This document shows, piece after piece, positions 1-52,976 of a stretch of 52,976 bases of DNA. The notes under the pieces were generated by a model. That model had not been told where the DNA came from. It was given only the letters and a program-made list of their open reading frames with translations, and did not search any database. Position 1 is the first letter of the stretch. Every line of letters begins with the position of its first letter. Made by a program: the position numbers and the translations under genes. Source of the stretch: a phage; sequence record PZ049337.1. One strand, 5' to 3'.

Positions 1-665
1 ATAAGCAATTGATGCAGGAAGAATTTAGGGCCATTACCTTTAACTTCTTTCTTCTTCGACTTGCCATTGTCCTTGATGATTAATTTGAGTTCACCATAAT
101 CTTTAGGGATTACGATTTTCTCACCAATACCCTGGGTTTCACGTTCCCATTGGTAATGTTTGATTACTGGACCAACACCACCGTTCTGCCCGATTTGTCG
201 CAAGTCTTTGTCCAGCGACGCAATCCAGACTTCATCATATGTGCAAGGACCAATACGCTTGAGGCTCTTAATCTCATTACGTTTACCCATTGTTGCTTCG
301 TATTCATGACGAGCGAATACAGCCAGAAGGTCATCTGCTTCCAGACCTTTCATCCACATTCCGTTCCATGCAACCATGAGATGTGCTTTCGCATTCTTAA
401 GGTTTTCTGGACGCCATACGGTATCACGGTTGCCCTTGTAGTCAGGAGCAAAGACATGTCTCATAGTTTCAGACGGGGATACAAAACTCATAATCTCCGT
501 GGCGCCAGAACGCTTGGCAAGGAACTCCATCTTTGAGTCTATGGACATTTGAATCTTGGCGAAGTTTATATCTCCTGGCTCTTTCCCATATTCTTCTGCC
601 GCGCAGTGGGAAAATGCAATCATATCTGCATCAACGAGAAGCAGGACGCGCTTCTTACTTACCAT
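1..665 (-). CDS. 5'-3' exonuclease / flap endonuclease (T7 gp6-like); C-terminus runs off the window start
   Basis: Minus-strand frame open from ATG at 665 to the window edge (absent from ORF track because truncated). Hand translation MVSKKRVLLLVDADMIAFSH...PDYKGNRD...EADDLLA shows FEN/PIN-type acidic motifs. Sits in the replication module. Confidence 0.55.
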   Translation of the reverse strand, partial: MVSKKRVLLLVDADMIAFSHCAAEEYGKEPGDINFAKIQMSIDSKMEFLAKRSGATEIMSFVSPSETMRHVFAPDYKGNRDTVWRPENLKNAKAHLMVAWNGMWMKGLEADDLLAVFARHEYEATMGKRNEIKSLKRIGPCTYDEVWIASLDKDLRQIGQNGGVGPVIKHYQWERETQGIGEKIVIPKDYGELKLIIKDNGKSKKKEVKGNGPKFFLHQLL

Positions 666-1083
666 TAAGTCCTTCTCCATTCTTGGTGTGCCACTGCTTG
701 TGGTGGAAGTTGCACAACCACCTTACATCCAGAGGCTTGGAATAGTCGTCGTGGTGAGCTACTGAATTAGTATCTCCACAACATTCGCAAGCACCTTTTA
801 CAAGTCTGTGCTCTCTAAGAGCTATTTGGACTGCAACATGTGCTGCACGTTTTATTGGGTTTGAGTTTCTGTACAAAGAAGTTTGCTCTCGAACTTTGTC
901 GATATTAGCTTTCTTATACTTACGGTTTGCTCGAAGTTTGGCCTCTGGGTTCTTGCTTATGCTGCTGTTGTTTTGTTTGTTTACACAAAACTTGCAGCTT
1001 GCTCGATGCCCATCTTTACCCAACTTCCATTTATAGAATTCAGATAAAGGCTTTGGTGTTTTACATGAACTACAAACTTTCAT
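655..1083 (-). CDS. HNH endonuclease with N-terminal zinc-finger (homing-endonuclease-like)
   Basis: CxxC...CxxC cysteines plus AHHDDYSKPLDVRWLCNFHHKQWH HNH core; paralog of ORF 4243..4632. Confidence 0.6.
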   Translation of the reverse strand: MKVCSSCKTPKPLSEFYKWKLGKDGHRASCKFCVNKQNNSSISKNPEAKLRANRKYKKANIDKVREQTSLYRNSNPIKRAAHVAVQIALREHRLVKGACECCGDTNSVAHHDDYSKPLDVRWLCNFHHKQWHTKNGEGLNGK

Positions 1084-1124
1084 TTGAATTCCAAATTAAA
1101 GGCTCCCGAAGGAGCCAATTATGA

Positions 1125-1991
1125 TTAAAAGGGCATACCTGTGCCGCCAGCAGCACCACCTTCAGCTTCACGCTGTGCTTTCGCAGCAGCCTGTGCTTCC
1201 AGTTCAGCTTTCATAGCTGCATCAACTTCTTCATCAGAAGCCTGATTCGGTACAGCACCAGCATCGGCAGGTTTGCCACCTAACAGAGCAGACAGCTTGG
1301 TCTTGTAGAAATCAACACCGGAAGTAATACGGTTCTTGATTGCATACGGAGATTCGCCACCAGGCAGCTTGTTGAATACTTCCAGGTCTGGTTCAGACAT
1401 GTCGAAGAAGACAGTCGGGTTCACCAGAGCTTTGGCTTCTTTCTTCTCTTTGGACTTCATTGGAGAGAAGGTAGCAACCTTGTTCGCAACCTGACCAGCA
1501 TTCTTGCCGGACTGCTTGGTATATTGAACAATGCCAACAACCAGAGGTTCGGTCAACCAATCTGGTAGGTTCTTGGCAGGATGGCCCTGAATACCTTGTT
1601 CCAGGTTAGGTTTAACTTCCAGAGCATCAATCGCTTTAGCGAATTTGTAGATGTGGGAGTTGTCACCCATGAAGCCATCGGCATTGTAGGTAAACTCAAA
1701 GTCAAACCAACGTGGCTTGTCTTCAAGATTCTTCGCCATCATGATGCCGTCATCTTCGTCTGGGTCTTGAACCATGACCATTTTACCTTCACTGTCAACT
1801 TCTTTCATGTACTCGTCGAGCAGTTCGAAAGTCACCAGAAGTTTCAGGGACGGAGTAGGATATTTAGCAGAACCCGGCTGTAAGCCCAGGTCGATAATAC
1901 GGCAAACACGAGCAGGATAACCCCCCGCTTCCAGTAATGGTGCAGCAGAAGGAGTCTTGTTCGAGGCCAGGGTAGGAGCAGCAAATGCCAT
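1125..1991 (-). CDS. hypothetical protein, possible gp2.5-like ssDNA-binding/annealing protein
   Basis: 288 aa; ATG at 1991 with AGG Shine-Dalgarno; acidic/Ala-rich C-terminal tail ending GMPF; located between polymerase and exonuclease. Function is inferred from position and tail only. Confidence 0.4.
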   Translation of the reverse strand: MAFAAPTLASNKTPSAAPLLEAGGYPARVCRIIDLGLQPGSAKYPTPSLKLLVTFELLDEYMKEVDSEGKMVMVQDPDEDDGIMMAKNLEDKPRWFDFEFTYNADGFMGDNSHIYKFAKAIDALEVKPNLEQGIQGHPAKNLPDWLTEPLVVGIVQYTKQSGKNAGQVANKVATFSPMKSKEKKEAKALVNPTVFFDMSEPDLEVFNKLPGGESPYAIKNRITSGVDFYKTKLSALLGGKPADAGAVPNQASDEEVDAAMKAELEAQAAAKAQREAEGGAAGGTGMPF

Positions 1992-2022
1992 TTTGAGTAC
2001 CTTTAAATTTCAGTTTTGGGAG

Positions 2023-2295
2023 TTAATCAACTTGCAACATTGCAAGCTGGAAGTCATATCCAACTAATACTTCGGACAGCTCTTCAATTGAAGTCGTTGC
2101 CGAGATTAAAGTTTGGAGGTTTTTGAATGTCTCATCGTTAAATGCTTGAGACTGTGTGTCGGACGAATAGAATACTTTGTCCTTAATCTTTTCAAGGAAC
2201 GCCATTACGGCGTCTTTTGCGAGAACTTCGGAATCAGTAGCAAACATATGATGCTCTAACTCCTGCATATCGAAAATAGAATATACAATTTTCAT
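2023..2295 (-). CDS. hypothetical protein (90 aa)
   Basis: Minus-strand ORF packed between DNA polymerase and the 288-aa gene; no recognisable motif. Confidence 0.45.
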   Translation of the reverse strand: MKIVYSIFDMQELEHHMFATDSEVLAKDAVMAFLEKIKDKVFYSSDTQSQAFNDETFKNLQTLISATTSIEELSEVLVGYDFQLAMLQVD

Positions 2296-4250
2296 TAGTG
2301 AATCTCTGCGTAGTTATCACCGAACTGTACATCACATGCACAATCACGGTTAAGTTTAAGTTCTTTGTTGGTTCGGTCCATTGCCTCATTAAGTAAGTCT
2401 GTCCACAAATCACGGAAACCTTTCTTAACTTGGAGAATCAATTCATCATGGAATTGTCCAGACAGAAGCGGGTCACAGCCCCAACGTTCGTTACAAATTG
2501 CAATAATGTTATTACACCAAATATCAAACACATATGCGCCAGTACCCTGACACAATGTGGAGAAGCGGTCTTTCTCTGTACGCAATGAATACCAGAATTT
2601 GTTTACTGGATTCTGTTGCCACATCTGACCATCAACTGTGATAACTTTAGTGTTAGCAGCAATTTCTTTGATAGACCAGTTCAAGTCCCAATATGCTTTA
2701 TGCAGTCGTGCAGCAGTATTCTGGTCGCAACCAGCAGAACGGGCTACAGTTGGTACACCAGCACCATACTGACAAGCATAGTTTGTGGTCTTAAACATTG
2801 GACGTTGTTTACACTTCTTAATTCCGTCCTTATGGTCCTGAGATTCTTGTTCGGTGATAAATCCACCAATTACGCCGATTGCAAGGTGAGCATCATAGTC
2901 TGGTGCCAACTGCTTCTTAACGTATTCAGGGTCATACATCCACTGGAAGTGGTGCTTACAGCGGTCTTCCAGTGAACACAAGTCAGAGCCTAACTGCTCG
3001 TAGTCTTCGCGCCACGCTTCCAACATTGAACGAAGCTCTTCACCGCCAAATACGCGAATAGAAGGGAGGTTAACAAGTTCGCGGTGTTTAAGACGTAAAG
3101 TATTGGTAAGACCACCGCATCTTGCAGTAAGGAATCCATCTTCATCGACGTCGCGAAGGAAGCCATTAACAACAGACAGACGGTGTTTATACACGCCCAT
3201 ACCAATAAGGTGTTGAATACCGGAGTCGGGGTTTCTTTCTGCCAGCTTATGCAAGCTCGGACAGATTTCAGGATTTCCATCTTCATCCTTCACAGTGATT
3301 TGCGGAATCTGGCGAGTTTCACCTGTTTCCTTGTTACGGTCAAACTTAAAGGTTTCCGGTTCCCAACCTAGGCTGAACAACCAATCTTTGATTTGAACAT
3401 GTGAACCAGCATTAGGCTTCTTATAACCTTTAAGAACCTTGATAGCCAGGTCTGGGTCTTTCCAGTCCAAACCGTTTGCATCACAAATAGCCTTCCACTT
3501 AATTCCAGTGGCAGACAGTTGCCCGTTCATTTTGTGGCATTTAGTTGGACGGGTTTTGATAACATATTCCGGAACACGCGGCATTGATGCTTCCAATGCG
3601 TCCGTCTTCTCTTTAATCATTGGTTCCAGCTTGGCCTTAAACGCCAATGCCTTCTCAATGTTCAGCTTCCAGCGAGTACGTTGTTGAATAACTTGTTGAC
3701 GAGCTTTTGTCATCAGGTATTCAACGAAGCGTTTAACTTCGCTAGGAGATTTATAAATCTTCAAGAGTTGGATGTATTGCTGTTCCCACAGCTTCAACTG
3801 AATCTTGCAGTCTTCCATCACACGATGGTTGTACTCTTCTTGAGTTTGATTTTCCCAATCTTCAATGACTGGTTTTGGCACACCAAACTCTTCGCCGTAA
3901 CCTTCTAAGCCGTGCTTAACACGACGAGGTTGCAGATACCAACTGATAAACAAAGTATCAATTAGTGTACATTTTGAAACGTCGTAGCCCAGGAACCTCA
4001 GTGCCTCAAAGTCGAAGGTTGCGCCATTGTGAGTACAAAATGTTGGACCAGTATCTAGGAAGTCCTGAATAGCCTTTCTTTCAGTCCATTCAAACACCTT
4101 CTCTTCACGAGAAACAACATCAATGATTCCCATGTTGTGCAAGCGCGGTGCTTCTTGCTTCTTCATTTGGTCCAGTAAGCCAGTGGTTTCAATATCCATA
4201 GCATACATATTGGAGTAAGGATACAACATTTCAGGCTCCGAACTATTCAA
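2295..4250 (-). CDS. DNA polymerase, family A, with 3'-5' exonuclease domain
   Basis: Exo I motif DIETTGL near N-terminus; Pol A motif B RPMFKTTNYACQYG (R-x3-K-x7-YG); motif C FHDEL. Confidence 0.8.
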   Translation of the reverse strand: MNSSEPEMLYPYSNMYAMDIETTGLLDQMKKQEAPRLHNMGIIDVVSREEKVFEWTERKAIQDFLDTGPTFCTHNGATFDFEALRFLGYDVSKCTLIDTLFISWYLQPRRVKHGLEGYGEEFGVPKPVIEDWENQTQEEYNHRVMEDCKIQLKLWEQQYIQLLKIYKSPSEVKRFVEYLMTKARQQVIQQRTRWKLNIEKALAFKAKLEPMIKEKTDALEASMPRVPEYVIKTRPTKCHKMNGQLSATGIKWKAICDANGLDWKDPDLAIKVLKGYKKPNAGSHVQIKDWLFSLGWEPETFKFDRNKETGETRQIPQITVKDEDGNPEICPSLHKLAERNPDSGIQHLIGMGVYKHRLSVVNGFLRDVDEDGFLTARCGGLTNTLRLKHRELVNLPSIRVFGGEELRSMLEAWREDYEQLGSDLCSLEDRCKHHFQWMYDPEYVKKQLAPDYDAHLAIGVIGGFITEQESQDHKDGIKKCKQRPMFKTTNYACQYGAGVPTVARSAGCDQNTAARLHKAYWDLNWSIKEIAANTKVITVDGQMWQQNPVNKFWYSLRTEKDRFSTLCQGTGAYVFDIWCNNIIAICNERWGCDPLLSGQFHDELILQVKKGFRDLWTDLLNEAMDRTNKELKLNRDCACDVQFGDNYAEIH

Positions 4251-4632
4251 TAGGTGTATTATTCATATGCCACAGGGTGTGACATTCTTTGCAAAGCCAA
4301 CGAACAACCTTTGGCTTATTGTAGTCGTCGTGATGTGCCTCAAGTTTCTTATCTTGGCAACATCCCATACAACGTGCAGGAGGAATCATCCCACGTACCG
4401 CGACTCTGGCAGCACGCTTCTTAGGATTTAACTCTGCATGTTTCTTAGACCTTGCCTTATTGAGTTCCCGCTCTCGTCCGATATTACGAACAGGCTTCTC
4501 TGGTAATGGTGCAGATTTGTACTCTGCGCGATACTTCAATTTCTTGCAAAGCTTACACCAAGATGAACTCTTGTGAAAGTTTGCTTCATCTTGAGGTACT
4601 TTGCACTTAGAACAAATTTTCATCATTTCCAA
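4243..4632 (-). CDS. HNH endonuclease with N-terminal zinc-finger
   Basis: CSKCK...CKLCK zinc knuckles and EAHHDDYNKPKVVRWLCKECHTLWH; overlaps the DNA polymerase start by 8 nt; paralog of 655..1083. Confidence 0.6.
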   Translation of the reverse strand: MEMMKICSKCKVPQDEANFHKSSSWCKLCKKLKYRAEYKSAPLPEKPVRNIGRERELNKARSKKHAELNPKKRAARVAVRGMIPPARCMGCCQDKKLEAHHDDYNKPKVVRWLCKECHTLWHMNNTPIE

Positions 4633-4687
4633 CTATTGTAAAGTGAGGTCTACGCTGGTGGGCGAACCATGCAGCGTAGAAGCTCTG

Positions 4688-6454
4688 TTATTGATGCGGA
4701 CCGTTCTTCTTAGTAAGTTGAACAATCTCTTTGGTTTCGAACAAGGAGTCGTCCCAAGAACGTTGAATGATTCGACCAGAGTCTGTGTCATAGTACGTCT
4801 TGAAGCCCTCTGTTTTACCACTCTTACGAGCTTTGATGGAACGAATAATAGAACAGTTTGGGTCTACTGCCTGACTATTACGCTCAAAACCAAACATACC
4901 ATGAGAATATTTAGCAGCAGCACGAGAGCCAGTAAAGTCTGACTTCTTAATACGTCCACCATCTTCATGAGGTCGCTGACCTTTTGCCACAGGGTTAAGG
5001 TGTGACAAGATATTAACATGGAACTGATATTGGTCTGCCAGCTTGGTAATGTCTGCATACAGCTTACCTAAGAAGTCGTTCTTCTCTGAGGCAGAAATCC
5101 CTTCTGATAAGTAGGTTAAGTTATCAAGAACAAACATATCAATGTCTGGACCAATCTGACGAAGAATCGTCTTTAACCCATCCCAAGTTTCATAAGGGTC
5201 TTCTCCAGCTTGCTTGCGGTCCCAAATCTCCATGTTACGAAGCATCTTCGCAGCAGTTTGACGGAACTTAGCTTCATCATATCGAGGGTCTTCACGAGTA
5301 AACGCGGGTTCCCAATATGGCAAGTTGTCGTTAAGGCCAGCCATTCGGCGTAATGTTTCCGCAGGAGTTTCCTCCATGTATGCAGTAAACACTCCCCAAT
5401 CATGCTGAACAATGTTGTGATGCACAATCTGTCGAGACAGTGTAGTCTTACCACCACCTTCTGCACCACCGATTGAGATAACTTCGGCACGACGTTGACC
5501 GAACATTAAGTCAGTCAGTTTGGGCCAAGGGTAGTCCACACCCTGTTCAACTTCGTCATCAAGCTCTTCCATAAGAAGTTCTTTGTTGACAAGTGCTGTA
5601 GGTAGAGGACGGGCAGCACGGAACACAACAGCAGATTGAGTAGCTTTAAGCAAGCCACGTTTCAAACAGTCGTTGGCATCGTTGGCAGGAAGTGTGGCAA
5701 TCATTGCACCAGGCAACAATCGACACGCTTCTTTTGCAGCTTTACGACCAGGTTCATCATCATCAAATACGATAACAACCTGCTCCCAACGTTGCTTAAT
5801 TTCTTCTGCAACTGGTGACAAACATTTGTGTACGGAATCACTTCCATCACTCAAACTAATTACAGCAAAATCCAAATCTTCATATGCACCACCACGGTTC
5901 ATAGTCTTGAGGATTTGACGCAATGCGATACAGTCTTCTTCACCTTCAGTGATGAACAATGTCTTACCGCCAATTGCTTTTGCAGCCAACCAATTGTAGG
6001 GTTCGTTGCCTTGAGTATCACCAACAGACCACATAACTTTCTTGTTCAGAAGTTTAATCTTCCAACGAACAAGTTTACCATTTTTGGTGTAGCCATGCGC
6101 CAAAGCATTTGGAGTCTTGCCATCAAACTCTGAATACAGAAGTCGGACACCAGCAGCTTTCCAAAATTCTGGTTCAATGCTGCGATGGTCTAAATCAAAC
6201 GGAGGACACGAGGTTACTTCGTCAATTTCTTCCTGAATTTCTTCTGGAGTCTTGACCTTAATTTCCGGAATATTCTCCGGATTATTGCCGTACGGATTCG
6301 GAACGAGAACGCCACATGCAAAGCAGTAACCAGAGAAGTTCTTATTACCAGCTTCATCGACATTCAACCAAACCTGTAAAGACTTGCCAGATGTGGATTT
6401 ACAGTCTGGTACATCGTGCTTAATCTTGGCAACACATTGCTTAACGTTCATCAT
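4688..6454 (-). CDS. bifunctional DNA primase/helicase (T7 gp4-like)
   Basis: N-terminal Cys4 zinc ribbon (CKSTSG...CFACG), central TOPRIM-like acidic region, Walker A GGAEGGGKTT of DnaB-type helicase. Confidence 0.8.
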   Translation of the reverse strand: MMNVKQCVAKIKHDVPDCKSTSGKSLQVWLNVDEAGNKNFSGYCFACGVLVPNPYGNNPENIPEIKVKTPEEIQEEIDEVTSCPPFDLDHRSIEPEFWKAAGVRLLYSEFDGKTPNALAHGYTKNGKLVRWKIKLLNKKVMWSVGDTQGNEPYNWLAAKAIGGKTLFITEGEEDCIALRQILKTMNRGGAYEDLDFAVISLSDGSDSVHKCLSPVAEEIKQRWEQVVIVFDDDEPGRKAAKEACRLLPGAMIATLPANDANDCLKRGLLKATQSAVVFRAARPLPTALVNKELLMEELDDEVEQGVDYPWPKLTDLMFGQRRAEVISIGGAEGGGKTTLSRQIVHHNIVQHDWGVFTAYMEETPAETLRRMAGLNDNLPYWEPAFTREDPRYDEAKFRQTAAKMLRNMEIWDRKQAGEDPYETWDGLKTILRQIGPDIDMFVLDNLTYLSEGISASEKNDFLGKLYADITKLADQYQFHVNILSHLNPVAKGQRPHEDGGRIKKSDFTGSRAAAKYSHGMFGFERNSQAVDPNCSIIRSIKARKSGKTEGFKTYYDTDSGRIIQRSWDDSLFETKEIVQLTKKNGPHQ

Positions 6455-7105
6455 TTATTCCTGTTTAATGAGTGCCTCCCAGCAAACAGGAAACAACTCT
6501 GACATAATTTTATTAACTTCTTCTGCAAACAAACGTGCCTCATATTGGGCGTGCTCTGTAGAGCGTTGCTTGTACATATTAGCCCAGCCCAGTAAAGAGC
6601 CAGTCCAAATCCATGTAGTCATCATGGATTGTGGCAACACCATTCGGGCTTGCTCTGGAGCAATCCCCAAACCAATTAACGTTTCATACTCTGCAATGCA
6701 AGCCTTGTTGTGGATTTCCATGCGATAGTGAATATCGTCAGCAAAATCCTGTGGCAATGGTTGTGCAGTCTGAGTCATCAACTTTTCAGGACGACCAAAC
6801 ACCACATCAGGTACAAAGCATTCAATTTCGATTGCTTCGCCATCTTTGTAACGACGGCTAACTTCGTTCCAACGAAAGCCCACCTGGTGCTTACCCAGCT
6901 GCCGCGCAATAAAGATTGGTGCTGTACAACGTAGTGTTACATACGCGTGGGCAAAAGGTGTATTGTGCTTATGCTTTGCGAGAAATTCAATCAGCTTCTC
7001 GTCGCGCAATGTCATCTCGTGGGACTCTGCACCATAAGAGGCTCGTGCAGCATTAACAGTTGTGAGGTCGCTGCCCATGTGGTCAACGAGTGTTGCAGTA
7101 ATCAT
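6455..7105 (-). CDS. thyX: flavin-dependent thymidylate synthase ThyX-like
   Basis: 216 aa; MGSDLTTVNAARASY...HNTPFAHAYVTL...APIFIARQLGKHQVGFRWNEVSRRY aligns with the ThyX signature region (from memory), but canonical RHR is KHQ here. Confidence 0.65.
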   Translation of the reverse strand: MITATLVDHMGSDLTTVNAARASYGAESHEMTLRDEKLIEFLAKHKHNTPFAHAYVTLRCTAPIFIARQLGKHQVGFRWNEVSRRYKDGEAIEIECFVPDVVFGRPEKLMTQTAQPLPQDFADDIHYRMEIHNKACIAEYETLIGLGIAPEQARMVLPQSMMTTWIWTGSLLGWANMYKQRSTEHAQYEARLFAEEVNKIMSELFPVCWEALIKQE

Positions 7106-7161
7106 TTGCTCTCCGGTTCATATGGTGGGAGATTAATTAGCTCCGCACCATAACAATGGTA

Positions 7162-7383
7162 TTATTTTAATGACGCCTGTAAAGACGCATTTAGTACACA
7201 ACGCTTCTCATATTCGCGATGGTTGTACGTGTTTGTCAGTGCTTCCGCAGCTTCTATTGACAAGATTGCAAAACCACCAAAGGCATTGCGAACTTCTTCA
7301 ATATCCATGTGCAGGACTTCACTTGTGATTTGGTTGGCTATTACGGCCTTATAAATCTCTTCGGCAATTTCAGCAGTTTTCAT
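7162..7383 (-). CDS. hypothetical protein (73 aa)
   Basis: Minus-strand ORF directly upstream of thyX; no motif recognised. Confidence 0.4.
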   Translation of the reverse strand: MKTAEIAEEIYKAVIANQITSEVLHMDIEEVRNAFGGFAILSIEAAEALTNTYNHREYEKRCVLNASLQASLK

Positions 7384-7794
7384 GTTTCTCTCCAGTTAAA
7401 ATTTAAGTAAGTGCCCTGACGTGGACTATTACGAACATTACAATACATTGGCTTAAATGATGTTTCCACTGCGGCCAAGACACTTATTAAATTTGATTCG
7501 AACCGCCCAAGTGAATCAGCCTTGTTTATGGGGACCATCGGGGAAAAGTATAAACCCGCTTAATGCTCGCATCATGTTTGAACATTAAGAACCCTTGACT
7601 TGCATATTTCATGTGAATAGGGGCATAGTCTATGTTTAATAGCTAACACCGGACAAGGAGGATTCCAGCTTAGAGCCTGAACTCAGTTCCCGACACATCA
7701 CAATCAGCGCAACTAAGCCGTATCGCTACGGTATGCCAGACGCTAACTTGAGCCTTTTGTACAGAGGCATAACTGTTTGGAAAGTGGCGGGCAC

Positions 7795-7863
7795 GTGACT
7801 GACATTTTGCACATTATGGAAGACGTTTTGCAACACATCTCCTAGTGACTGACATTTGCACTA
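7795..7863. repeat. direct repeat pair GTGACTGACATT(T)TGCAC
   Basis: Two near-identical 19-nt copies at 7795-7813 and 7845-7863 inside an ORF-free block. Confidence 0.5.
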
Positions 7864-7961
7864 GCCCATTGATTTGGTGGATTCGGTGAACCCTACGTTC
7901 ACAATTACACAGTCGGCCTCGGATGCTTCATCCCTATCCCATCGTGCAGGTTTCATTAACT

Positions 7962-8168
7962 CTACGAATCCATTGATTCTTTGTCAGGTTCTGACAGCAA
8001 ATTGCGGAGGAATGTATCCTCAGCGTTATAAAGAAATGCGTAGTAGAGTTGTTTAGCCTTGTTCCGGCTACATCCAAGAACTTGCATAATTTCTACATAC
8101 TGATACTGACGCACTCTATTATTAATGATTGCGTTACGAATGATTGCACGAATGCTAATTTTGTCCAT
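7962..8168 (-). CDS. hypothetical small protein, possible helix-turn-helix regulator
   Basis: 68 aa, basic; segment VRQYQYVEIMQVLGCSRNKAKQLYYAF resembles an HTH; flanked by ORF-free sequence. Confidence 0.3.
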   Translation of the reverse strand: MDKISIRAIIRNAIINNRVRQYQYVEIMQVLGCSRNKAKQLYYAFLYNAEDTFLRNLLSEPDKESMDS

Positions 8169-8594
8169 AGAAGACTACCTTATGTGATTGAGGTTGCGGC
8201 CTTTACGCGGCCAACGTGCCATTAATGCTGGCAAGACAGAGCTAACGTTCTCAAGCACTTTTGTCTAGGTCTGTTCCCGGCCACTGTTCTAGGAAGTGAC
8301 TACCTGAACTTTCTCGCGTTCAATACGAGGCAGCAATTTCAATTGTTATGCCCAGAGCAACTTGCAGGTTTGTTTGAGTTGGAGTCCTGCTTCCAAACGC
8401 ATGGAATTACACCACCAATACTACGAAGTAGCTAGAGTCTCGTTATTTAAAGTCGCGCACTCCCTCGACTGTGATATACGTGTGTTTAAAGTCCCGTACC
8501 GGACTGCCAAATGAAATGCGATGGCGAGCATTTGTTTGGCTGTCGTCACCTTGGTCAGTCTTTTACACCACCAACTAGCTAGGCCATGTTCAAC

Positions 8595-8804
8595 TCACTG
8601 TCGGGTAAGTTGAGAACACTTTTGTGCCCACGTTTCGTTGTGGACTAAAATCTGTGTTTTGGTTTCGCGTGATAAGATTTTAACTTCTGCAACATCCAAA
8701 TAGATTGGTTGTGCAATTAAGCAATAATCACTTACGAACCCACTTTGAGAGCAACTCACTATCGACATTGCTATCAGAACTGCTAGACACTTCTTTCTGA
8801 ACAT
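8595..8804 (-). CDS. outer-membrane lipoprotein, o-spanin (Rz1)-like
   Basis: Lipoprotein signal MFRKKCLAVLIAMSIVS|C with lipobox IVSC; start embedded out of frame in the 3' end of ORF 8728..8964. Confidence 0.45.
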   Translation of the reverse strand: MFRKKCLAVLIAMSIVSCSQSGFVSDYCLIAQPIYLDVAEVKILSRETKTQILVHNETWAQKCSQLTRQ

Positions 8805-8964
8805 GCGATTTAATCTCGATAGATTCTTTTAATGAATCCAGTTGCTTCTCTTTGGCTTCCTGACGCTCCTCGGCTTTGCCTGAGCTTTTGCCTTTGAGGA
8901 ACACTGCAATGAGAATGCCCAATGCAGTCAAGACGCCAAGAAATATTGACTTAAGCTGTTGCAT
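8728..8964 (-). CDS. inner-membrane spanin (Rz)-like protein
   Basis: 78 aa; N-terminal transmembrane helix IFLGVLTALGILIAVFL followed by charged coiled-coil-like segment; overlaps the lipoprotein ORF. Confidence 0.45.
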   Translation of the reverse strand: MQQLKSIFLGVLTALGILIAVFLKGKSSGKAEERQEAKEKQLDSLKESIEIKSHVQKEVSSSSDSNVDSELLSKWVRK

Positions 8965-8972
8965 GAATCACC

Positions 8973-9113
8973 TTAGATGGCGCACGCACCACTTGAACAG
9001 TCGTTATCGCCAGCACCAGGAACGATTGCTTCTTCGTCCTGCTTCTTCTTGAGTTCTTCAATTGCTTCTTCGGCAGCACCGAAGTCCAAATTGTCTAGTG
9101 CATCAATGTCCAT
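8973..9113 (-). CDS. small acidic protein (46 aa)
   Basis: Below the ORF-track cutoff; hand-translated MDIDALDNLDFGAAEEAIEELKKKQDEEAIVPGAGDNDCSSGACAI; GGAG Shine-Dalgarno 6 nt upstream of ATG at 9113. Confidence 0.3.
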   Translation of the reverse strand: MDIDALDNLDFGAAEEAIEELKKKQDEEAIVPGAGDNDCSSGACAI

Positions 9114-9140
9114 GAGGACTCCATGTTATTGTTGAAAGTG

Positions 9141-9235
9141 GGTGGACGAGGTTGGATTCGAACCAACGACACATCTGTCGAACAGATTGCTCTACCTGAC
9201 TAAGCTCTGGAGCAGACCTTCTGAGCTACTCGTCC
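9141..9235 (-). tRNA. tRNA-like gene with expanded D-arm; possible tRNA-Arg(UCG), isotype very uncertain
   Basis: Minus-strand read GGACGAG-TA-GCTCAG...GGTAGAGC...ATCTGTTCGACAGAT...GTTGG-TTCGAAT-CCAAC-CTCGTCC-A: perfect 7-bp acceptor stem, canonical T-arm, classic D-arm halves, but about 22 extra nt inside the D-loop; CCA not encoded. Confidence 0.4.
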
Positions 9236-10393
9236 AAAATTGGGTGGGTTTTGGTAACGCAGGTTTTCCCGAACTGCGAGGCTTGTAGAATCTGTGAGTC
9301 ATCTACTGTGTTTTGACATAACGTGGGATTGATGGTCCCGACTCACTTCATCTCAGGTACAAGGCACTACTTTGCGAGTGCAAGCAGGTGTTGAACCCAA
9401 GTACCAACAGGCAACCTGATTTAATCTACCTTTGTAGATACCATCGGTTATGAGCAGTTTATTTCCATGCTCAGGGCAACTCACTTTAGGGTGAATTAGG
9501 TTACGCAGTGCAGCTTCGAAGTCGCTGCCACAGGTTTGAGATTCCTGTGTGGAGGGAAATCCAGAGGAGCACTTCCCCAAGGAGTTACGTTTCAAATTGG
9601 CATAGCTTCTCACACTAAGCCAATTGAAGACATTCCAGTGTGCTCGTCCGTCCTCTAGAAATATCCAACTGCATAATTAAGTTTGTACTCTGTCACATCT
9701 CCACGCGCACTGGAAGACTTAAGCCTGCATTGCATCGCAGAATACAAATTAATTATTGCTCCGATTTATTAATCACATCTCGAAGCCACAATGCGCCAAA
9801 TTTGGTTACATGGGATTGGAAGACCACGGAGAGAACTTAAATTTAATTAAGCTGCAACTCGCATTTCAGAATCATTTGCATTTATTTTAAATGAATAAAA
9901 CAGTCGCAATAACTTCAGGCAGTTTAGACCCGTCGTAAGACTCAGAAAACTACTTCAATATGGACTCTGGCATTCAACCAGACTCGACTACTTTTCAAGG
10001 CACTACCCTCTACTTTTTCATCACCCGTACTGGATATACTTTCACTGGTGCCCTTCCGCAAAGATTTCTTAAAGCGTTTCCAGGATGTTTCGCGGTAGTG
10101 AATCGCTACTACTTCCAGGGTCTCCACCAATACTTTCTAGTGAGCACGTCCTTCCAGCTAATTGTCTTCTCTTATCGGAGAAGGGTTCGTCCATTGCACA
10201 TCCATATTGAAATAACTTCAATGAACACTCTTGTCTGGGCCATGAGCTTGGGCATCGGCCTACCTCCCAACTCTAATCACAAGAATGCTCATTGAAGCCC
10301 ACTCACTCTGGAATGGGTTCAAGGCAGCACCGGAAAACTTCCAGTGCATGCCAGATCGATTTAGCTTAGTCTCTCAAGTTTGCCATCGGCAAC

Positions 10394-10732
10394 TTAGAAT
10401 ACCGGAGCTTCTTCAACAGCAGCTTCGGCAGCTTCTTCAACAACTGCGTCAGCAACTTTAGCTTCTTTCGGGGTATCGAACTTAGTACGCTCAACTTCCG
10501 GCTCACCAGCTTCAACCCACGGCAGATAGAATGCCAGGAACTGCTCGACGGTGTTCTTCTGCATGGAGCGAGAACGGTCGATAGCGCCAACGGTGTTCAG
10601 GTACGCTTCGGCAGCTTTCTCAATTTTAGCACCGTTTTCCAGTTTGAAGTCATGTGCATTACACTCTGCTTCGGTCAGGAACAGGGAACCATCGTTAGCT
10701 TCGTACTGAGTTACGGTTACAATCTTAGCCAT
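10394..10732 (-). CDS. hypothetical acidic protein with C-terminal ...EEAPVF tail
   Basis: Track ORF 10394..10816; I prefer ATG at 10732 (MAKIVTV...) with AGG Shine-Dalgarno, because the recurring 17-nt motif lies in the upstream extension. Confidence 0.5.
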   Translation of the reverse strand: MAKIVTVTQYEANDGSLFLTEAECNAHDFKLENGAKIEKAAEAYLNTVGAIDRSRSMQKNTVEQFLAFYLPWVEAGEPEVERTKFDTPKEAKVADAVVEEAAEAAVEEAPVF

Positions 10733-10810
10733 TTGTATATACCTTATATTGAATAGTTTTTGCACGCCACGGTGACGCGACTTAGATAAAATTAAAGAGC
10801 CTTTCTCTTT

Positions 10811-10827
10811 CCACATCCAATTAATGT
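10811..10827 (-). promoter_or_regulatory. copy of recurring 17-nt motif (minus strand ACATTAATTGGATGTGG)
   Basis: About 80 nt upstream of ATG 10732. Confidence 0.35.
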
Positions 10828-10856
10828 GTCAGGACTGCTCTGATTTAACAAACAAC

Positions 10857-11531
10857 TCAATACATATTGAATCGTTCGATTGTTTTGATTACCAAATCCT
10901 TTGTCTCAGCGACAGTGAGTTCAGTGATGATTGATTCGTCATAACCCTCAATCTGGATTGCTACAAAACGCCCAACACCTGTTACGGTAAGTCGGTTGGT
11001 TCTGTCACGAACAACTACACCAGCTTCTTGCGCGACTGCTCGCAACAATTTCCAGCGTAAAGTTCGGTTTGGTACAGTAAAGCCCTTTGTCAAGAACAAC
11101 TCTTTCATGAGTTCTCCAAGGCAAACAGCTTCAATGTTTTTTCCTCTTCCAACTAATTCTTGCAACAGGCACAGCGTCAACATTTCTAAATTGTTGAAGT
11201 GACCAGCGCGCTCCAAATTAAAGAACTCTGGAGGAACAGTTGAACGAGATTTAACAGCTTGCTTATATGCACGTTCTTCTTCCTGTGCAGCAAGCATTAG
11301 CATCTCTGGCTTAATGTATTTCATAGCAGAGAAGCCAGCGCGTGTGGCTTTAATTATGCGACAAGCCTCTTTCATCTTGTAGCGTTGCCACTCACCGCGC
11401 TTCGATTCTGGATTAAAATGGACCCACATAATGATAACATCTTCCTTGGCAAGATAGACGGCATCATTATCATTGAGCCATTGCTTGCACGTTGATAGTG
11501 CAATCTCTTTGTCATCATCATGATAAGACAT
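10857..11531 (-). CDS. hypothetical protein (about 224 aa)
   Basis: Track ORF 10857..11588; ATG at 11531 (MSYHDDD...) has AGG Shine-Dalgarno and sits 1 nt after the upstream stop. Confidence 0.45.
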   Translation of the reverse strand: MSYHDDDKEIALSTCKQWLNDNDAVYLAKEDVIIMWVHFNPESKRGEWQRYKMKEACRIIKATRAGFSAMKYIKPEMLMLAAQEEERAYKQAVKSRSTVPPEFFNLERAGHFNNLEMLTLCLLQELVGRGKNIEAVCLGELMKELFLTKGFTVPNRTLRWKLLRAVAQEAGVVVRDRTNRLTVTGVGRFVAIQIEGYDESIITELTVAETKDLVIKTIERFNMY

Positions 11532-11532
11532 T

Positions 11533-11823
11533 TTAGTGGCCTTGTAGGATACGTTTGTTCGCAGTTTCTGCGTCGATTCCCAAATCAACTAATGTAACCA
11601 AGCACTGCGAAATCCGCTCTTGCGCAGCTTTCTCCAGAATTTGGTATTTTTCGTCGTTAACGCCTAACACATTCTTGGCATGAATGAGTGTAGCCATTAG
11701 GCCATGACCCAAAGCAACAGCTTGCATTGCCTGGAGTTCGAAGTTGATTGTGATGCCAGCAAGTTCGTGCTCTTTCTGGATAATCTCAATCAACTCTTCT
11801 TTGGATTTGTCTTGTAAGTTCAA
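11533..11823 (-). CDS. hypothetical protein (96 aa)
   Basis: Minus-strand ORF, 4-nt overlap with the upstream gene. Confidence 0.45.
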   Translation of the reverse strand: MNLQDKSKEELIEIIQKEHELAGITINFELQAMQAVALGHGLMATLIHAKNVLGVNDEKYQILEKAAQERISQCLVTLVDLGIDAETANKRILQGH

Positions 11824-12140
11824 AATGGGACTCCGTAAATTGGTTGGTTAGTTGTCCACTCGCGAGTTGCGATTTGCATGGACTTGTTTGGGCCGTGGTA
11901 GAAGTATTTCTTGACTTCCTCAAGTGTGTATTTAGCACTGCTTTCGAGAATATCTTTGAAAGTGTGCTTCCAGAACCCATCTTTCTCCGAAATTCCTACG
12001 GTAAAGTCGTTGGTGCCGTTGTACCACCAACGTCCACCAACCAGGACGAAGTGGATTGTTTCTTCCCCATCTTCCCCACTTAGAACAGACGTTAGTACAT
12101 TTCTTAATGTCAAAACTTTAGCAGAATGCTTGCGAATCAT
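11820..12140 (-). CDS. hypothetical protein (106 aa) ending ...GVPF
   Basis: ATG at 12140 with GGAGAG Shine-Dalgarno; C-terminal VPF tip. Confidence 0.5.
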   Translation of the reverse strand: MIRKHSAKVLTLRNVLTSVLSGEDGEETIHFVLVGGRWWYNGTNDFTVGISEKDGFWKHTFKDILESSAKYTLEEVKKYFYHGPNKSMQIATREWTTNQPIYGVPF

Positions 12141-12783
12141 AGGAACTCTCCAATTTTCGATTCAGTGTTTGTGACTTCTCTCTTCTCATCTTTTGGCCTC
12201 ATGAAACAGGCCACAGGGTTGCGAAAATAGCCCTATTTTAGGACTATAGCCAACCGTTTGTGTCAATTCTGGATAACTGCATTGGTGAAGGGTTACTCTC
12301 GTTAGGGTGCGATACGCTAATCACATGAGTGTCGTCGCCTTGCGGCTCAGGCGTGTCACAAAGGCTTTGCAACCCTTCCCAATACATTCACCCAAATCCC
12401 AGCGTTGGCGTAGCTGGTGGCTTGGTTTTGTGCGGATTATGCCACTCTAAGCCCTGTTTGTCCGACTTCCTCGGAGCACCAGCGGCTTGTGGCACAAACC
12501 TATTTTCGAATGACTAACATAAGCATGAGGCACAACCCTCTAATTATTCAGCCCTAACAGCTTGCTTATTTAGTACCAATTCATCCCAATACATCGACCT
12601 ATAACAAGTGAATAGCGTTTCTGCGAAGAAGTATTCTGGCCCTTTGGCCTATGTTAAAAGATAAGTGTATTTGATGGAAACATTCCATCGAAAATAACTT
12701 TGTAGAATGAGTCGAACATTCTCACACGTCTAGCGGCCGCAACGGTCTACCGAGTTACAAAGTTATTATCTGATGTTGTTTCT

Positions 12784-12800
12784 TCAATTCCAACTAATGT
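12784..12800 (-). promoter_or_regulatory. copy of recurring 17-nt motif (minus strand ACATTAGTTGGAATTGA)
   Basis: In ORF-free region 12150-13010. Confidence 0.3.
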
Positions 12801-12864
12801 TTCAGAATTATTCCAATATTCCAAACAAAAAGAATAATAAGAATAAATTAAAATAAATGAAGAA

Positions 12865-12900
12865 AGTGCTTGACACCCATTTGGCGATAAGTGTATAATG
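12865..12900 (+). promoter_or_regulatory. sigma70-type promoter on the plus (antisense) strand
   Basis: TTGACA (12870-12875), 18-nt spacer ending TG, TATAAT (12894-12899): consensus -35, extended -10; points opposite to all genes. Confidence 0.4.
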
Positions 12901-12924
12901 CATTTCTTCCCTAAGAGGTCAGAA

Positions 12925-12941
12925 TCAAATCCCACTAATGC
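12925..12941 (-). promoter_or_regulatory. copy of recurring motif, degenerate (minus strand GCATTAGTGGGATTTGA)
   Basis: Adjacent to hairpin 12949-12995. Confidence 0.25.
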
Positions 12942-13011
12942 TTCAGACGAAGTGCCGAAGGCCAATGCGAGTACAAAACCCGCTTGGCACTTCGAAGAAA
13001 CCCGCCTGGAA

Positions 13012-13248
13012 CTATAGTGCTTTCCAATCTGAATCAAACAGTTTCTTTGGTCTTGAATAAATTATCGAATTAATTCCCAAGAAAGTATGATTTCCATACT
13101 TCTTAACTTCCTGGTAAGCAAAACCATCTACCCAATCTCCGGAGTGGGTTTTAATCTTTGTAGCAAACAGGATTCGATAGTAGTGGCCGCGTGGCTGGTG
13201 GAAGAGTATATCTTCTGGCTTGATTGAGCTAATATTTAAATCACGCAT
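13012..13248 (-). CDS. hypothetical protein (78 aa)
   Basis: Minus-strand ORF, tightly packed early-gene block. Confidence 0.4.
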   Translation of the reverse strand: MRDLNISSIKPEDILFHQPRGHYYRILFATKIKTHSGDWVDGFAYQEVKKYGNHTFLGINSIIYSRPKKLFDSDWKAL

Positions 13249-13789
13249 TTAAGAACAATACTCCTTCGGAGAAGATGTAGTCGCTTCCATAATCTTTTGC
13301 AACTGCATCCCAATCAATGTATGGACGAAGATGGTCTGGAACTTCTATCCCATCATAGTTTTTGAAGTAGTCTGCAATTGAGTCGCAACGAGTGATGAAC
13401 ATGTCATTCAAATCATTCACAGTGAAAATATCAATCTCACCACTACGGAATGCAGCAAGAATTACAAACAAATCAGTGTCATTTAAAAGTTCATTGAATT
13501 TGTCATACTTGCGTAGGCTGAACAGGCCATCAACAAAGCAAACTTCCGTAACATCCTCATCTCTTGATTCGAGAATGTCGTAAGTCCCTGTTTCTGGGTA
13601 CTCGATACCATATTCTTCGTGTAAATATTCTGACATGTTGAAGTCATAGAGCCGCCACGCCAGACCATCAATCCAAGCATCTTCATGCTCGGAATTGTTT
13701 TCGCCTGTGTAGAAACGAACCAATAAGGTTTCATCTCTACGCCAGGACTTAAGCTGTGATACTGCTTGAGTAATGTTATCGTTTTGCAT
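13241..13789 (-). CDS. ArdA-like antirestriction protein (DNA mimic)
   Basis: 182 aa, strongly acidic; C-terminal PYIDWDAVAKDYGSDYIFSEGVLF resembles my recollection of the ArdA C-terminal motif (YIDYQAYGRDL...GIFEI). Confidence 0.45.
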   Translation of the reverse strand: MQNDNITQAVSQLKSWRRDETLLVRFYTGENNSEHEDAWIDGLAWRLYDFNMSEYLHEEYGIEYPETGTYDILESRDEDVTEVCFVDGLFSLRKYDKFNELLNDTDLFVILAAFRSGEIDIFTVNDLNDMFITRCDSIADYFKNYDGIEVPDHLRPYIDWDAVAKDYGSDYIFSEGVLFLNA

Positions 13790-14066
13790 TTAGTTTCTCC
13801 CAAGTGCCTCTCAATTCTGTGTCCAGAATCTTAAGTTGATTGATTCGCTCATTTCCACCTTTGATAAGTGCACTGAGGATAGCAACCTTCTCGTTGTAAC
13901 TGACAGTGTAGACTACATCGTCAAGTTCCATAGTGTACTGCATCTTCTTTTCATCACCTACGTTAATTGATAGGTGCTGGTGGAGAATATTCTCTGCACG
14001 GATGGTTCTTGACTCTAGTGCATTCAACTCTCTTGGAATATCTTCGTAATTCATCGGATGCTCCAT
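13776..14066 (-). CDS. hypothetical protein (96 aa)
   Basis: Minus-strand ORF. Confidence 0.4.
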   Translation of the reverse strand: MEHPMNYEDIPRELNALESRTIRAENILHQHLSINVGDEKKMQYTMELDDVVYTVSYNEKVAILSALIKGGNERINQLKILDTELRGTWEKLNAKR

Positions 14067-14074
14067 TGATGAAG

Positions 14075-14470
14075 TTATGCTGGAAGTTCGAAGTGTGGTG
14101 CGTCTAGGAATTTAGCCCATTTCACCGGCTTAGTGAATGAACGCTCCCATGTTCCGCCCCAACGAATGACAATTCCAAGCTCTTCTGCGGCTTTGAACAT
14201 GTGTTCAGCTACAATTTGGAATCGTTCGAGGTCATTCCAGTCAATTGGATATGGTGCAATGTCCAAAGCGTTGCCTGACATGTGTCGGCTAACTGAAACT
14301 TTGGTTGCACCCTGTTTTAACAGCTCTTGTTGACGTTCATAAGAGCGTAAACCTTCCAAAACAGTTACATCAAAAGGCATGGTTTCACATGCCCGTTTGA
14401 AAACTGCAACTAATGAAGGATTTACTCCCTTAAGTCGGTCTAAAGAACGCTGACCGAGCTTAACATTCAT
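14075..14470 (-). CDS. peptidoglycan L-alanyl-D-glutamate peptidase, M15 family (T5-type endolysin)
   Basis: 131 aa; SRHMSGNALDIAPY...IDWNDLERF...ELGIVIRWGGTW...DAPHFE gives the H-x6-D...H zinc-binding pattern; no signal peptide. Confidence 0.7.
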   Translation of the reverse strand: MNVKLGQRSLDRLKGVNPSLVAVFKRACETMPFDVTVLEGLRSYERQQELLKQGATKVSVSRHMSGNALDIAPYPIDWNDLERFQIVAEHMFKAAEELGIVIRWGGTWERSFTKPVKWAKFLDAPHFELPA

Positions 14471-14745
14471 TATTTACCCTTTAATGCGTCGTTTAAGGTG
14501 TTGTTTAACAACGTGTTGAGGTTATTAAGCTCGTCAAATGCTACCTGAGCTTTGTTAACTTCGTCAACAAGCAATGCCCGAAGGACTGCATGCTCAACAA
14601 GCACCCATCCGTCGATACAGTCGATGAAAACTTTGACTTTATCAACTGGAGCGTTTAAATCAAAGGCTGACAAGTCGGATTTGGCATTGTCCAACTTACC
14701 TTTTGCCTTGCTTAGTTCAACTGGAACTTGGTCTATCGAAATCAT
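14470..14745 (-). CDS. hypothetical protein (91 aa)
   Basis: Minus-strand ORF. Confidence 0.4.
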   Translation of the reverse strand: MISIDQVPVELSKAKGKLDNAKSDLSAFDLNAPVDKVKVFIDCIDGWVLVEHAVLRALLVDEVNKAQVAFDELNNLNTLLNNTLNDALKGK

Positions 14746-14975
14746 TGAAATTTATTCCCACTAGGGTGAATGGTTAATTTGAAAGGCACTAATTCTTTAT
14801 TGATTGAGGTTGTTCCAAGAACTGTTGCCTCAAACAGCATAGATTTAGCTGTTTCCTTACCAACACGTTCCAAGTATTTTACAACTCGGTCGTGAATTAC
14901 TGCCCAATGGCGATATTCGCAATCGGATTCCAGCAGGTATTGAACTCCATCAATGATAAATTCGGTTGAAGTCAT
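14742..14975 (-). CDS. hypothetical protein (77 aa)
   Basis: Minus-strand ORF. Confidence 0.4.
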   Translation of the reverse strand: MTSTEFIIDGVQYLLESDCEYRHWAVIHDRVVKYLERVGKETAKSMLFEATVLGTTSINKELVPFKLTIHPSGNKFQ

Positions 14976-15331
14976 TTCTTCTCCGTACAGCTGGTGGATA
15001 AAACAGGATAGTTTGCTTTGAGGAAATCTCCATCACGGAAAATCTGAAGTACAAGTTTGTCTTCATGATTTATAAACAGTGCAGCAAACCTGCTATCTTT
15101 AATGTTGTAAAACAAAACTGTTGCAGGATTTGGTTCATCGCTTGGAACCTCCATCCAAACACCAGCTTCAGGAATTATTGACGCAATCAGAGGTTGGCTG
15201 TCTCCAATATTATCAATTACAAGAGCATACGCTCCGCATTTGAAGTTCTTTGTTGACGCTTTGGACTCAAAGCTGAAGAACGCCAAAACAATTAATGCTA
15301 AAGTATAAATGATGATGTACTTAAGTTTCAT
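14972..15331 (-). CDS. secreted/periplasmic hypothetical protein
   Basis: N-terminal signal-peptide-like MKLKYIIIYTLALIVLAFFSFESKAS. Confidence 0.45.
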   Translation of the reverse strand: MKLKYIIIYTLALIVLAFFSFESKASTKNFKCGAYALVIDNIGDSQPLIASIIPEAGVWMEVPSDEPNPATVLFYNIKDSRFAALFINHEDKLVLQIFRDGDFLKANYPVLSTSCTEKK

Positions 15332-15383
15332 AATTCCTCCAATAATTAATCGAGGCCACTCGAAGTGGAATGGCCTCTGTTAA

Positions 15384-16088
15384 TTACAGCTTCTTGATAA
15401 GCTCTGCGGATTTGCTTGCAGCAACTTTCATTTCATCGCGTGCGGCTTTGGTGATTGATGCCTTATCCACGCGAATGTTACAGTTGCCGATTGCAATCTT
15501 GCCATCTTCTGTTGGTGCAAGTTGCTGTAAGTCGAGCATTTGCTCCAGCTTTTGCAGAAGAATACGTTGTGCTTCGATTGCATTTTGAATATTTAAAGTT
15601 TCCATTACTGCTCTTACCTTTCTTGAATAAGTTTCAAATAATGATAGGCGCACTTGCAAACCTTTTACGCCATCACAGTCAAAATTGACTTTGTTGAATG
15701 GTGAATTTGGATGCTTATATACATTTGTAACAGTTTTCCAATTACCCTTATGCAAGATAACATCACCAACTTCCACATCAGCGCCTTTAACATCCTCTTC
15801 ATCTGAGAATGGTTTCACTGCTTCACCATAAGGGAGAAACACTGGTGTTATCTGTGTGCTGAATGTCGCTGTTGGAGTCCCCAAAGCTGGTGGCCTGTCG
15901 AGCACTTTGACTATGCGGCCAAATTCAAAATTGTAGTACCCACCAGAATATTGCAACTGAACTGCATCACTAAACCGGAGGATGTTTTCAATCCGGTATT
16001 CCCTGTTGCCGTAAACCAATACATCACCAGGCTTTACCAAATTGGCAGGTATTTCGACAAATTTAGTTCCCATTATGGTATTCCTCAC
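15384..16088 (-). CDS. hypothetical protein (about 230 aa)
   Basis: Largest early-region ORF; no motif recognised. Confidence 0.45.
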   Translation of the reverse strand: MRNTIMGTKFVEIPANLVKPGDVLVYGNREYRIENILRFSDAVQLQYSGGYYNFEFGRIVKVLDRPPALGTPTATFSTQITPVFLPYGEAVKPFSDEEDVKGADVEVGDVILHKGNWKTVTNVYKHPNSPFNKVNFDCDGVKGLQVRLSLFETYSRKVRAVMETLNIQNAIEAQRILLQKLEQMLDLQQLAPTEDGKIAIGNCNIRVDKASITKAARDEMKVAASKSAELIKKL

Positions 16089-16197
16089 GCATTGCTGAAC
16101 AGTGCTTACACACCCAAAAGGTTACATAATCGTTTTCATGTGAAATTTCCCAATTATGTAGCCCTATAAAACATAAAATTTTCATAGGGCATCCCAA

Positions 16198-16551
16198 TTA
16201 GAATGGAATATCGTCGTCGAAGTCTTTCGGCTCGTTCGGATTGTAATTGCTCTGCTGTTGCTGAGCAGAAGGTTGCTGACGTTGCTGTCGCTGTTGAGCA
16301 GCGGCTTGAGGTTGAGCTTTGGCTTTAGCTTTCTCTTCACGCTTACGCATCATTTCATCAACCTGTTCTTGGGTCATGATGGTCAATGCAAGTGAGGTAA
16401 ATTCATTACCATTTGCTTGCTTGTTCCAGCCAGATACCCAATACCAGATTCCGTCAACGTTAATACGTCCACGAACGTCGGGATGTTTTGGGTCTTTCTT
16501 GAAGCCATTGGAACCGATGATGCCAGTGTTTACGTCTGAATATTGTGCCAT
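16198..16551 (-). CDS. small protein carrying a host-SSB-like C-terminal tip (DFDDDIPF)
   Basis: 117 aa; ATG at 16551 with Shine-Dalgarno; Gln/Ala-rich linker then NEPKDFDDDIPF, matching the E. coli SSB tip as I recall it; N-terminal domain about 70 aa, too short for a canonical OB fold. Confidence 0.55.
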   Translation of the reverse strand: MAQYSDVNTGIIGSNGFKKDPKHPDVRGRINVDGIWYWVSGWNKQANGNEFTSLALTIMTQEQVDEMMRKREEKAKAKAQPQAAAQQRQQRQQPSAQQQQSNYNPNEPKDFDDDIPF

Positions 16552-16623
16552 GATTAAGATTCTCTTAAGTTAATTACAGTTTAAGTTTCAGTGACATTGC
16601 TAACCACGGAATAGCTTTGTCTC

Positions 16624-16640
16624 TCACATCCAACTAATGT
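16624..16640 (-). promoter_or_regulatory. copy of recurring 17-nt motif (minus strand ACATTAGTTGGATGTGA)
   Basis: 73 nt upstream of ATG 16551; identical 17-mer at 20704-20720. Confidence 0.4.
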
Positions 16641-16680
16641 TGAATTAATCAGGAACACTCAATGAATGCTCCTTGTTAAT

Positions 16681-16968
16681 TTACATCGACTTGGAAATAG
16701 GAATCGGGTCAATGTTTGATTCAGGTTTATACCAGCTTACTTCACCAGAATCTTTCACAAGCTCCCACAAATTGGAGAATGTACGATAGAGTAGAACTTT
16801 GTTATCATCAATAACGACAAAACCCAAAGGAGATTGAATATACGCACCCAATGTACCACTGTTTCGAGGAACTCCGTCACCACGACCTGCGACGATTTTG
16901 TACTTCTTGCCTTTGGTGAAGCTGGAATTAGTTTCACCAACATATTTAACGATTGAATTCTTGTTCAT
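16681..16968 (-). CDS. hypothetical protein (95 aa)
   Basis: Minus-strand ORF. Confidence 0.4.
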   Translation of the reverse strand: MNKNSIVKYVGETNSSFTKGKKYKIVAGRGDGVPRNSGTLGAYIQSPLGFVVIDDNKVLLYRTFSNLWELVKDSGEVSWYKPESNIDPIPISKSM

Positions 16969-17198
16969 TGCTTTAGTTTCTCCAAAGCGGATAATACGGA
17001 ATCACCAGAACCACTAATTACAAGCGTTTCCCCTGGAAGATTGTAGGATATATAAGAGAACGTCCATTTTACAACAGTTCTCTGATATGAGGAGCTGTAT
17101 TTATCAGACAGCTCTATATCTTGCCTTGCATCGTTTAGTAAGAACTCCTGCCCATCAATAGTCAGTTGCTTAAACATTTCGATATGACTCTTACCCAC
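16965..17198 (-). CDS. hypothetical protein (77 aa)
   Basis: Minus-strand ORF. Confidence 0.4.
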   Translation of the reverse strand: MGKSHIEMFKQLTIDGQEFLLNDARQDIELSDKYSSSYQRTVVKWTFSYISYNLPGETLVISGSGDSVLSALEKLKQ

Positions 17199-17481
17199 GC
17201 TTCACCTTCTCCCATTTAGATAAACCACCCTCAAGACTGAATACGCGGTTACAACCAGATTCATCTTTAATGACGAATTGAGTTCCGGTTAACTGAACTG
17301 GCTCAAGTGCACCAAACAACACTTTAGGTTTTGACAAGCTGGTGGCAAGAACTTTGTATGCTTTGCTTGGGCAAATGTCAAAAGCAAAGTCACGAGTGTA
17401 AACTAAGTCACCAACCTTCAAATATGCTGGTAACAAGCGACCTGTGGCTGGGTCACGTTGTAAACGAGTACGTTGTTTCAT
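17191..17481 (-). CDS. hypothetical protein (96 aa)
   Basis: Minus-strand ORF. Confidence 0.4.
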   Translation of the reverse strand: MKQRTRLQRDPATGRLLPAYLKVGDLVYTRDFAFDICPSKAYKVLATSLSKPKVLFGALEPVQLTGTQFVIKDESGCNRVFSLEGGLSKWEKVKRG

Positions 17482-17544
17482 AAATGCTCCAAGTTAATTA
17501 ATAATATTCAGCAACCACTCTCATTATGAGAATGGTTGAGGAAA

Positions 17545-17796
17545 TTATTTAACTTCTTCCCAGGACCAGACACTGCCTTTTAGCGGAACGCTTTCACCAG
17601 CATTCCAGTAAGGTTTTCCATCAACATCCTTGTGGTCACTATCTTTCAAAAGGTTTATGCGAGCTTCCACACCGTATTCTCGCTGAACATGTACAAGTTC
17701 TCCCTCAAGCACGACACCAACCTGCGGAGAATACTCCCCAGAAGATGTTGATTTTACACATTTAAACTTTGTCATTGTAATACACCTTGTTCGCAA
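17545..17796 (-). CDS. hypothetical protein (83 aa), tandem paralog of 17772..17999
   Basis: Shares N-terminal M(T)KFKCV.S...VG...EGE.V pattern with the neighbour. Confidence 0.4.
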   Translation of the reverse strand: MRTRCITMTKFKCVKSTSSGEYSPQVGVVLEGELVHVQREYGVEARINLLKDSDHKDVDGKPYWNAGESVPLKGSVWSWEEVK

Positions 17797-17999
17797 ATAT
17801 CTGCAAACTCTGCACGATGGTCACGCTGCCATGTCCAGAATGCACCATTCATAGGAACAACAGCGCCTTTACGAAATGCTGGAGAAATACTCTCAGCAGA
17901 TTTGGTAACTTTAAATTCTAAAGGTGAAACAGCTTCACCCTCGATGATTAGGCCAACTGGGACGTAGTCTTTGTTGGAAGCAACACATTTAAATTTCAT
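17772..17999 (-). CDS. hypothetical protein (75 aa), tandem paralog of 17545..17796
   Basis: MKFKCVASNKDYVPVGLIIEGEAV... Confidence 0.4.
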   Translation of the reverse strand: MKFKCVASNKDYVPVGLIIEGEAVSPLEFKVTKSAESISPAFRKGAVVPMNGAFWTWQRDHRAEFADICEQGVLQ

Positions 18000-18001
18000 G
18001 G

Positions 18002-18184
18002 TTATCCTCTTGGTGGAATATTTCCACTATTATCTATAAGTTTACCGCGATAAATATTTAAACCACAATCTGCACAGAATGCGTTATCCAGAACTACGGG
18101 ACCATACATTCCCACAGCTTCATGAGCCACATGGTCTACATTATTGCTGCCACACTTTGGGCAAACAACATCATCCTCATTCAT
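18002..18184 (-). CDS. zinc-ribbon small protein
   Basis: CPKCGS...CADCG double CxxC. Confidence 0.4.
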   Translation of the reverse strand: MNEDDVVCPKCGSNNVDHVAHEAVGMYGPVVLDNAFCADCGLNIYRGKLIDNSGNIPPRG

Positions 18185-18488
18185 GGTATAAAACTCCCAA
18201 TTCAGATTCTAATTTAAATTCACGGAAGAAATCCATTGTTACAAATCGGACTTTACCTTCGTCATCAACTACGTTACAGGAAATGTCGGAGTGGACCATC
18301 CTGCCTAGCTTCAGAGCAACTTCTGAAAGATTCGCTTCGCCAGTCCCTGAGATTACACGGTAGATGCGATACGGTGTAAAGCCGCTTAAAGAGTTATTAC
18401 GGCTTGGGACAATCATCATGCCTGTTCTAGTAGCCATAATAACTCCAATATTAAAAGTACATGAATGCGCCAATAGTAAGTAGCACAA
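18177..18488 (-). CDS. hypothetical protein (103 aa)
   Basis: Minus-strand ORF. Confidence 0.4.
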   Translation of the reverse strand: MCYLLLAHSCTFNIGVIMATRTGMMIVPSRNNSLSGFTPYRIYRVISGTGEANLSEVALKLGRMVHSDISCNVVDDEGKVRFVTMDFFREFKLESELGVLYHE

Positions 18489-18709
18489 GTGGAAACATCA
18501 GAATGCAGAATACTAATTTCTTAACAATGTCCATTATTTCACCAGGAAGTAGAGAACAATAGCAACACCAACACATGCAATGATTGTTGGCATATAATTA
18601 TCAATTTTACGATATTGACGTTCGACTGGCTTCTTGCCTTTAATAGCATCCATCAATTCTTGATGATTAATCTGCTGCATGAATGTGTTAAATTGCTGGT
18701 CGTTCATTA

Positions 18710-18958
18710 TCACATACCTTTGTAGGACATAAAGTTGTTAATCAAACTGTCCATGATTCGGTCAGTCATAACATCTTTATTGAATTGTCTTTTTGTGATT
18801 TCGATGCCGAAATCGTTTTTAACTTCCTTAACTACATCACTTACTGGAAGGTGTATCCAATTATTAAAGTTGACAACAAGACGCTCCTGGATGAACTCAA
18901 TCTTTTCTTCATAAGAGGCCAACTCGATTAAGTCAGCCTTCAATTTAAACTGTGTCAT
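18710..18958 (-). CDS. hypothetical protein (82 aa)
   Basis: Minus-strand ORF. Confidence 0.4.
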   Translation of the reverse strand: MTQFKLKADLIELASYEEKIEFIQERLVVNFNNWIHLPVSDVVKEVKNDFGIEITKRQFNKDVMTDRIMDSLINNFMSYKGM

Positions 18959-19143
18959 TTAGCCTCCAGAATTTGGCTTAATGAACTGAACACGATTTCC
19001 TCATGTTCATCAGGTGTACATGCGTTGATGTATTCAAAGTCATACCCAACAAACTTCTCCGCCCACTCCTGTAAACGAAGTAAAGAATTGAAGTACAAAC
19101 GTTGCTCTACGCCATTTAACTTAAAGTAGACGATGAAGTCCAT
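18955..19143 (-). CDS. hypothetical protein (62 aa)
   Basis: Minus-strand ORF. Confidence 0.35.
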   Translation of the reverse strand: MDFIVYFKLNGVEQRLYFNSLLRLQEWAEKFVGYDFEYINACTPDEHEEIVFSSLSQILEAK

Positions 19144-19145
19144 GA

Positions 19146-19448
19146 TTAACCTCTTACTTTCAGGAAATCTGGATGTGCGGCAGTTGCCACAACTTTGTGA
19201 TGTTTGTCATTCTGGATTGCTTGCCAAACATATTCAGGATATGCGGCATTATTCCACACCAGCTTGTTTTCGTAAATTGATGTATAAGATATTAAGTCTG
19301 CCAACATTATTGCTCTGGTTTTAGTATTAACCAAAGCATGAGAAACAACACCATCACGATTGATATATTGATACAGTGCGTAATCCATTTCAGAATCCTT
19401 TAGTGTACCCAACAGTTTTGCGCAGAATGATTTCATCATTTGAATCAT
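19146..19448 (-). CDS. hypothetical protein (100 aa)
   Basis: Minus-strand ORF. Confidence 0.4.
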   Translation of the reverse strand: MIQMMKSFCAKLLGTLKDSEMDYALYQYINRDGVVSHALVNTKTRAIMLADLISYTSIYENKLVWNNAAYPEYVWQAIQNDKHHKVVATAAHPDFLKVRG

Positions 19449-19638
19449 CTGGCTCTAATTCGATTTCAATATTGACAACAATATTGTCACTAAAAGTACA
19501 TGCCTTACTTGAATCAAAGAACTTTACAGCATTATACTTATCTGACTCATTTACTTTAACCCACTTCACAGAACGAACAGTAAAGATTTGTCCATCTTGC
19601 AGGTCTTTAAAGTAAGCCGCTTTAGTAACAGTATCCAT
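19390..19638 (-). CDS. hypothetical protein (82 aa), first gene after the 1.1-kb repeat region
   Basis: Minus-strand ORF; start may be downstream of the listed one. Confidence 0.4.
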   Translation of the reverse strand: MDTVTKAAYFKDLQDGQIFTVRSVKWVKVNESDKYNAVKFFDSSKACTFSDNIVVNIEIELEPDDSNDEIILRKTVGYTKGF

Positions 19639-19832
19639 TTTATTCTCCTAAGTTAAAAGAAAACTCCCGTCATAACGATTGTGGAGGTCTTGTGTTACCT
19701 TAATCCACCTTAAAGAATCAGGGAGTATGTGACACAACAAGTGCCGAAAACTACAATGATTAGCTTGGAGACATAATCTCTCTAAAATCTGTCACACAAT
19801 TTCAGCAGAATTTACAGAGATTTGGTCTTATT

Positions 19833-19849
19833 CACATGCAACTAATGAT
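19833..19849 (-). promoter_or_regulatory. copy of recurring motif (minus strand TCATTAGTTGCATGTGA)
   Basis: 195 nt upstream of gene start 19638. Confidence 0.3.
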
Positions 19850-20039
19850 AAATGAACATGCTTAATTGCAACCAATTCATCTGCCAAATAGACGAATTTA
19901 GTCACAATCAAACATGCATCATTAATTACAGGTTTACTCCCACCTTGAATGTATTTGGCACATTAAGATTGGAGCAAGCAGGTACGGAAAACCGACCATG
20001 TACAGCATAATAAAACTAATTAAATAAAGGGTTTTATCC

Positions 20040-20312
20040 CAATATTGTCACAATATTTACATGCGATGATAAAGCCTTCGCTTGGCTGGAAGCCAGTATT
20101 CATGCGGGTTGCAAGAATATTGGGTGAATATTGATACATTTATTACATGCGAAATTGGCACAAATATTGTTACAAAATTAACATGCCGGATTGGTAGACA
20201 ATTGTATCTTCGAGGTGATTAGTCCTCTAACAATTCTGCCACATTCTAACATGCCAATTTGTAGCAATATTTACATGCCATACTGTGACGCAATTGTCAC
20301 AATATTTGTTGC
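20040..20312. repeat. iteron-like array of about 25-nt direct repeats (AATATTGnnACAnnATTTACATGC)
   Basis: Copies at 20040-20065, 20126-20151, 20162-20187, 20231-20255, 20256-20279, partial 20291-20312; further isolated ACATGC boxes across 19835-20660. Confidence 0.55.
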
Positions 20313-20703
20313 TCAAAATCGGGGCGGGCTACGGGATTAGTTTCGCGGCTTTGCTCCGACTCTTCTCTTCTTTCGAATTCTGATTGAAAGAAAGAAGCAT
20401 GTCCAAAAGTTCCAATATTACCAAAGTTATCTCCCGGCTTGTGGGTGGGCCTTTATAATAGGAGATGTGGCTCAATTGTCGCTAATAGACATGCTATAGG
20501 TGAAGAACAGTTTCGAATAATATTCCTACTTCACACATGGTTGCTGGAACTTTGTCCGGCCAAAGACAGGGAGTTCAATGATTGCCACATCATTACAACA
20601 CTGTATGTTTAGTTGACATGCTGAAATGTTTCTAGAATGATTTCAACATGACATGCGGAAACCCACGAACAACGTGAGTAATACTTCTCCGTATTCTGTT
20701 ACT

Positions 20704-20720
20704 TCACATCCAACTAATGT
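20704..20720 (-). promoter_or_regulatory. copy of recurring 17-nt motif (identical to 16624-16640)
   Basis: Exact 17-mer TCACATCCAACTAATGT on plus strand. Confidence 0.35.
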
Positions 20721-20794
20721 TACAGATGGCTACAATATTGAAGCCAGCTCTAAGATTAATTGAAACAAGAAAAGGGAGCCGAAGCTCCCAAATA

Positions 20795-21031
20795 TCAGAA
20801 CGGTATCTCTGTATCAAAGTATCCAGAATTGTGTAAGAATGCGTGCAATAATACATGCGACTCTTGTTTATATTCTGCTAACAACTCTAAGAAGTCTTTA
20901 GTCTCATTCACTGTGGGACGAGATAAGTTGCTCATGTCACAGGTGTGGTGAGGATTGAAACAGTTTTCGATTTGATTGATTTGTTGAGTATTCATTGTAG
21001 TCTCCAATTTGTTATAGTCATCCTTGACCAA
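20795..21031 (-). CDS. hypothetical protein (78 aa) ending ...FDTEIPF
   Basis: Immediately downstream of the RNA polymerase gene; SSB-tip-like C-terminus. Confidence 0.45.
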   Translation of the reverse strand: MVKDDYNKLETTMNTQQINQIENCFNPHHTCDMSNLSRPTVNETKDFLELLAEYKQESHVLLHAFLHNSGYFDTEIPF

Positions 21032-21041
21032 TTAATCCTAA

Positions 21042-22982
21042 TTATTGACAGAAGTAGTAAGCGTGTTCGCTCATCAGAAGCTCTTCAGTTACGATATTCT
21101 CATGATACATCTGAATGCCACCGAGTTGCTTAGACAGATTCTCGAATTGATTGTTGGTTACGAAGATTTCAACATATGCTGCACGAATAACTTCCATCAT
21201 ACGTGGAGCATCAGCTAAGCAGCAACGGAAACAGTCATGGATTGAAGTGAAACCACGAAGACCAGCTTCTTTAGCCTTAACTGCAACAGTACGAGCAACC
21301 AACGCGTCAATACCTTGAATGTAGTTAACAACGAAGGTACGCTTGAACTCTTCTTTAGTTGGGTTGGACTCACGAATGGTCCAAGGCTTATTCTCCTGAA
21401 TCTGACCAAAGATAACACGAGTTTGAGAGTCAACACGAATGCTGAATGCCTCACAGATTTCACGAGATGGGAAGCAAGGCTTCATTACAACCTGACCATC
21501 AGTGTGCTTATAGGTGATGTACTCTTTGTTGAGTTCAACACAACGAGCAAATGCAGCATCAGCAGCTTTCTCAATGAACATGTTAATCTTAGCACCCAAT
21601 GCGTTATGGATTGCTTCTACACACAGTTCAGCAAATGCCTCAGCTTTCTCCATAGGAATCTGAAGAGATGCAGTCATGTAGGAGATAAAGTCAGAAGAAC
21701 CAGTTAATGCTGCTTTACCACCACCATATTGGATAGCCATGTATGGAGTTTTGATAAACTTACGACCAGCTTTCGGATTCAAGAATTCATCCATAATTTC
21801 AGGAGATGGTTTCATTGAAGAACGGTCTAATAACTTTAACAGTTCACGAAGAGATAACTGGTATGGGTCAGATGCTTTAGTCTCAGAATCAACCAGACCT
21901 GTTGCACGAGCCATCTCCATGTTACCAGCAATGAATGCCAGATATTGAGTACCAGAACATTTAGCATCTAAGCCAAAGCCTACACGAGAATCACACTCAC
22001 CTGTAGTCTCAAACTTGAACCAATCCAGAGCCAGACGAACATAAGTGAATGGCTTAGAAGGACGTTCAGCTTTAGGCATGTTCATCATGCGAGCAAGTGA
22101 ACCAGCTGGATTCTGAGCAACATAGGTCAAACGTTTAGCACTGCACCATTCACCACCAGAAATATCTTCCAGCTCAGCCATGAACATGTTGTATGCAATG
22201 GTAGTAGAACCATCTTCGTTAAACTTCTTAACGATGTTCTCAACATTGTGAGAATACAGGCAACGAGCAAAGTCAGATGATTGTGGGTTAGGACCAGCAC
22301 ATGCTACATGATACAGGCGACCACGGTTATCAGCAAAGTAGTCAGAATAGAGTGTATCCTGAGTCATCATTGCTACAGCATTGTTCCAAACATGGAGTTC
22401 AGTCTGGATTGCTTCTGGCATCTGCAAACCACCGTAGGTACGTTGTTCAATCATGGACTGAATGATGCGAACCATTTCAGTCTCCACATGGTACTCAGTA
22501 TCTTGCAGGAATTCGATTGCAGCTTTCAGAGTCTTGGATGGCTTAACTTTGCCACCTTTAACGAAAGGCTTGCGACGAGATTCAGATGTAACACGCTCAG
22601 TGAATGGCACTGCTGTGTCTTTGGTTGTAACCAGCTCAACCCATGTATCAGTTTGTTGGAATGACTTGTCTTCGTTCATGGTGATGAAGCCAAAGTGTTT
22701 AGCTAAACCAATGAGGTTGATAGCTGGGTCAACATAGTGCATTGATTTCAAGTCGTTGTTATAGCGGTTGGCATCAGCAATAGAAGAAGAAGCCAGTTCA
22801 ACCATTGCAATGGCTGGGACAACATCATCACGAGTGAATGACGTCATCATCTTGAAGATTGCAAGAGCAGCAATAGCACAGGTCTGAGGCTGCATATAGT
22901 TCTGTTTCTCTTTGGCACGATATACCAGAGCCGTGATAGCAGGGACAACGGATTTGATAGTTTGAGTGGTGATAGTAGTCAT
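21042..22982 (-). CDS. single-subunit DNA-directed RNA polymerase (T7-like), N-terminally short (646 aa)
   Basis: DNRGRLYHV...NPQ matches T7 DWRGRVYAV...NPQ; CSGTQY versus T7 CSGIQH; motif B RKFIKTPYMAIQYG (R-x3-K-x3-M-x3-YG); motif C IHDCF; GGAG Shine-Dalgarno before ATG 22982. T7 comparisons are from memory. Confidence 0.8.
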   Translation of the reverse strand: MTTITTQTIKSVVPAITALVYRAKEKQNYMQPQTCAIAALAIFKMMTSFTRDDVVPAIAMVELASSSIADANRYNNDLKSMHYVDPAINLIGLAKHFGFITMNEDKSFQQTDTWVELVTTKDTAVPFTERVTSESRRKPFVKGGKVKPSKTLKAAIEFLQDTEYHVETEMVRIIQSMIEQRTYGGLQMPEAIQTELHVWNNAVAMMTQDTLYSDYFADNRGRLYHVACAGPNPQSSDFARCLYSHNVENIVKKFNEDGSTTIAYNMFMAELEDISGGEWCSAKRLTYVAQNPAGSLARMMNMPKAERPSKPFTYVRLALDWFKFETTGECDSRVGFGLDAKCSGTQYLAFIAGNMEMARATGLVDSETKASDPYQLSLRELLKLLDRSSMKPSPEIMDEFLNPKAGRKFIKTPYMAIQYGGGKAALTGSSDFISYMTASLQIPMEKAEAFAELCVEAIHNALGAKINMFIEKAADAAFARCVELNKEYITYKHTDGQVVMKPCFPSREICEAFSIRVDSQTRVIFGQIQENKPWTIRESNPTKEEFKRTFVVNYIQGIDALVARTVAVKAKEAGLRGFTSIHDCFRCCLADAPRMMEVIRAAYVEIFVTNNQFENLSKQLGGIQMYHENIVTEELLMSEHAYYFCQ

Positions 22983-23049
22983 TTGTAAGTCTCCAAGATT
23001 GTGTATGATTTAACTGAAACGGATTATAATAGCGTAGCCATTACACAAT

Positions 23050-23066
23050 TCACTTCCAACTAATAT
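23050..23066 (-). promoter_or_regulatory. copy of recurring 17-nt motif (minus strand ATATTAGTTGGAAGTGA)
   Basis: 68 nt upstream of the RNA polymerase ATG; a TATAAT-like hexamer lies about 25 nt downstream of it. Confidence 0.35.
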
Positions 23067-23170
23067 CACAAACCTGTGCCATTGTTAGCACAGCACGGAG
23101 ACTTTGACCTTGACTCATAAGCGAAGCGCCTAACTTGGTGTTATCATTAAGCCGATAGGCTGTAGAAAAA

Positions 23171-23229
23171 GTTGGGGTAGGGACCGTATTTTAAGTCCGA
23201 TAGGACGTTGGGCTTCCCCTCCCCGCGAC
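23171..23229 (-). terminator. possible intrinsic terminator after the late/nrdB transcription unit
   Basis: Minus strand GGGGAGGGG...CCCTACCCC stem (one mismatch, one G-U) followed by AACTTTTTC; loop is long, so uncertain. Confidence 0.3.
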
Positions 23230-23242
23230 CTCAAAAATAAAA

Positions 23243-23470
23243 ATTAATATTGCCACAATTCGAGTCTCATTAATATTGAAACAATTTGAGTCTCATTAAT
23301 TTTGTAGCAATATTAAAATAAAAAAAAATTATAAAAAAAAAATTATTTCATAGTCAGACAACTGTTCGAAAAAATTTCGGCGAGATACAGCTGACCGACC
23401 ATGTACCATTTGGTTTTGAACTTTACGCATTCCTAATATTACTCTTAATATTGTAGCAATATTGGGAATA
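23243..23470. repeat. AT-rich repeat region (24-nt direct repeat, A-tracts, TGTAGCAATATT boxes)
   Basis: CACAATTCGAGTCTCATTAATATT (23254-23277) and AACAATTTGAGTCTCATTAATTTT (23280-23303); poly-A runs 23318-23345; TGTAGCAATATT at 23298 and 23452, related to the 20040-20312 array. Confidence 0.5.
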
Positions 23471-23552
23471 AATAAATATTTAATTTACTTGTTTTATTCT
23501 AGCTCAAAGAGAAACGACGCTAACGCATCGAATCTCTTCTCACATATAATCG

Positions 23553-24671
23553 TTAAAGCTCAAATCCGCCCAGAGCATTGGTGTCAACTTCGGAGTCAAT
23601 CTGCCCGACAAGGTACGAACTAATCTCCGTTTCTTGTGGAGCAACCTGTACAGCATCCGAGTTCAGCCATGCGTTAATCCAAGGAATCGGGTTAGTTGCA
23701 CCTTTGAATGGGGCATCTAATCCAACTGCTTGCATACGAATATTCGTAATATATTCCACATATCCGCACAGAATTTGCTTGTTTAAGCCAATCATGGAGC
23801 CATCTTTGAACAAATAATCGGCCCAATCTTTCTCTTGTTGGGCAGCATCTTCGAACAATTTCTGGCATTCTTCACGACATTCTTGAGCAATTTCTCCCAT
23901 TTCTGGGTCATCTTTACCACTCGCAAGAATATTCAACATGTGCTGAGTTCCGGTCAAATGGAGTGCTTCATCTCGTGCAATCAGTCGAATAATCTTGGCA
24001 TTTCCTTCCATTAACTTGCGTTCAGCGAAGGCAAATGAGCAAGCAAAACTAACATAAAAGCGGATTGCTTCTAGTGCATTGATAGACATGAGGCATAAAT
24101 AGAGCTTCTTCTTCAACTCACGCAGACTAATTTCGTGACCAGCATGGTTCCCTTCTCCGAACAACTGCCATAATGCAGTGAGTTGTTGAAGTTCGTCATA
24201 ATACTGGGAGATGCCAATTGCTCGTGCTTTGATATGTTCGTTAGTTACGATTTCATCAAAGATAATGCTTGGGTCTGTAACGATGTTTCGAATAATGTGG
24301 GTGTAAGAACGTGAATGGATAGTCTCAGAGAAAGACCAAGTTTCAATCCAAGTTTCAAGCTCAGGAATGCTCACGATTGGAAGCAAAACTGTGTTAGGTC
24401 CACGTCCCTGAATGGAGTCCAGAAGGATTTGATAGCGCAAATTACTGGTGAAAATGTGCTGCTCATTTGGTGGGAGCTTCTGGTAATCAATACGGTCTTG
24501 TGAAACATCTACCTCCTCCGGTCGCCAGAAGAATGACAATTGTTTCTCAATCAACTTCTCGAATATGCCATACTTCTGTTGGTCATAGCGAGCAACGTTG
24601 ACGTTCTGACCAAAGAACATTGGTTCTAATAGTTGGTTATTCTTGGTTTGTGAAAAGGTAGTGTAAGACAT
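23553..24671 (-). CDS. nrdB: ribonucleotide reductase class Ia small subunit
   Basis: 372 aa; N-terminus [34 protein letters not shown]... closely resembles E. coli NrdB as I recall it; [17 protein letters not shown] (radical Tyr) and RDEALH iron ligands present. Confidence 0.9.
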
Positions 24672-24673
24672 TA

Positions 24674-25234
24674 TTATTTATTTCCTAAATACTTATAAAA
24701 TTTATGTCCACCACAGGCTCCTCTTCCAACAACTCTTTTGAAATTACATTTCTCTGTAGCTGTGCAGAAGTGGGTGGCATCGGTTACATCTGGAGCATCC
24801 AACAATGCGAAGTTAATTGCTACATTCATGGTGTCCCAAACCTGTTTTGATTCAGTCTTCCAATTTGTTTTAACTATATTCTTCCATTGAGCATTCTTCT
24901 TCTTTGCTTCTCTTGTCCAAGCAAACTGGTTGCGTTGATATACTACATCGCAAACGGTGTTAGCGAATGGCTTCCCGAATTTGATTCGATTACGGACGAC
25001 ATTAGCTACCAGAATCTTTCCATGCTTGCTTTCTCCACGAGCCTCAAACCAAATTACTTTGGCATAGCATTCTATATCTTTGCGTTGAGAAATAGATAGT
25101 TTCGGATTTCCATTTAAATAAGATTGACTTGCAAATTCTGTAATAGTGGCGTTCACTGCCCCAGCCGAAGCTGGGACATTTGCGTGAAACAGACTCACCA
25201 ACAGAAATGCAAGAACTTGTGCTGAGGGCATCAT
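24674..25234 (-). CDS. secreted SleB-like cell-wall hydrolase (candidate endolysin)
   Basis: N-terminal signal/SAR-like [26 protein letters not shown]; [24 protein letters not shown] resembles Hydrolase_2/SleB; adjacent to holin. Confidence 0.55.
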
Positions 25235-25249
25235 AGTTCCTTGTTTGCA

Positions 25250-25591
25250 TTATTTGGCCTTCTTAAACCAATTGAGTGGGTTGAGTTGTTTGATTGCAGC
25301 AGTGAAGCAATCTCGAATTGTGGTAATGATTAGGTTAGCCCCAATCAAACCAATCACCATTGCGGCGATTGTGGCATAGCGCGGTTCATTTTTGAATATG
25401 TCTACGAAGCCTGGGAGGGAGAAAACGAACGTACCAATAACCACACAAAGCAGGGCATCAAAAATAGCTTTCAGCAAGCCTTCCTTTTCATATGCCCCAC
25501 GAATGAGTGCAGTCAATCCAGCAAGAAGTCCATGCAGGACTCCATACTGGTGCATTGCTTCCCATACCATCTGGAAAGTTTGTCTATCCAT
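25250..25591 (-). CDS. holin (three predicted transmembrane helices)
   Basis: 113 aa; hydrophobic segments YGVLHGLLAGLTALI, LLCVVIGTFVFSLPGFV, ATIAAMVIGLIGANLIITTI; charged C-terminus; next to the hydrolase. Confidence 0.6.
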   Translation of the reverse strand: MDRQTFQMVWEAMHQYGVLHGLLAGLTALIRGAYEKEGLLKAIFDALLCVVIGTFVFSLPGFVDIFKNEPRYATIAAMVIGLIGANLIITTIRDCFTAAIKQLNPLNWFKKAK

Positions 25592-26133
25592 TAGATTTCA
25601 TTCCAGTCAATTACTTCGGTTAAGTCGAGTTGAGAAAGTTTGATACGCTTCTTCTTAAGTTCAATCAACATTTCGTTGTCAGACTTCTTAGCCATACCAA
25701 GCTCAGCCACGTCAGTGAGAATACCGATTTCTTCGGACAGTGGTGCAAGTTTCTTCTTACGCATAAACTCGTTATATTTCACACGGTTTTCTTTATGCTC
25801 AACAAACTTCTCACCATCAAACTTCCAGAAGTGTCTGTTTTCTTCAACACCATCTGGTAGGGCATCCAATTCAACTATGTTTCCACCTAGCGGCGTAGCC
25901 ACAGTGTCACCAGGTCCAAAGTCGATATGACGAATAGAGCCATCATTCTCATACACGACCTTGGCAGTTCCATCTTTAAGACCCTTTCGAATCTTATACC
26001 AGCATGTTCCATTCTCATCACAACCGAAGAGAATCTTGTGCTCGTCCCTGAGCACTTGCTGTTTTTCAGTTAGGTCTGTGTTCTCAACAAACCTTTTATA
26101 GTTACACAGAATAGCAGTCATACCATTCTCCAT
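25591..26133 (-). CDS. hypothetical protein, possible tail-fibre assembly/accessory protein
   Basis: 180 aa, downstream of the three fibre genes; assignment by position only. Confidence 0.3.
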   Translation of the reverse strand: MENGMTAILCNYKRFVENTDLTEKQQVLRDEHKILFGCDENGTCWYKIRKGLKDGTAKVVYENDGSIRHIDFGPGDTVATPLGGNIVELDALPDGVEENRHFWKFDGEKFVEHKENRVKYNEFMRKKKLAPLSEEIGILTDVAELGMAKKSDNEMLIELKKKRIKLSQLDLTEVIDWNEI

Positions 26134-27454
26134 TCACATATTTCTGCAATTTACGACGACCAATGTAGTCGATAATTTCGTCAGCAGTTTGGTTGACTAC
26201 AGCGGTGATTACCCAACCAGATTCATCTCGATACCCATAGCCATGCCATGTGGTAGTCTCTTGGTAAGACCCTAAACGAATGTCCCTCAGGAATGAGGAG
26301 TTGGCCCAATTCTCTCGTGCAAATCGGAAAGGGCCACCGTTGCCAGTGTAATCAATGTTGCCGTCATTCTGGAATACCCATCTGTGTACATTACCATCAT
26401 CACCTCGGCGAGAGATTACAGGATTTGAGAAGTCGGATGTTTTGGAGTAAGCGCCAAAGGAAATCCAAGTACCATACCCATAACCAGCCGTAGTTGTGTT
26501 AAGTGTTAAAATAGGGACCCAAGCATCTGGACCAACCTCACAATTATAAACACCGTATGGAACAGTGCCGTCTGCTTCCTGACCCCAACCCCGACCCCAA
26601 GTCAATCCACGATAATGCCCTTCTAAGAACAGCTTGAAGTCTGTGCCAGTACCACGTATGGCAAGTTGGTTGTGGCCCTCTGCGATAAGACGTGCAGTAT
26701 AATCCAAACCAGAGTTAGCATGGTGGAAGTCGATGTATGGAATATTGTTATACAACTCTATTGCACCAACTTCTGTGGTGCGGTCACGCTGATTCACTCG
26801 CGCAAGCTCTTTCCAACTGACCCAGTTCTGAGAGGCATCCAGTGTACGACTGCGAACCCAAACGTTACCGTAGATTGATGTGTAGCGTTGTTGAACACCA
26901 TATGCAGTCGGGAGAACTTCCAGTGTACCAGCATGTGATGCTGGATAGCCACCAGCAGAGCCAGCAACAGCATCAGACTCTTGGTAGTAAACACCAACAT
27001 CTGACGCACCTGTAAGCAGGTTAATGTTGAAGTTTGAGGCATTTTTGCAAGTCATCACAGCATGTGCTGTATACGACCTGCCGCCAGATGGACCTTGCGA
27101 GTAGTACATAATTGGCGGCCGTGCTGCCTGACTATGTGATACCAAGATTGACGCATTGCTGATATCAGACACGCCAAGAACAGTAATGATTACATACGCA
27201 CCGCTTACAGAAGAGAGGTCCCACTTCTGTAACTCTGGAGGAACGTTGACAGCAGAGTTCATCTCAACATACAGAACCTCACCATTTACAAAAGTGTAGG
27301 TATTGAAGTTGAAGTTTCTTACAAATGCTGTGGTTGGAATCTGGGCATTCTTTTGTCCAACAGTGATTACTTCACCACGAGCAGTACCTGCATTTAAGAA
27401 TGCAGCAGACTTTAAGGCGGCAACTAAGCCGCCAAATGACCAACCTTTAGCCAT
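26102..27454 (-). CDS. tail fibre / receptor-binding protein (third fibre gene)
   Basis: 450 aa, Gly/Ser/Thr/Tyr-rich, in the fibre block; unrelated to the two upstream fibres. Confidence 0.45.
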   Translation of the reverse strand: MAKGWSFGGLVAALKSAAFLNAGTARGEVITVGQKNAQIPTTAFVRNFNFNTYTFVNGEVLYVEMNSAVNVPPELQKWDLSSVSGAYVIITVLGVSDISNASILVSHSQAARPPIMYYSQGPSGGRSYTAHAVMTCKNASNFNINLLTGASDVGVYYQESDAVAGSAGGYPASHAGTLEVLPTAYGVQQRYTSIYGNVWVRSRTLDASQNWVSWKELARVNQRDRTTEVGAIELYNNIPYIDFHHANSGLDYTARLIAEGHNQLAIRGTGTDFKLFLEGHYRGLTWGRGWGQEADGTVPYGVYNCEVGPDAWVPILTLNTTTAGYGYGTWISFGAYSKTSDFSNPVISRRGDDGNVHRWVFQNDGNIDYTGNGGPFRFARENWANSSFLRDIRLGSYQETTTWHGYGYRDESGWVITAVVNQTADEIIDYIGRRKLQKYVNGEWYDCYSV

Positions 27455-27463
27455 TACATTACC

Positions 27464-28855
27464 TTATAAAGTGGATATTTGGTTTGGAGTCATTTTGAAA
27501 TCCCAAACTCGGAAGTTGCGAACCGCATAGTTTCTTGATGTTGGATAGAAGTGAATCTGCGGATACCTGCCAACACATGCAGCAGCAACGTTCTGTGATG
27601 TATCCGCTGCCACACGCACACCATCAACATAGATTTCAAGGCCAGCGGTCGTGCTTAATGTTGCAGCTATACGATACCACTTATTAACCTGCCTAGGAAG
27701 GATGTAGTAAATCCAGTCAGAACCAGCAGCAGAGCTTCGGACAACACTGAGTTGTCCTTTGTTCTTCAAAAAGAGGTCTATGTTCTCGCCACCAACACCA
27801 TTAAGCGAGAAGTAGATGCCAACACTATCGTCGCTATCTGGTGCACGAGGTGTGTTAGAAAGAACATCAACACAGATTGTGCAATCCGTAAATCCGTACC
27901 CATTACCTTCGTACAAAGTTTCTCGAACATCCTGGCCAGCAGTTCTGTACAGAGCACCACCATAAGCATTGTTAAAATACAAATTGTCGGAGGCGTTAAT
28001 TGCACCCTTACCGTAGTAAATATTAAAGTCACCAATCAGATGCTGACAGAAGTTTGGTTCTGGTACTGAATACTTAGGTTCTTCACGAGCCTTAACTTCT
28101 GCGAATGTTGCATCAGTAATGATTCGAGAGTTGGTGTTTGTTGAAGCCTTGCCAACAACTGGAACACCACTGGCATCCAGACCAATACGTGTATCACCAG
28201 ACTGCATGTAGAAGCCAGCAGGACCGAATGACAACTTTGTGGTTCCACTTGCATCAAACAACATACCTTGCTGGAATGTAACAGGTCCGGTATAAGTGCC
28301 GCCAGCTACAGGAACAGCACCTGCCTGGGCAGCAGTTACTTTATGTGGATTGTTTCGGTCGTTGGCGTGACTTGCAACAAGGGCATTATATTGAGCAATC
28401 AACGAATCAATTTGTGCTTTGTTGTATGCACCAATCGTGTTGGCTGTTAGTCTGTGCGGGTTAGAAGTAACATCTGCAATGTGTGCAGAAATCTTACTAA
28501 CAATATCGTCGTAGTCATAACGAGATACTTGAATCGCACTTGCAGCCCACTGCCCTAAGTTCTGACTAGGGCGTAGGGTACGACTAGGGGAGCCAACAGT
28601 TGCAACATAAACAGTTCGAGTTGCATCATCCCACACAAGGGAACCAAGTCCGTACTGAACATCAGTTCCCCATTCGAAGACACCACGCTCAGCTAATGCC
28701 AGAAGAGTAGTGTCAACCTTATATTGCAAGTAGTTAAGAACCTGGAAGGTTGGGATTTCTGCAATCCACCCTTGAAGATACTTAGCATCCCCAGGGTCAC
28801 GCCGTAAGTTGGCGTTGTTCGAAGTCCAGACTCTATTAAGTTTTGGTCTTAACAT
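27464..28855 (-). CDS. tail fibre protein (paralog of 28855..30054)
   Basis: 463 aa; shares N-terminal domain, NPHK(V/D)T, GGTYTGPVTF and C-terminal NQIS(T/M)L with its neighbour. Confidence 0.55.
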   Translation of the reverse strand: MLRPKLNRVWTSNNANLRRDPGDAKYLQGWIAEIPTFQVLNYLQYKVDTTLLALAERGVFEWGTDVQYGLGSLVWDDATRTVYVATVGSPSRTLRPSQNLGQWAASAIQVSRYDYDDIVSKISAHIADVTSNPHRLTANTIGAYNKAQIDSLIAQYNALVASHANDRNNPHKVTAAQAGAVPVAGGTYTGPVTFQQGMLFDASGTTKLSFGPAGFYMQSGDTRIGLDASGVPVVGKASTNTNSRIITDATFAEVKAREEPKYSVPEPNFCQHLIGDFNIYYGKGAINASDNLYFNNAYGGALYRTAGQDVRETLYEGNGYGFTDCTICVDVLSNTPRAPDSDDSVGIYFSLNGVGGENIDLFLKNKGQLSVVRSSAAGSDWIYYILPRQVNKWYRIAATLSTTAGLEIYVDGVRVAADTSQNVAAACVGRYPQIHFYPTSRNYAVRNFRVWDFKMTPNQISTL

Positions 28856-30054
28856 TATCGTCTCGCAAGCATAGAGATTTGGTTGGCAGAAAGCCTCGGA
28901 TATACGGCAAAGAATCTTAGAGCCATAACAGTCTTGTCTGCAAATAAGTTATTATCAATGTAGTCTTTCAAATCGAGTCCGTCAGGAAAGTTGAAAGAAT
29001 CCCCATTGGCAGTTCGCATGACCACGTCAACTTCATCGGTAGTAACCACAACAACCACAGTAGTAGGTATGTTCAGAATCGGACCAAAGAATTTCAACCC
29101 ATTGTTGGAGATTTTAAATCCACCATACCAAAACTCTGGGTCAATGGTTGTCTCGACAGTCCATAAACCAACAGACTCTGCGTCATTAATATCTTCATGG
29201 AAGTTGGCACGGAGCATTGGAACAGGAAGTGCAAACTGATTGCCATACTTAATGTTGAAGTTGTTATAGTTTGCTTCTGTAATGATTTCAAAAGCACCAG
29301 CAGAGTTGATGAACCACGCGTGTCCACCACTGTCTACACCTATTGCAGTGGTTCCATTGACCAACTCAAATACACCAGTCGAATCATTTCGATGTGCATA
29401 TTGTGAAACACCGCTACCAGCATATGCTTCTTCGATGAAAGTTATTGGCCCTGTGAAAGTTCCGCCAAATGTTGGAAGTGTTCCGAGTTGTTTCGGAATT
29501 ACCCTGTGAACAGATGCACCAGTTCTGGAGATATGATACGGGATTGTTGTAACTCGTTCGTCACTGGCGAACCTGTCATACACATAATCTTGAAGGTATG
29601 TCCCATCAACAATTGTGTCTACAGTATCTTTGTGTGGGTTCTGTTCTGCCATGTGGGCATTGAACGTGTTCTTGAGATATTGGACCTTTTCATTATACTG
29701 AGCAAGGTTGGTCTCAAGAACTTCTTGCCATCCACTTCCAGAAGTTGAAGGATTTATATTCCCAGGAATCTCTTCCCGCTTCTGATAAATCTTACCATCA
29801 ACTAATGCAAAAGCGCCAAGCGAATATGTTACAGTGTCGCACCATTGAAGTATTCCACCAAGCAACATCTCTCGAATCTTGACGTCAGTGATTTGAGTTA
29901 AGAAGTTCTGCCACTGTTCAGGAGGCTTTTCAGCCTCCCAACCAACAGTGGCATATCGGTCTGGAGTATAGGATGGTGCAGTTGTATCCAAGTCGGGGTC
30001 AAGTGCTTTGCCATCCTGCGCCCAATATTCTGGGTAATTCAAACGATTTGTCAT
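28855..30054 (-). CDS. tail fibre protein (paralog of 27464..28855)
   Basis: 399 aa; shared motifs NPHKDT, FGGTFTGPITF, C-terminal NQISML. Confidence 0.55.
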   Translation of the reverse strand: MTNRLNYPEYWAQDGKALDPDLDTTAPSYTPDRYATVGWEAEKPPEQWQNFLTQITDVKIREMLLGGILQWCDTVTYSLGAFALVDGKIYQKREEIPGNINPSTSGSGWQEVLETNLAQYNEKVQYLKNTFNAHMAEQNPHKDTVDTIVDGTYLQDYVYDRFASDERVTTIPYHISRTGASVHRVIPKQLGTLPTFGGTFTGPITFIEEAYAGSGVSQYAHRNDSTGVFELVNGTTAIGVDSGGHAWFINSAGAFEIITEANYNNFNIKYGNQFALPVPMLRANFHEDINDAESVGLWTVETTIDPEFWYGGFKISNNGLKFFGPILNIPTTVVVVVTTDEVDVVMRTANGDSFNFPDGLDLKDYIDNNLFADKTVMALRFFAVYPRLSANQISMLARR

Positions 30055-30695
30055 TGGTTCTCCGGTGGATAAACTTTAGAGACATATGGAAGTTCAATAG
30101 CACCACCATTGTCCGAAAGAGTTATGGAGATGCCAACAGGCTTAAAGTCTGGCAGCATGTAAGCTAACAAGACTTTCTCAGCAACTGACAATGTGTTATG
30201 TACTTGGTATTGTAGTGTCTGGAATCCTTCAACAATTTCAAGATTCAAGTTACGGCCAAGAACAAGGTCTACATAAACAATCAGTTCTTCGATTGTACAT
30301 CTTCCGACAATCTTACGAATACGGGCACGTATCGCATCTTTAAGCTGAGTGTCGGTACGAACAAAGTCACCAGAGTCTCGGTCGCCATCTGACTTCAAGA
30401 CACCACCAACGCCAGGATTATTATCATCTCCAGCAGGGAATGCACTTGGGTCAGAATAGAAGCCGAAGTACCCAAGTGGTGCAGCACCATAGATAGTACG
30501 GCTGGCACCAATGAGATATGCAATATCATCAACCATGACGCCGAATGAATCAGCAAGGTAGCGATATTTAACAGACTCTTCTTGAGCATTTTGGACGAGC
30601 TTTAACTCGTCCAAGAAAATCTGGATATATGCCCGTAAGTTTGGAGAATCGCTATACTGCATTAGCAGCATATCTAAACCAGATTTACCAGCCAT
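30051..30695 (-). CDS. baseplate protein (P2 gpI / Mu gp48-like by position)
   Basis: 214 aa directly after the J-like gene. Confidence 0.45.
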   Translation of the reverse strand: MAGKSGLDMLLMQYSDSPNLRAYIQIFLDELKLVQNAQEESVKYRYLADSFGVMVDDIAYLIGASRTIYGAAPLGYFGFYSDPSAFPAGDDNNPGVGGVLKSDGDRDSGDFVRTDTQLKDAIRARIRKIVGRCTIEELIVYVDLVLGRNLNLEIVEGFQTLQYQVHNTLSVAEKVLLAYMLPDFKPVGISITLSDNGGAIELPYVSKVYPPENQ

Positions 30696-30703
30696 GATTA
30701 ACC

Positions 30704-31858
30704 TTATAGTGTTTCAGTGAAAATTACAGATGCAGTTGTAGCTTCCGCTTTCTTATCAATGTCCAGTTCGATTGTAGCAATGCCAGTAGGACTTGCAGAA
30801 GTACCAATGAACAATGAATCAACCTGAACACCATTAGTGGCATCCATGATAGGCTTGAAACACTCTGACCAGATAACAGAATCACCTGGGTTCAGGGAGT
30901 TGATATAATCCATCATAGCCGTTTGCAACTGGCGTGCAGCATCGTTGGAACTAATGTTAGAACCAGGACGACGCTTGAATTTACCAGTTACATAAATGAT
31001 TTCATCTTTTGGGCGGCTAAACTTAACTTCGTGTGGATAACCTTTACTGTCATAAATAGACACAGATGTAGTCCCATGAGTTGGGACACCGCCCGTTTTG
31101 GAAGAGTAGATTCGACGAGCAATTTCGTCTTCTGTTCCACCCTCTACGACAACAAAGACTGTGCCCGAAGGCTGAGTCCCAATAGGAGCGCCGGTATCAT
31201 TATCACGAATACGAAGGTAAGATAGATTAAGGTCAGCGAGTGCAGCGTAAATAGCTTCAACAAAGGCCGAGCCGCTGTGTGCAGTAGTCCTGTCACGGCG
31301 AGTACGAAGTGCTGGGTCAGACTCATAATCCACACCTGTTTGACCAATCTCTGGGTTGTTAACTGATTCCCAACCTGCGACTGGTGTATTGATTTTATTA
31401 ACAGTGTTGGCAGCAATATAATATTCACCAGTTTCTGTGGCTACTGCCGTAACAGTTCCTGGAATAATGCAGTCATATTGCGTCTTGAAATCCATTGTTC
31501 CATCACTGACAATAGAGCCAGCAGGAACAAGAGTGCCAGCCTGACCAGCACAACGGACACCAACACGAGAAGGCCAGTTGACCAATCGTTTAGTGAAGGT
31601 CAGTTCACAGATGTTGTCCAGACCAATCTTCTGCATTGCACCAGGACGATAGGCATTGAATACCATTTCAGCCTGTTGCCAGCACTTAGAGATTTCTTCT
31701 GAAATGATTCCAATAACCTGGCCATCTGGGCCTTCTGGACTAATGTCAAAGTTGGCACCAAACACGCTAAGGAATCTGCTATTAATGTGCGACACGATTT
31801 CTTGAACAGGCTTCTGTACGAACCCGTTTTCAGTCACGCCATACTGGATTGTTGCCAT
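30704..31858 (-). CDS. baseplate J-like protein (Mu gp47 / P2 gpJ family)
   Basis: 384 aa, position between W-like and I-like genes. Confidence 0.55.
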   Translation of the reverse strand: MATIQYGVTENGFVQKPVQEIVSHINSRFLSVFGANFDISPEGPDGQVIGIISEEISKCWQQAEMVFNAYRPGAMQKIGLDNICELTFTKRLVNWPSRVGVRCAGQAGTLVPAGSIVSDGTMDFKTQYDCIIPGTVTAVATETGEYYIAANTVNKINTPVAGWESVNNPEIGQTGVDYESDPALRTRRDRTTAHSGSAFVEAIYAALADLNLSYLRIRDNDTGAPIGTQPSGTVFVVVEGGTEDEIARRIYSSKTGGVPTHGTTSVSIYDSKGYPHEVKFSRPKDEIIYVTGKFKRRPGSNISSNDAARQLQTAMMDYINSLNPGDSVIWSECFKPIMDATNGVQVDSLFIGTSASPTGIATIELDIDKKAEATTASVIFTETL

Positions 31859-32205
31859 GTTAAGTAATCCTCAAGATTCCCGTAATCGGAGATAGCAATG
31901 AAAGAAACTCTCACTTCACGCTCACGGAAATCAGCATCAATGTTTATGGAGATAAGTTGTTGAACACCAGGAGTGCTTCGAATGATGTTGGCGATAGCCG
32001 CCTCAATGTCAGCAGTTCGAACAGTTTTAGTGAAGATTCCTTCAAACCAAGGAAGGCCAGTGGTCGGGTCATGTTTCCATTCTCCGAACACCGTCAGTAA
32101 TCTGCACTTAACTATTTGAGCAACTTCTTCTGCACCACCAACCCTGGTTGCACCACGACCAATAATAATATCGTGGTTAGAATCTAATAATAAGTTTCCA
32201 GCCAT
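31834..32205 (-). CDS. baseplate wedge protein (gp25 / GPW-like)
   Basis: 123 aa, position between spike and J. Confidence 0.45.
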   Translation of the reverse strand: MAGNLLLDSNHDIIIGRGATRVGGAEEVAQIVKCRLLTVFGEWKHDPTTGLPWFEGIFTKTVRTADIEAAIANIIRSTPGVQQLISINIDADFREREVRVSFIAISDYGNLEDYLTWQQSSMA

Positions 32206-32996
32206 TATTTCATCGGCCCTACATCGCCGCCTTCTGGGTTAGTGTGGGTGTGTTCGTTAACCGTGACTCCGTTAATGGTGAACGTACCTTGTTGAACCAT
32301 GTCGCCTGTGATTGCCATAGTTCCACCACTGCCTCCGGATACTGACATTCCACCGAGGACTGTGAGTGATTTGGTAACTGTTGTGTCGCCATCCAGAAGG
32401 ATTTGCGGCGAGATAACAGACGCTTTCTCTGTCGCTTCAATTACTATCTCCGAATCTTTCGTGATTGTAATCTTTGCAGCACCAGTGATAAGTTCTACCT
32501 TTCCGTCACCATGAAGAGTCAGACGTTGGTCACGACTTGCATTTCGGAGTTCAGTAACTCCGGCATTAAATCCTGGTATTGCACCTGGAATTGGCTGTGT
32601 CCCAATAATGCACACAGCAGAGTTGTGAGAGAACAACTGACTGAATGCTGGGGCAGGTCTTCCGCCAATCATGCCAGCAGAGTCTTTATTCTCTGCCAGC
32701 CAATGTTCGATTCCTCGTTGTGCAAAATGGACATAGCAAGGAGTACCATCTGGAACTGGATGTGTTAAACTCCAGCCACCACCCTGAATGAATTGTACGG
32801 GAACATTTCTGAGCCGCTTCTTCTTCTCCAGGGTGTAGGCATTGGTGTAGCCTGTGAATAGGTTTTCGATTGCAAGCTGTACCTCACATGTTTGAGTTAC
32901 AGCATCGAAGTTATAAATATGGCCTGGGTATCCTGTGTTAACAGTTGCAGACTTTACATCGTTGTTATGACTCGCCACGTTCAAGCACACTCGCAT
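32205..32996 (-). CDS. baseplate central spike (gpV / Mu gp45-like)
   Basis: 263 aa; C-terminal Gly-rich beta-like repeats ending HTHTNPEGGDVGPMK. Confidence 0.45.
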   Translation of the reverse strand: MRVCLNVASHNNDVKSATVNTGYPGHIYNFDAVTQTCEVQLAIENLFTGYTNAYTLEKKKRLRNVPVQFIQGGGWSLTHPVPDGTPCYVHFAQRGIEHWLAENKDSAGMIGGRPAPAFSQLFSHNSAVCIIGTQPIPGAIPGFNAGVTELRNASRDQRLTLHGDGKVELITGAAKITITKDSEIVIEATEKASVISPQILLDGDTTVTKSLTVLGGMSVSGGSGGTMAITGDMVQQGTFTINGVTVNEHTHTNPEGGDVGPMK

Positions 32997-33327
32997 CTAC
33001 AATGAAGAGGAACATTTGTCGCCAAGTGTAAACCTCTTCTCCTGGGCTTACAGTATTTGTAACGTACATGTTAGGCAGTGGTGTACTGTATTGTTTAAGA
33101 ATATCAATACCACCACGAATTGGGATTCCGTAAATCTTTTCAGATGCACCCCAAGCAAGGTCAAACATGTAACAGTTTAAATACTCGTTTAAATACAATG
33201 CAGACATTTTGACTGTGATTCCACGAAACTCAAAAGATACATCCTTTGAAATATCATATGGAACAGTCTTCACATATCCTGGAGGGAGTAGTGATAATAT
33301 TTCTTGCAGTGCTTGTTGTTCTGTCAT
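32965..33327 (-). CDS. hypothetical baseplate-module protein
   Basis: 120 aa within the baseplate cluster. Confidence 0.4.
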   Translation of the reverse strand: MTEQQALQEILSLLPPGYVKTVPYDISKDVSFEFRGITVKMSALYLNEYLNCYMFDLAWGASEKIYGIPIRGGIDILKQYSTPLPNMYVTNTVSPGEEVYTWRQMFLFIVDASVLERGES

Positions 33328-34226
33328 TTGAACAGCCTTCCTTTAACCGAGGACAGTGGTGAATCAAGCTTGGCTAACTTATCTTTCAAAGTTCCAAGTT
33401 GACTTACAGCAGTTGCACCAACAGCACCCAATCCAGGAAGAGAAATGCCAGCACCACCAAGAGCACCTATTCCAGCACTCTGTGCAATCTTTGCAAACTC
33501 TGAATAGTCTGTCATTGATTGCATTGCTTTTCGAGCTTCAATTGCGAGCGTATCTTCTCCGATAACTTGCAACTCTTCGACTGTGATTTCAACAGCCAAT
33601 ATTGCAGAAGTCATCTTGTCGGTTTTGGTTCGAATGCCTGTAACCACGCAATTCAAATAAGGCCCAACAATTGTGGAAATGTACAGCTTGGTTCCGTTTG
33701 CCCGAAAGCCATTAAACAATTCATAGGTAGATTGGATTCGGTTGCTTGTTTCGAACGCAGAAGCAACAGCACCAGCGGCAGAGCCTAAGATTGGTATGAT
33801 TGGGTTATTAAAGATTGCACCAGTTGCAACAGACAACCCTTGTACTGAGGCAGTCCACATGGCAGAGTTCTGCATGTTGGAAGCAACAGCAGTTAACTTA
33901 AGGACTCTGTTATGCTTGATGATGTGGTCACTGACTAAGAAGCCAGAGCTTACAGGGAACTTAGTAACTGTAGACTGCGCATCATGCTCTTCACTAACCA
34001 TTGCATCAAACTTGAAAGAGTTAAAACTCTCCGGTGCATCTGTGGTGACAAGTGATTCCATTGCCTTGGCTATTCCACCAAAGGCTTTGCCAAATAACCC
34101 TTCATCTTCCTTCTGTGCAACTGGCCCATTAGACCACATAATTACGGACGGGTTGTGTCCATAACTAAAAGCCTTTGTTAGCGTGGAGATTCCATCGCCC
34201 AACAAACTTGTATCAATTAATGCCAT
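33324..34226 (-). CDS. tail/baseplate protein (Mu gpP/hub-like by position)
   Basis: 300 aa in baseplate cluster. Confidence 0.4.
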   Translation of the reverse strand: MALIDTSLLGDGISTLTKAFSYGHNPSVIMWSNGPVAQKEDEGLFGKAFGGIAKAMESLVTTDAPESFNSFKFDAMVSEEHDAQSTVTKFPVSSGFLVSDHIIKHNRVLKLTAVASNMQNSAMWTASVQGLSVATGAIFNNPIIPILGSAAGAVASAFETSNRIQSTYELFNGFRANGTKLYISTIVGPYLNCVVTGIRTKTDKMTSAILAVEITVEELQVIGEDTLAIEARKAMQSMTDYSEFAKIAQSAGIGALGGAGISLPGLGAVGATAVSQLGTLKDKLAKLDSPLSSVKGRLFK

Positions 34227-35332
34227 TAGAAAGACTCCATCGCCATTCCACTGTTTAAATACATTTGCTGCCAGGCAGCTTCTTTACCACCCATAGCAGT
34301 ATTGCCACCAAGCATTGCTGTGATGGTAGTCTGGAAGACAGTTTCATGGGTTGAGCCATGATGAACAACTTCTGTAATGAAGTATTTATCTTCCATAGCC
34401 CAGCGGAATACACTTTGGTCAGTGTTAAGAACAACACCCTTTCCTGTAACAGACGTTACACCATTTGCAAGCAGTTGCTCTCCCAACAATGGAGACACAT
34501 CAAGAATCATCCCTGGTTGATAACTTGCATTCAGGAATGTATTCAATGAATATGTTGCAATGCCAGCAATCGGGTTGCCTATAACTTGGTTGGCATCCAG
34601 CTTGATTGGTTCACGGTCTTTCGACATTCTGTCTACGGCATCTTTATTCCCGTAGGTATCTGGGAAGATTTGAATCTCACCAGTGGTTACAGAGAACAGA
34701 AGGTTGTATTCACCAAGGAGGGTTCTGAACTCTTCCAAGAATGTGTCATGAAATACACGACCAAGTTTAAGAACAGATTTGAAAACAGATTCATCAACAC
34801 CAAAAGAAGAAATGGTTGAGAACCCATAGTCAGCACACATTGAACGAATCGCATCCTCAAGAGTTGCACCATTTGGAATGTCATTCATTTGAGTGAATTC
34901 GGTTGATGCACCATACGCTTTGGAAATGCAAAACAGTTGTGTTACATGTTCTGGTGGACGTCTGAATCCAACTGCGTTTGTAACTATGCCAGAAAAGATT
35001 GTTGGGAGCTTAGGACCAATTTCAATCCTTACTTCTGAATCCGCCTGTTCTGGACTTTGGTACTTACTATGACCAGCGCTGACTCCACGCTCGTCTTCGA
35101 AATATCCTGCACGAATTTCAATATACATATCACCATAGGTTTTGTCTTGAAGGAACTTCACTTCATCAACACCAAGGTTGTATAGAGTAATGTCGGCAGT
35201 GTCAGCAGGCCAACCAACAGTTGACCGGATGGTGAAATCAATCTTGTGTGCTTTAAACACAGACTTTGTTTCAGGGTCATCCTTACGAGAGACAACTATC
35301 TCTATACCACGCATCCACGGCATGTTATACAC
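34226..35332 (-). CDS. tail protein immediately after the tape measure gene (Mu gp43-like position)
   Basis: 368 aa; assignment by position. Confidence 0.4.
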   Translation of the reverse strand: MYNMPWMRGIEIVVSRKDDPETKSVFKAHKIDFTIRSTVGWPADTADITLYNLGVDEVKFLQDKTYGDMYIEIRAGYFEDERGVSAGHSKYQSPEQADSEVRIEIGPKLPTIFSGIVTNAVGFRRPPEHVTQLFCISKAYGASTEFTQMNDIPNGATLEDAIRSMCADYGFSTISSFGVDESVFKSVLKLGRVFHDTFLEEFRTLLGEYNLLFSVTTGEIQIFPDTYGNKDAVDRMSKDREPIKLDANQVIGNPIAGIATYSLNTFLNASYQPGMILDVSPLLGEQLLANGVTSVTGKGVVLNTDQSVFRWAMEDKYFITEVVHHGSTHETVFQTTITAMLGGNTAMGGKEAAWQQMYLNSGMAMESF

Positions 35333-35346
35333 CTATTGAAATTAAT

Positions 35347-35363
35347 ACATGTTCAACTAATAT
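35347..35363 (-). promoter_or_regulatory. copy of recurring motif, degenerate (minus strand ATATTAGTTGAACATGT)
   Basis: 15 nt upstream of gene start 35332, just after a hairpin. Confidence 0.3.
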
Positions 35364-35367
35364 TAAA

Positions 35368-35398
35368 GAGGAATGCCGAGACGAATCCCGGCACTTTC
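35368..35398 (-). terminator. possible partial intrinsic terminator after the tape measure gene
   Basis: Minus strand TGCCGGG-ATTCGT-CTCGGCA hairpin followed by TTCCTCTTT, directly after the stop at 35399. Confidence 0.3.
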
Positions 35399-38300
35399 TT
35401 ATCTACGTTCCATTGCACCATTACCCATGTTGATTGTTTGGGTAACAGTTTGACCGTTCGGAGTTGACACGGTTGCAGACGCTTGCTTGTTGTTCACAGT
35501 AGCTTTGACTTCAACGTTAACTACAGTAGCCTGTGTCTGACCATAAGATAGTCCATTTCTGGTGAAGCCGGTTGCACCTTCTGCAATAGAATCGCCCTGA
35601 GAAGCCCATTCGCGGTACTTCTTGACGCGGTTCTGTGCCTGTAGAGGAACAGCATTGAGCCAGTCGGTTCCGTGTTTGTTGATAGCATCATCAACAGTTC
35701 CAGCACCATCCGTATACGCCGCCATAGCCTTCTCAGCGTCACCATTATAACGCTTGAGCATTGCATCATAGTAGTCACGACCAACGCGAGCACGTTCTTC
35801 CAGTGAGTTATCACGGGCAGGTTTAACGCCGAATCCTGGGTCACGGGAAGTTGAATCAAGAACCTGCATACGACCTTTGGCACCAGTCGGAGATGTAACC
35901 ACCGAACCATCTGCGTTCAAATCGCGGTTCCCTGACTCTTCTCCTGCGATAAAGTCGTAAACATTACGTGCTGCATCGGCTGCACCGTTGGAGGTCATAC
36001 GCATCACTCTGGCTGCGTCACCGCCTGCCTCAATAAAGGTGCTGCCGTATGAGATTGCAGCTTGCGGAACAGCGTAACCAGGCAATACCCCAGCACGCTC
36101 CGTCTGCGCAATTCCTAGCTGTGCAACGCCTTCGGCATAGTTTGAGTCAGCCCCACGCTGAACGTTCGCCTCAGCCTCGCCCATGCTGTATTCTGTGCGG
36201 TCATAGGCACGAGCCATACCGTCCAGTCCAGCCATTTGCATAGCACCAGCGATACGCGCCTGACTCCAGCCTCGTTCCTGACCACGTTCGCGCATTACCC
36301 GCGCTAAGGCTACAGGGTCGCCCTGTGCCTGCCTAATGTCGCCAATGGTGATAAGACCACGGGTTCCCTGAACAATGCTCACAGCGCCGCTGGGGTCGCC
36401 ATTTAGGAGGGTGTTATAGGCACTATGTGTGGTTTGATTCAGTCGGCTGGCTTGCTGGGAATTAAGTCCTAACATCTCCATGCCCTGAGTCATGGAAGAG
36501 TATTCGTTAGGGTTATTTACACCAGCATCTAACGAGTTTCCGTAGAAGTCATTCAGACCTTCCAGAGCTTCGTTGCCAATTTGGGTAGCACCAATAGCCA
36601 TACCAGCGACACGACCCCACGGAGTCATCATCATGGCATTCATTGCACCAGTGGATAAAGAGCCAATACTGCCGCCAGCTACGCCAGCAGCTAATGCCCC
36701 ACCCATACGACCGAAGTCATCACCAAAACTGCCACCAGCTTGCCACCCACGACGTCCACCACCGCCACCAGAACCACCACCGCTAATACCATAGCTACTA
36801 GCATCAATGTTGTCCCAGAAGCCGCCTGAGCGCCCACCGTCGCCACCACCGAAATCTGCATCCTGACCACGGAGCTTGTTCTCTTCCTGTGCTGCGAGGA
36901 TACCTTTCTTAACTGACACAGCCATCAGGTCATTGCCAGTTGTGCTATCAGCGCCCACAGCAGAGGCTGTAGCAGCACCAATTCCAGCATCGGTACGGTT
37001 TCTTAAGAACGGGTCATCATCAGTGCCAGCAGCAGCACTGTATCTTGCCATTCCACGCTTGCCAGCCGTGTATCCTTCGCCTTCCCTGTGGTCACGAGTC
37101 TGGTATCCCCAGATGCCACCACCAGACATAACTTCACGAGTTGCATTAATAAGGTCTTTGCCTTCAAGGTCAGAGCTTTCCATAAACTCACGACCAGCAT
37201 TCATGCGTGCTTGTGAAGATGCAATCTTATTCTTGTTACGTTCGAACCACGTTGGGTCAGCATCAACCCACTGGCTACGAGATTCTTCGCCAACAGTTTG
37301 AGTAAATAGGGTACGACTACGACCACTCAAATGCATACCAAGTTGCATCTGGTCCATGTAGTTCGGAGTAGATTCCAAATCTTTAAAGTCGTTTGGAGCC
37401 TTATGTTCCCACAGAGCATCATCACCAATTAATCCATCTGGCGAGTACATCATGCCAGGATAGTTATCGTTAGTGATTGCACCAGTTTCTGTTATCTCAA
37501 CCCCATACTTCTCGCCAACTCTCGGCCTGGCCCATGCCTCTAATCTGTGACCACGCTCAAAGTTCTCACGCGCTCGTGGAGAATCCTTTCTTACTGTGAG
37601 GCCAATCTTCTCGCCCATTGTATGTATTGGACTATTATTGGTTGCGGGGTTGTGGCCCAGATAATCACCAATAGTAGAGCCAGTAATATCGTACTGCTTA
37701 CGAAAATCAAGCCACTCCTGCGTACCTTGTTCGAGCGCATTGTGGTATTTAACCGAACTAGGCTGTCCAGCACCAGCACTATCGAGATTTGCAATAGCAA
37801 TAGCTTCTCTTCTATCCCTTGCAGAATTCCAACTTGTCGGTTCATTCAGATTTGCCGTAAACTCTCTGGATGTACTAAGTTCAGTAGGTCCAGTATTTCT
37901 TAAACGTTCAGCAGGGTCGAAAGTTCTGCTTACTTCTGCTTCATTATATTGGTGGGCATTCTCAAGTACACCACGAATAGATGCACCAGAGTAACGAGGG
38001 TCATCACCAATATCTTTCTTGAGGTTGTCATAACCAGAACGAGCATCTGCAAGGTCTATATAACGAGATGCAGAATCAAGAATTAAATCTCGGTCAGAAG
38101 ATTGAGTGCGATAAGCATTCATCCCTCGTTCTGAGCCACCAGCATATACCTGAGCAGCAGATTTAACTACGCCAGATACATCTTGATATAAAGATTTACT
38201 TGCATCAGACCAACCTGGAGAGCCAGATAGTGATGCAGATAAAGAGTATTCAGCCTTAATGCCAGAACCCATAGAGCCTAGAGGTAGGCCAGATGCGTTA

Positions 38301-39088
38301 AGAGGTTGGCGAGGATGTTGAATATCACCAACAATAGACTCGGAACCAAGTTGAGGAAGAGAATCCATGTATGAAACTCTTGGCCCCGACTTATTACCTA
38401 CATTCATTGCAGATACGGCAGCAACTTCACGGAAGTTTTGCGGCAATTCTGATTCTAAACGTTTGGCTACACGATAAACATCTCGTGCATAGCGGTCTGG
38501 GTCGTCATATTGTTGACGGTCAACATACATATGAGCTAGGTAGCCCATAGATTTGGCAATATCTCCACGGTTTGTGGAATATTCACCCATAATATCGCCA
38601 GTGTAATGCCCAGGAAGTTCCGGCATTATATCTTGATGACCTGCCAGCGTATCACGCATGTACGCATTAAGCATTCCCCAATGGCCTTCTGGCTTGTTTG
38701 TGTTTGCTTTAGGCATGTGCATCCACACATCATCGGTGGATACACCTAATTTCTCCATGTAGGCATGAACAGCTTCTACATGGTGACTTGGACCGTTCAT
38801 TGCAGCATGGAATGTTTCAGTCAGCCCAGCACCAGAAATCATCTGTGCAATGTGAGCTGAATCTGAAATCATGTCGGAAGTACCATAAGAGATGCCATCA
38901 TCTTCTGTGTAGGTTTCTTCCATAAGCTGTGAATTTGTTTCCATCCAACCAGAGGCAGCACTTGATTCAAGTTGCTGTGCCATATCTCGTTTGCGCATAC
39001 CTGGATTGAATGACAGACCATATTGAGCGCCTAAGCCAATCAATTCGGCTTCGGACATTCTCATCAAATCTTTTATGTTATTAGCCAT
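35399..39088 (-). CDS. tail tape measure protein with lytic transglycosylase (SLT) domain
   Basis: 1229 aa; long Gly-rich tract; SLT-like AGEESGNRDLNADGSVVTSPTGAKGRMQV and following YYDAMLKRYNG...AYTDGAG. Confidence 0.75.
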   Translation of the reverse strand: MANNIKDLMRMSEAELIGLGAQYGLSFNPGMRKRDMAQQLESSAASGWMETNSQLMEETYTEDDGISYGTSDMISDSAHIAQMISGAGLTETFHAAMNGPSHHVEAVHAYMEKLGVSTDDVWMHMPKANTNKPEGHWGMLNAYMRDTLAGHQDIMPELPGHYTGDIMGEYSTNRGDIAKSMGYLAHMYVDRQQYDDPDRYARDVYRVAKRLESELPQNFREVAAVSAMNVGNKSGPRVSYMDSLPQLGSESIVGDIQHPRQPLNASGLPLGSMGSGIKAEYSLSASLSGSPGWSDASKSLYQDVSGVVKSAAQVYAGGSERGMNAYRTQSSDRDLILDSASRYIDLADARSGYDNLKKDIGDDPRYSGASIRGVLENAHQYNEAEVSRTFDPAERLRNTGPTELSTSREFTANLNEPTSWNSARDRREAIAIANLDSAGAGQPSSVKYHNALEQGTQEWLDFRKQYDITGSTIGDYLGHNPATNNSPIHTMGEKIGLTVRKDSPRARENFERGHRLEAWARPRVGEKYGVEITETGAITNDNYPGMMYSPDGLIGDDALWEHKAPNDFKDLESTPNYMDQMQLGMHLSGRSRTLFTQTVGEESRSQWVDADPTWFERNKNKIASSQARMNAGREFMESSDLEGKDLINATREVMSGGGIWGYQTRDHREGEGYTAGKRGMARYSAAAGTDDDPFLRNRTDAGIGAATASAVGADSTTGNDLMAVSVKKGILAAQEENKLRGQDADFGGGDGGRSGGFWDNIDASSYGISGGGSGGGGGRRGWQAGGSFGDDFGRMGGALAAGVAGGSIGSLSTGAMNAMMMTPWGRVAGMAIGATQIGNEALEGLNDFYGNSLDAGVNNPNEYSSMTQGMEMLGLNSQQASRLNQTTHSAYNTLLNGDPSGAVSIVQGTRGLITIGDIRQAQGDPVALARVMRERGQERGWSQARIAGAMQMAGLDGMARAYDRTEYSMGEAEANVQRGADSNYAEGVAQLGIAQTERAGVLPGYAVPQAAISYGSTFIEAGGDAARVMRMTSNGAADAARNVYDFIAGEESGNRDLNADGSVVTSPTGAKGRMQVLDSTSRDPGFGVKPARDNSLEERARVGRDYYDAMLKRYNGDAEKAMAAYTDGAGTVDDAINKHGTDWLNAVPLQAQNRVKKYREWASQGDSIAEGATGFTRNGLSYGQTQATVVNVEVKATVNNKQASATVSTPNGQTVTQTINMGNGAMERR

Positions 39089-39359
39089 TGTCTTCTTCTT
39101 TAGGTTTTAATTCGTTACGCAAATCGAGTATTGCGTGGAAGGTCAACAAATCCATAATAGAGTAGGTCCCATCTTGTAACTCTTTAAGAGAACAGAGTGA
39201 ACTGTCCTCTATTACAGGACGGTGCAAGAAGTATTTTATTTCCGGGAACTTTGCAGTTAAATCGTTTCCGGACTCGAATTCTTCTGCTCGGCCATCTTGG
39301 ATGCTTCCACCGCCTCCAATCGTCTGCGTTCGTTGAGTTCGAGCCCTTGCTTGAAAAAA
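39081..39359 (-). CDS. -1 frameshift extension of the tail assembly chaperone (G-T type)
   Basis: Slippery heptamer T_TTT_TTC at 39353-39359 (codons D119-F120-F121); the -1 frame is closed by TGA immediately before it and then open for 92 codons to a TAA overlapping the tape measure ATG. Confidence 0.5.
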   Translation of the reverse strand, partial: FFQARARTQRTQTIGGGGSIQDGRAEEFESGNDLTAKFPEIKYFLHRPVIEDSSLCSLKELQDGTYSIMDLLTFHAILDLRNELKPKEEDNG

Positions 39360-39715
39360 TCAAGGAAGTTCGATTCCAAAACAAATGCAAACACATGGTG
39401 CATGAGCATCAAGTTGCCGTTGTATTTCATTTGCATAGTGCGTGGAGTAACTTCGACACCATCAATGGTTGCCATGCACACTACACGTTTAATTAATTCT
39501 GTTACTTCGTTACTCGTCCCACCTTGCTGCATTAAATAAATAATGTCTGCAAAGTTATATTTATTCTCAACGAACGGGAAGATTGAAGTTCCGAGTTTCT
39601 GAACAAGCTCGACTTGAAGGTCAAGAGCTTGGCTGGCACCCAATTGACGAGTACCAACCAAGACAACATCACCAGAGTCGGCTTGTAACTCGCGTTGACG
39701 AAGTTCACAAGCCAT
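39257..39715 (-). CDS. tail assembly chaperone
   Basis: 152 aa between tube and tape measure; contains the slippery site. Confidence 0.55.
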   Translation of the reverse strand: MACELRQRELQADSGDVVLVGTRQLGASQALDLQVELVQKLGTSIFPFVENKYNFADIIYLMQQGGTSNEVTELIKRVVCMATIDGVEVTPRTMQMKYNGNLMLMHHVFAFVLESNFLDFFKQGLELNERRRLEAVEASKMAEQKNSSPETI

Positions 39716-39730
39716 GCTCTTACCTTAATG

Positions 39731-40186
39731 TTATACGCCGATTTCTGGATACTGACCAGTTACGATGGTGAGGCGCTCTACAAAGATAGCCCACATGTTG
39801 GATGTAAAGGTTACACCACGAACAATAGCAGGCTGTTGTAGGATTGCACCGTTAACACCGTTAACCAGAACGTCACCCATCTTATCCACCAACTGAATCT
39901 GCAAAGGTTCCCACAGAGATTTGTTACCAGACAGGCCAGTTGCACGAGTAAGCTGTGCACGTTGATACAGAATTTCGTTCCAGTCTGCCGTTTGCAGCAG
40001 GGGGAAAGTAATAACCCCCGACTGGTCAGCAGTGGTTGCTACAGCAAGTTTACCGTAAGCATCCATTACAGGAACATGTTGTGGCACGTTGTAGCGTGCC
40101 GTAATTACAGATTGCCCTGCCTGAAAACCGTCTACACGAGCACCGTCAATCAGGAGGTCTGTATTATAAAACGAATATTGCTTCAC
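39731..40186 (-). CDS. tail tube protein
   Basis: 151 aa immediately downstream of the sheath gene. Confidence 0.55.
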   Translation of the reverse strand: MKQYSFYNTDLLIDGARVDGFQAGQSVITARYNVPQHVPVMDAYGKLAVATTADQSGVITFPLLQTADWNEILYQRAQLTRATGLSGNKSLWEPLQIQLVDKMGDVLVNGVNGAILQQPAIVRGVTFTSNMWAIFVERLTIVTGQYPEIGV

Positions 40187-40195
40187 TGTTCACCC

Positions 40196-41644
40196 TTACT
40201 GAATGAAGTTGCCAGAGATTACAGCACCCTGGATTGCACCGGAACCGATAGCAATAAAGGAAGTACCTTCCCAAATACGTTCACCCTTCTGCGACTGCAA
40301 GAGTTCTAACGGGGTGGAGATAACTTTGTAGCCTTCTGGGTAGAAGACGCCTTCGTTATCGTAGCCAGGGGCAATGAGGCCGTTAGTCTTGGCGAGTTCG
40401 AGCGCCAGGGTTACTTGTTGGTTAACCATCGCTACACCAGTGTCCGTCCAAGGAATCTTAGTATTGGAGGTGTAGAACAAGTTGAACACATTCAGTCGAA
40501 CTTTCTGGGTAAGCCATTCAACACCCTGTACGGAGTCGAACCATGTGCCATCAGCCATACGACCGTTGTAGAACATCACGTTGCCAGCAACAGAAATGAA
40601 TGCGTTACCACCACAAGAAAGCAGTGCACTTAACTGGCCAGAAGACAGGTCAGCAGTGGAAATACCTGGACCTTTCTTGTATGCCAGAATAAGAACAGAG
40701 TTTGCAACGTTAAAGTTGACAGTTGATGCACGACCCAGGATAGAAATTTCCGGATATTCGTCACCATTTGCAGAAGCATCGTAAACACACAGAGTGTTAC
40801 GCAGGTTCTGGTTCTTAGCACGACGGAAGCTGTTATCAGTACCGTTGATAAGAATGTTCTTGTCGTTATCGCCCCAGCCAAATACTTTGCTGGATGCTTC
40901 ACACCACTTCGCCACAGACATTTGGTTGTCTACTGGAGCAGACTTGCCACGATACTTGCGGTCAAGACCTACATAGAAGAAGTTAAATGGGGCATCTACA
41001 ATAGCAGCCAGGTCAGAGGAAATAGACAACTCGTTCTTGCCACCAACAATGACTGCACTGTCGGAAGATTGCAGCTTCAACACTTCCCCAACTTTACCAC
41101 CAACGTTGCTGATAGTTGCGTTAGCGCCAGTTGCAGAAGTAGTCAGCTTAAACTTGCCAGCATCTTGAGTAACAGTTACGCCAGCACCAGCAGAAGACAG
41201 TGCAGTAGTTACCAGAGTTGCAACTTCTTCAAAGTCTCCAGCAGAGGAGAAGTTAATCGGGTCAGTGACATACTGAACACCACTAACACTCAGCTGTAGG
41301 GTTGCAGCAGTTTCCAGCTTAATCGTTGACAGTACACCAGCAGATGCAGCAGTGACAGTGGCAGGAGTTGCTGGAGTCATTGTATCATTCTTGATAGCGC
41401 CGACCAGGAAAGTCTTCGGAGTTGGCTTCTGCGAGTACCAAGTGGTAGCAGCTTTAGCAATCTCACCACCAGGGAAGTCTGCAAGAACTTCTTTCAAGCT
41501 GGTGTAAGAGCGAACCGGATATACATCAACGGTTGGTACAAACTCTTTGCTCAGGAAGAGCAACGGCCCAAAACCATCAGTCGCAATGGCGTTCGGGGAG
41601 ATTGCGATATCAACCTGAACTAAGTCAGAAATTGGGATTGACAT
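40196..41644 (-). CDS. contractile tail sheath protein
   Basis: 482 aa, Ala/Thr/Ser-rich; sheath-tube-chaperone-tape measure order. Confidence 0.65.
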   Translation of the reverse strand: MSIPISDLVQVDIAISPNAIATDGFGPLLFLSKEFVPTVDVYPVRSYTSLKEVLADFPGGEIAKAATTWYSQKPTPKTFLVGAIKNDTMTPATPATVTAASAGVLSTIKLETAATLQLSVSGVQYVTDPINFSSAGDFEEVATLVTTALSSAGAGVTVTQDAGKFKLTTSATGANATISNVGGKVGEVLKLQSSDSAVIVGGKNELSISSDLAAIVDAPFNFFYVGLDRKYRGKSAPVDNQMSVAKWCEASSKVFGWGDNDKNILINGTDNSFRRAKNQNLRNTLCVYDASANGDEYPEISILGRASTVNFNVANSVLILAYKKGPGISTADLSSGQLSALLSCGGNAFISVAGNVMFYNGRMADGTWFDSVQGVEWLTQKVRLNVFNLFYTSNTKIPWTDTGVAMVNQQVTLALELAKTNGLIAPGYDNEGVFYPEGYKVISTPLELLQSQKGERIWEGTSFIAIGSGAIQGAVISGNFIQ

Positions 41645-41646
41645 TA

Positions 41647-42165
41647 TTAAACCTTTTTGGTTGTGATAAGTGTATTACCATCATAGAAGTTGCCACCAAC
41701 ATATGCGCCAGACATGACTCCGACAGGACTCAAATCTTCACGAATGATATTGAATTGCATTTTAACCGCTTGGCGAACTTCCCAATTGGTTTCCATTTGT
41801 ATGGTGGCAAGATTTAAAGGTTCTTTACCAAGAGCAGCAAACTTTTCCTGCTTCAATTTGGCTTGAACATCGGGACGGTAAAACGAATTATCAAACTTGA
41901 TAAATTCATCACCCTCACGAGAAAACATTATTGCAAATGTCAGAATACGAACACCACGAGTACGGAATACCTCTTCGCCATTAATGGTTACTATCCTGTT
42001 CTCGTCAAAGCCTGGGTTGGTGCTTGATAAACATTTGATTGCAGCATACTCACCATGGGGTCGGGGAGCGTTAATCTGCATGTTGTAGGTAAACTTTGGA
42101 ATACCTACACACACATCTACAATCTCTTTCATGGATTGTAGTTCTTCGAGTCGAATATCCATCAC
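41647..42165 (-). CDS. tail completion / sheath-initiation protein (by position)
   Basis: 172 aa directly upstream of sheath. Confidence 0.35.
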   Translation of the reverse strand: MMDIRLEELQSMKEIVDVCVGIPKFTYNMQINAPRPHGEYAAIKCLSSTNPGFDENRIVTINGEEVFRTRGVRILTFAIMFSREGDEFIKFDNSFYRPDVQAKLKQEKFAALGKEPLNLATIQMETNWEVRQAVKMQFNIIREDLSPVGVMSGAYVGGNFYDGNTLITTKKV

Positions 42166-42578
42166 TTCTCCAATACGCGAGCGGCAATTACAGAGAAGAA
42201 TCCGGCATCTTCATAGTCGTTTATTGCTATAACTTTATACTGAATGCCATAAACAGTGATGATTGATTTCATCGGCATCTCAGTACGACTATGAATCTTC
42301 ATGAATGATGGTTGACGCTCTCCAACATCCGTTGCTTTAAGCTGTTGACCAGCTACACCCGAATCCCTGTCTCCATATGCAATGGGAGTACAGCGGAACT
42401 TCTTCGGGGGTTCCCAAGAGTCTTCCACCCAATTATTAAGATTGTCATAATGACCTTCTACATATACTGCAAGGGTAGGACGACTAGTGGTTGTGTATTT
42501 GTTGAAAGCTAAGCGTTGATTAATCAAAACTGGGACCCAGGACTTACCCTCGGCCCAGCAAATGCCATGCGCCGCCAT
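42162..42578 (-). CDS. head-tail connector / neck protein (by position)
   Basis: 138 aa in connector block. Confidence 0.35.
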   Translation of the reverse strand: MAAHGICWAEGKSWVPVLINQRLAFNKYTTTSRPTLAVYVEGHYDNLNNWVEDSWEPPKKFRCTPIAYGDRDSGVAGQQLKATDVGERQPSFMKIHSRTEMPMKSIITVYGIQYKVIAINDYEDAGFFSVIAARVLEK

Positions 42579-42913
42579 TGCAAATAACGTTGACCGTACA
42601 CGGTTGACATGAAATCAGCTTCGATATATGGAATAGTCGAAATGATTCGGTCGCTAAACTCTACCTGCACATCGTCCACATCGGTACGACTTACAGGCAT
42701 AGCTGGCATTGCGGCATCACCAGGCATTATGTCATCAATTGTTGAAGACCAATGCGCGACAAGTGATGCCATAGCTGGGTCATAAAACCCACACCAACGC
42801 GATTCGATTGTACCCATAACAAGTTTTGCATCTTCAACTAAGATATCAAAACGGCCTTGGGTCATGTCAGCCATAGCCGGATAACGTTTCACCAAATCGG
42901 TCAGTGTAATCAT
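42524..42913 (-). CDS. head-tail adaptor protein (by position)
   Basis: 129 aa in connector block. Confidence 0.35.
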   Translation of the reverse strand: MITLTDLVKRYPAMADMTQGRFDILVEDAKLVMGTIESRWCGFYDPAMASLVAHWSSTIDDIMPGDAAMPAMPVSRTDVDDVQVEFSDRIISTIPYIEADFMSTVYGQRYLQWRRMAFAGPRVSPGSQF

Positions 42914-43353
42914 TATGCCAACTTATCGTAGAGAGCCAGTTTAACGTCTTCCGGCATACCCTTAATATCAATACCATTCTTAGTCAGAATAGCATCAATG
43001 TCAGGCATACCAACTTTCACACGTTCAACAATGGTAAGAGAACCAGCTTTGATTGCTTCTTTAACCAGGTTGACTTTGCGAGTTTTACCAGTGCTGTAAT
43101 ACTCCTTGATAACCAGAGCTTCTTTACCAGTCTTAACAGAAGCACCGATATTCTCGTCATCAAGTTGAACCACTTCTTCGCGCAGTTCTTCAACTTCCGT
43201 CATGGACTCTGTAAGGGACTTGTAAACTTCGTCATCAATTTCTACAGTTGCGCCACCAGGAATGTGAACAAAGTCTAGTTCAGATTTGCCAGACTTCCCT
43301 TTCTTATAGAAGAAGAATTGAAGGTTGCGGGATTCGTTGTTCTTAATCTGCAT
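42913..43353 (-). CDS. hypothetical structural protein downstream of the capsid gene
   Basis: 146 aa. Confidence 0.35.
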   Translation of the reverse strand: MQIKNNESRNLQFFFYKKGKSGKSELDFVHIPGGATVEIDDEVYKSLTESMTEVEELREEVVQLDDENIGASVKTGKEALVIKEYYSTGKTRKVNLVKEAIKAGSLTIVERVKVGMPDIDAILTKNGIDIKGMPEDVKLALYDKLA

Positions 43354-43400
43354 TACTATTTCTCTTAAGTTGTGGGCGAGAATAGTCCCGCCCTGTTTTA

Positions 43401-44408
43401 TTAGATGCCGGAGTTGATGGAGATTGCTGCCGGATACATCACCTGGAAGCCGGCGAAACGACCACGGCCAGGTACTTCATAAATCAGGCCATGAAGCTGT
43501 ACTGGTTGCCAGGTCAGTGGCAGAGGCTCACGCAGACGGAAGGTACGGTTGCCCATTGCATTGCGGCAAACAACAACGAAGCAATCAGAGCCAGAATTGC
43601 CATGACCTTTGATTGCGTTCAGACCCTTGATTTTATCGCGGGAGTTGATGAACTGGTTGTTGTCAATGAAGAACTGACCAATCGTCTTATCAGACTGCTC
43701 AGAACGTGCAGTGTTGAAGATGTACTGCTCATGCTCAACAGGCATCCAGATTTCATCAGGGCGCATGATTTTCAGAGTAGAGGCATACATTGCAGACACA
43801 GCAGCAGTCAGGTCGGCAATAACTTCGGTCGGAGTCTTCTCGGCCCACTTGGTAGACTTGCCAGCACCCTGAGCAACAGTTGCTTTGGTAATGTCTGGGT
43901 TTTCGAAGAAGCCAACAAAGCCGTTAGCTTTATCACCGTACCATGCAGCAGAGTTGACATACTGCTCGTAACCACGGATAGCAGCATTTGCTTTACGGGT
44001 TTCCAGCGGGAGGCCAGTAACAGCAGCAGACGCTACTTCATCAATGTCGTAATCGAATGCAGTACCAACTGATTTAACAGGGATGCTGTATTCTTTGCCA
44101 GAAATGCTGGACTTCGGAAGGTCGGTTGCACGGGCGTTAATCACCTGAGCTTTACCAACATGGTTGTAAGAACGGTAGGTCAGGGTGTTTACGCCAGCGC
44201 CGCCAGTGGTGTCCACGCCGAAAGCAGCACGCGCTTCCAGTTCAGGGTACAGGGTGTCGTAAGTTTGAGCTTCAATGAACTCAAGCTGACGTTGAAAGAA
44301 CACTGCGTCGTCGTCATTCAAAACAACGGTGCCAGAGTCCTGGATACGGGTGATGGCATCATTCAGTTCAAATTCAGAACCGTCGGCCAGTTTAATCATC
44401 TTTGGCAT
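43401..44408 (-). CDS. major capsid protein
   Basis: 335 aa after protease/scaffold and a small structural protein; assignment by size and gene order. Confidence 0.6.
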   Translation of the reverse strand: MPKMIKLADGSEFELNDAITRIQDSGTVVLNDDDAVFFQRQLEFIEAQTYDTLYPELEARAAFGVDTTGGAGVNTLTYRSYNHVGKAQVINARATDLPKSSISGKEYSIPVKSVGTAFDYDIDEVASAAVTGLPLETRKANAAIRGYEQYVNSAAWYGDKANGFVGFFENPDITKATVAQGAGKSTKWAEKTPTEVIADLTAAVSAMYASTLKIMRPDEIWMPVEHEQYIFNTARSEQSDKTIGQFFIDNNQFINSRDKIKGLNAIKGHGNSGSDCFVVVCRNAMGNRTFRLREPLPLTWQPVQLHGLIYEVPGRGRFAGFQVMYPAAISINSGI

Positions 44409-44572
44409 TAAATTTATTCCATTAGGCGCAGATTATTCTACGCCAATTAAACTTAAGGGTGCGTAATGGTGATTGCTTTAGTAGCAGTTACACCAGATGC
44501 AGTCTTATGTAAACAGTTTATCAACAGTCACAGCCGCCGCTACCGCAGTAACGGTCGGTGCTGGAGGTGGCG

Positions 44573-45046
44573 TTACGACTTTGGGACTACGTTAATCATG
44601 ACTGGGACAACATCACCAGCGGAAGCCGGATAACGCAGGGCAGTCAGGTTGGTTGCCTTAGTATACCCAGAACCAACGCCACCAAATTCACCTTTAGGGG
44701 ATACGCCAATGTTCTTGTCGGTGATTGCGGTTTTCAGTTTGACCATGATTGGGCCAGACAGCATAACACCCAGAGGCCAGCCAGCTTTAATTGCAACAGT
44801 GCCGTCACCAGGACGAGTTGCGGATTCGATGTTAATCTGGCGCATAGTGATGCCCAGAACAGTACCGTCGACACCAATACCAGGCTTAACCTGATTGGAA
44901 GCAGTACCCTGAACAACAGCTAAACCAAAGTTAGCCATTTCAGTTTCAGCATTGAAAGTCAGGCGCTGAGAGTTGGTGGTAGCCAGGCCATATTGCTCGC
45001 CCGCATATGCTTCACCAGTATTAATAGACCAATCTTGCTTTGGCAT
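44573..45046 (-). CDS. head structural/decoration-like protein
   Basis: 157 aa Gly/Thr-rich, between scaffold and capsid genes. Confidence 0.4.
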   Translation of the reverse strand: MPKQDWSINTGEAYAGEQYGLATTNSQRLTFNAETEMANFGLAVVQGTASNQVKPGIGVDGTVLGITMRQINIESATRPGDGTVAIKAGWPLGVMLSGPIMVKLKTAITDKNIGVSPKGEFGGVGSGYTKATNLTALRYPASAGDVVPVMINVVPKS

Positions 45047-45055
45047 TGTCTTACC

Positions 45056-46006
45056 TTATAAAGAGTTGAAGCGTTCTAAACGACGTTTGTTAGCTTCTTC
45101 GGAAATAGAAACTTTAGGCTTACGAGCTTCTGAATCTTTCTTAGCAGTGAATTGCATAGATTGGTTCAGGGCATCACCCAAAGTAATGGAATCACAATCT
45201 TCAAGTGCTGCATCGAAACGAGCGGAGATATAATCTTCACTCTTATCGCTGAAATCCTTGTCATGCAATTTATTAACTACAGCCAACTTAACTTCTGAAT
45301 CGGACTTGCCGGAGAAATCAAGACTGGAGAACTCGTCGCCAAGACGGGCCACATCAATGAGCAATGCTGTACGAGCAACAACACGTTTGTCTACCTCAGC
45401 CTGAATGGCTTCATCGGATAGTCGTGCAGTTTCTGCATCAGCAAGTTTCTGCTCAAGGGTGGTAATCTTGTCGAGCGCTGCATCACGCTCTGCTTCAACA
45501 ACATCAAAGGTTGCTTTATCAACAATGGAAATCTCTTCACCAGAGTCACCAATGCGAGTAGTCTGAGCACGACCACGAACAACAATTGCAGCATGGTTAG
45601 GGATAATACGAACTTTGTCGAAGTCTGCATCAGCATCTTCTGCAACAGCCAGTTCGGCATTATGGCCCAGAGAGATTTGGTCAACGCCAGAATCAACTAA
45701 TCGAATGGCTTGCTCGTCATTCAAAACGATTGATGCAGCCAAGAAAGAGCCGTCTGCAATTGGACGACCTTCGATAAACCCTTTCTGGAGTTCTTTGTTG
45801 TTCTTGATATTGACGTCATCTTTTGGATGACCGATAGTAACCGGAATTGAGCGACAACCTTCAATGGTTGCTTCATCAAATAATACTTCCGGCTTGGTGC
45901 GAACACGGCAAATAGATTCTGGGTCCAGATGTTTTGCAATGTCACCAAGTTCTTTCGCTTTGTACAGCATAATGCCAGTACGAGCGATGGTGCATTCTGC
46001 AATCAT
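45056..46006 (-). CDS. prohead protease / scaffolding protein
   Basis: Track ORF 45056..46297 overlaps the portal by about 200 nt; I prefer ATG at 46006 (MIAECTIARTG...). Acidic coiled-coil C-terminal half suggests scaffold. Start and function uncertain. Confidence 0.45.
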   Translation of the reverse strand: MIAECTIARTGIMLYKAKELGDIAKHLDPESICRVRTKPEVLFDEATIEGCRSIPVTIGHPKDDVNIKNNKELQKGFIEGRPIADGSFLAASIVLNDEQAIRLVDSGVDQISLGHNAELAVAEDADADFDKVRIIPNHAAIVVRGRAQTTRIGDSGEEISIVDKATFDVVEAERDAALDKITTLEQKLADAETARLSDEAIQAEVDKRVVARTALLIDVARLGDEFSSLDFSGKSDSEVKLAVVNKLHDKDFSDKSEDYISARFDAALEDCDSITLGDALNQSMQFTAKKDSEARKPKVSISEEANKRRLERFNSL

Positions 46007-46088
46007 TTCGCCAGAGTCACGTAAACGACGGGTCGTCAGAGTAGCCTTGTCGGTTAACAAAACTACTTCATTCACGGTATCTTCGTCG

Positions 46089-47408
46089 TTAAGCTGAACC
46101 AGGTTTTGGTTTTGCTTCACTTGCGTTACCCTTTTGGATGTTAGGAGGTTTAGGATTCGGCTTACCGAGGTCACAAGTTCCGAACACGCCCGAATGGAAC
46201 ATGACTTCGTTTGCAACTTGTGTGGTAATAGTTCCGTTGTTAACCAGCAGGTCAACAGCGAATGCCAAATCTTTAGCTCGCTTCGCTTTCTCAACATTGG
46301 ATTCAGGGAAGATATCTAACCATTCATAGTCATATTCTTCAATGCCAAAGTGCGCTTGGACAATCTTGTCTACCACATCTAAACGAGGGTCGAACACAGA
46401 AGTCTGCAAGCCAGTCAACAAGTCGATATAGTTTACGAGGTCAGATTCGCCCGTAGCATTCATACCGTCTGGAGATGCAGAAAGGAAACGTGTAGCCGGA
46501 ATACCAACTGCGGCAGCAACTATCTTCAAATATTCCCAAATCAAATCTTTCACACCAGATAGTGCAATTGACTTGGTATCATACTTCTCAGTGTTATCGA
46601 GAATTAAGACGTTGTAAATGCTTTTAGCCAGCTTCATCAGTTTGAAACGCTTCATCACAGCAGCTTCACCTTCCGGTGATGTAAGCAGGGATTGTAAGCC
46701 TTCCACAGTTACCACATCAATAGTGGCTTCCTGTGCTAAACTGGCAGCAGCAGCAGCGGTTGTATAAAATTGGTCAATCGTTTTCAGCAGTGGAATAAGT
46801 ACCGAATCAGAATACCACATGTTACGTTGGAATTCGAACAGTGGCAGTTCAGTACCCTCGAACCGAAGGAAACGAGTGTAGTGGATATAGCCGGGATACC
46901 CCGCCAAAGTGTAAAACTCTGGCAAACCGTAGTGAGGACTCAAAGGGTCCAGCACCATAGTTCCTGCGGCAAATAAGCGTGAGCGGTCAATAACTCTCAT
47001 GGATTTAATACATCCAGTCTTCAAGTTATCCAGTCGCAATGGTGTATCAAGTTTGCCCGTACCTTTCAGGTCGAGCAGAACAAATGAAGTGCCATACAAT
47101 CTGGCCCATTGATATGCCTCACGGAACAGCTTGCGAATACGAAGTTTCTTATCCGCCTTGCGTCCCTCTTCACTATCAATATGCCGCCACTTACGCGTCA
47201 TATCTTGAGGAATGACGGTACACACTTTCTGTGCAACCCAGTCCTCACGGAAGCGGTTCATAAGTTCGCGATAGTTCGCGTTCTTGTTTGAGAAAGTCCA
47301 CTGGTTAAAAGTAGACTTATCTGCTTGACCGCCTAACCCCGTTACAAGGTTTTCTAACCCATCTGCAACTTTAACAGAGAGATTGTTTTTCTTCTTCTTG
47401 GAAGTCAT
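46089..47408 (-). CDS. portal protein
   Basis: 439 aa between terminase and protease/scaffold. Confidence 0.65.
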   Translation of the reverse strand: MTSKKKKNNLSVKVADGLENLVTGLGGQADKSTFNQWTFSNKNANYRELMNRFREDWVAQKVCTVIPQDMTRKWRHIDSEEGRKADKKLRIRKLFREAYQWARLYGTSFVLLDLKGTGKLDTPLRLDNLKTGCIKSMRVIDRSRLFAAGTMVLDPLSPHYGLPEFYTLAGYPGYIHYTRFLRFEGTELPLFEFQRNMWYSDSVLIPLLKTIDQFYTTAAAAASLAQEATIDVVTVEGLQSLLTSPEGEAAVMKRFKLMKLAKSIYNVLILDNTEKYDTKSIALSGVKDLIWEYLKIVAAAVGIPATRFLSASPDGMNATGESDLVNYIDLLTGLQTSVFDPRLDVVDKIVQAHFGIEEYDYEWLDIFPESNVEKAKRAKDLAFAVDLLVNNGTITTQVANEVMFHSGVFGTCDLGKPNPKPPNIQKGNASEAKPKPGSA

Positions 47409-47620
47409 TATTTCTTCCTTAGAATAGTTCCATTACCCTTAACAATTTGAATGTTGTCGGAGGTGTGGAGTCGCAGATTTGACTCGTGCTTTAACTTAAC
47501 ACAGTCGCTCTCTGTGGTAGAAACTGCCTCAATCACACATAAAATGTTTCCTTCCAAATCTTGAATCTGGAAGGAGTTGTTCTTGCGTGAGCGGGCATCT
47601 AATCGAGTGATTACCGCCAT
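47408..47620 (-). CDS. hypothetical small protein (about 70 aa)
   Basis: ATG at 47620 is 1 nt after the terminase stop; upstream part of track ORF 47408..47770 overlaps terminase. Confidence 0.35.
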   Translation of the reverse strand: MAVITRLDARSRKNNSFQIQDLEGNILCVIEAVSTTESDCVKLKHESNLRLHTSDNIQIVKGNGTILRKK

Positions 47621-47621
47621 A

Positions 47622-49640
47622 TTACATCCATGCCGAGTAGTTGGCACTTGGGCCGGAGAATTCGATTGCAACCATATCTGAAACGTTATCGACACAATCG
47701 TCGTGTCCAGTACCACTACCCAAAGAAGTGAATCCAAGTATTTCACGTCTAACGTGGTCAATGTGTTCATGACCAGCAGGGAAGAATATCCTCTTTTGGG
47801 AGAAATATGGGATTGCGTTAAGGAATCGAGTTACCTTGTCATTACCATTAATCCCATCACGAGGTAATGGTAAAACTCGGACACTCCCATCTCTGATAAA
47901 TTGTTGGTTCAAGAATTGCCCAGCAGACTTGTCTTCCATGTACAGTGCACGAGGAATACAACCTACACACTTCAAGTCCAACCTGTTGCATTTGTTCCAG
48001 AAGTCGATAATAGCAGTCTTGAGTTCTGGAGTTTCAAACTTACCAAGCATAATATCTAAACAATAAACATCACGCTCTTTAGTCACGCCCCAATGCTTAA
48101 GGACCGAATAATCAGAATAGGACTTGGCAGTTGATGCTGTATCCGCTGTAATAAAACTTCTGACTACGCGACTTCTGTCGAAAACGTCTGGTTCATACTC
48201 TTGCCACCAATCTTCTTTGATAAGGCCGTGGCCTTGTGCAGATGGGTCGCCAGCATACTGTGAATTGTATGTGTATGGGTTAGACTCTTTCATTGCCTCC
48301 AGAGATTCTAAACTCTTACGTGAAGGCCATAATGCAGACTTCTCTTCCTTCCTGTTCAAATTATACAGAATGGGAATAGCATGAGTGTAGTTCTGCTTCT
48401 TGATTAGTTTATCATACCATTCAGCACTCCCAACACCTTTCTCAATAATCGCTGGGATATTGAGATAATGGTATTTGTCAGAAGAGCCACCACGGAGTAT
48501 GTAACCAACTAAATCCTGGTCATGAACTCGCTGCATGATGATAACCATTGGAGTACGAGAGCACTTAATTTGGTTTCCACGGGAATCGGTTATGCACCCA
48601 TCATTGGCAAGACGTGACATAAAGGTGTTATCAAATCGGTCGTTGATTTCTGCTCGAACTGTATCCGAGTAGGCATCTTTTGGTTTGATAACGTCATCCA
48701 CCACAAAACAGCCGGAGTAGTTTGCGACAAGAAGTCCAGCACCTTTACCAGTTAGCTTACCACCAGTAGGTACTGCGTGCATAACTCCAGCTTTGGTCGT
48801 ACCCCAGCGTTCAAGTGAACGTTTGTTAGGGTCGATTCTCACCTTCGGGAATATGCGTTGGAACAGCGGGTCCAACATTACTGCACGGATGTAACCACTA
48901 GATTCCAATACAACGTCTTCTGCATAGGAGGTGATAATGTTGTGGCTAGATTCATTGTGGCAAAATGAATACAGTGGCAGTGCAATACTCATAAGCTGGG
49001 TCTTAGAGTGTCGTGGTGGAATGGTCACTATTAAGCGGTCAATCTCACCGTCAACAACCTTCTGGCCAACACTGAATATTACATCGTGAAAGTCTTGTGC
49101 TTGAAATGGAAATCCCATCTGAATATGGAACTGCCATTTACCAAAGGCTTCGAAACTTTTCATCAAGATTTTGCGAACACGTTCTGCAACCTTGGCAGGG
49201 ATTACAGTTGGGTCCACGTTATGTGGGTCATGCAGAATCTTGTCTACAAGTTCGTCGGTGTTATCATGCTCAGAGTTTGGCTCCTCCAATGTGGAACCTG
49301 CAATACGGTCAGTAACACCTGCTTGAATACCTTTCTTCAACTCATCTGCATAGGCAGTCGAGTCTTTCTTGTCGCCAGAGCGAAGACGCTCAAGTTGTGC
49401 TCTGAAAACGGAACGCAATACAGCATCGTTTTCCAGACCCTGGCCTTCTAACTCTGCTTGAATTTGTTCTTCATAGCTGTCAACTATTGCAGTGTTTTCT
49501 GAAATATATCGACGGAGCAATGGCAAAGATAGAATACAGAATCTTTCTCTTGAGACTTTTAATACGTCACCGTAGTGTTTGGCAAGATACGAGGCTACTG
49601 TATCATTAAACTCCGGTCCGAGGTCATCAGTCTTTGACAT
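47622..49640 (-). CDS. terminase large subunit
   Basis: ATPase region (TIPPRHSKT, Walker-B-like FVVDDV) and C-terminal nuclease-like GHDDCVDNVSD; ATG 49640 preferred over the listed GTG start at 49667. Confidence 0.75.
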   Translation of the reverse strand: MSKTDDLGPEFNDTVASYLAKHYGDVLKVSRERFCILSLPLLRRYISENTAIVDSYEEQIQAELEGQGLENDAVLRSVFRAQLERLRSGDKKDSTAYADELKKGIQAGVTDRIAGSTLEEPNSEHDNTDELVDKILHDPHNVDPTVIPAKVAERVRKILMKSFEAFGKWQFHIQMGFPFQAQDFHDVIFSVGQKVVDGEIDRLIVTIPPRHSKTQLMSIALPLYSFCHNESSHNIITSYAEDVVLESSGYIRAVMLDPLFQRIFPKVRIDPNKRSLERWGTTKAGVMHAVPTGGKLTGKGAGLLVANYSGCFVVDDVIKPKDAYSDTVRAEINDRFDNTFMSRLANDGCITDSRGNQIKCSRTPMVIIMQRVHDQDLVGYILRGGSSDKYHYLNIPAIIEKGVGSAEWYDKLIKKQNYTHAIPILYNLNRKEEKSALWPSRKSLESLEAMKESNPYTYNSQYAGDPSAQGHGLIKEDWWQEYEPDVFDRSRVVRSFITADTASTAKSYSDYSVLKHWGVTKERDVYCLDIMLGKFETPELKTAIIDFWNKCNRLDLKCVGCIPRALYMEDKSAGQFLNQQFIRDGSVRVLPLPRDGINGNDKVTRFLNAIPYFSQKRIFFPAGHEHIDHVRREILGFTSLGSGTGHDDCVDNVSDMVAIEFSGPSANYSAWM

Positions 49641-49659
49641 TGATTCGTTCTCTTTGTTT

Positions 49660-49845
49660 TTAATCACAATCCACTAATGGCTGAGTTTGCACAGGATTGA
49701 TGCGAATGATGTTGCCCAAACTAGAATCAGCTTTTAAAATCAGTCGATTTAGTGGCATGAATGAATCACAGATAGGACATTGTTGGGTGATGAAATCATC
49801 CTCTGCCACCTCATAATGGCAGTTAGGACATTGTATTGTGCGCAT
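49660..49845 (-). CDS. zinc-ribbon small protein
   Basis: CPNCH...CPICD double CxxC; directly upstream of terminase. Confidence 0.4.
   Translation of the reverse strand: MRTIQCPNCHYEVAEDDFITQQCPICDSFMPLNRLILKADSSLGNIIRINPVQTQPLVDCD
49664..49680 (-). promoter_or_regulatory. copy of recurring motif (minus strand CCATTAGTGGATTGTGA)
   Basis: 24 nt upstream of terminase ATG 49640. Confidence 0.3.
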
Positions 49846-49900
49846 AAGCGACTCCGAATAAGATAGGAGGCCAGATAGCCTCCCTAATTACGCGTGTCGC

Positions 49901-50230
49901 TTAATATTTAATATCGCTCCAGGCCATATCTTTATAGAAATCTTCAAGATATGCTTGGGTAGAACCAACAACCACCACAATCTTAAATGGCAGTATCAGC
50001 GGCTTAACAGCCGACATTAAATCTTCGCGCCCACGCTTGATACGTTCGACGTTCTTGATTGTGTTTTCACCACGAGGGAGCATGAAAACGATAACATCCG
50101 CACCTGTTTCATTACGAACTGCAAGTGCACGGGTGAGATAAGTACCACCGCCAGTTGAAGTGACGGTGGATTTCAAATATGCAAACTTGACTTTGCGGTT
50201 ATTTACAACAACAGGTGAGGACAGTTTCAT
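49901..50230 (-). CDS. hypothetical protein (109 aa)
   Basis: Minus-strand ORF between dUTPase and terminase; no motif recognised. Confidence 0.4.
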   Translation of the reverse strand: MKLSSPVVVNNRKVKFAYLKSTVTSTGGGTYLTRALAVRNETGADVIVFMLPRGENTIKNVERIKRGREDLMSAVKPLILPFKIVVVVGSTQAYLEDFYKDMAWSDIKY

Positions 50231-50260
50231 TTCAGATAGGTTCCAATTAGTTACTAATTA

Positions 50261-50713
50261 CTAAACTCGTCCAGTTGAACCAAGCCCGCCTTCACCACGA
50301 ACAGTGGAATTTAAGTGGTCAACTTCAACGAAATGGTGTTGAGTAGCTTTACTAACTTGCACCTGACAAACACGTTCGCCTGGTTGAATAACAAAGGCTG
50401 TGTCCGAGTCGTTGTGCAGCTTAACCATAAGATTACCGCGATAGTCGGAATCCAGAATGCCTGTGCAGTTTGCAAGGCGAATACCAGACTTAAAGCCGTG
50501 ACCAGAACGGCTATGCACTTTGAGTTCGTATCCAATTGGTACTTCGAACTGGAGGCCAGTATCGACAACAACAGAAGAGCCGGGATTGATAACAACAGTG
50601 GTATCGGATACAGTACAAACATCAGCAGCAGCAGCGCCAGCTGTAGCGTACACAGGTAATTTCGCATTAGGATGTACTCGTTTAACTGCAACAACTTGGG
50701 TAATACAAGACAT
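50261..50713 (-). CDS. dut: dUTP diphosphatase
   Basis: All dUTPase motifs: YATAGAAAADV, HSRSGHG, GILDSDYRGNLMV, IQPGERVCQV, RGEGGLGSTGR. Confidence 0.85.
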   Translation of the reverse strand: MSCITQVVAVKRVHPNAKLPVYATAGAAAADVCTVSDTTVVINPGSSVVVDTGLQFEVPIGYELKVHSRSGHGFKSGIRLANCTGILDSDYRGNLMVKLHNDSDTAFVIQPGERVCQVQVSKATQHHFVEVDHLNSTVRGEGGLGSTGRV

Positions 50714-50715
50714 GA

Positions 50716-51342
50716 TTATTTCTCTACTTGATAAGTTACGCGTTCAATCCAGTTGAACACTTTAAATACGGAATCATCCACCTTACCATCAATTAGATGT
50801 TCATCCACTGTTACGCGGGTAGGTGTATTTGGGAGGTTGATGTATCTGCGAGAATCGCCCGTGAAATCAAAACCATCACGATGCAAACGCACAATGATGA
50901 CGAAATCATAAGCAGACTCAACGGCAACGACTTCATCGCCAAAACCGCCATCGGGATAAATGACATTAACAACGCCACCCATACGCCCCGCGAGTTCTTT
51001 AACACGAGCAGCTTCAACCTTACCGAAGTAGTCTTGTCCGTGGCGAGGTTTATACACGTCTTCGCTAACGTGAATAAGAGCCTGACGAGGTGTTCTGCCA
51101 CCAAGACCTGCAAGGGAGATAGAGTCTTTGAGGTCACGGTCCGAAGCGTAGTGAATAAACTTGTCCACATCAACTTGAAAGTGTTTGGCAGTATGCTCAT
51201 ACAGTGCATCCTTAAACTGGTGTTTAATGAATTTGCGCTTACCAAGAAAGTATGATTCCTCGGCAGCAACAATCTTATTTACGATGGTGTCTTTACCGCA
51301 GCCTGGAGGTCCGTTGAGAATAACAGCTAGTCGCTTAATCAA
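50716..51342 (-). CDS. P-loop nucleotide kinase, putative dNMP/dTMP kinase
   Basis: Walker A GPPGCGKDT near N-terminus; probable TTG start at 51342 with GAGGAA Shine-Dalgarno, overlapping the ligase stop. Confidence 0.5.
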   Translation of the reverse strand: MIKRLAVILNGPPGCGKDTIVNKIVAAEESYFLGKRKFIKHQFKDALYEHTAKHFQVDVDKFIHYASDRDLKDSISLAGLGGRTPRQALIHVSEDVYKPRHGQDYFGKVEAARVKELAGRMGGVVNVIYPDGGFGDEVVAVESAYDFVIIVRLHRDGFDFTGDSRRYINLPNTPTRVTVDEHLIDGKVDDSVFKVFNWIERVTYQVEK

Positions 51343-52090
51343 AACTTTCCTCACTTTTGTCTGCACGTAAACGAACGAGTGACGGGAACCGGAACTTACC
51401 AGCTTCTGTCTTCTCACGATATCGAACTTGCATAATCGAACCAATTAGCTCGTGGCGATGTTCCCACAACCACTTACGAATCAACGGGTTAGATTCTGGA
51501 ACGCCGTGGTCTGCCAGACAATCTTTCACCATTGAGCCAGCACTGCCGTAGTTCGAGGAAATAGAACCACACATACCTTTGAGAGCACCAGTACCTTCTT
51601 TCATACCAGTAATCTTCACATCGGCATATTTGTATGGTACAATCTTCCACCACTTACTTTTTGCATCACGGACAATGATACCTTCATGACCAAGCGCCAG
51701 ATATTTATCCATCAATGCCTTAAGGTTTTCATTGCTTGGGTCTTTGCACCAGCCGATGTACAAGCGTGGGTCAACAGCACCATCACTCAACTCATACACA
51801 TTGTCCTGGGTTAGAGGGATGCTTGGCGGGTCAATACGTCCGAGGATGCTAGAAGTCTCATTCCAACTATTACGGAATATCTCAGCATCTCTGAACTGTA
51901 AGTGGTCCAAATGAGGTAGGGGTTTGGAATTACGACTCCAGACACTACCTGATTTATTACGGATAGCTCGAATTCCGTCAATCTTGATGAAGAGTTCACA
52001 GCGCCCTTTGATTCGGCAGTCTGGGTCTTCCCAATCATGTGCGTGAGCCTTTGTGTATCTTGTACCATCATCGAGGAGCTTAATAGACAT
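51335..52090 (-). CDS. ATP-dependent ligase of the nucleotidyltransferase superfamily, probably a minimal DNA ligase
   Basis: 251 aa; motif I FIKIDGIRA (KxDGxR), motif IV-like EGIIVRD. Confidence 0.55.
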   Translation of the reverse strand: MSIKLLDDGTRYTKAHAHDWEDPDCRIKGRCELFIKIDGIRAIRNKSGSVWSRNSKPLPHLDHLQFRDAEIFRNSWNETSSILGRIDPPSIPLTQDNVYELSDGAVDPRLYIGWCKDPSNENLKALMDKYLALGHEGIIVRDAKSKWWKIVPYKYADVKITGMKEGTGALKGMCGSISSNYGSAGSMVKDCLADHGVPESNPLIRKWLWEHRHELIGSIMQVRYREKTEAGKFRFPSLVRLRADKSEESFD

Positions 52091-52604
52091 TAAGATTCTT
52101 TCTCAGGTATTCTCGAACAGCATTCTTGCGTCCGATTTTGGTTTTAGGAACTGGCCCTATTTTAGCAAGATTGCACTTGGCAACTTGCTCTTCGTCAGAT
52201 AATTTGGCAAATGCAATACACTTCTTCTCAATGACTGCATCACGTCGTGATACACCATATCGTTCCATGTATGTGATAATGCCGTGACAATCTTTACACA
52301 GCAATTCCAAATCTTCTGGCTGAACCAGTAGAAGGTTGTCCACAAAGCGGTGCAGGTCTTCCAACTTAAGGAGGCCACCAACTTGAACTTTGTGGTTTAC
52401 TTCAATATCTTTGAGCTTATACAACTTCTTGCAATGGTAACACTGAATGTGGAAGATTGGTTTCTTTGAGTCACCGACCTTCAATGCAATGCGTCGAGAT
52501 TGTATCAGCGCGAGTTTGCTTGGGTGTTTAGACCAAACACTTCGAATAGCAGATTGGAGCCAAGATACAAACTTGGCTTCCGTTCCACAATAACCGTAAG
52601 CCAT
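52080..52604 (-). CDS. HNH endonuclease
   Basis: CYHCKK...EVNHKV...GG...LLCKDCHG pattern. Confidence 0.5.
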   Translation of the reverse strand: MAYGYCGTEAKFVSWLQSAIRSVWSKHPSKLALIQSRRIALKVGDSKKPIFHIQCYHCKKLYKLKDIEVNHKVQVGGLLKLEDLHRFVDNLLLVQPEDLELLCKDCHGIITYMERYGVSRRDAVIEKKCIAFAKLSDEEQVAKCNLAKIGPVPKTKIGRKNAVREYLRKNLNVY

Positions 52605-52615
52605 TTCAACTCCAA

Positions 52616-52976
52616 TTATTTCTGGAGGTACTCTTCTTGAGTGAGGATACGATTCTCTTTAAGGTCAAAGTATTCGTTAATGTTCTTGTAATGCCACAAG
52701 CGAACACAATTTCCCTTTTCAACTTGATGGTGCATGTAAACAAGACGACCCACTTTGAGCAGTTCCTGTTCCCAACCATCTCCGAAGCGCATAATAAATG
52801 CACCAATAACTTTCTTCAAACCTTCTGCATAGGAGGTTGTGCCGTCCAGCATCTCGAATGAAGCAACTGCACCAACGCCATCACGACGGAAATAAGTTTC
52901 TCCGGCTTTGGCACCAGTTTTATAAATCTTTTCTTCAAGAACTCCGCAACCCATAACGTTATCCGTTGAGTCGCCA
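52616..52976 (-). CDS. hypothetical protein, probably N-terminally truncated by the window end
   Basis: Track ORF 52616..52954; frame stays open upstream of ATG 52954 to the window edge. Confidence 0.35.
   Translation of the reverse strand, partial: GDSTDNVMGCGVLEEKIYKTGAKAGETYFRRDGVGAVASFEMLDGTTSYAEGLKKVIGAFIMRFGDGWEQELLKVGRLVYMHHQVEKGNCVRLWHYKNINEYFDLKENRILTQEEYLQK

Follow-up and report, generated by a model that had tools for sequence, protein, structure and literature searches.

The minus strand of phage record PZ049337.1, for which the whole stretch of 52,976 nucleotides (the window) was analysed, very probably encodes within region 39081-39715 a predicted G/G-T pair of tail assembly chaperones that is expressed via programmed -1 ribosomal frameshifting. 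Most ribosomes would read gene G through to its own stop codon and produce a 152-aa chaperone, and a minority would slip on U_UUU_UUC, where the tRNA-Phe on UUU in the P site and the tRNA-Phe on UUC in the A site would both re-pair one base back with UUU UUU. Following the slip, a further 90 codons would be read in the -1 frame to give a 211-aa fusion composed of G residues 1-121 (..DFF) and the extension QARAR...EEDNG, terminating 8 nt within the next gene. For long-tailed phages both the G/GT mechanism and its broad conservation are established, and frameshifting of the P2 type is mentioned in the same work, which also describes the lambda model in which the partner of G is the tape measure protein and that of T is the tail tube protein (PMC5009743). 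By analogy with lambda gpG and gpGT, the G part common to both products would form a coat on the tape measure protein, while tail tube protein would be brought in by the T part so that the tube would polymerise around the tape measure, and neither G nor G-T would end up in the virion.

All genes at this locus are encoded on the minus strand (Table 1). They follow the order sheath, tube, G and the gene in the tape measure position, which is shared with 24 annotated relatives and places G between the tail tube and tape-measure-position genes, the location that is expected of a G/GT pair. Counterparts of the tape-measure-position gene are named tape measure protein in PYps23T, 4HA13 and PP101.

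Table 1. Coordinates of the genes, reading frames and sequence elements at the predicted G/G-T locus.
Feature	Position	Strand	Details
Tail sheath gene	40196..41644	-	482 aa; phrog_205 tail sheath (5e-95), Pfam PF11863; context is that of a contractile tail
Tail tube gene	39731..40186	-	151 aa, directly upstream of G; phrog_280 (2e-30); counterparts in relatives named tail tube protein
Gene G, tail assembly chaperone	39257..39715	-	152 aa, 17.2 kDa; ATG 39715-39713, TAA 39259-39257
Slippery heptamer T_TTT_TTC	39353..39359	-	last base of Asp119, with Phe120 and Phe121; plus strand GAAAAAA
-1 frame extension T	39081..39359	-	92 sense codons, FFQARAR to KEEDNG; TAA 39083-39081
Dual-coding overlap	39257..39352	-	zero frame, C-terminal tail found only in G, KQGLELNERRRLEAVEASKMAEQKNSSPETI; -1 frame, start of T, QARARTQRTQTIGGGGSIQDGRAEEFESGND
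Candidate long-range 9-bp helix, unsupported	39270..39346	-	5' arm GGGCUCGAA (39346-39338); 3' arm UUCGAGUCC (39278-39270)
48-aa mechanical ORF inside T	39081..39227	-	TTG start at 39227; read as an annotation artefact and not an independent gene
Tape-measure-position gene	35399..39088	-	1229 aa; YqaJ-like and SLT domains; ATG starts 8 nt before the -1 ORF ends

At the sequence level G is a member of the Pfam family Phage_TAC_15 (PF21822), which it matches over residues 23-126 at 55.5 bits against a cut-off of 22 bits (E 1.1e-14), and it also matches phrog_11820, a tail assembly chaperone, at 8e-58. PF21822 is carried by all 26 database homologues of G. In structure predictions G alone models well, and T alone gives a poor single-sequence model (pLDDT 49.8). 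A sequence search of the fusion against solved structures returned no meaningful match.

The original prediction placed the heptamer T_TTT_TTC in the zero frame of the chaperone, and this is confirmed for the minus strand. The heptamer begins at offset 356 of the 459-nt gene G and, since this offset modulo 3 is 2, it lies in the X_XXY_YYZ phase, starting at the T of GAT in GAT TTT TTC (D119 F120 F121). It is the sole in-phase motif of this type between the opening of the -1 frame and the G stop codon. Translation likewise bears out the claim that the -1 frame is closed by a TGA just 5' of the heptamer (..CT TGA TTT TTT CAA..) and is then open for 92 codons. TTTTTTC occurs in three copies on both strands of the window, only one of which, that of the chaperone, is in phase. 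Among the 17,361 codons of window ORFs of at least 100 codons there are 34 in-phase X_XXY_YYZ heptamers, and two of these, the chaperone site and T_TTA_AAC at 34253-34259, open a -1 ORF extending well beyond the stop codon of the host gene; in a third the -1 ORF passes this stop by just 68 nt. The T_TTA_AAC site was rejected as a chance occurrence because it is not conserved in relatives.

The extension has the properties of the second ORF of a G/GT pair in that it overlaps the 3' end of G (by 103 nt) in another frame, lacks a conserved start codon and terminates close to where the tape measure gene begins. The predicted fusion of G residues 1-119 and T comprises 211 aa (23.8 kDa) by translation and not the roughly 213 aa first estimated. 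Its TAA had been proposed to overlap the start codon of the tape measure gene. The two ORFs do overlap, and as the ATG of the tape-measure-position ORF is located at 39088-39086 (context ATGGCTAA) the overlap amounts to 8 nt, with the TAA falling on codons 2-3 rather than on the ATG itself. The predicted junction peptide is YNGNLMLMHHVFAFVLESNFLDFFQAR, and peptides predicted to be specific to T are AEEFESGNDLTAK, YFLHRPVIEDSSLCSLK and ELQDGTYSIMDLLTFHAILDLR. The C-terminal 50 residues of T are matched by phrog_4364 (1e-17). No joining of G and T in a single frame is present in a database of 5.8 billion proteins, where all 26 matches cover the G part alone and almost always span 58% of the fusion. 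A full-text search of the available literature library retrieved no report of this frameshift in Chaseviridae and no proteomic evidence. The +1 frame after the site was discarded as a candidate; its open length ranges from 2 to 85 codons among relatives with no pattern.

The G/G-T arrangement with a programmed -1 frameshift is supported by gene order, protein family, phase and geometry, and above all by conservation. The comparative set consists of 68 IMG/VR loci together with the distinct GenBank members of Chaseviridae, the family of this phage, in which the identity of G falls to about 25%. The IMG/VR loci were gathered by a peptide pattern that includes [DAS]FF, and therefore the amino-acid motif was pre-selected, unlike the synonymous nucleotide choices. 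All 68 IMG/VR loci carry T_TTT_TTY in phase (the last base is C in 54 and T in 14), as do all distinct GenBank Chaseviridae analysed with the exception of Faunus, which has G_TTT_TTC; the hosts of these phages are Escherichia, Yersinia, Shigella, Pectobacterium, Erwinia, Pantoea, Proteus, Vibrio, Aeromonas and Shewanella. The -1 ORF is 75-108 codons long in the IMG/VR loci, save for one locus where it runs off the end of the contig, and wherever a locus extends to a long ORF the -1 ORF ends no more than about 30 nt from the start of it. The same two-frame layout is common to 74 distinct sequences, which derive from independent isolates and from metagenomes.

The heptamer is conserved beyond the requirements of the protein. 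The codon preceding the two phenylalanines varies (GAT, AGT, GCT, TCT) and ends in T in all cases, and the first phenylalanine is always encoded by TTT, so that the synonymous positions are fixed in 47/47 clusters. Given background usages of 0.45 for TTT and 0.57 for GAT, the naive probabilities of fixation over the 47 clusters are approximately 8e-17 and 5e-12, respectively, which are merely indicative since the clusters are phylogenetically non-independent. The extension bears the mark of purifying selection in the shifted frame. Downstream of the G stop codon, pairwise differences in the -1 frame are 0.29, 0.16 and 0.57 at codon positions 1, 2 and 3, compared to 0.37, 0.23 and 0.59 for gene G in its own frame, and a -1 peptide with the T motif is conserved in 55 unique sequences. 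Within the overlap both frames are conserved, with a mean pairwise amino-acid identity of 0.85 for the -1 frame as against 0.81 for the zero frame, and the least variable class of nucleotides is position 2 of the -1 frame; the constraint on the -1 frame is thus at least as strong as that on the zero frame. The coding signal that the -1 frame gives beyond the G stop codon, taken together with the constraint in the overlap, argues that reading in this frame begins at the heptamer.

A downstream stem-loop or pseudoknot, the search for which had been suggested as a check, received no support from folding, covariation, RNAalifold or Rfam. Single-sequence folds of 73 and 123 nt on the downstream side were no better than those of shuffled sequences (z 0.13 and 0.32), and among 17 relatives folded alongside shuffles z fell below -2 just in Myduc (both window lengths) and SppYZU05 (110-nt window). 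RNAalifold returned 0 consensus pairs for 27 sequences and a scan of Rfam gave no match. The minimum free energy fold with z 0.13 contains a candidate long-range helix with a 5' arm that begins 6 nt past the heptamer (Table 1). This helix was rejected, as 64.6% of cells pair across 27 relatives versus 61.7% in shuffles, with no convincing covariation. It is restricted to the E. coli/Pectobacterium clade, in which both arms are dual-coding and not free to vary. Hence no 3' RNA stimulator of the IS3, dnaX or viral pseudoknot type was identified at the expected distance of 5-9 nt downstream. Nor is there an upstream SD-like stimulator of the dnaX type about 6-17 nt 5' of the heptamer, where the sequence TTG GAA TCG AAC TTC CTT GA lacks GGAG, GAGG and AGGA. 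An upstream GAGGU element is confined to a distant clade. Among -1 motifs in E. coli, heptamers of the form H_HH.U_UU.Y rank with the most efficient, and U_UU.U_UU.C, which is used by IS elements, supports more than 0.1% shifting without a stimulator (PMC4066793). Because no stimulator is evident, the slippage rate at the chaperone site is probably low, in the range of about a percent to a few percent.

A different view of the same site is that it is not a typical late, low-level G/GT site and instead represents an ancient and invariant U_UUU_UUY slip site within the conserved motif N[FY]x[DAS]FF across the whole Phage_TAC_15 family, including the Chaseviridae and many uncultured relatives; this is considered rather unlikely. 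The slip site is located at the end of the folded G domain and, as the heptamer precedes the G stop by 31 codons, a tail of 31 residues is unique to G and about 96 nt are dual-coding. The finding that the -1 frame is constrained at least as much as the zero frame in this overlap leaves two readings, namely that G-T may be a major product, made with unusual efficiency and no recognisable RNA stimulator, or that the zero-frame tail of G may be nearly dispensable.

The same protein (..DFFQAR..) could also arise by transcriptional slippage, whereby RNA polymerase adds one U at the T run and some of the mRNAs join G and T. The site is a homopolymeric T run, which is extended to TTTTTTT in 14 of 68 relatives, and insertion of one U and a -1 ribosomal slip give identical products that sequence alone cannot separate. 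Efficient slippage by bacterial RNA polymerase reportedly needs runs of about 8-9 or more, and the run measures six T in 63 of the 74 distinct sequences, seven in 10 and five in one. Selection for transcriptional slippage would favour longer runs, yet position 7 is C in most sequences. The motif moreover matches the ribosomal X_XXY_YYZ rule exactly and is of a class that is efficient in E. coli (PMC4066793), which makes slippage of the polymerase an improbable source of the fusion in comparison with programmed ribosomal frameshifting.

Less probable still is that the 48-aa ORF inside T is an independent small gene translated alone, with no fusion being made. The original prediction attributed the absence of the extension from the annotation to its lack of a start codon, which is only partly correct as the TTG allows this mechanical ORF to be called, and its counterpart is listed as a hypothetical protein in the close relatives PYps3T (ORF069), 2KOFFS (_0042) and BSBP01, and a small gene is also annotated in phiEcoM-GJ1 (gp61), PM1_050 and others. 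A start codon is, however, not conserved in the -1 ORF across relatives: Pantoea phage SSEM1 has no ATG, GTG or TTG in any of the 95 codons, 4HA13 has a single start at codon 69 of 92, and the annotated starts vary between phages. No SD-like sequence accompanies the TTG itself, which relatives with about 90% identity (PYps23T, L024) lack. Furthermore, conserved residues (DLxxxFPxIxYF) are encoded upstream of the TTG, and conserved residues together with a coding pattern of substitution precede every candidate start all the way back to the heptamer. The last alternative, that the heptamer and open -1 frame coincide by chance, as the 34 in-phase heptamers and the long -1 ORF behind T_TTA_AAC might suggest, or that a sequencing indel has split one gene, is exceedingly improbable and effectively refuted by the comparative data, given that the site at 34253-34259 is unconserved whereas the chaperone heptamer is kept in 74 distinct sequences with the same two-frame layout, and that the protein database holds no single-frame version.

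The absence of G-T from Chaseviridae annotations is an annotation gap and not new biology. The product is missing from the 24 sampled GenBank records of the family, 0/24 of which contain a joined CDS for G-T. In these records the 3' part of T often appears as a small hypothetical gene, which is spurious. One rule, T_TTT_TTY in N[FY]xxFF followed by a -1 ORF to the tape measure start, would correct these records as well as many metagenomic relatives. Chaseviridae phages are under development against E. coli, Erwinia, Pectobacterium, Aeromonas and Yersinia, and a correct list of tail-assembly proteins is therefore somewhat useful. The understanding of phage tail assembly or frameshifting is unchanged by this case, which adds to the well-supported examples of G/GT one from a myovirus family with an unusually invariant slip site and no evident stimulator.

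The U_UUU_UUC sites of IS elements share both the heptamer and the tandem slippage of tRNA-Phe with the chaperone site, and are used there to make transposase fusions (PMC4066793). These IS sites are usually accompanied by a hairpin or pseudoknot downstream or by an SD-like stimulator upstream, none of which is supported at the chaperone site. As in lambda G/GT, a pair of overlapping ORFs separates the tail tube or major tail gene from the tape measure gene, the second ORF of the pair lies in the -1 frame and lacks a start of its own, and the overlap contains a canonical X_XXY_YYZ heptamer; a short abundant product and a longer rare product with a common N-terminal domain are expected in both, here as a prediction from the sequence. 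Lambda gpG and gpGT are reportedly generated by -1 programmed ribosomal frameshifting at G_GGA_AAG, in contrast to U_UUU_UUC (Phe-Phe) in the phage described here, which is a contractile-tailed myovirus with a heptamer 31 codons before the G stop and with a G protein of the Phage_TAC_15 family, and no sequence similarity to either lambda G or lambda T is detectable. No RNA stimulator is known at the lambda G/GT site either. In P2 the slippery sequence is a different one, and the shift occurs 2-3 times as efficiently as in lambda. In its layout the locus resembles P2 E/E+E' and the chaperones of Mu-like myoviruses, which likewise combine a contractile tail and the order sheath, tube, chaperone pair and tape measure with a -1 shift that extends the chaperone.

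The tail assembly chaperone gene of this phage (G) very probably undergoes a -1 ribosomal frameshift at nucleotides 39359-39353, which would yield a 211-amino acid fusion of G to an extension encoded in the -1 frame (T), and the analysis thus supports the original prediction of frameshifting in this gene. According to the ORF listing, the genes of this region all lie on the minus strand. The heptamer T_TTT_TTC starts at offset 356 of G in codon position 3 and is read in the zero frame as GAT TTT TTC (Asp119 Phe120 Phe121), confirming the proposed X_XXY_YYZ phase. Translation likewise bears out that the -1 frame (TGA TTT TTT CAA GCA) is closed by a TGA directly 5' of the heptamer and is then open for 92 sense codons until a TAA at 39083-39081. 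The original prediction placed this TAA on the start codon of the tape measure gene; the -1 ORF does overlap the next gene by 8 nt (context ATGGCTAA), but the stop codon itself does not lie on the ATG. The fusion, with a predicted mass of 23.8 kDa, is slightly smaller than the 213 or so residues first proposed. The slip site lies 31 codons upstream of the G stop codon, so that about 96 nt are dual coding.

Features of the tail gene region around the putative frameshift site
Feature	Coordinates	Strand	Description
Sheath gene	40196..41644	-	482 aa, upstream of the tail tube gene
Tail tube gene	39731..40186	-	151 aa, upstream neighbour of G
G	39257..39715	-	ORF of 152 aa between the tail tube gene and the 1229-aa gene
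Slippery heptamer TTTTTTC	39353-39359	-	GAAAAAA on the plus strand
Tape-measure-position gene	35399..39088	-	1229 aa, downstream of G; ATG 39088-39086

The region shares 97% identity with Escherichia viruses TH26 and TH37 and Yersinia phage PYps3T, and about 74% with phiEcoM-GJ1, all of which belong to the subfamily Cleopatravirinae of the family Chaseviridae. G passes the Pfam threshold for Phage_TAC_15 (55.5 bits versus 22) and matches phrog_11820, a tail assembly chaperone (8e-58). The AlphaFold model of G, built with 25 homologues, is confident (pLDDT 84.6) and found no significant structural match in Foldseek. The slip site maps to the last long helix of the model where confidence begins to drop, which would place the shift where the folded G domain ends. 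The same chaperone is encoded by 'Staphylococcus phage Pel53' (PP952070.1, database matches H29 and H54; listed host Staphylococcus hyicus), whose DNA is about 73% identical to this Chaseviridae region of an enterobacterial phage, and its host label looks doubtful.

The heptamer is highly conserved. The locus was compared in 24 annotated GenBank relatives representing 18 distinct sequences (window included) from phages of Escherichia, Yersinia, Shigella, Pectobacterium, Erwinia, Pantoea, Proteus, Vibrio, Aeromonas and Shewanella, with G identity as low as 29%. T_TTT_TTC is in phase in all distinct sequences analysed except Faunus, which has G_TTT_TTC and so still carries a U_UU.C tetramer prone to shifting in the A site; the -1 ORF extends over 90-99 codons to the start of the next gene. 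T_TTT_TTY is also present in all 68 IMG/VR loci (C in 54, T in 14), which were collected with a profile of G and scanned with a peptide pattern containing [DAS]FF, so that the Phe-Phe dipeptide was selected for and the nucleotides were not. Here the extension spans 75-108 codons in all loci not cut by a contig end, and in those long enough to show it, the stop falls no more than about 30 nt from where a long ORF begins. Across 47 clusters formed at 80% nucleotide identity the codon preceding Phe-Phe is GAT, AGT, GCT or TCT, ending in T without exception, and TTT is invariably used for the first Phe, compared to a background in the same loci of 0.45 for TTT among Phe codons and 0.57 for GAT among Asp codons. 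The naive probabilities of such fixation are about 8e-17 (TTT) and 5e-12 (T-ending codon), and are only indicative as the clusters are mutually related; synonymous sites are saturated at these divergences.

To assess chance occurrence, in-phase X_XXY_YYZ heptamers were counted in the window's ORFs of 100 codons or more, which together with shadow ORFs amount to 17,361 codons; there are 34 of them. The -1 ORF reaches well past the stop of the host gene in two, one of which is the site in G; a third overshoots by just 68 nt. The second of the two, T_TTA_AAC at 34253-34259 (-), is found in a baseplate-hub-like gene (34226..35332), 11 codons from its stop, and the -1 frame there merely corresponds to the following gene (33324..34226). 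This heptamer is missing in phiEcoM-GJ1 (TAT GCT AAC) and Erwinia phage Y2 and is rejected as a chance occurrence, providing an internal negative control.

Pairwise differences between 23 distinct loci at codon positions 1/2/3 are 0.37/0.23/0.59 in G and 0.29/0.16/0.57 in the -1 ORF 3' of the G stop, patterns that are typical of coding sequence in both cases. Within the dual-coding overlap nucleotides vary most at position 3 of the -1 frame, equivalent to zero-frame position 2. In nine ungapped sequences that share the geometry of the window, amino acid identity is 0.85 for the -1 frame versus 0.81 for the zero frame. Judged by these patterns, the -1 frame is coding from the heptamer onward. 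Its peptide can be aligned over 55 unique sequences and consists of a variable Gly-rich linker and a conserved C-terminal block, FPxIxYFLHRPxIEDSSLCxLxELQDGTYSxxDLLxFHxILDLR in the window's clade and ATLxELETxWSLDDVxRANALLDM in distant clades. A single-sequence model of T is poor (pLDDT 49.8).

Translation of T from a start of its own, for which the original prediction saw no start codon, is very unlikely on the comparative evidence. Candidate starts are scattered among relatives, mostly without an upstream SD-like sequence; ATG, GTG and TTG are all absent from the 95 codons of the -1 ORF in Pantoea phage SSEM1, and 4HA13 has a single candidate at codon 69 of 92. The 48-aa ORF called in the window starts at TTG 39227 (codon 45), which lacks an upstream SD-like sequence, is missing from relatives of about 90% identity and has conserved residues upstream of it. 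This ORF, and the small hypothetical proteins annotated at the same place in PYps3T, 2KOFFS, BSBP01, phiEcoM-GJ1 (gp61), PM1, PP101, Myduc, ZPAH140, SppYZU05 and pAh6-C, are therefore artefacts. A joined CDS occurs in none of the 24 annotated records, and the fusion as query against 5.8 billion proteins retrieved 26 homologues of 132-158 aa which all span the G part alone (58% of the query in nearly all), implying that the fusion is unrepresented in the database and that no lineage there has G and T in one frame. Transcriptional slippage at the T run would produce the same protein; however, the run is just six in 63 of 74 distinct sequences, and bacterial RNA polymerase needs longer runs to slip efficiently.

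In the case of ribosomal frameshifting both tRNA-Phe would re-pair perfectly in the -1 frame (P site UUU to UUU, A site UUC to UUU). In E. coli the H_HH.U_UU.Y heptamers belong to the most efficient -1 motifs, and U_UU.U_UU.C, which is under-represented in E. coli genes and employed by IS elements, shifts at more than 0.1% without any stimulator (PMC4066793). The search for a stimulatory stem-loop or pseudoknot was unsuccessful: shuffled sequences fold as well as the downstream region (z 0.13 and 0.32), RNAalifold yields zero consensus pairs, and no match was obtained in Rfam. A 9-bp long-range helix (39346-39338 with 39278-39270) is seen in the E. coli/Pectobacterium clade, but over 27 relatives 64.6% of cells pair versus 61.7% in shuffles, with no convincing covariation. 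No SD-like sequence precedes the heptamer in this phage. In the distant LEVNF-motif clade (IMG/VR loci L046-L090) Glu-Val is encoded by GAG GTN in 31 of 37 sequences, creating an SD-like GAGGU about 11 nt upstream of the heptamer, a distance at which such an element is known to promote -1 shifting in dnaX. The window belongs to the clade that has EA or ES here instead, and in this clade the Glu codon is GAG in just 10 of 33. GAGGU may be a clade-specific stimulator or a base-composition effect. Since no stimulator was found, the efficiency is most likely low, of the order of the 30:1 ratio of lambda G/GT (PMC5009743).

The protein encoded directly downstream of G contains a YqaJ-like nuclease domain in its interior (aa 458-590; Pfam 7e-11, RecE-like PHROG matches) and an SLT lytic transglycosylase at its C terminus (aa 1064-1140); it is unusual for a tape measure protein to include a nuclease domain. 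The same architecture is found in Hafnia locus L097. This locus and L098 (Hafnia alvei assemblies GCA_002206365.2 and GCA_016103045.1, gene at 6001-6426) carry a complete Chaseviridae-like structural module within chromosomal contigs of 4.8 and 1.6 Mb, comprising capsid, sheath, tube, a chaperone gene with T_TTT_TTC and a 90-codon -1 ORF, and the YqaJ/SLT tape measure gene. Because Chaseviridae are regarded as strictly lytic, the module may represent either a relative that has integrated or an artefact of assembly.

No paper reporting a frameshift in the Chaseviridae tail chaperone was found in a literature search, and none of the GenBank records examined annotates one; the frameshift is a solid annotation correction for all of Chaseviridae, if unsurprising to specialists. 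By analogy with lambda, the tape measure protein would be bound by the domain common to G and G-T, T would bind the tail tube protein and initiate its polymerisation, and neither G nor G-T would remain in the virion (PMC5009743). The phage resembles lambda in its G/GT strategy, which is conserved in long-tailed phages, and differs from it in the heptamer (U_UUU_UUC instead of G_GGA_AAG), the position of the slip site with its resulting dual-coding stretch, the chaperone family (Phage_TAC_15) and its contractile tail.
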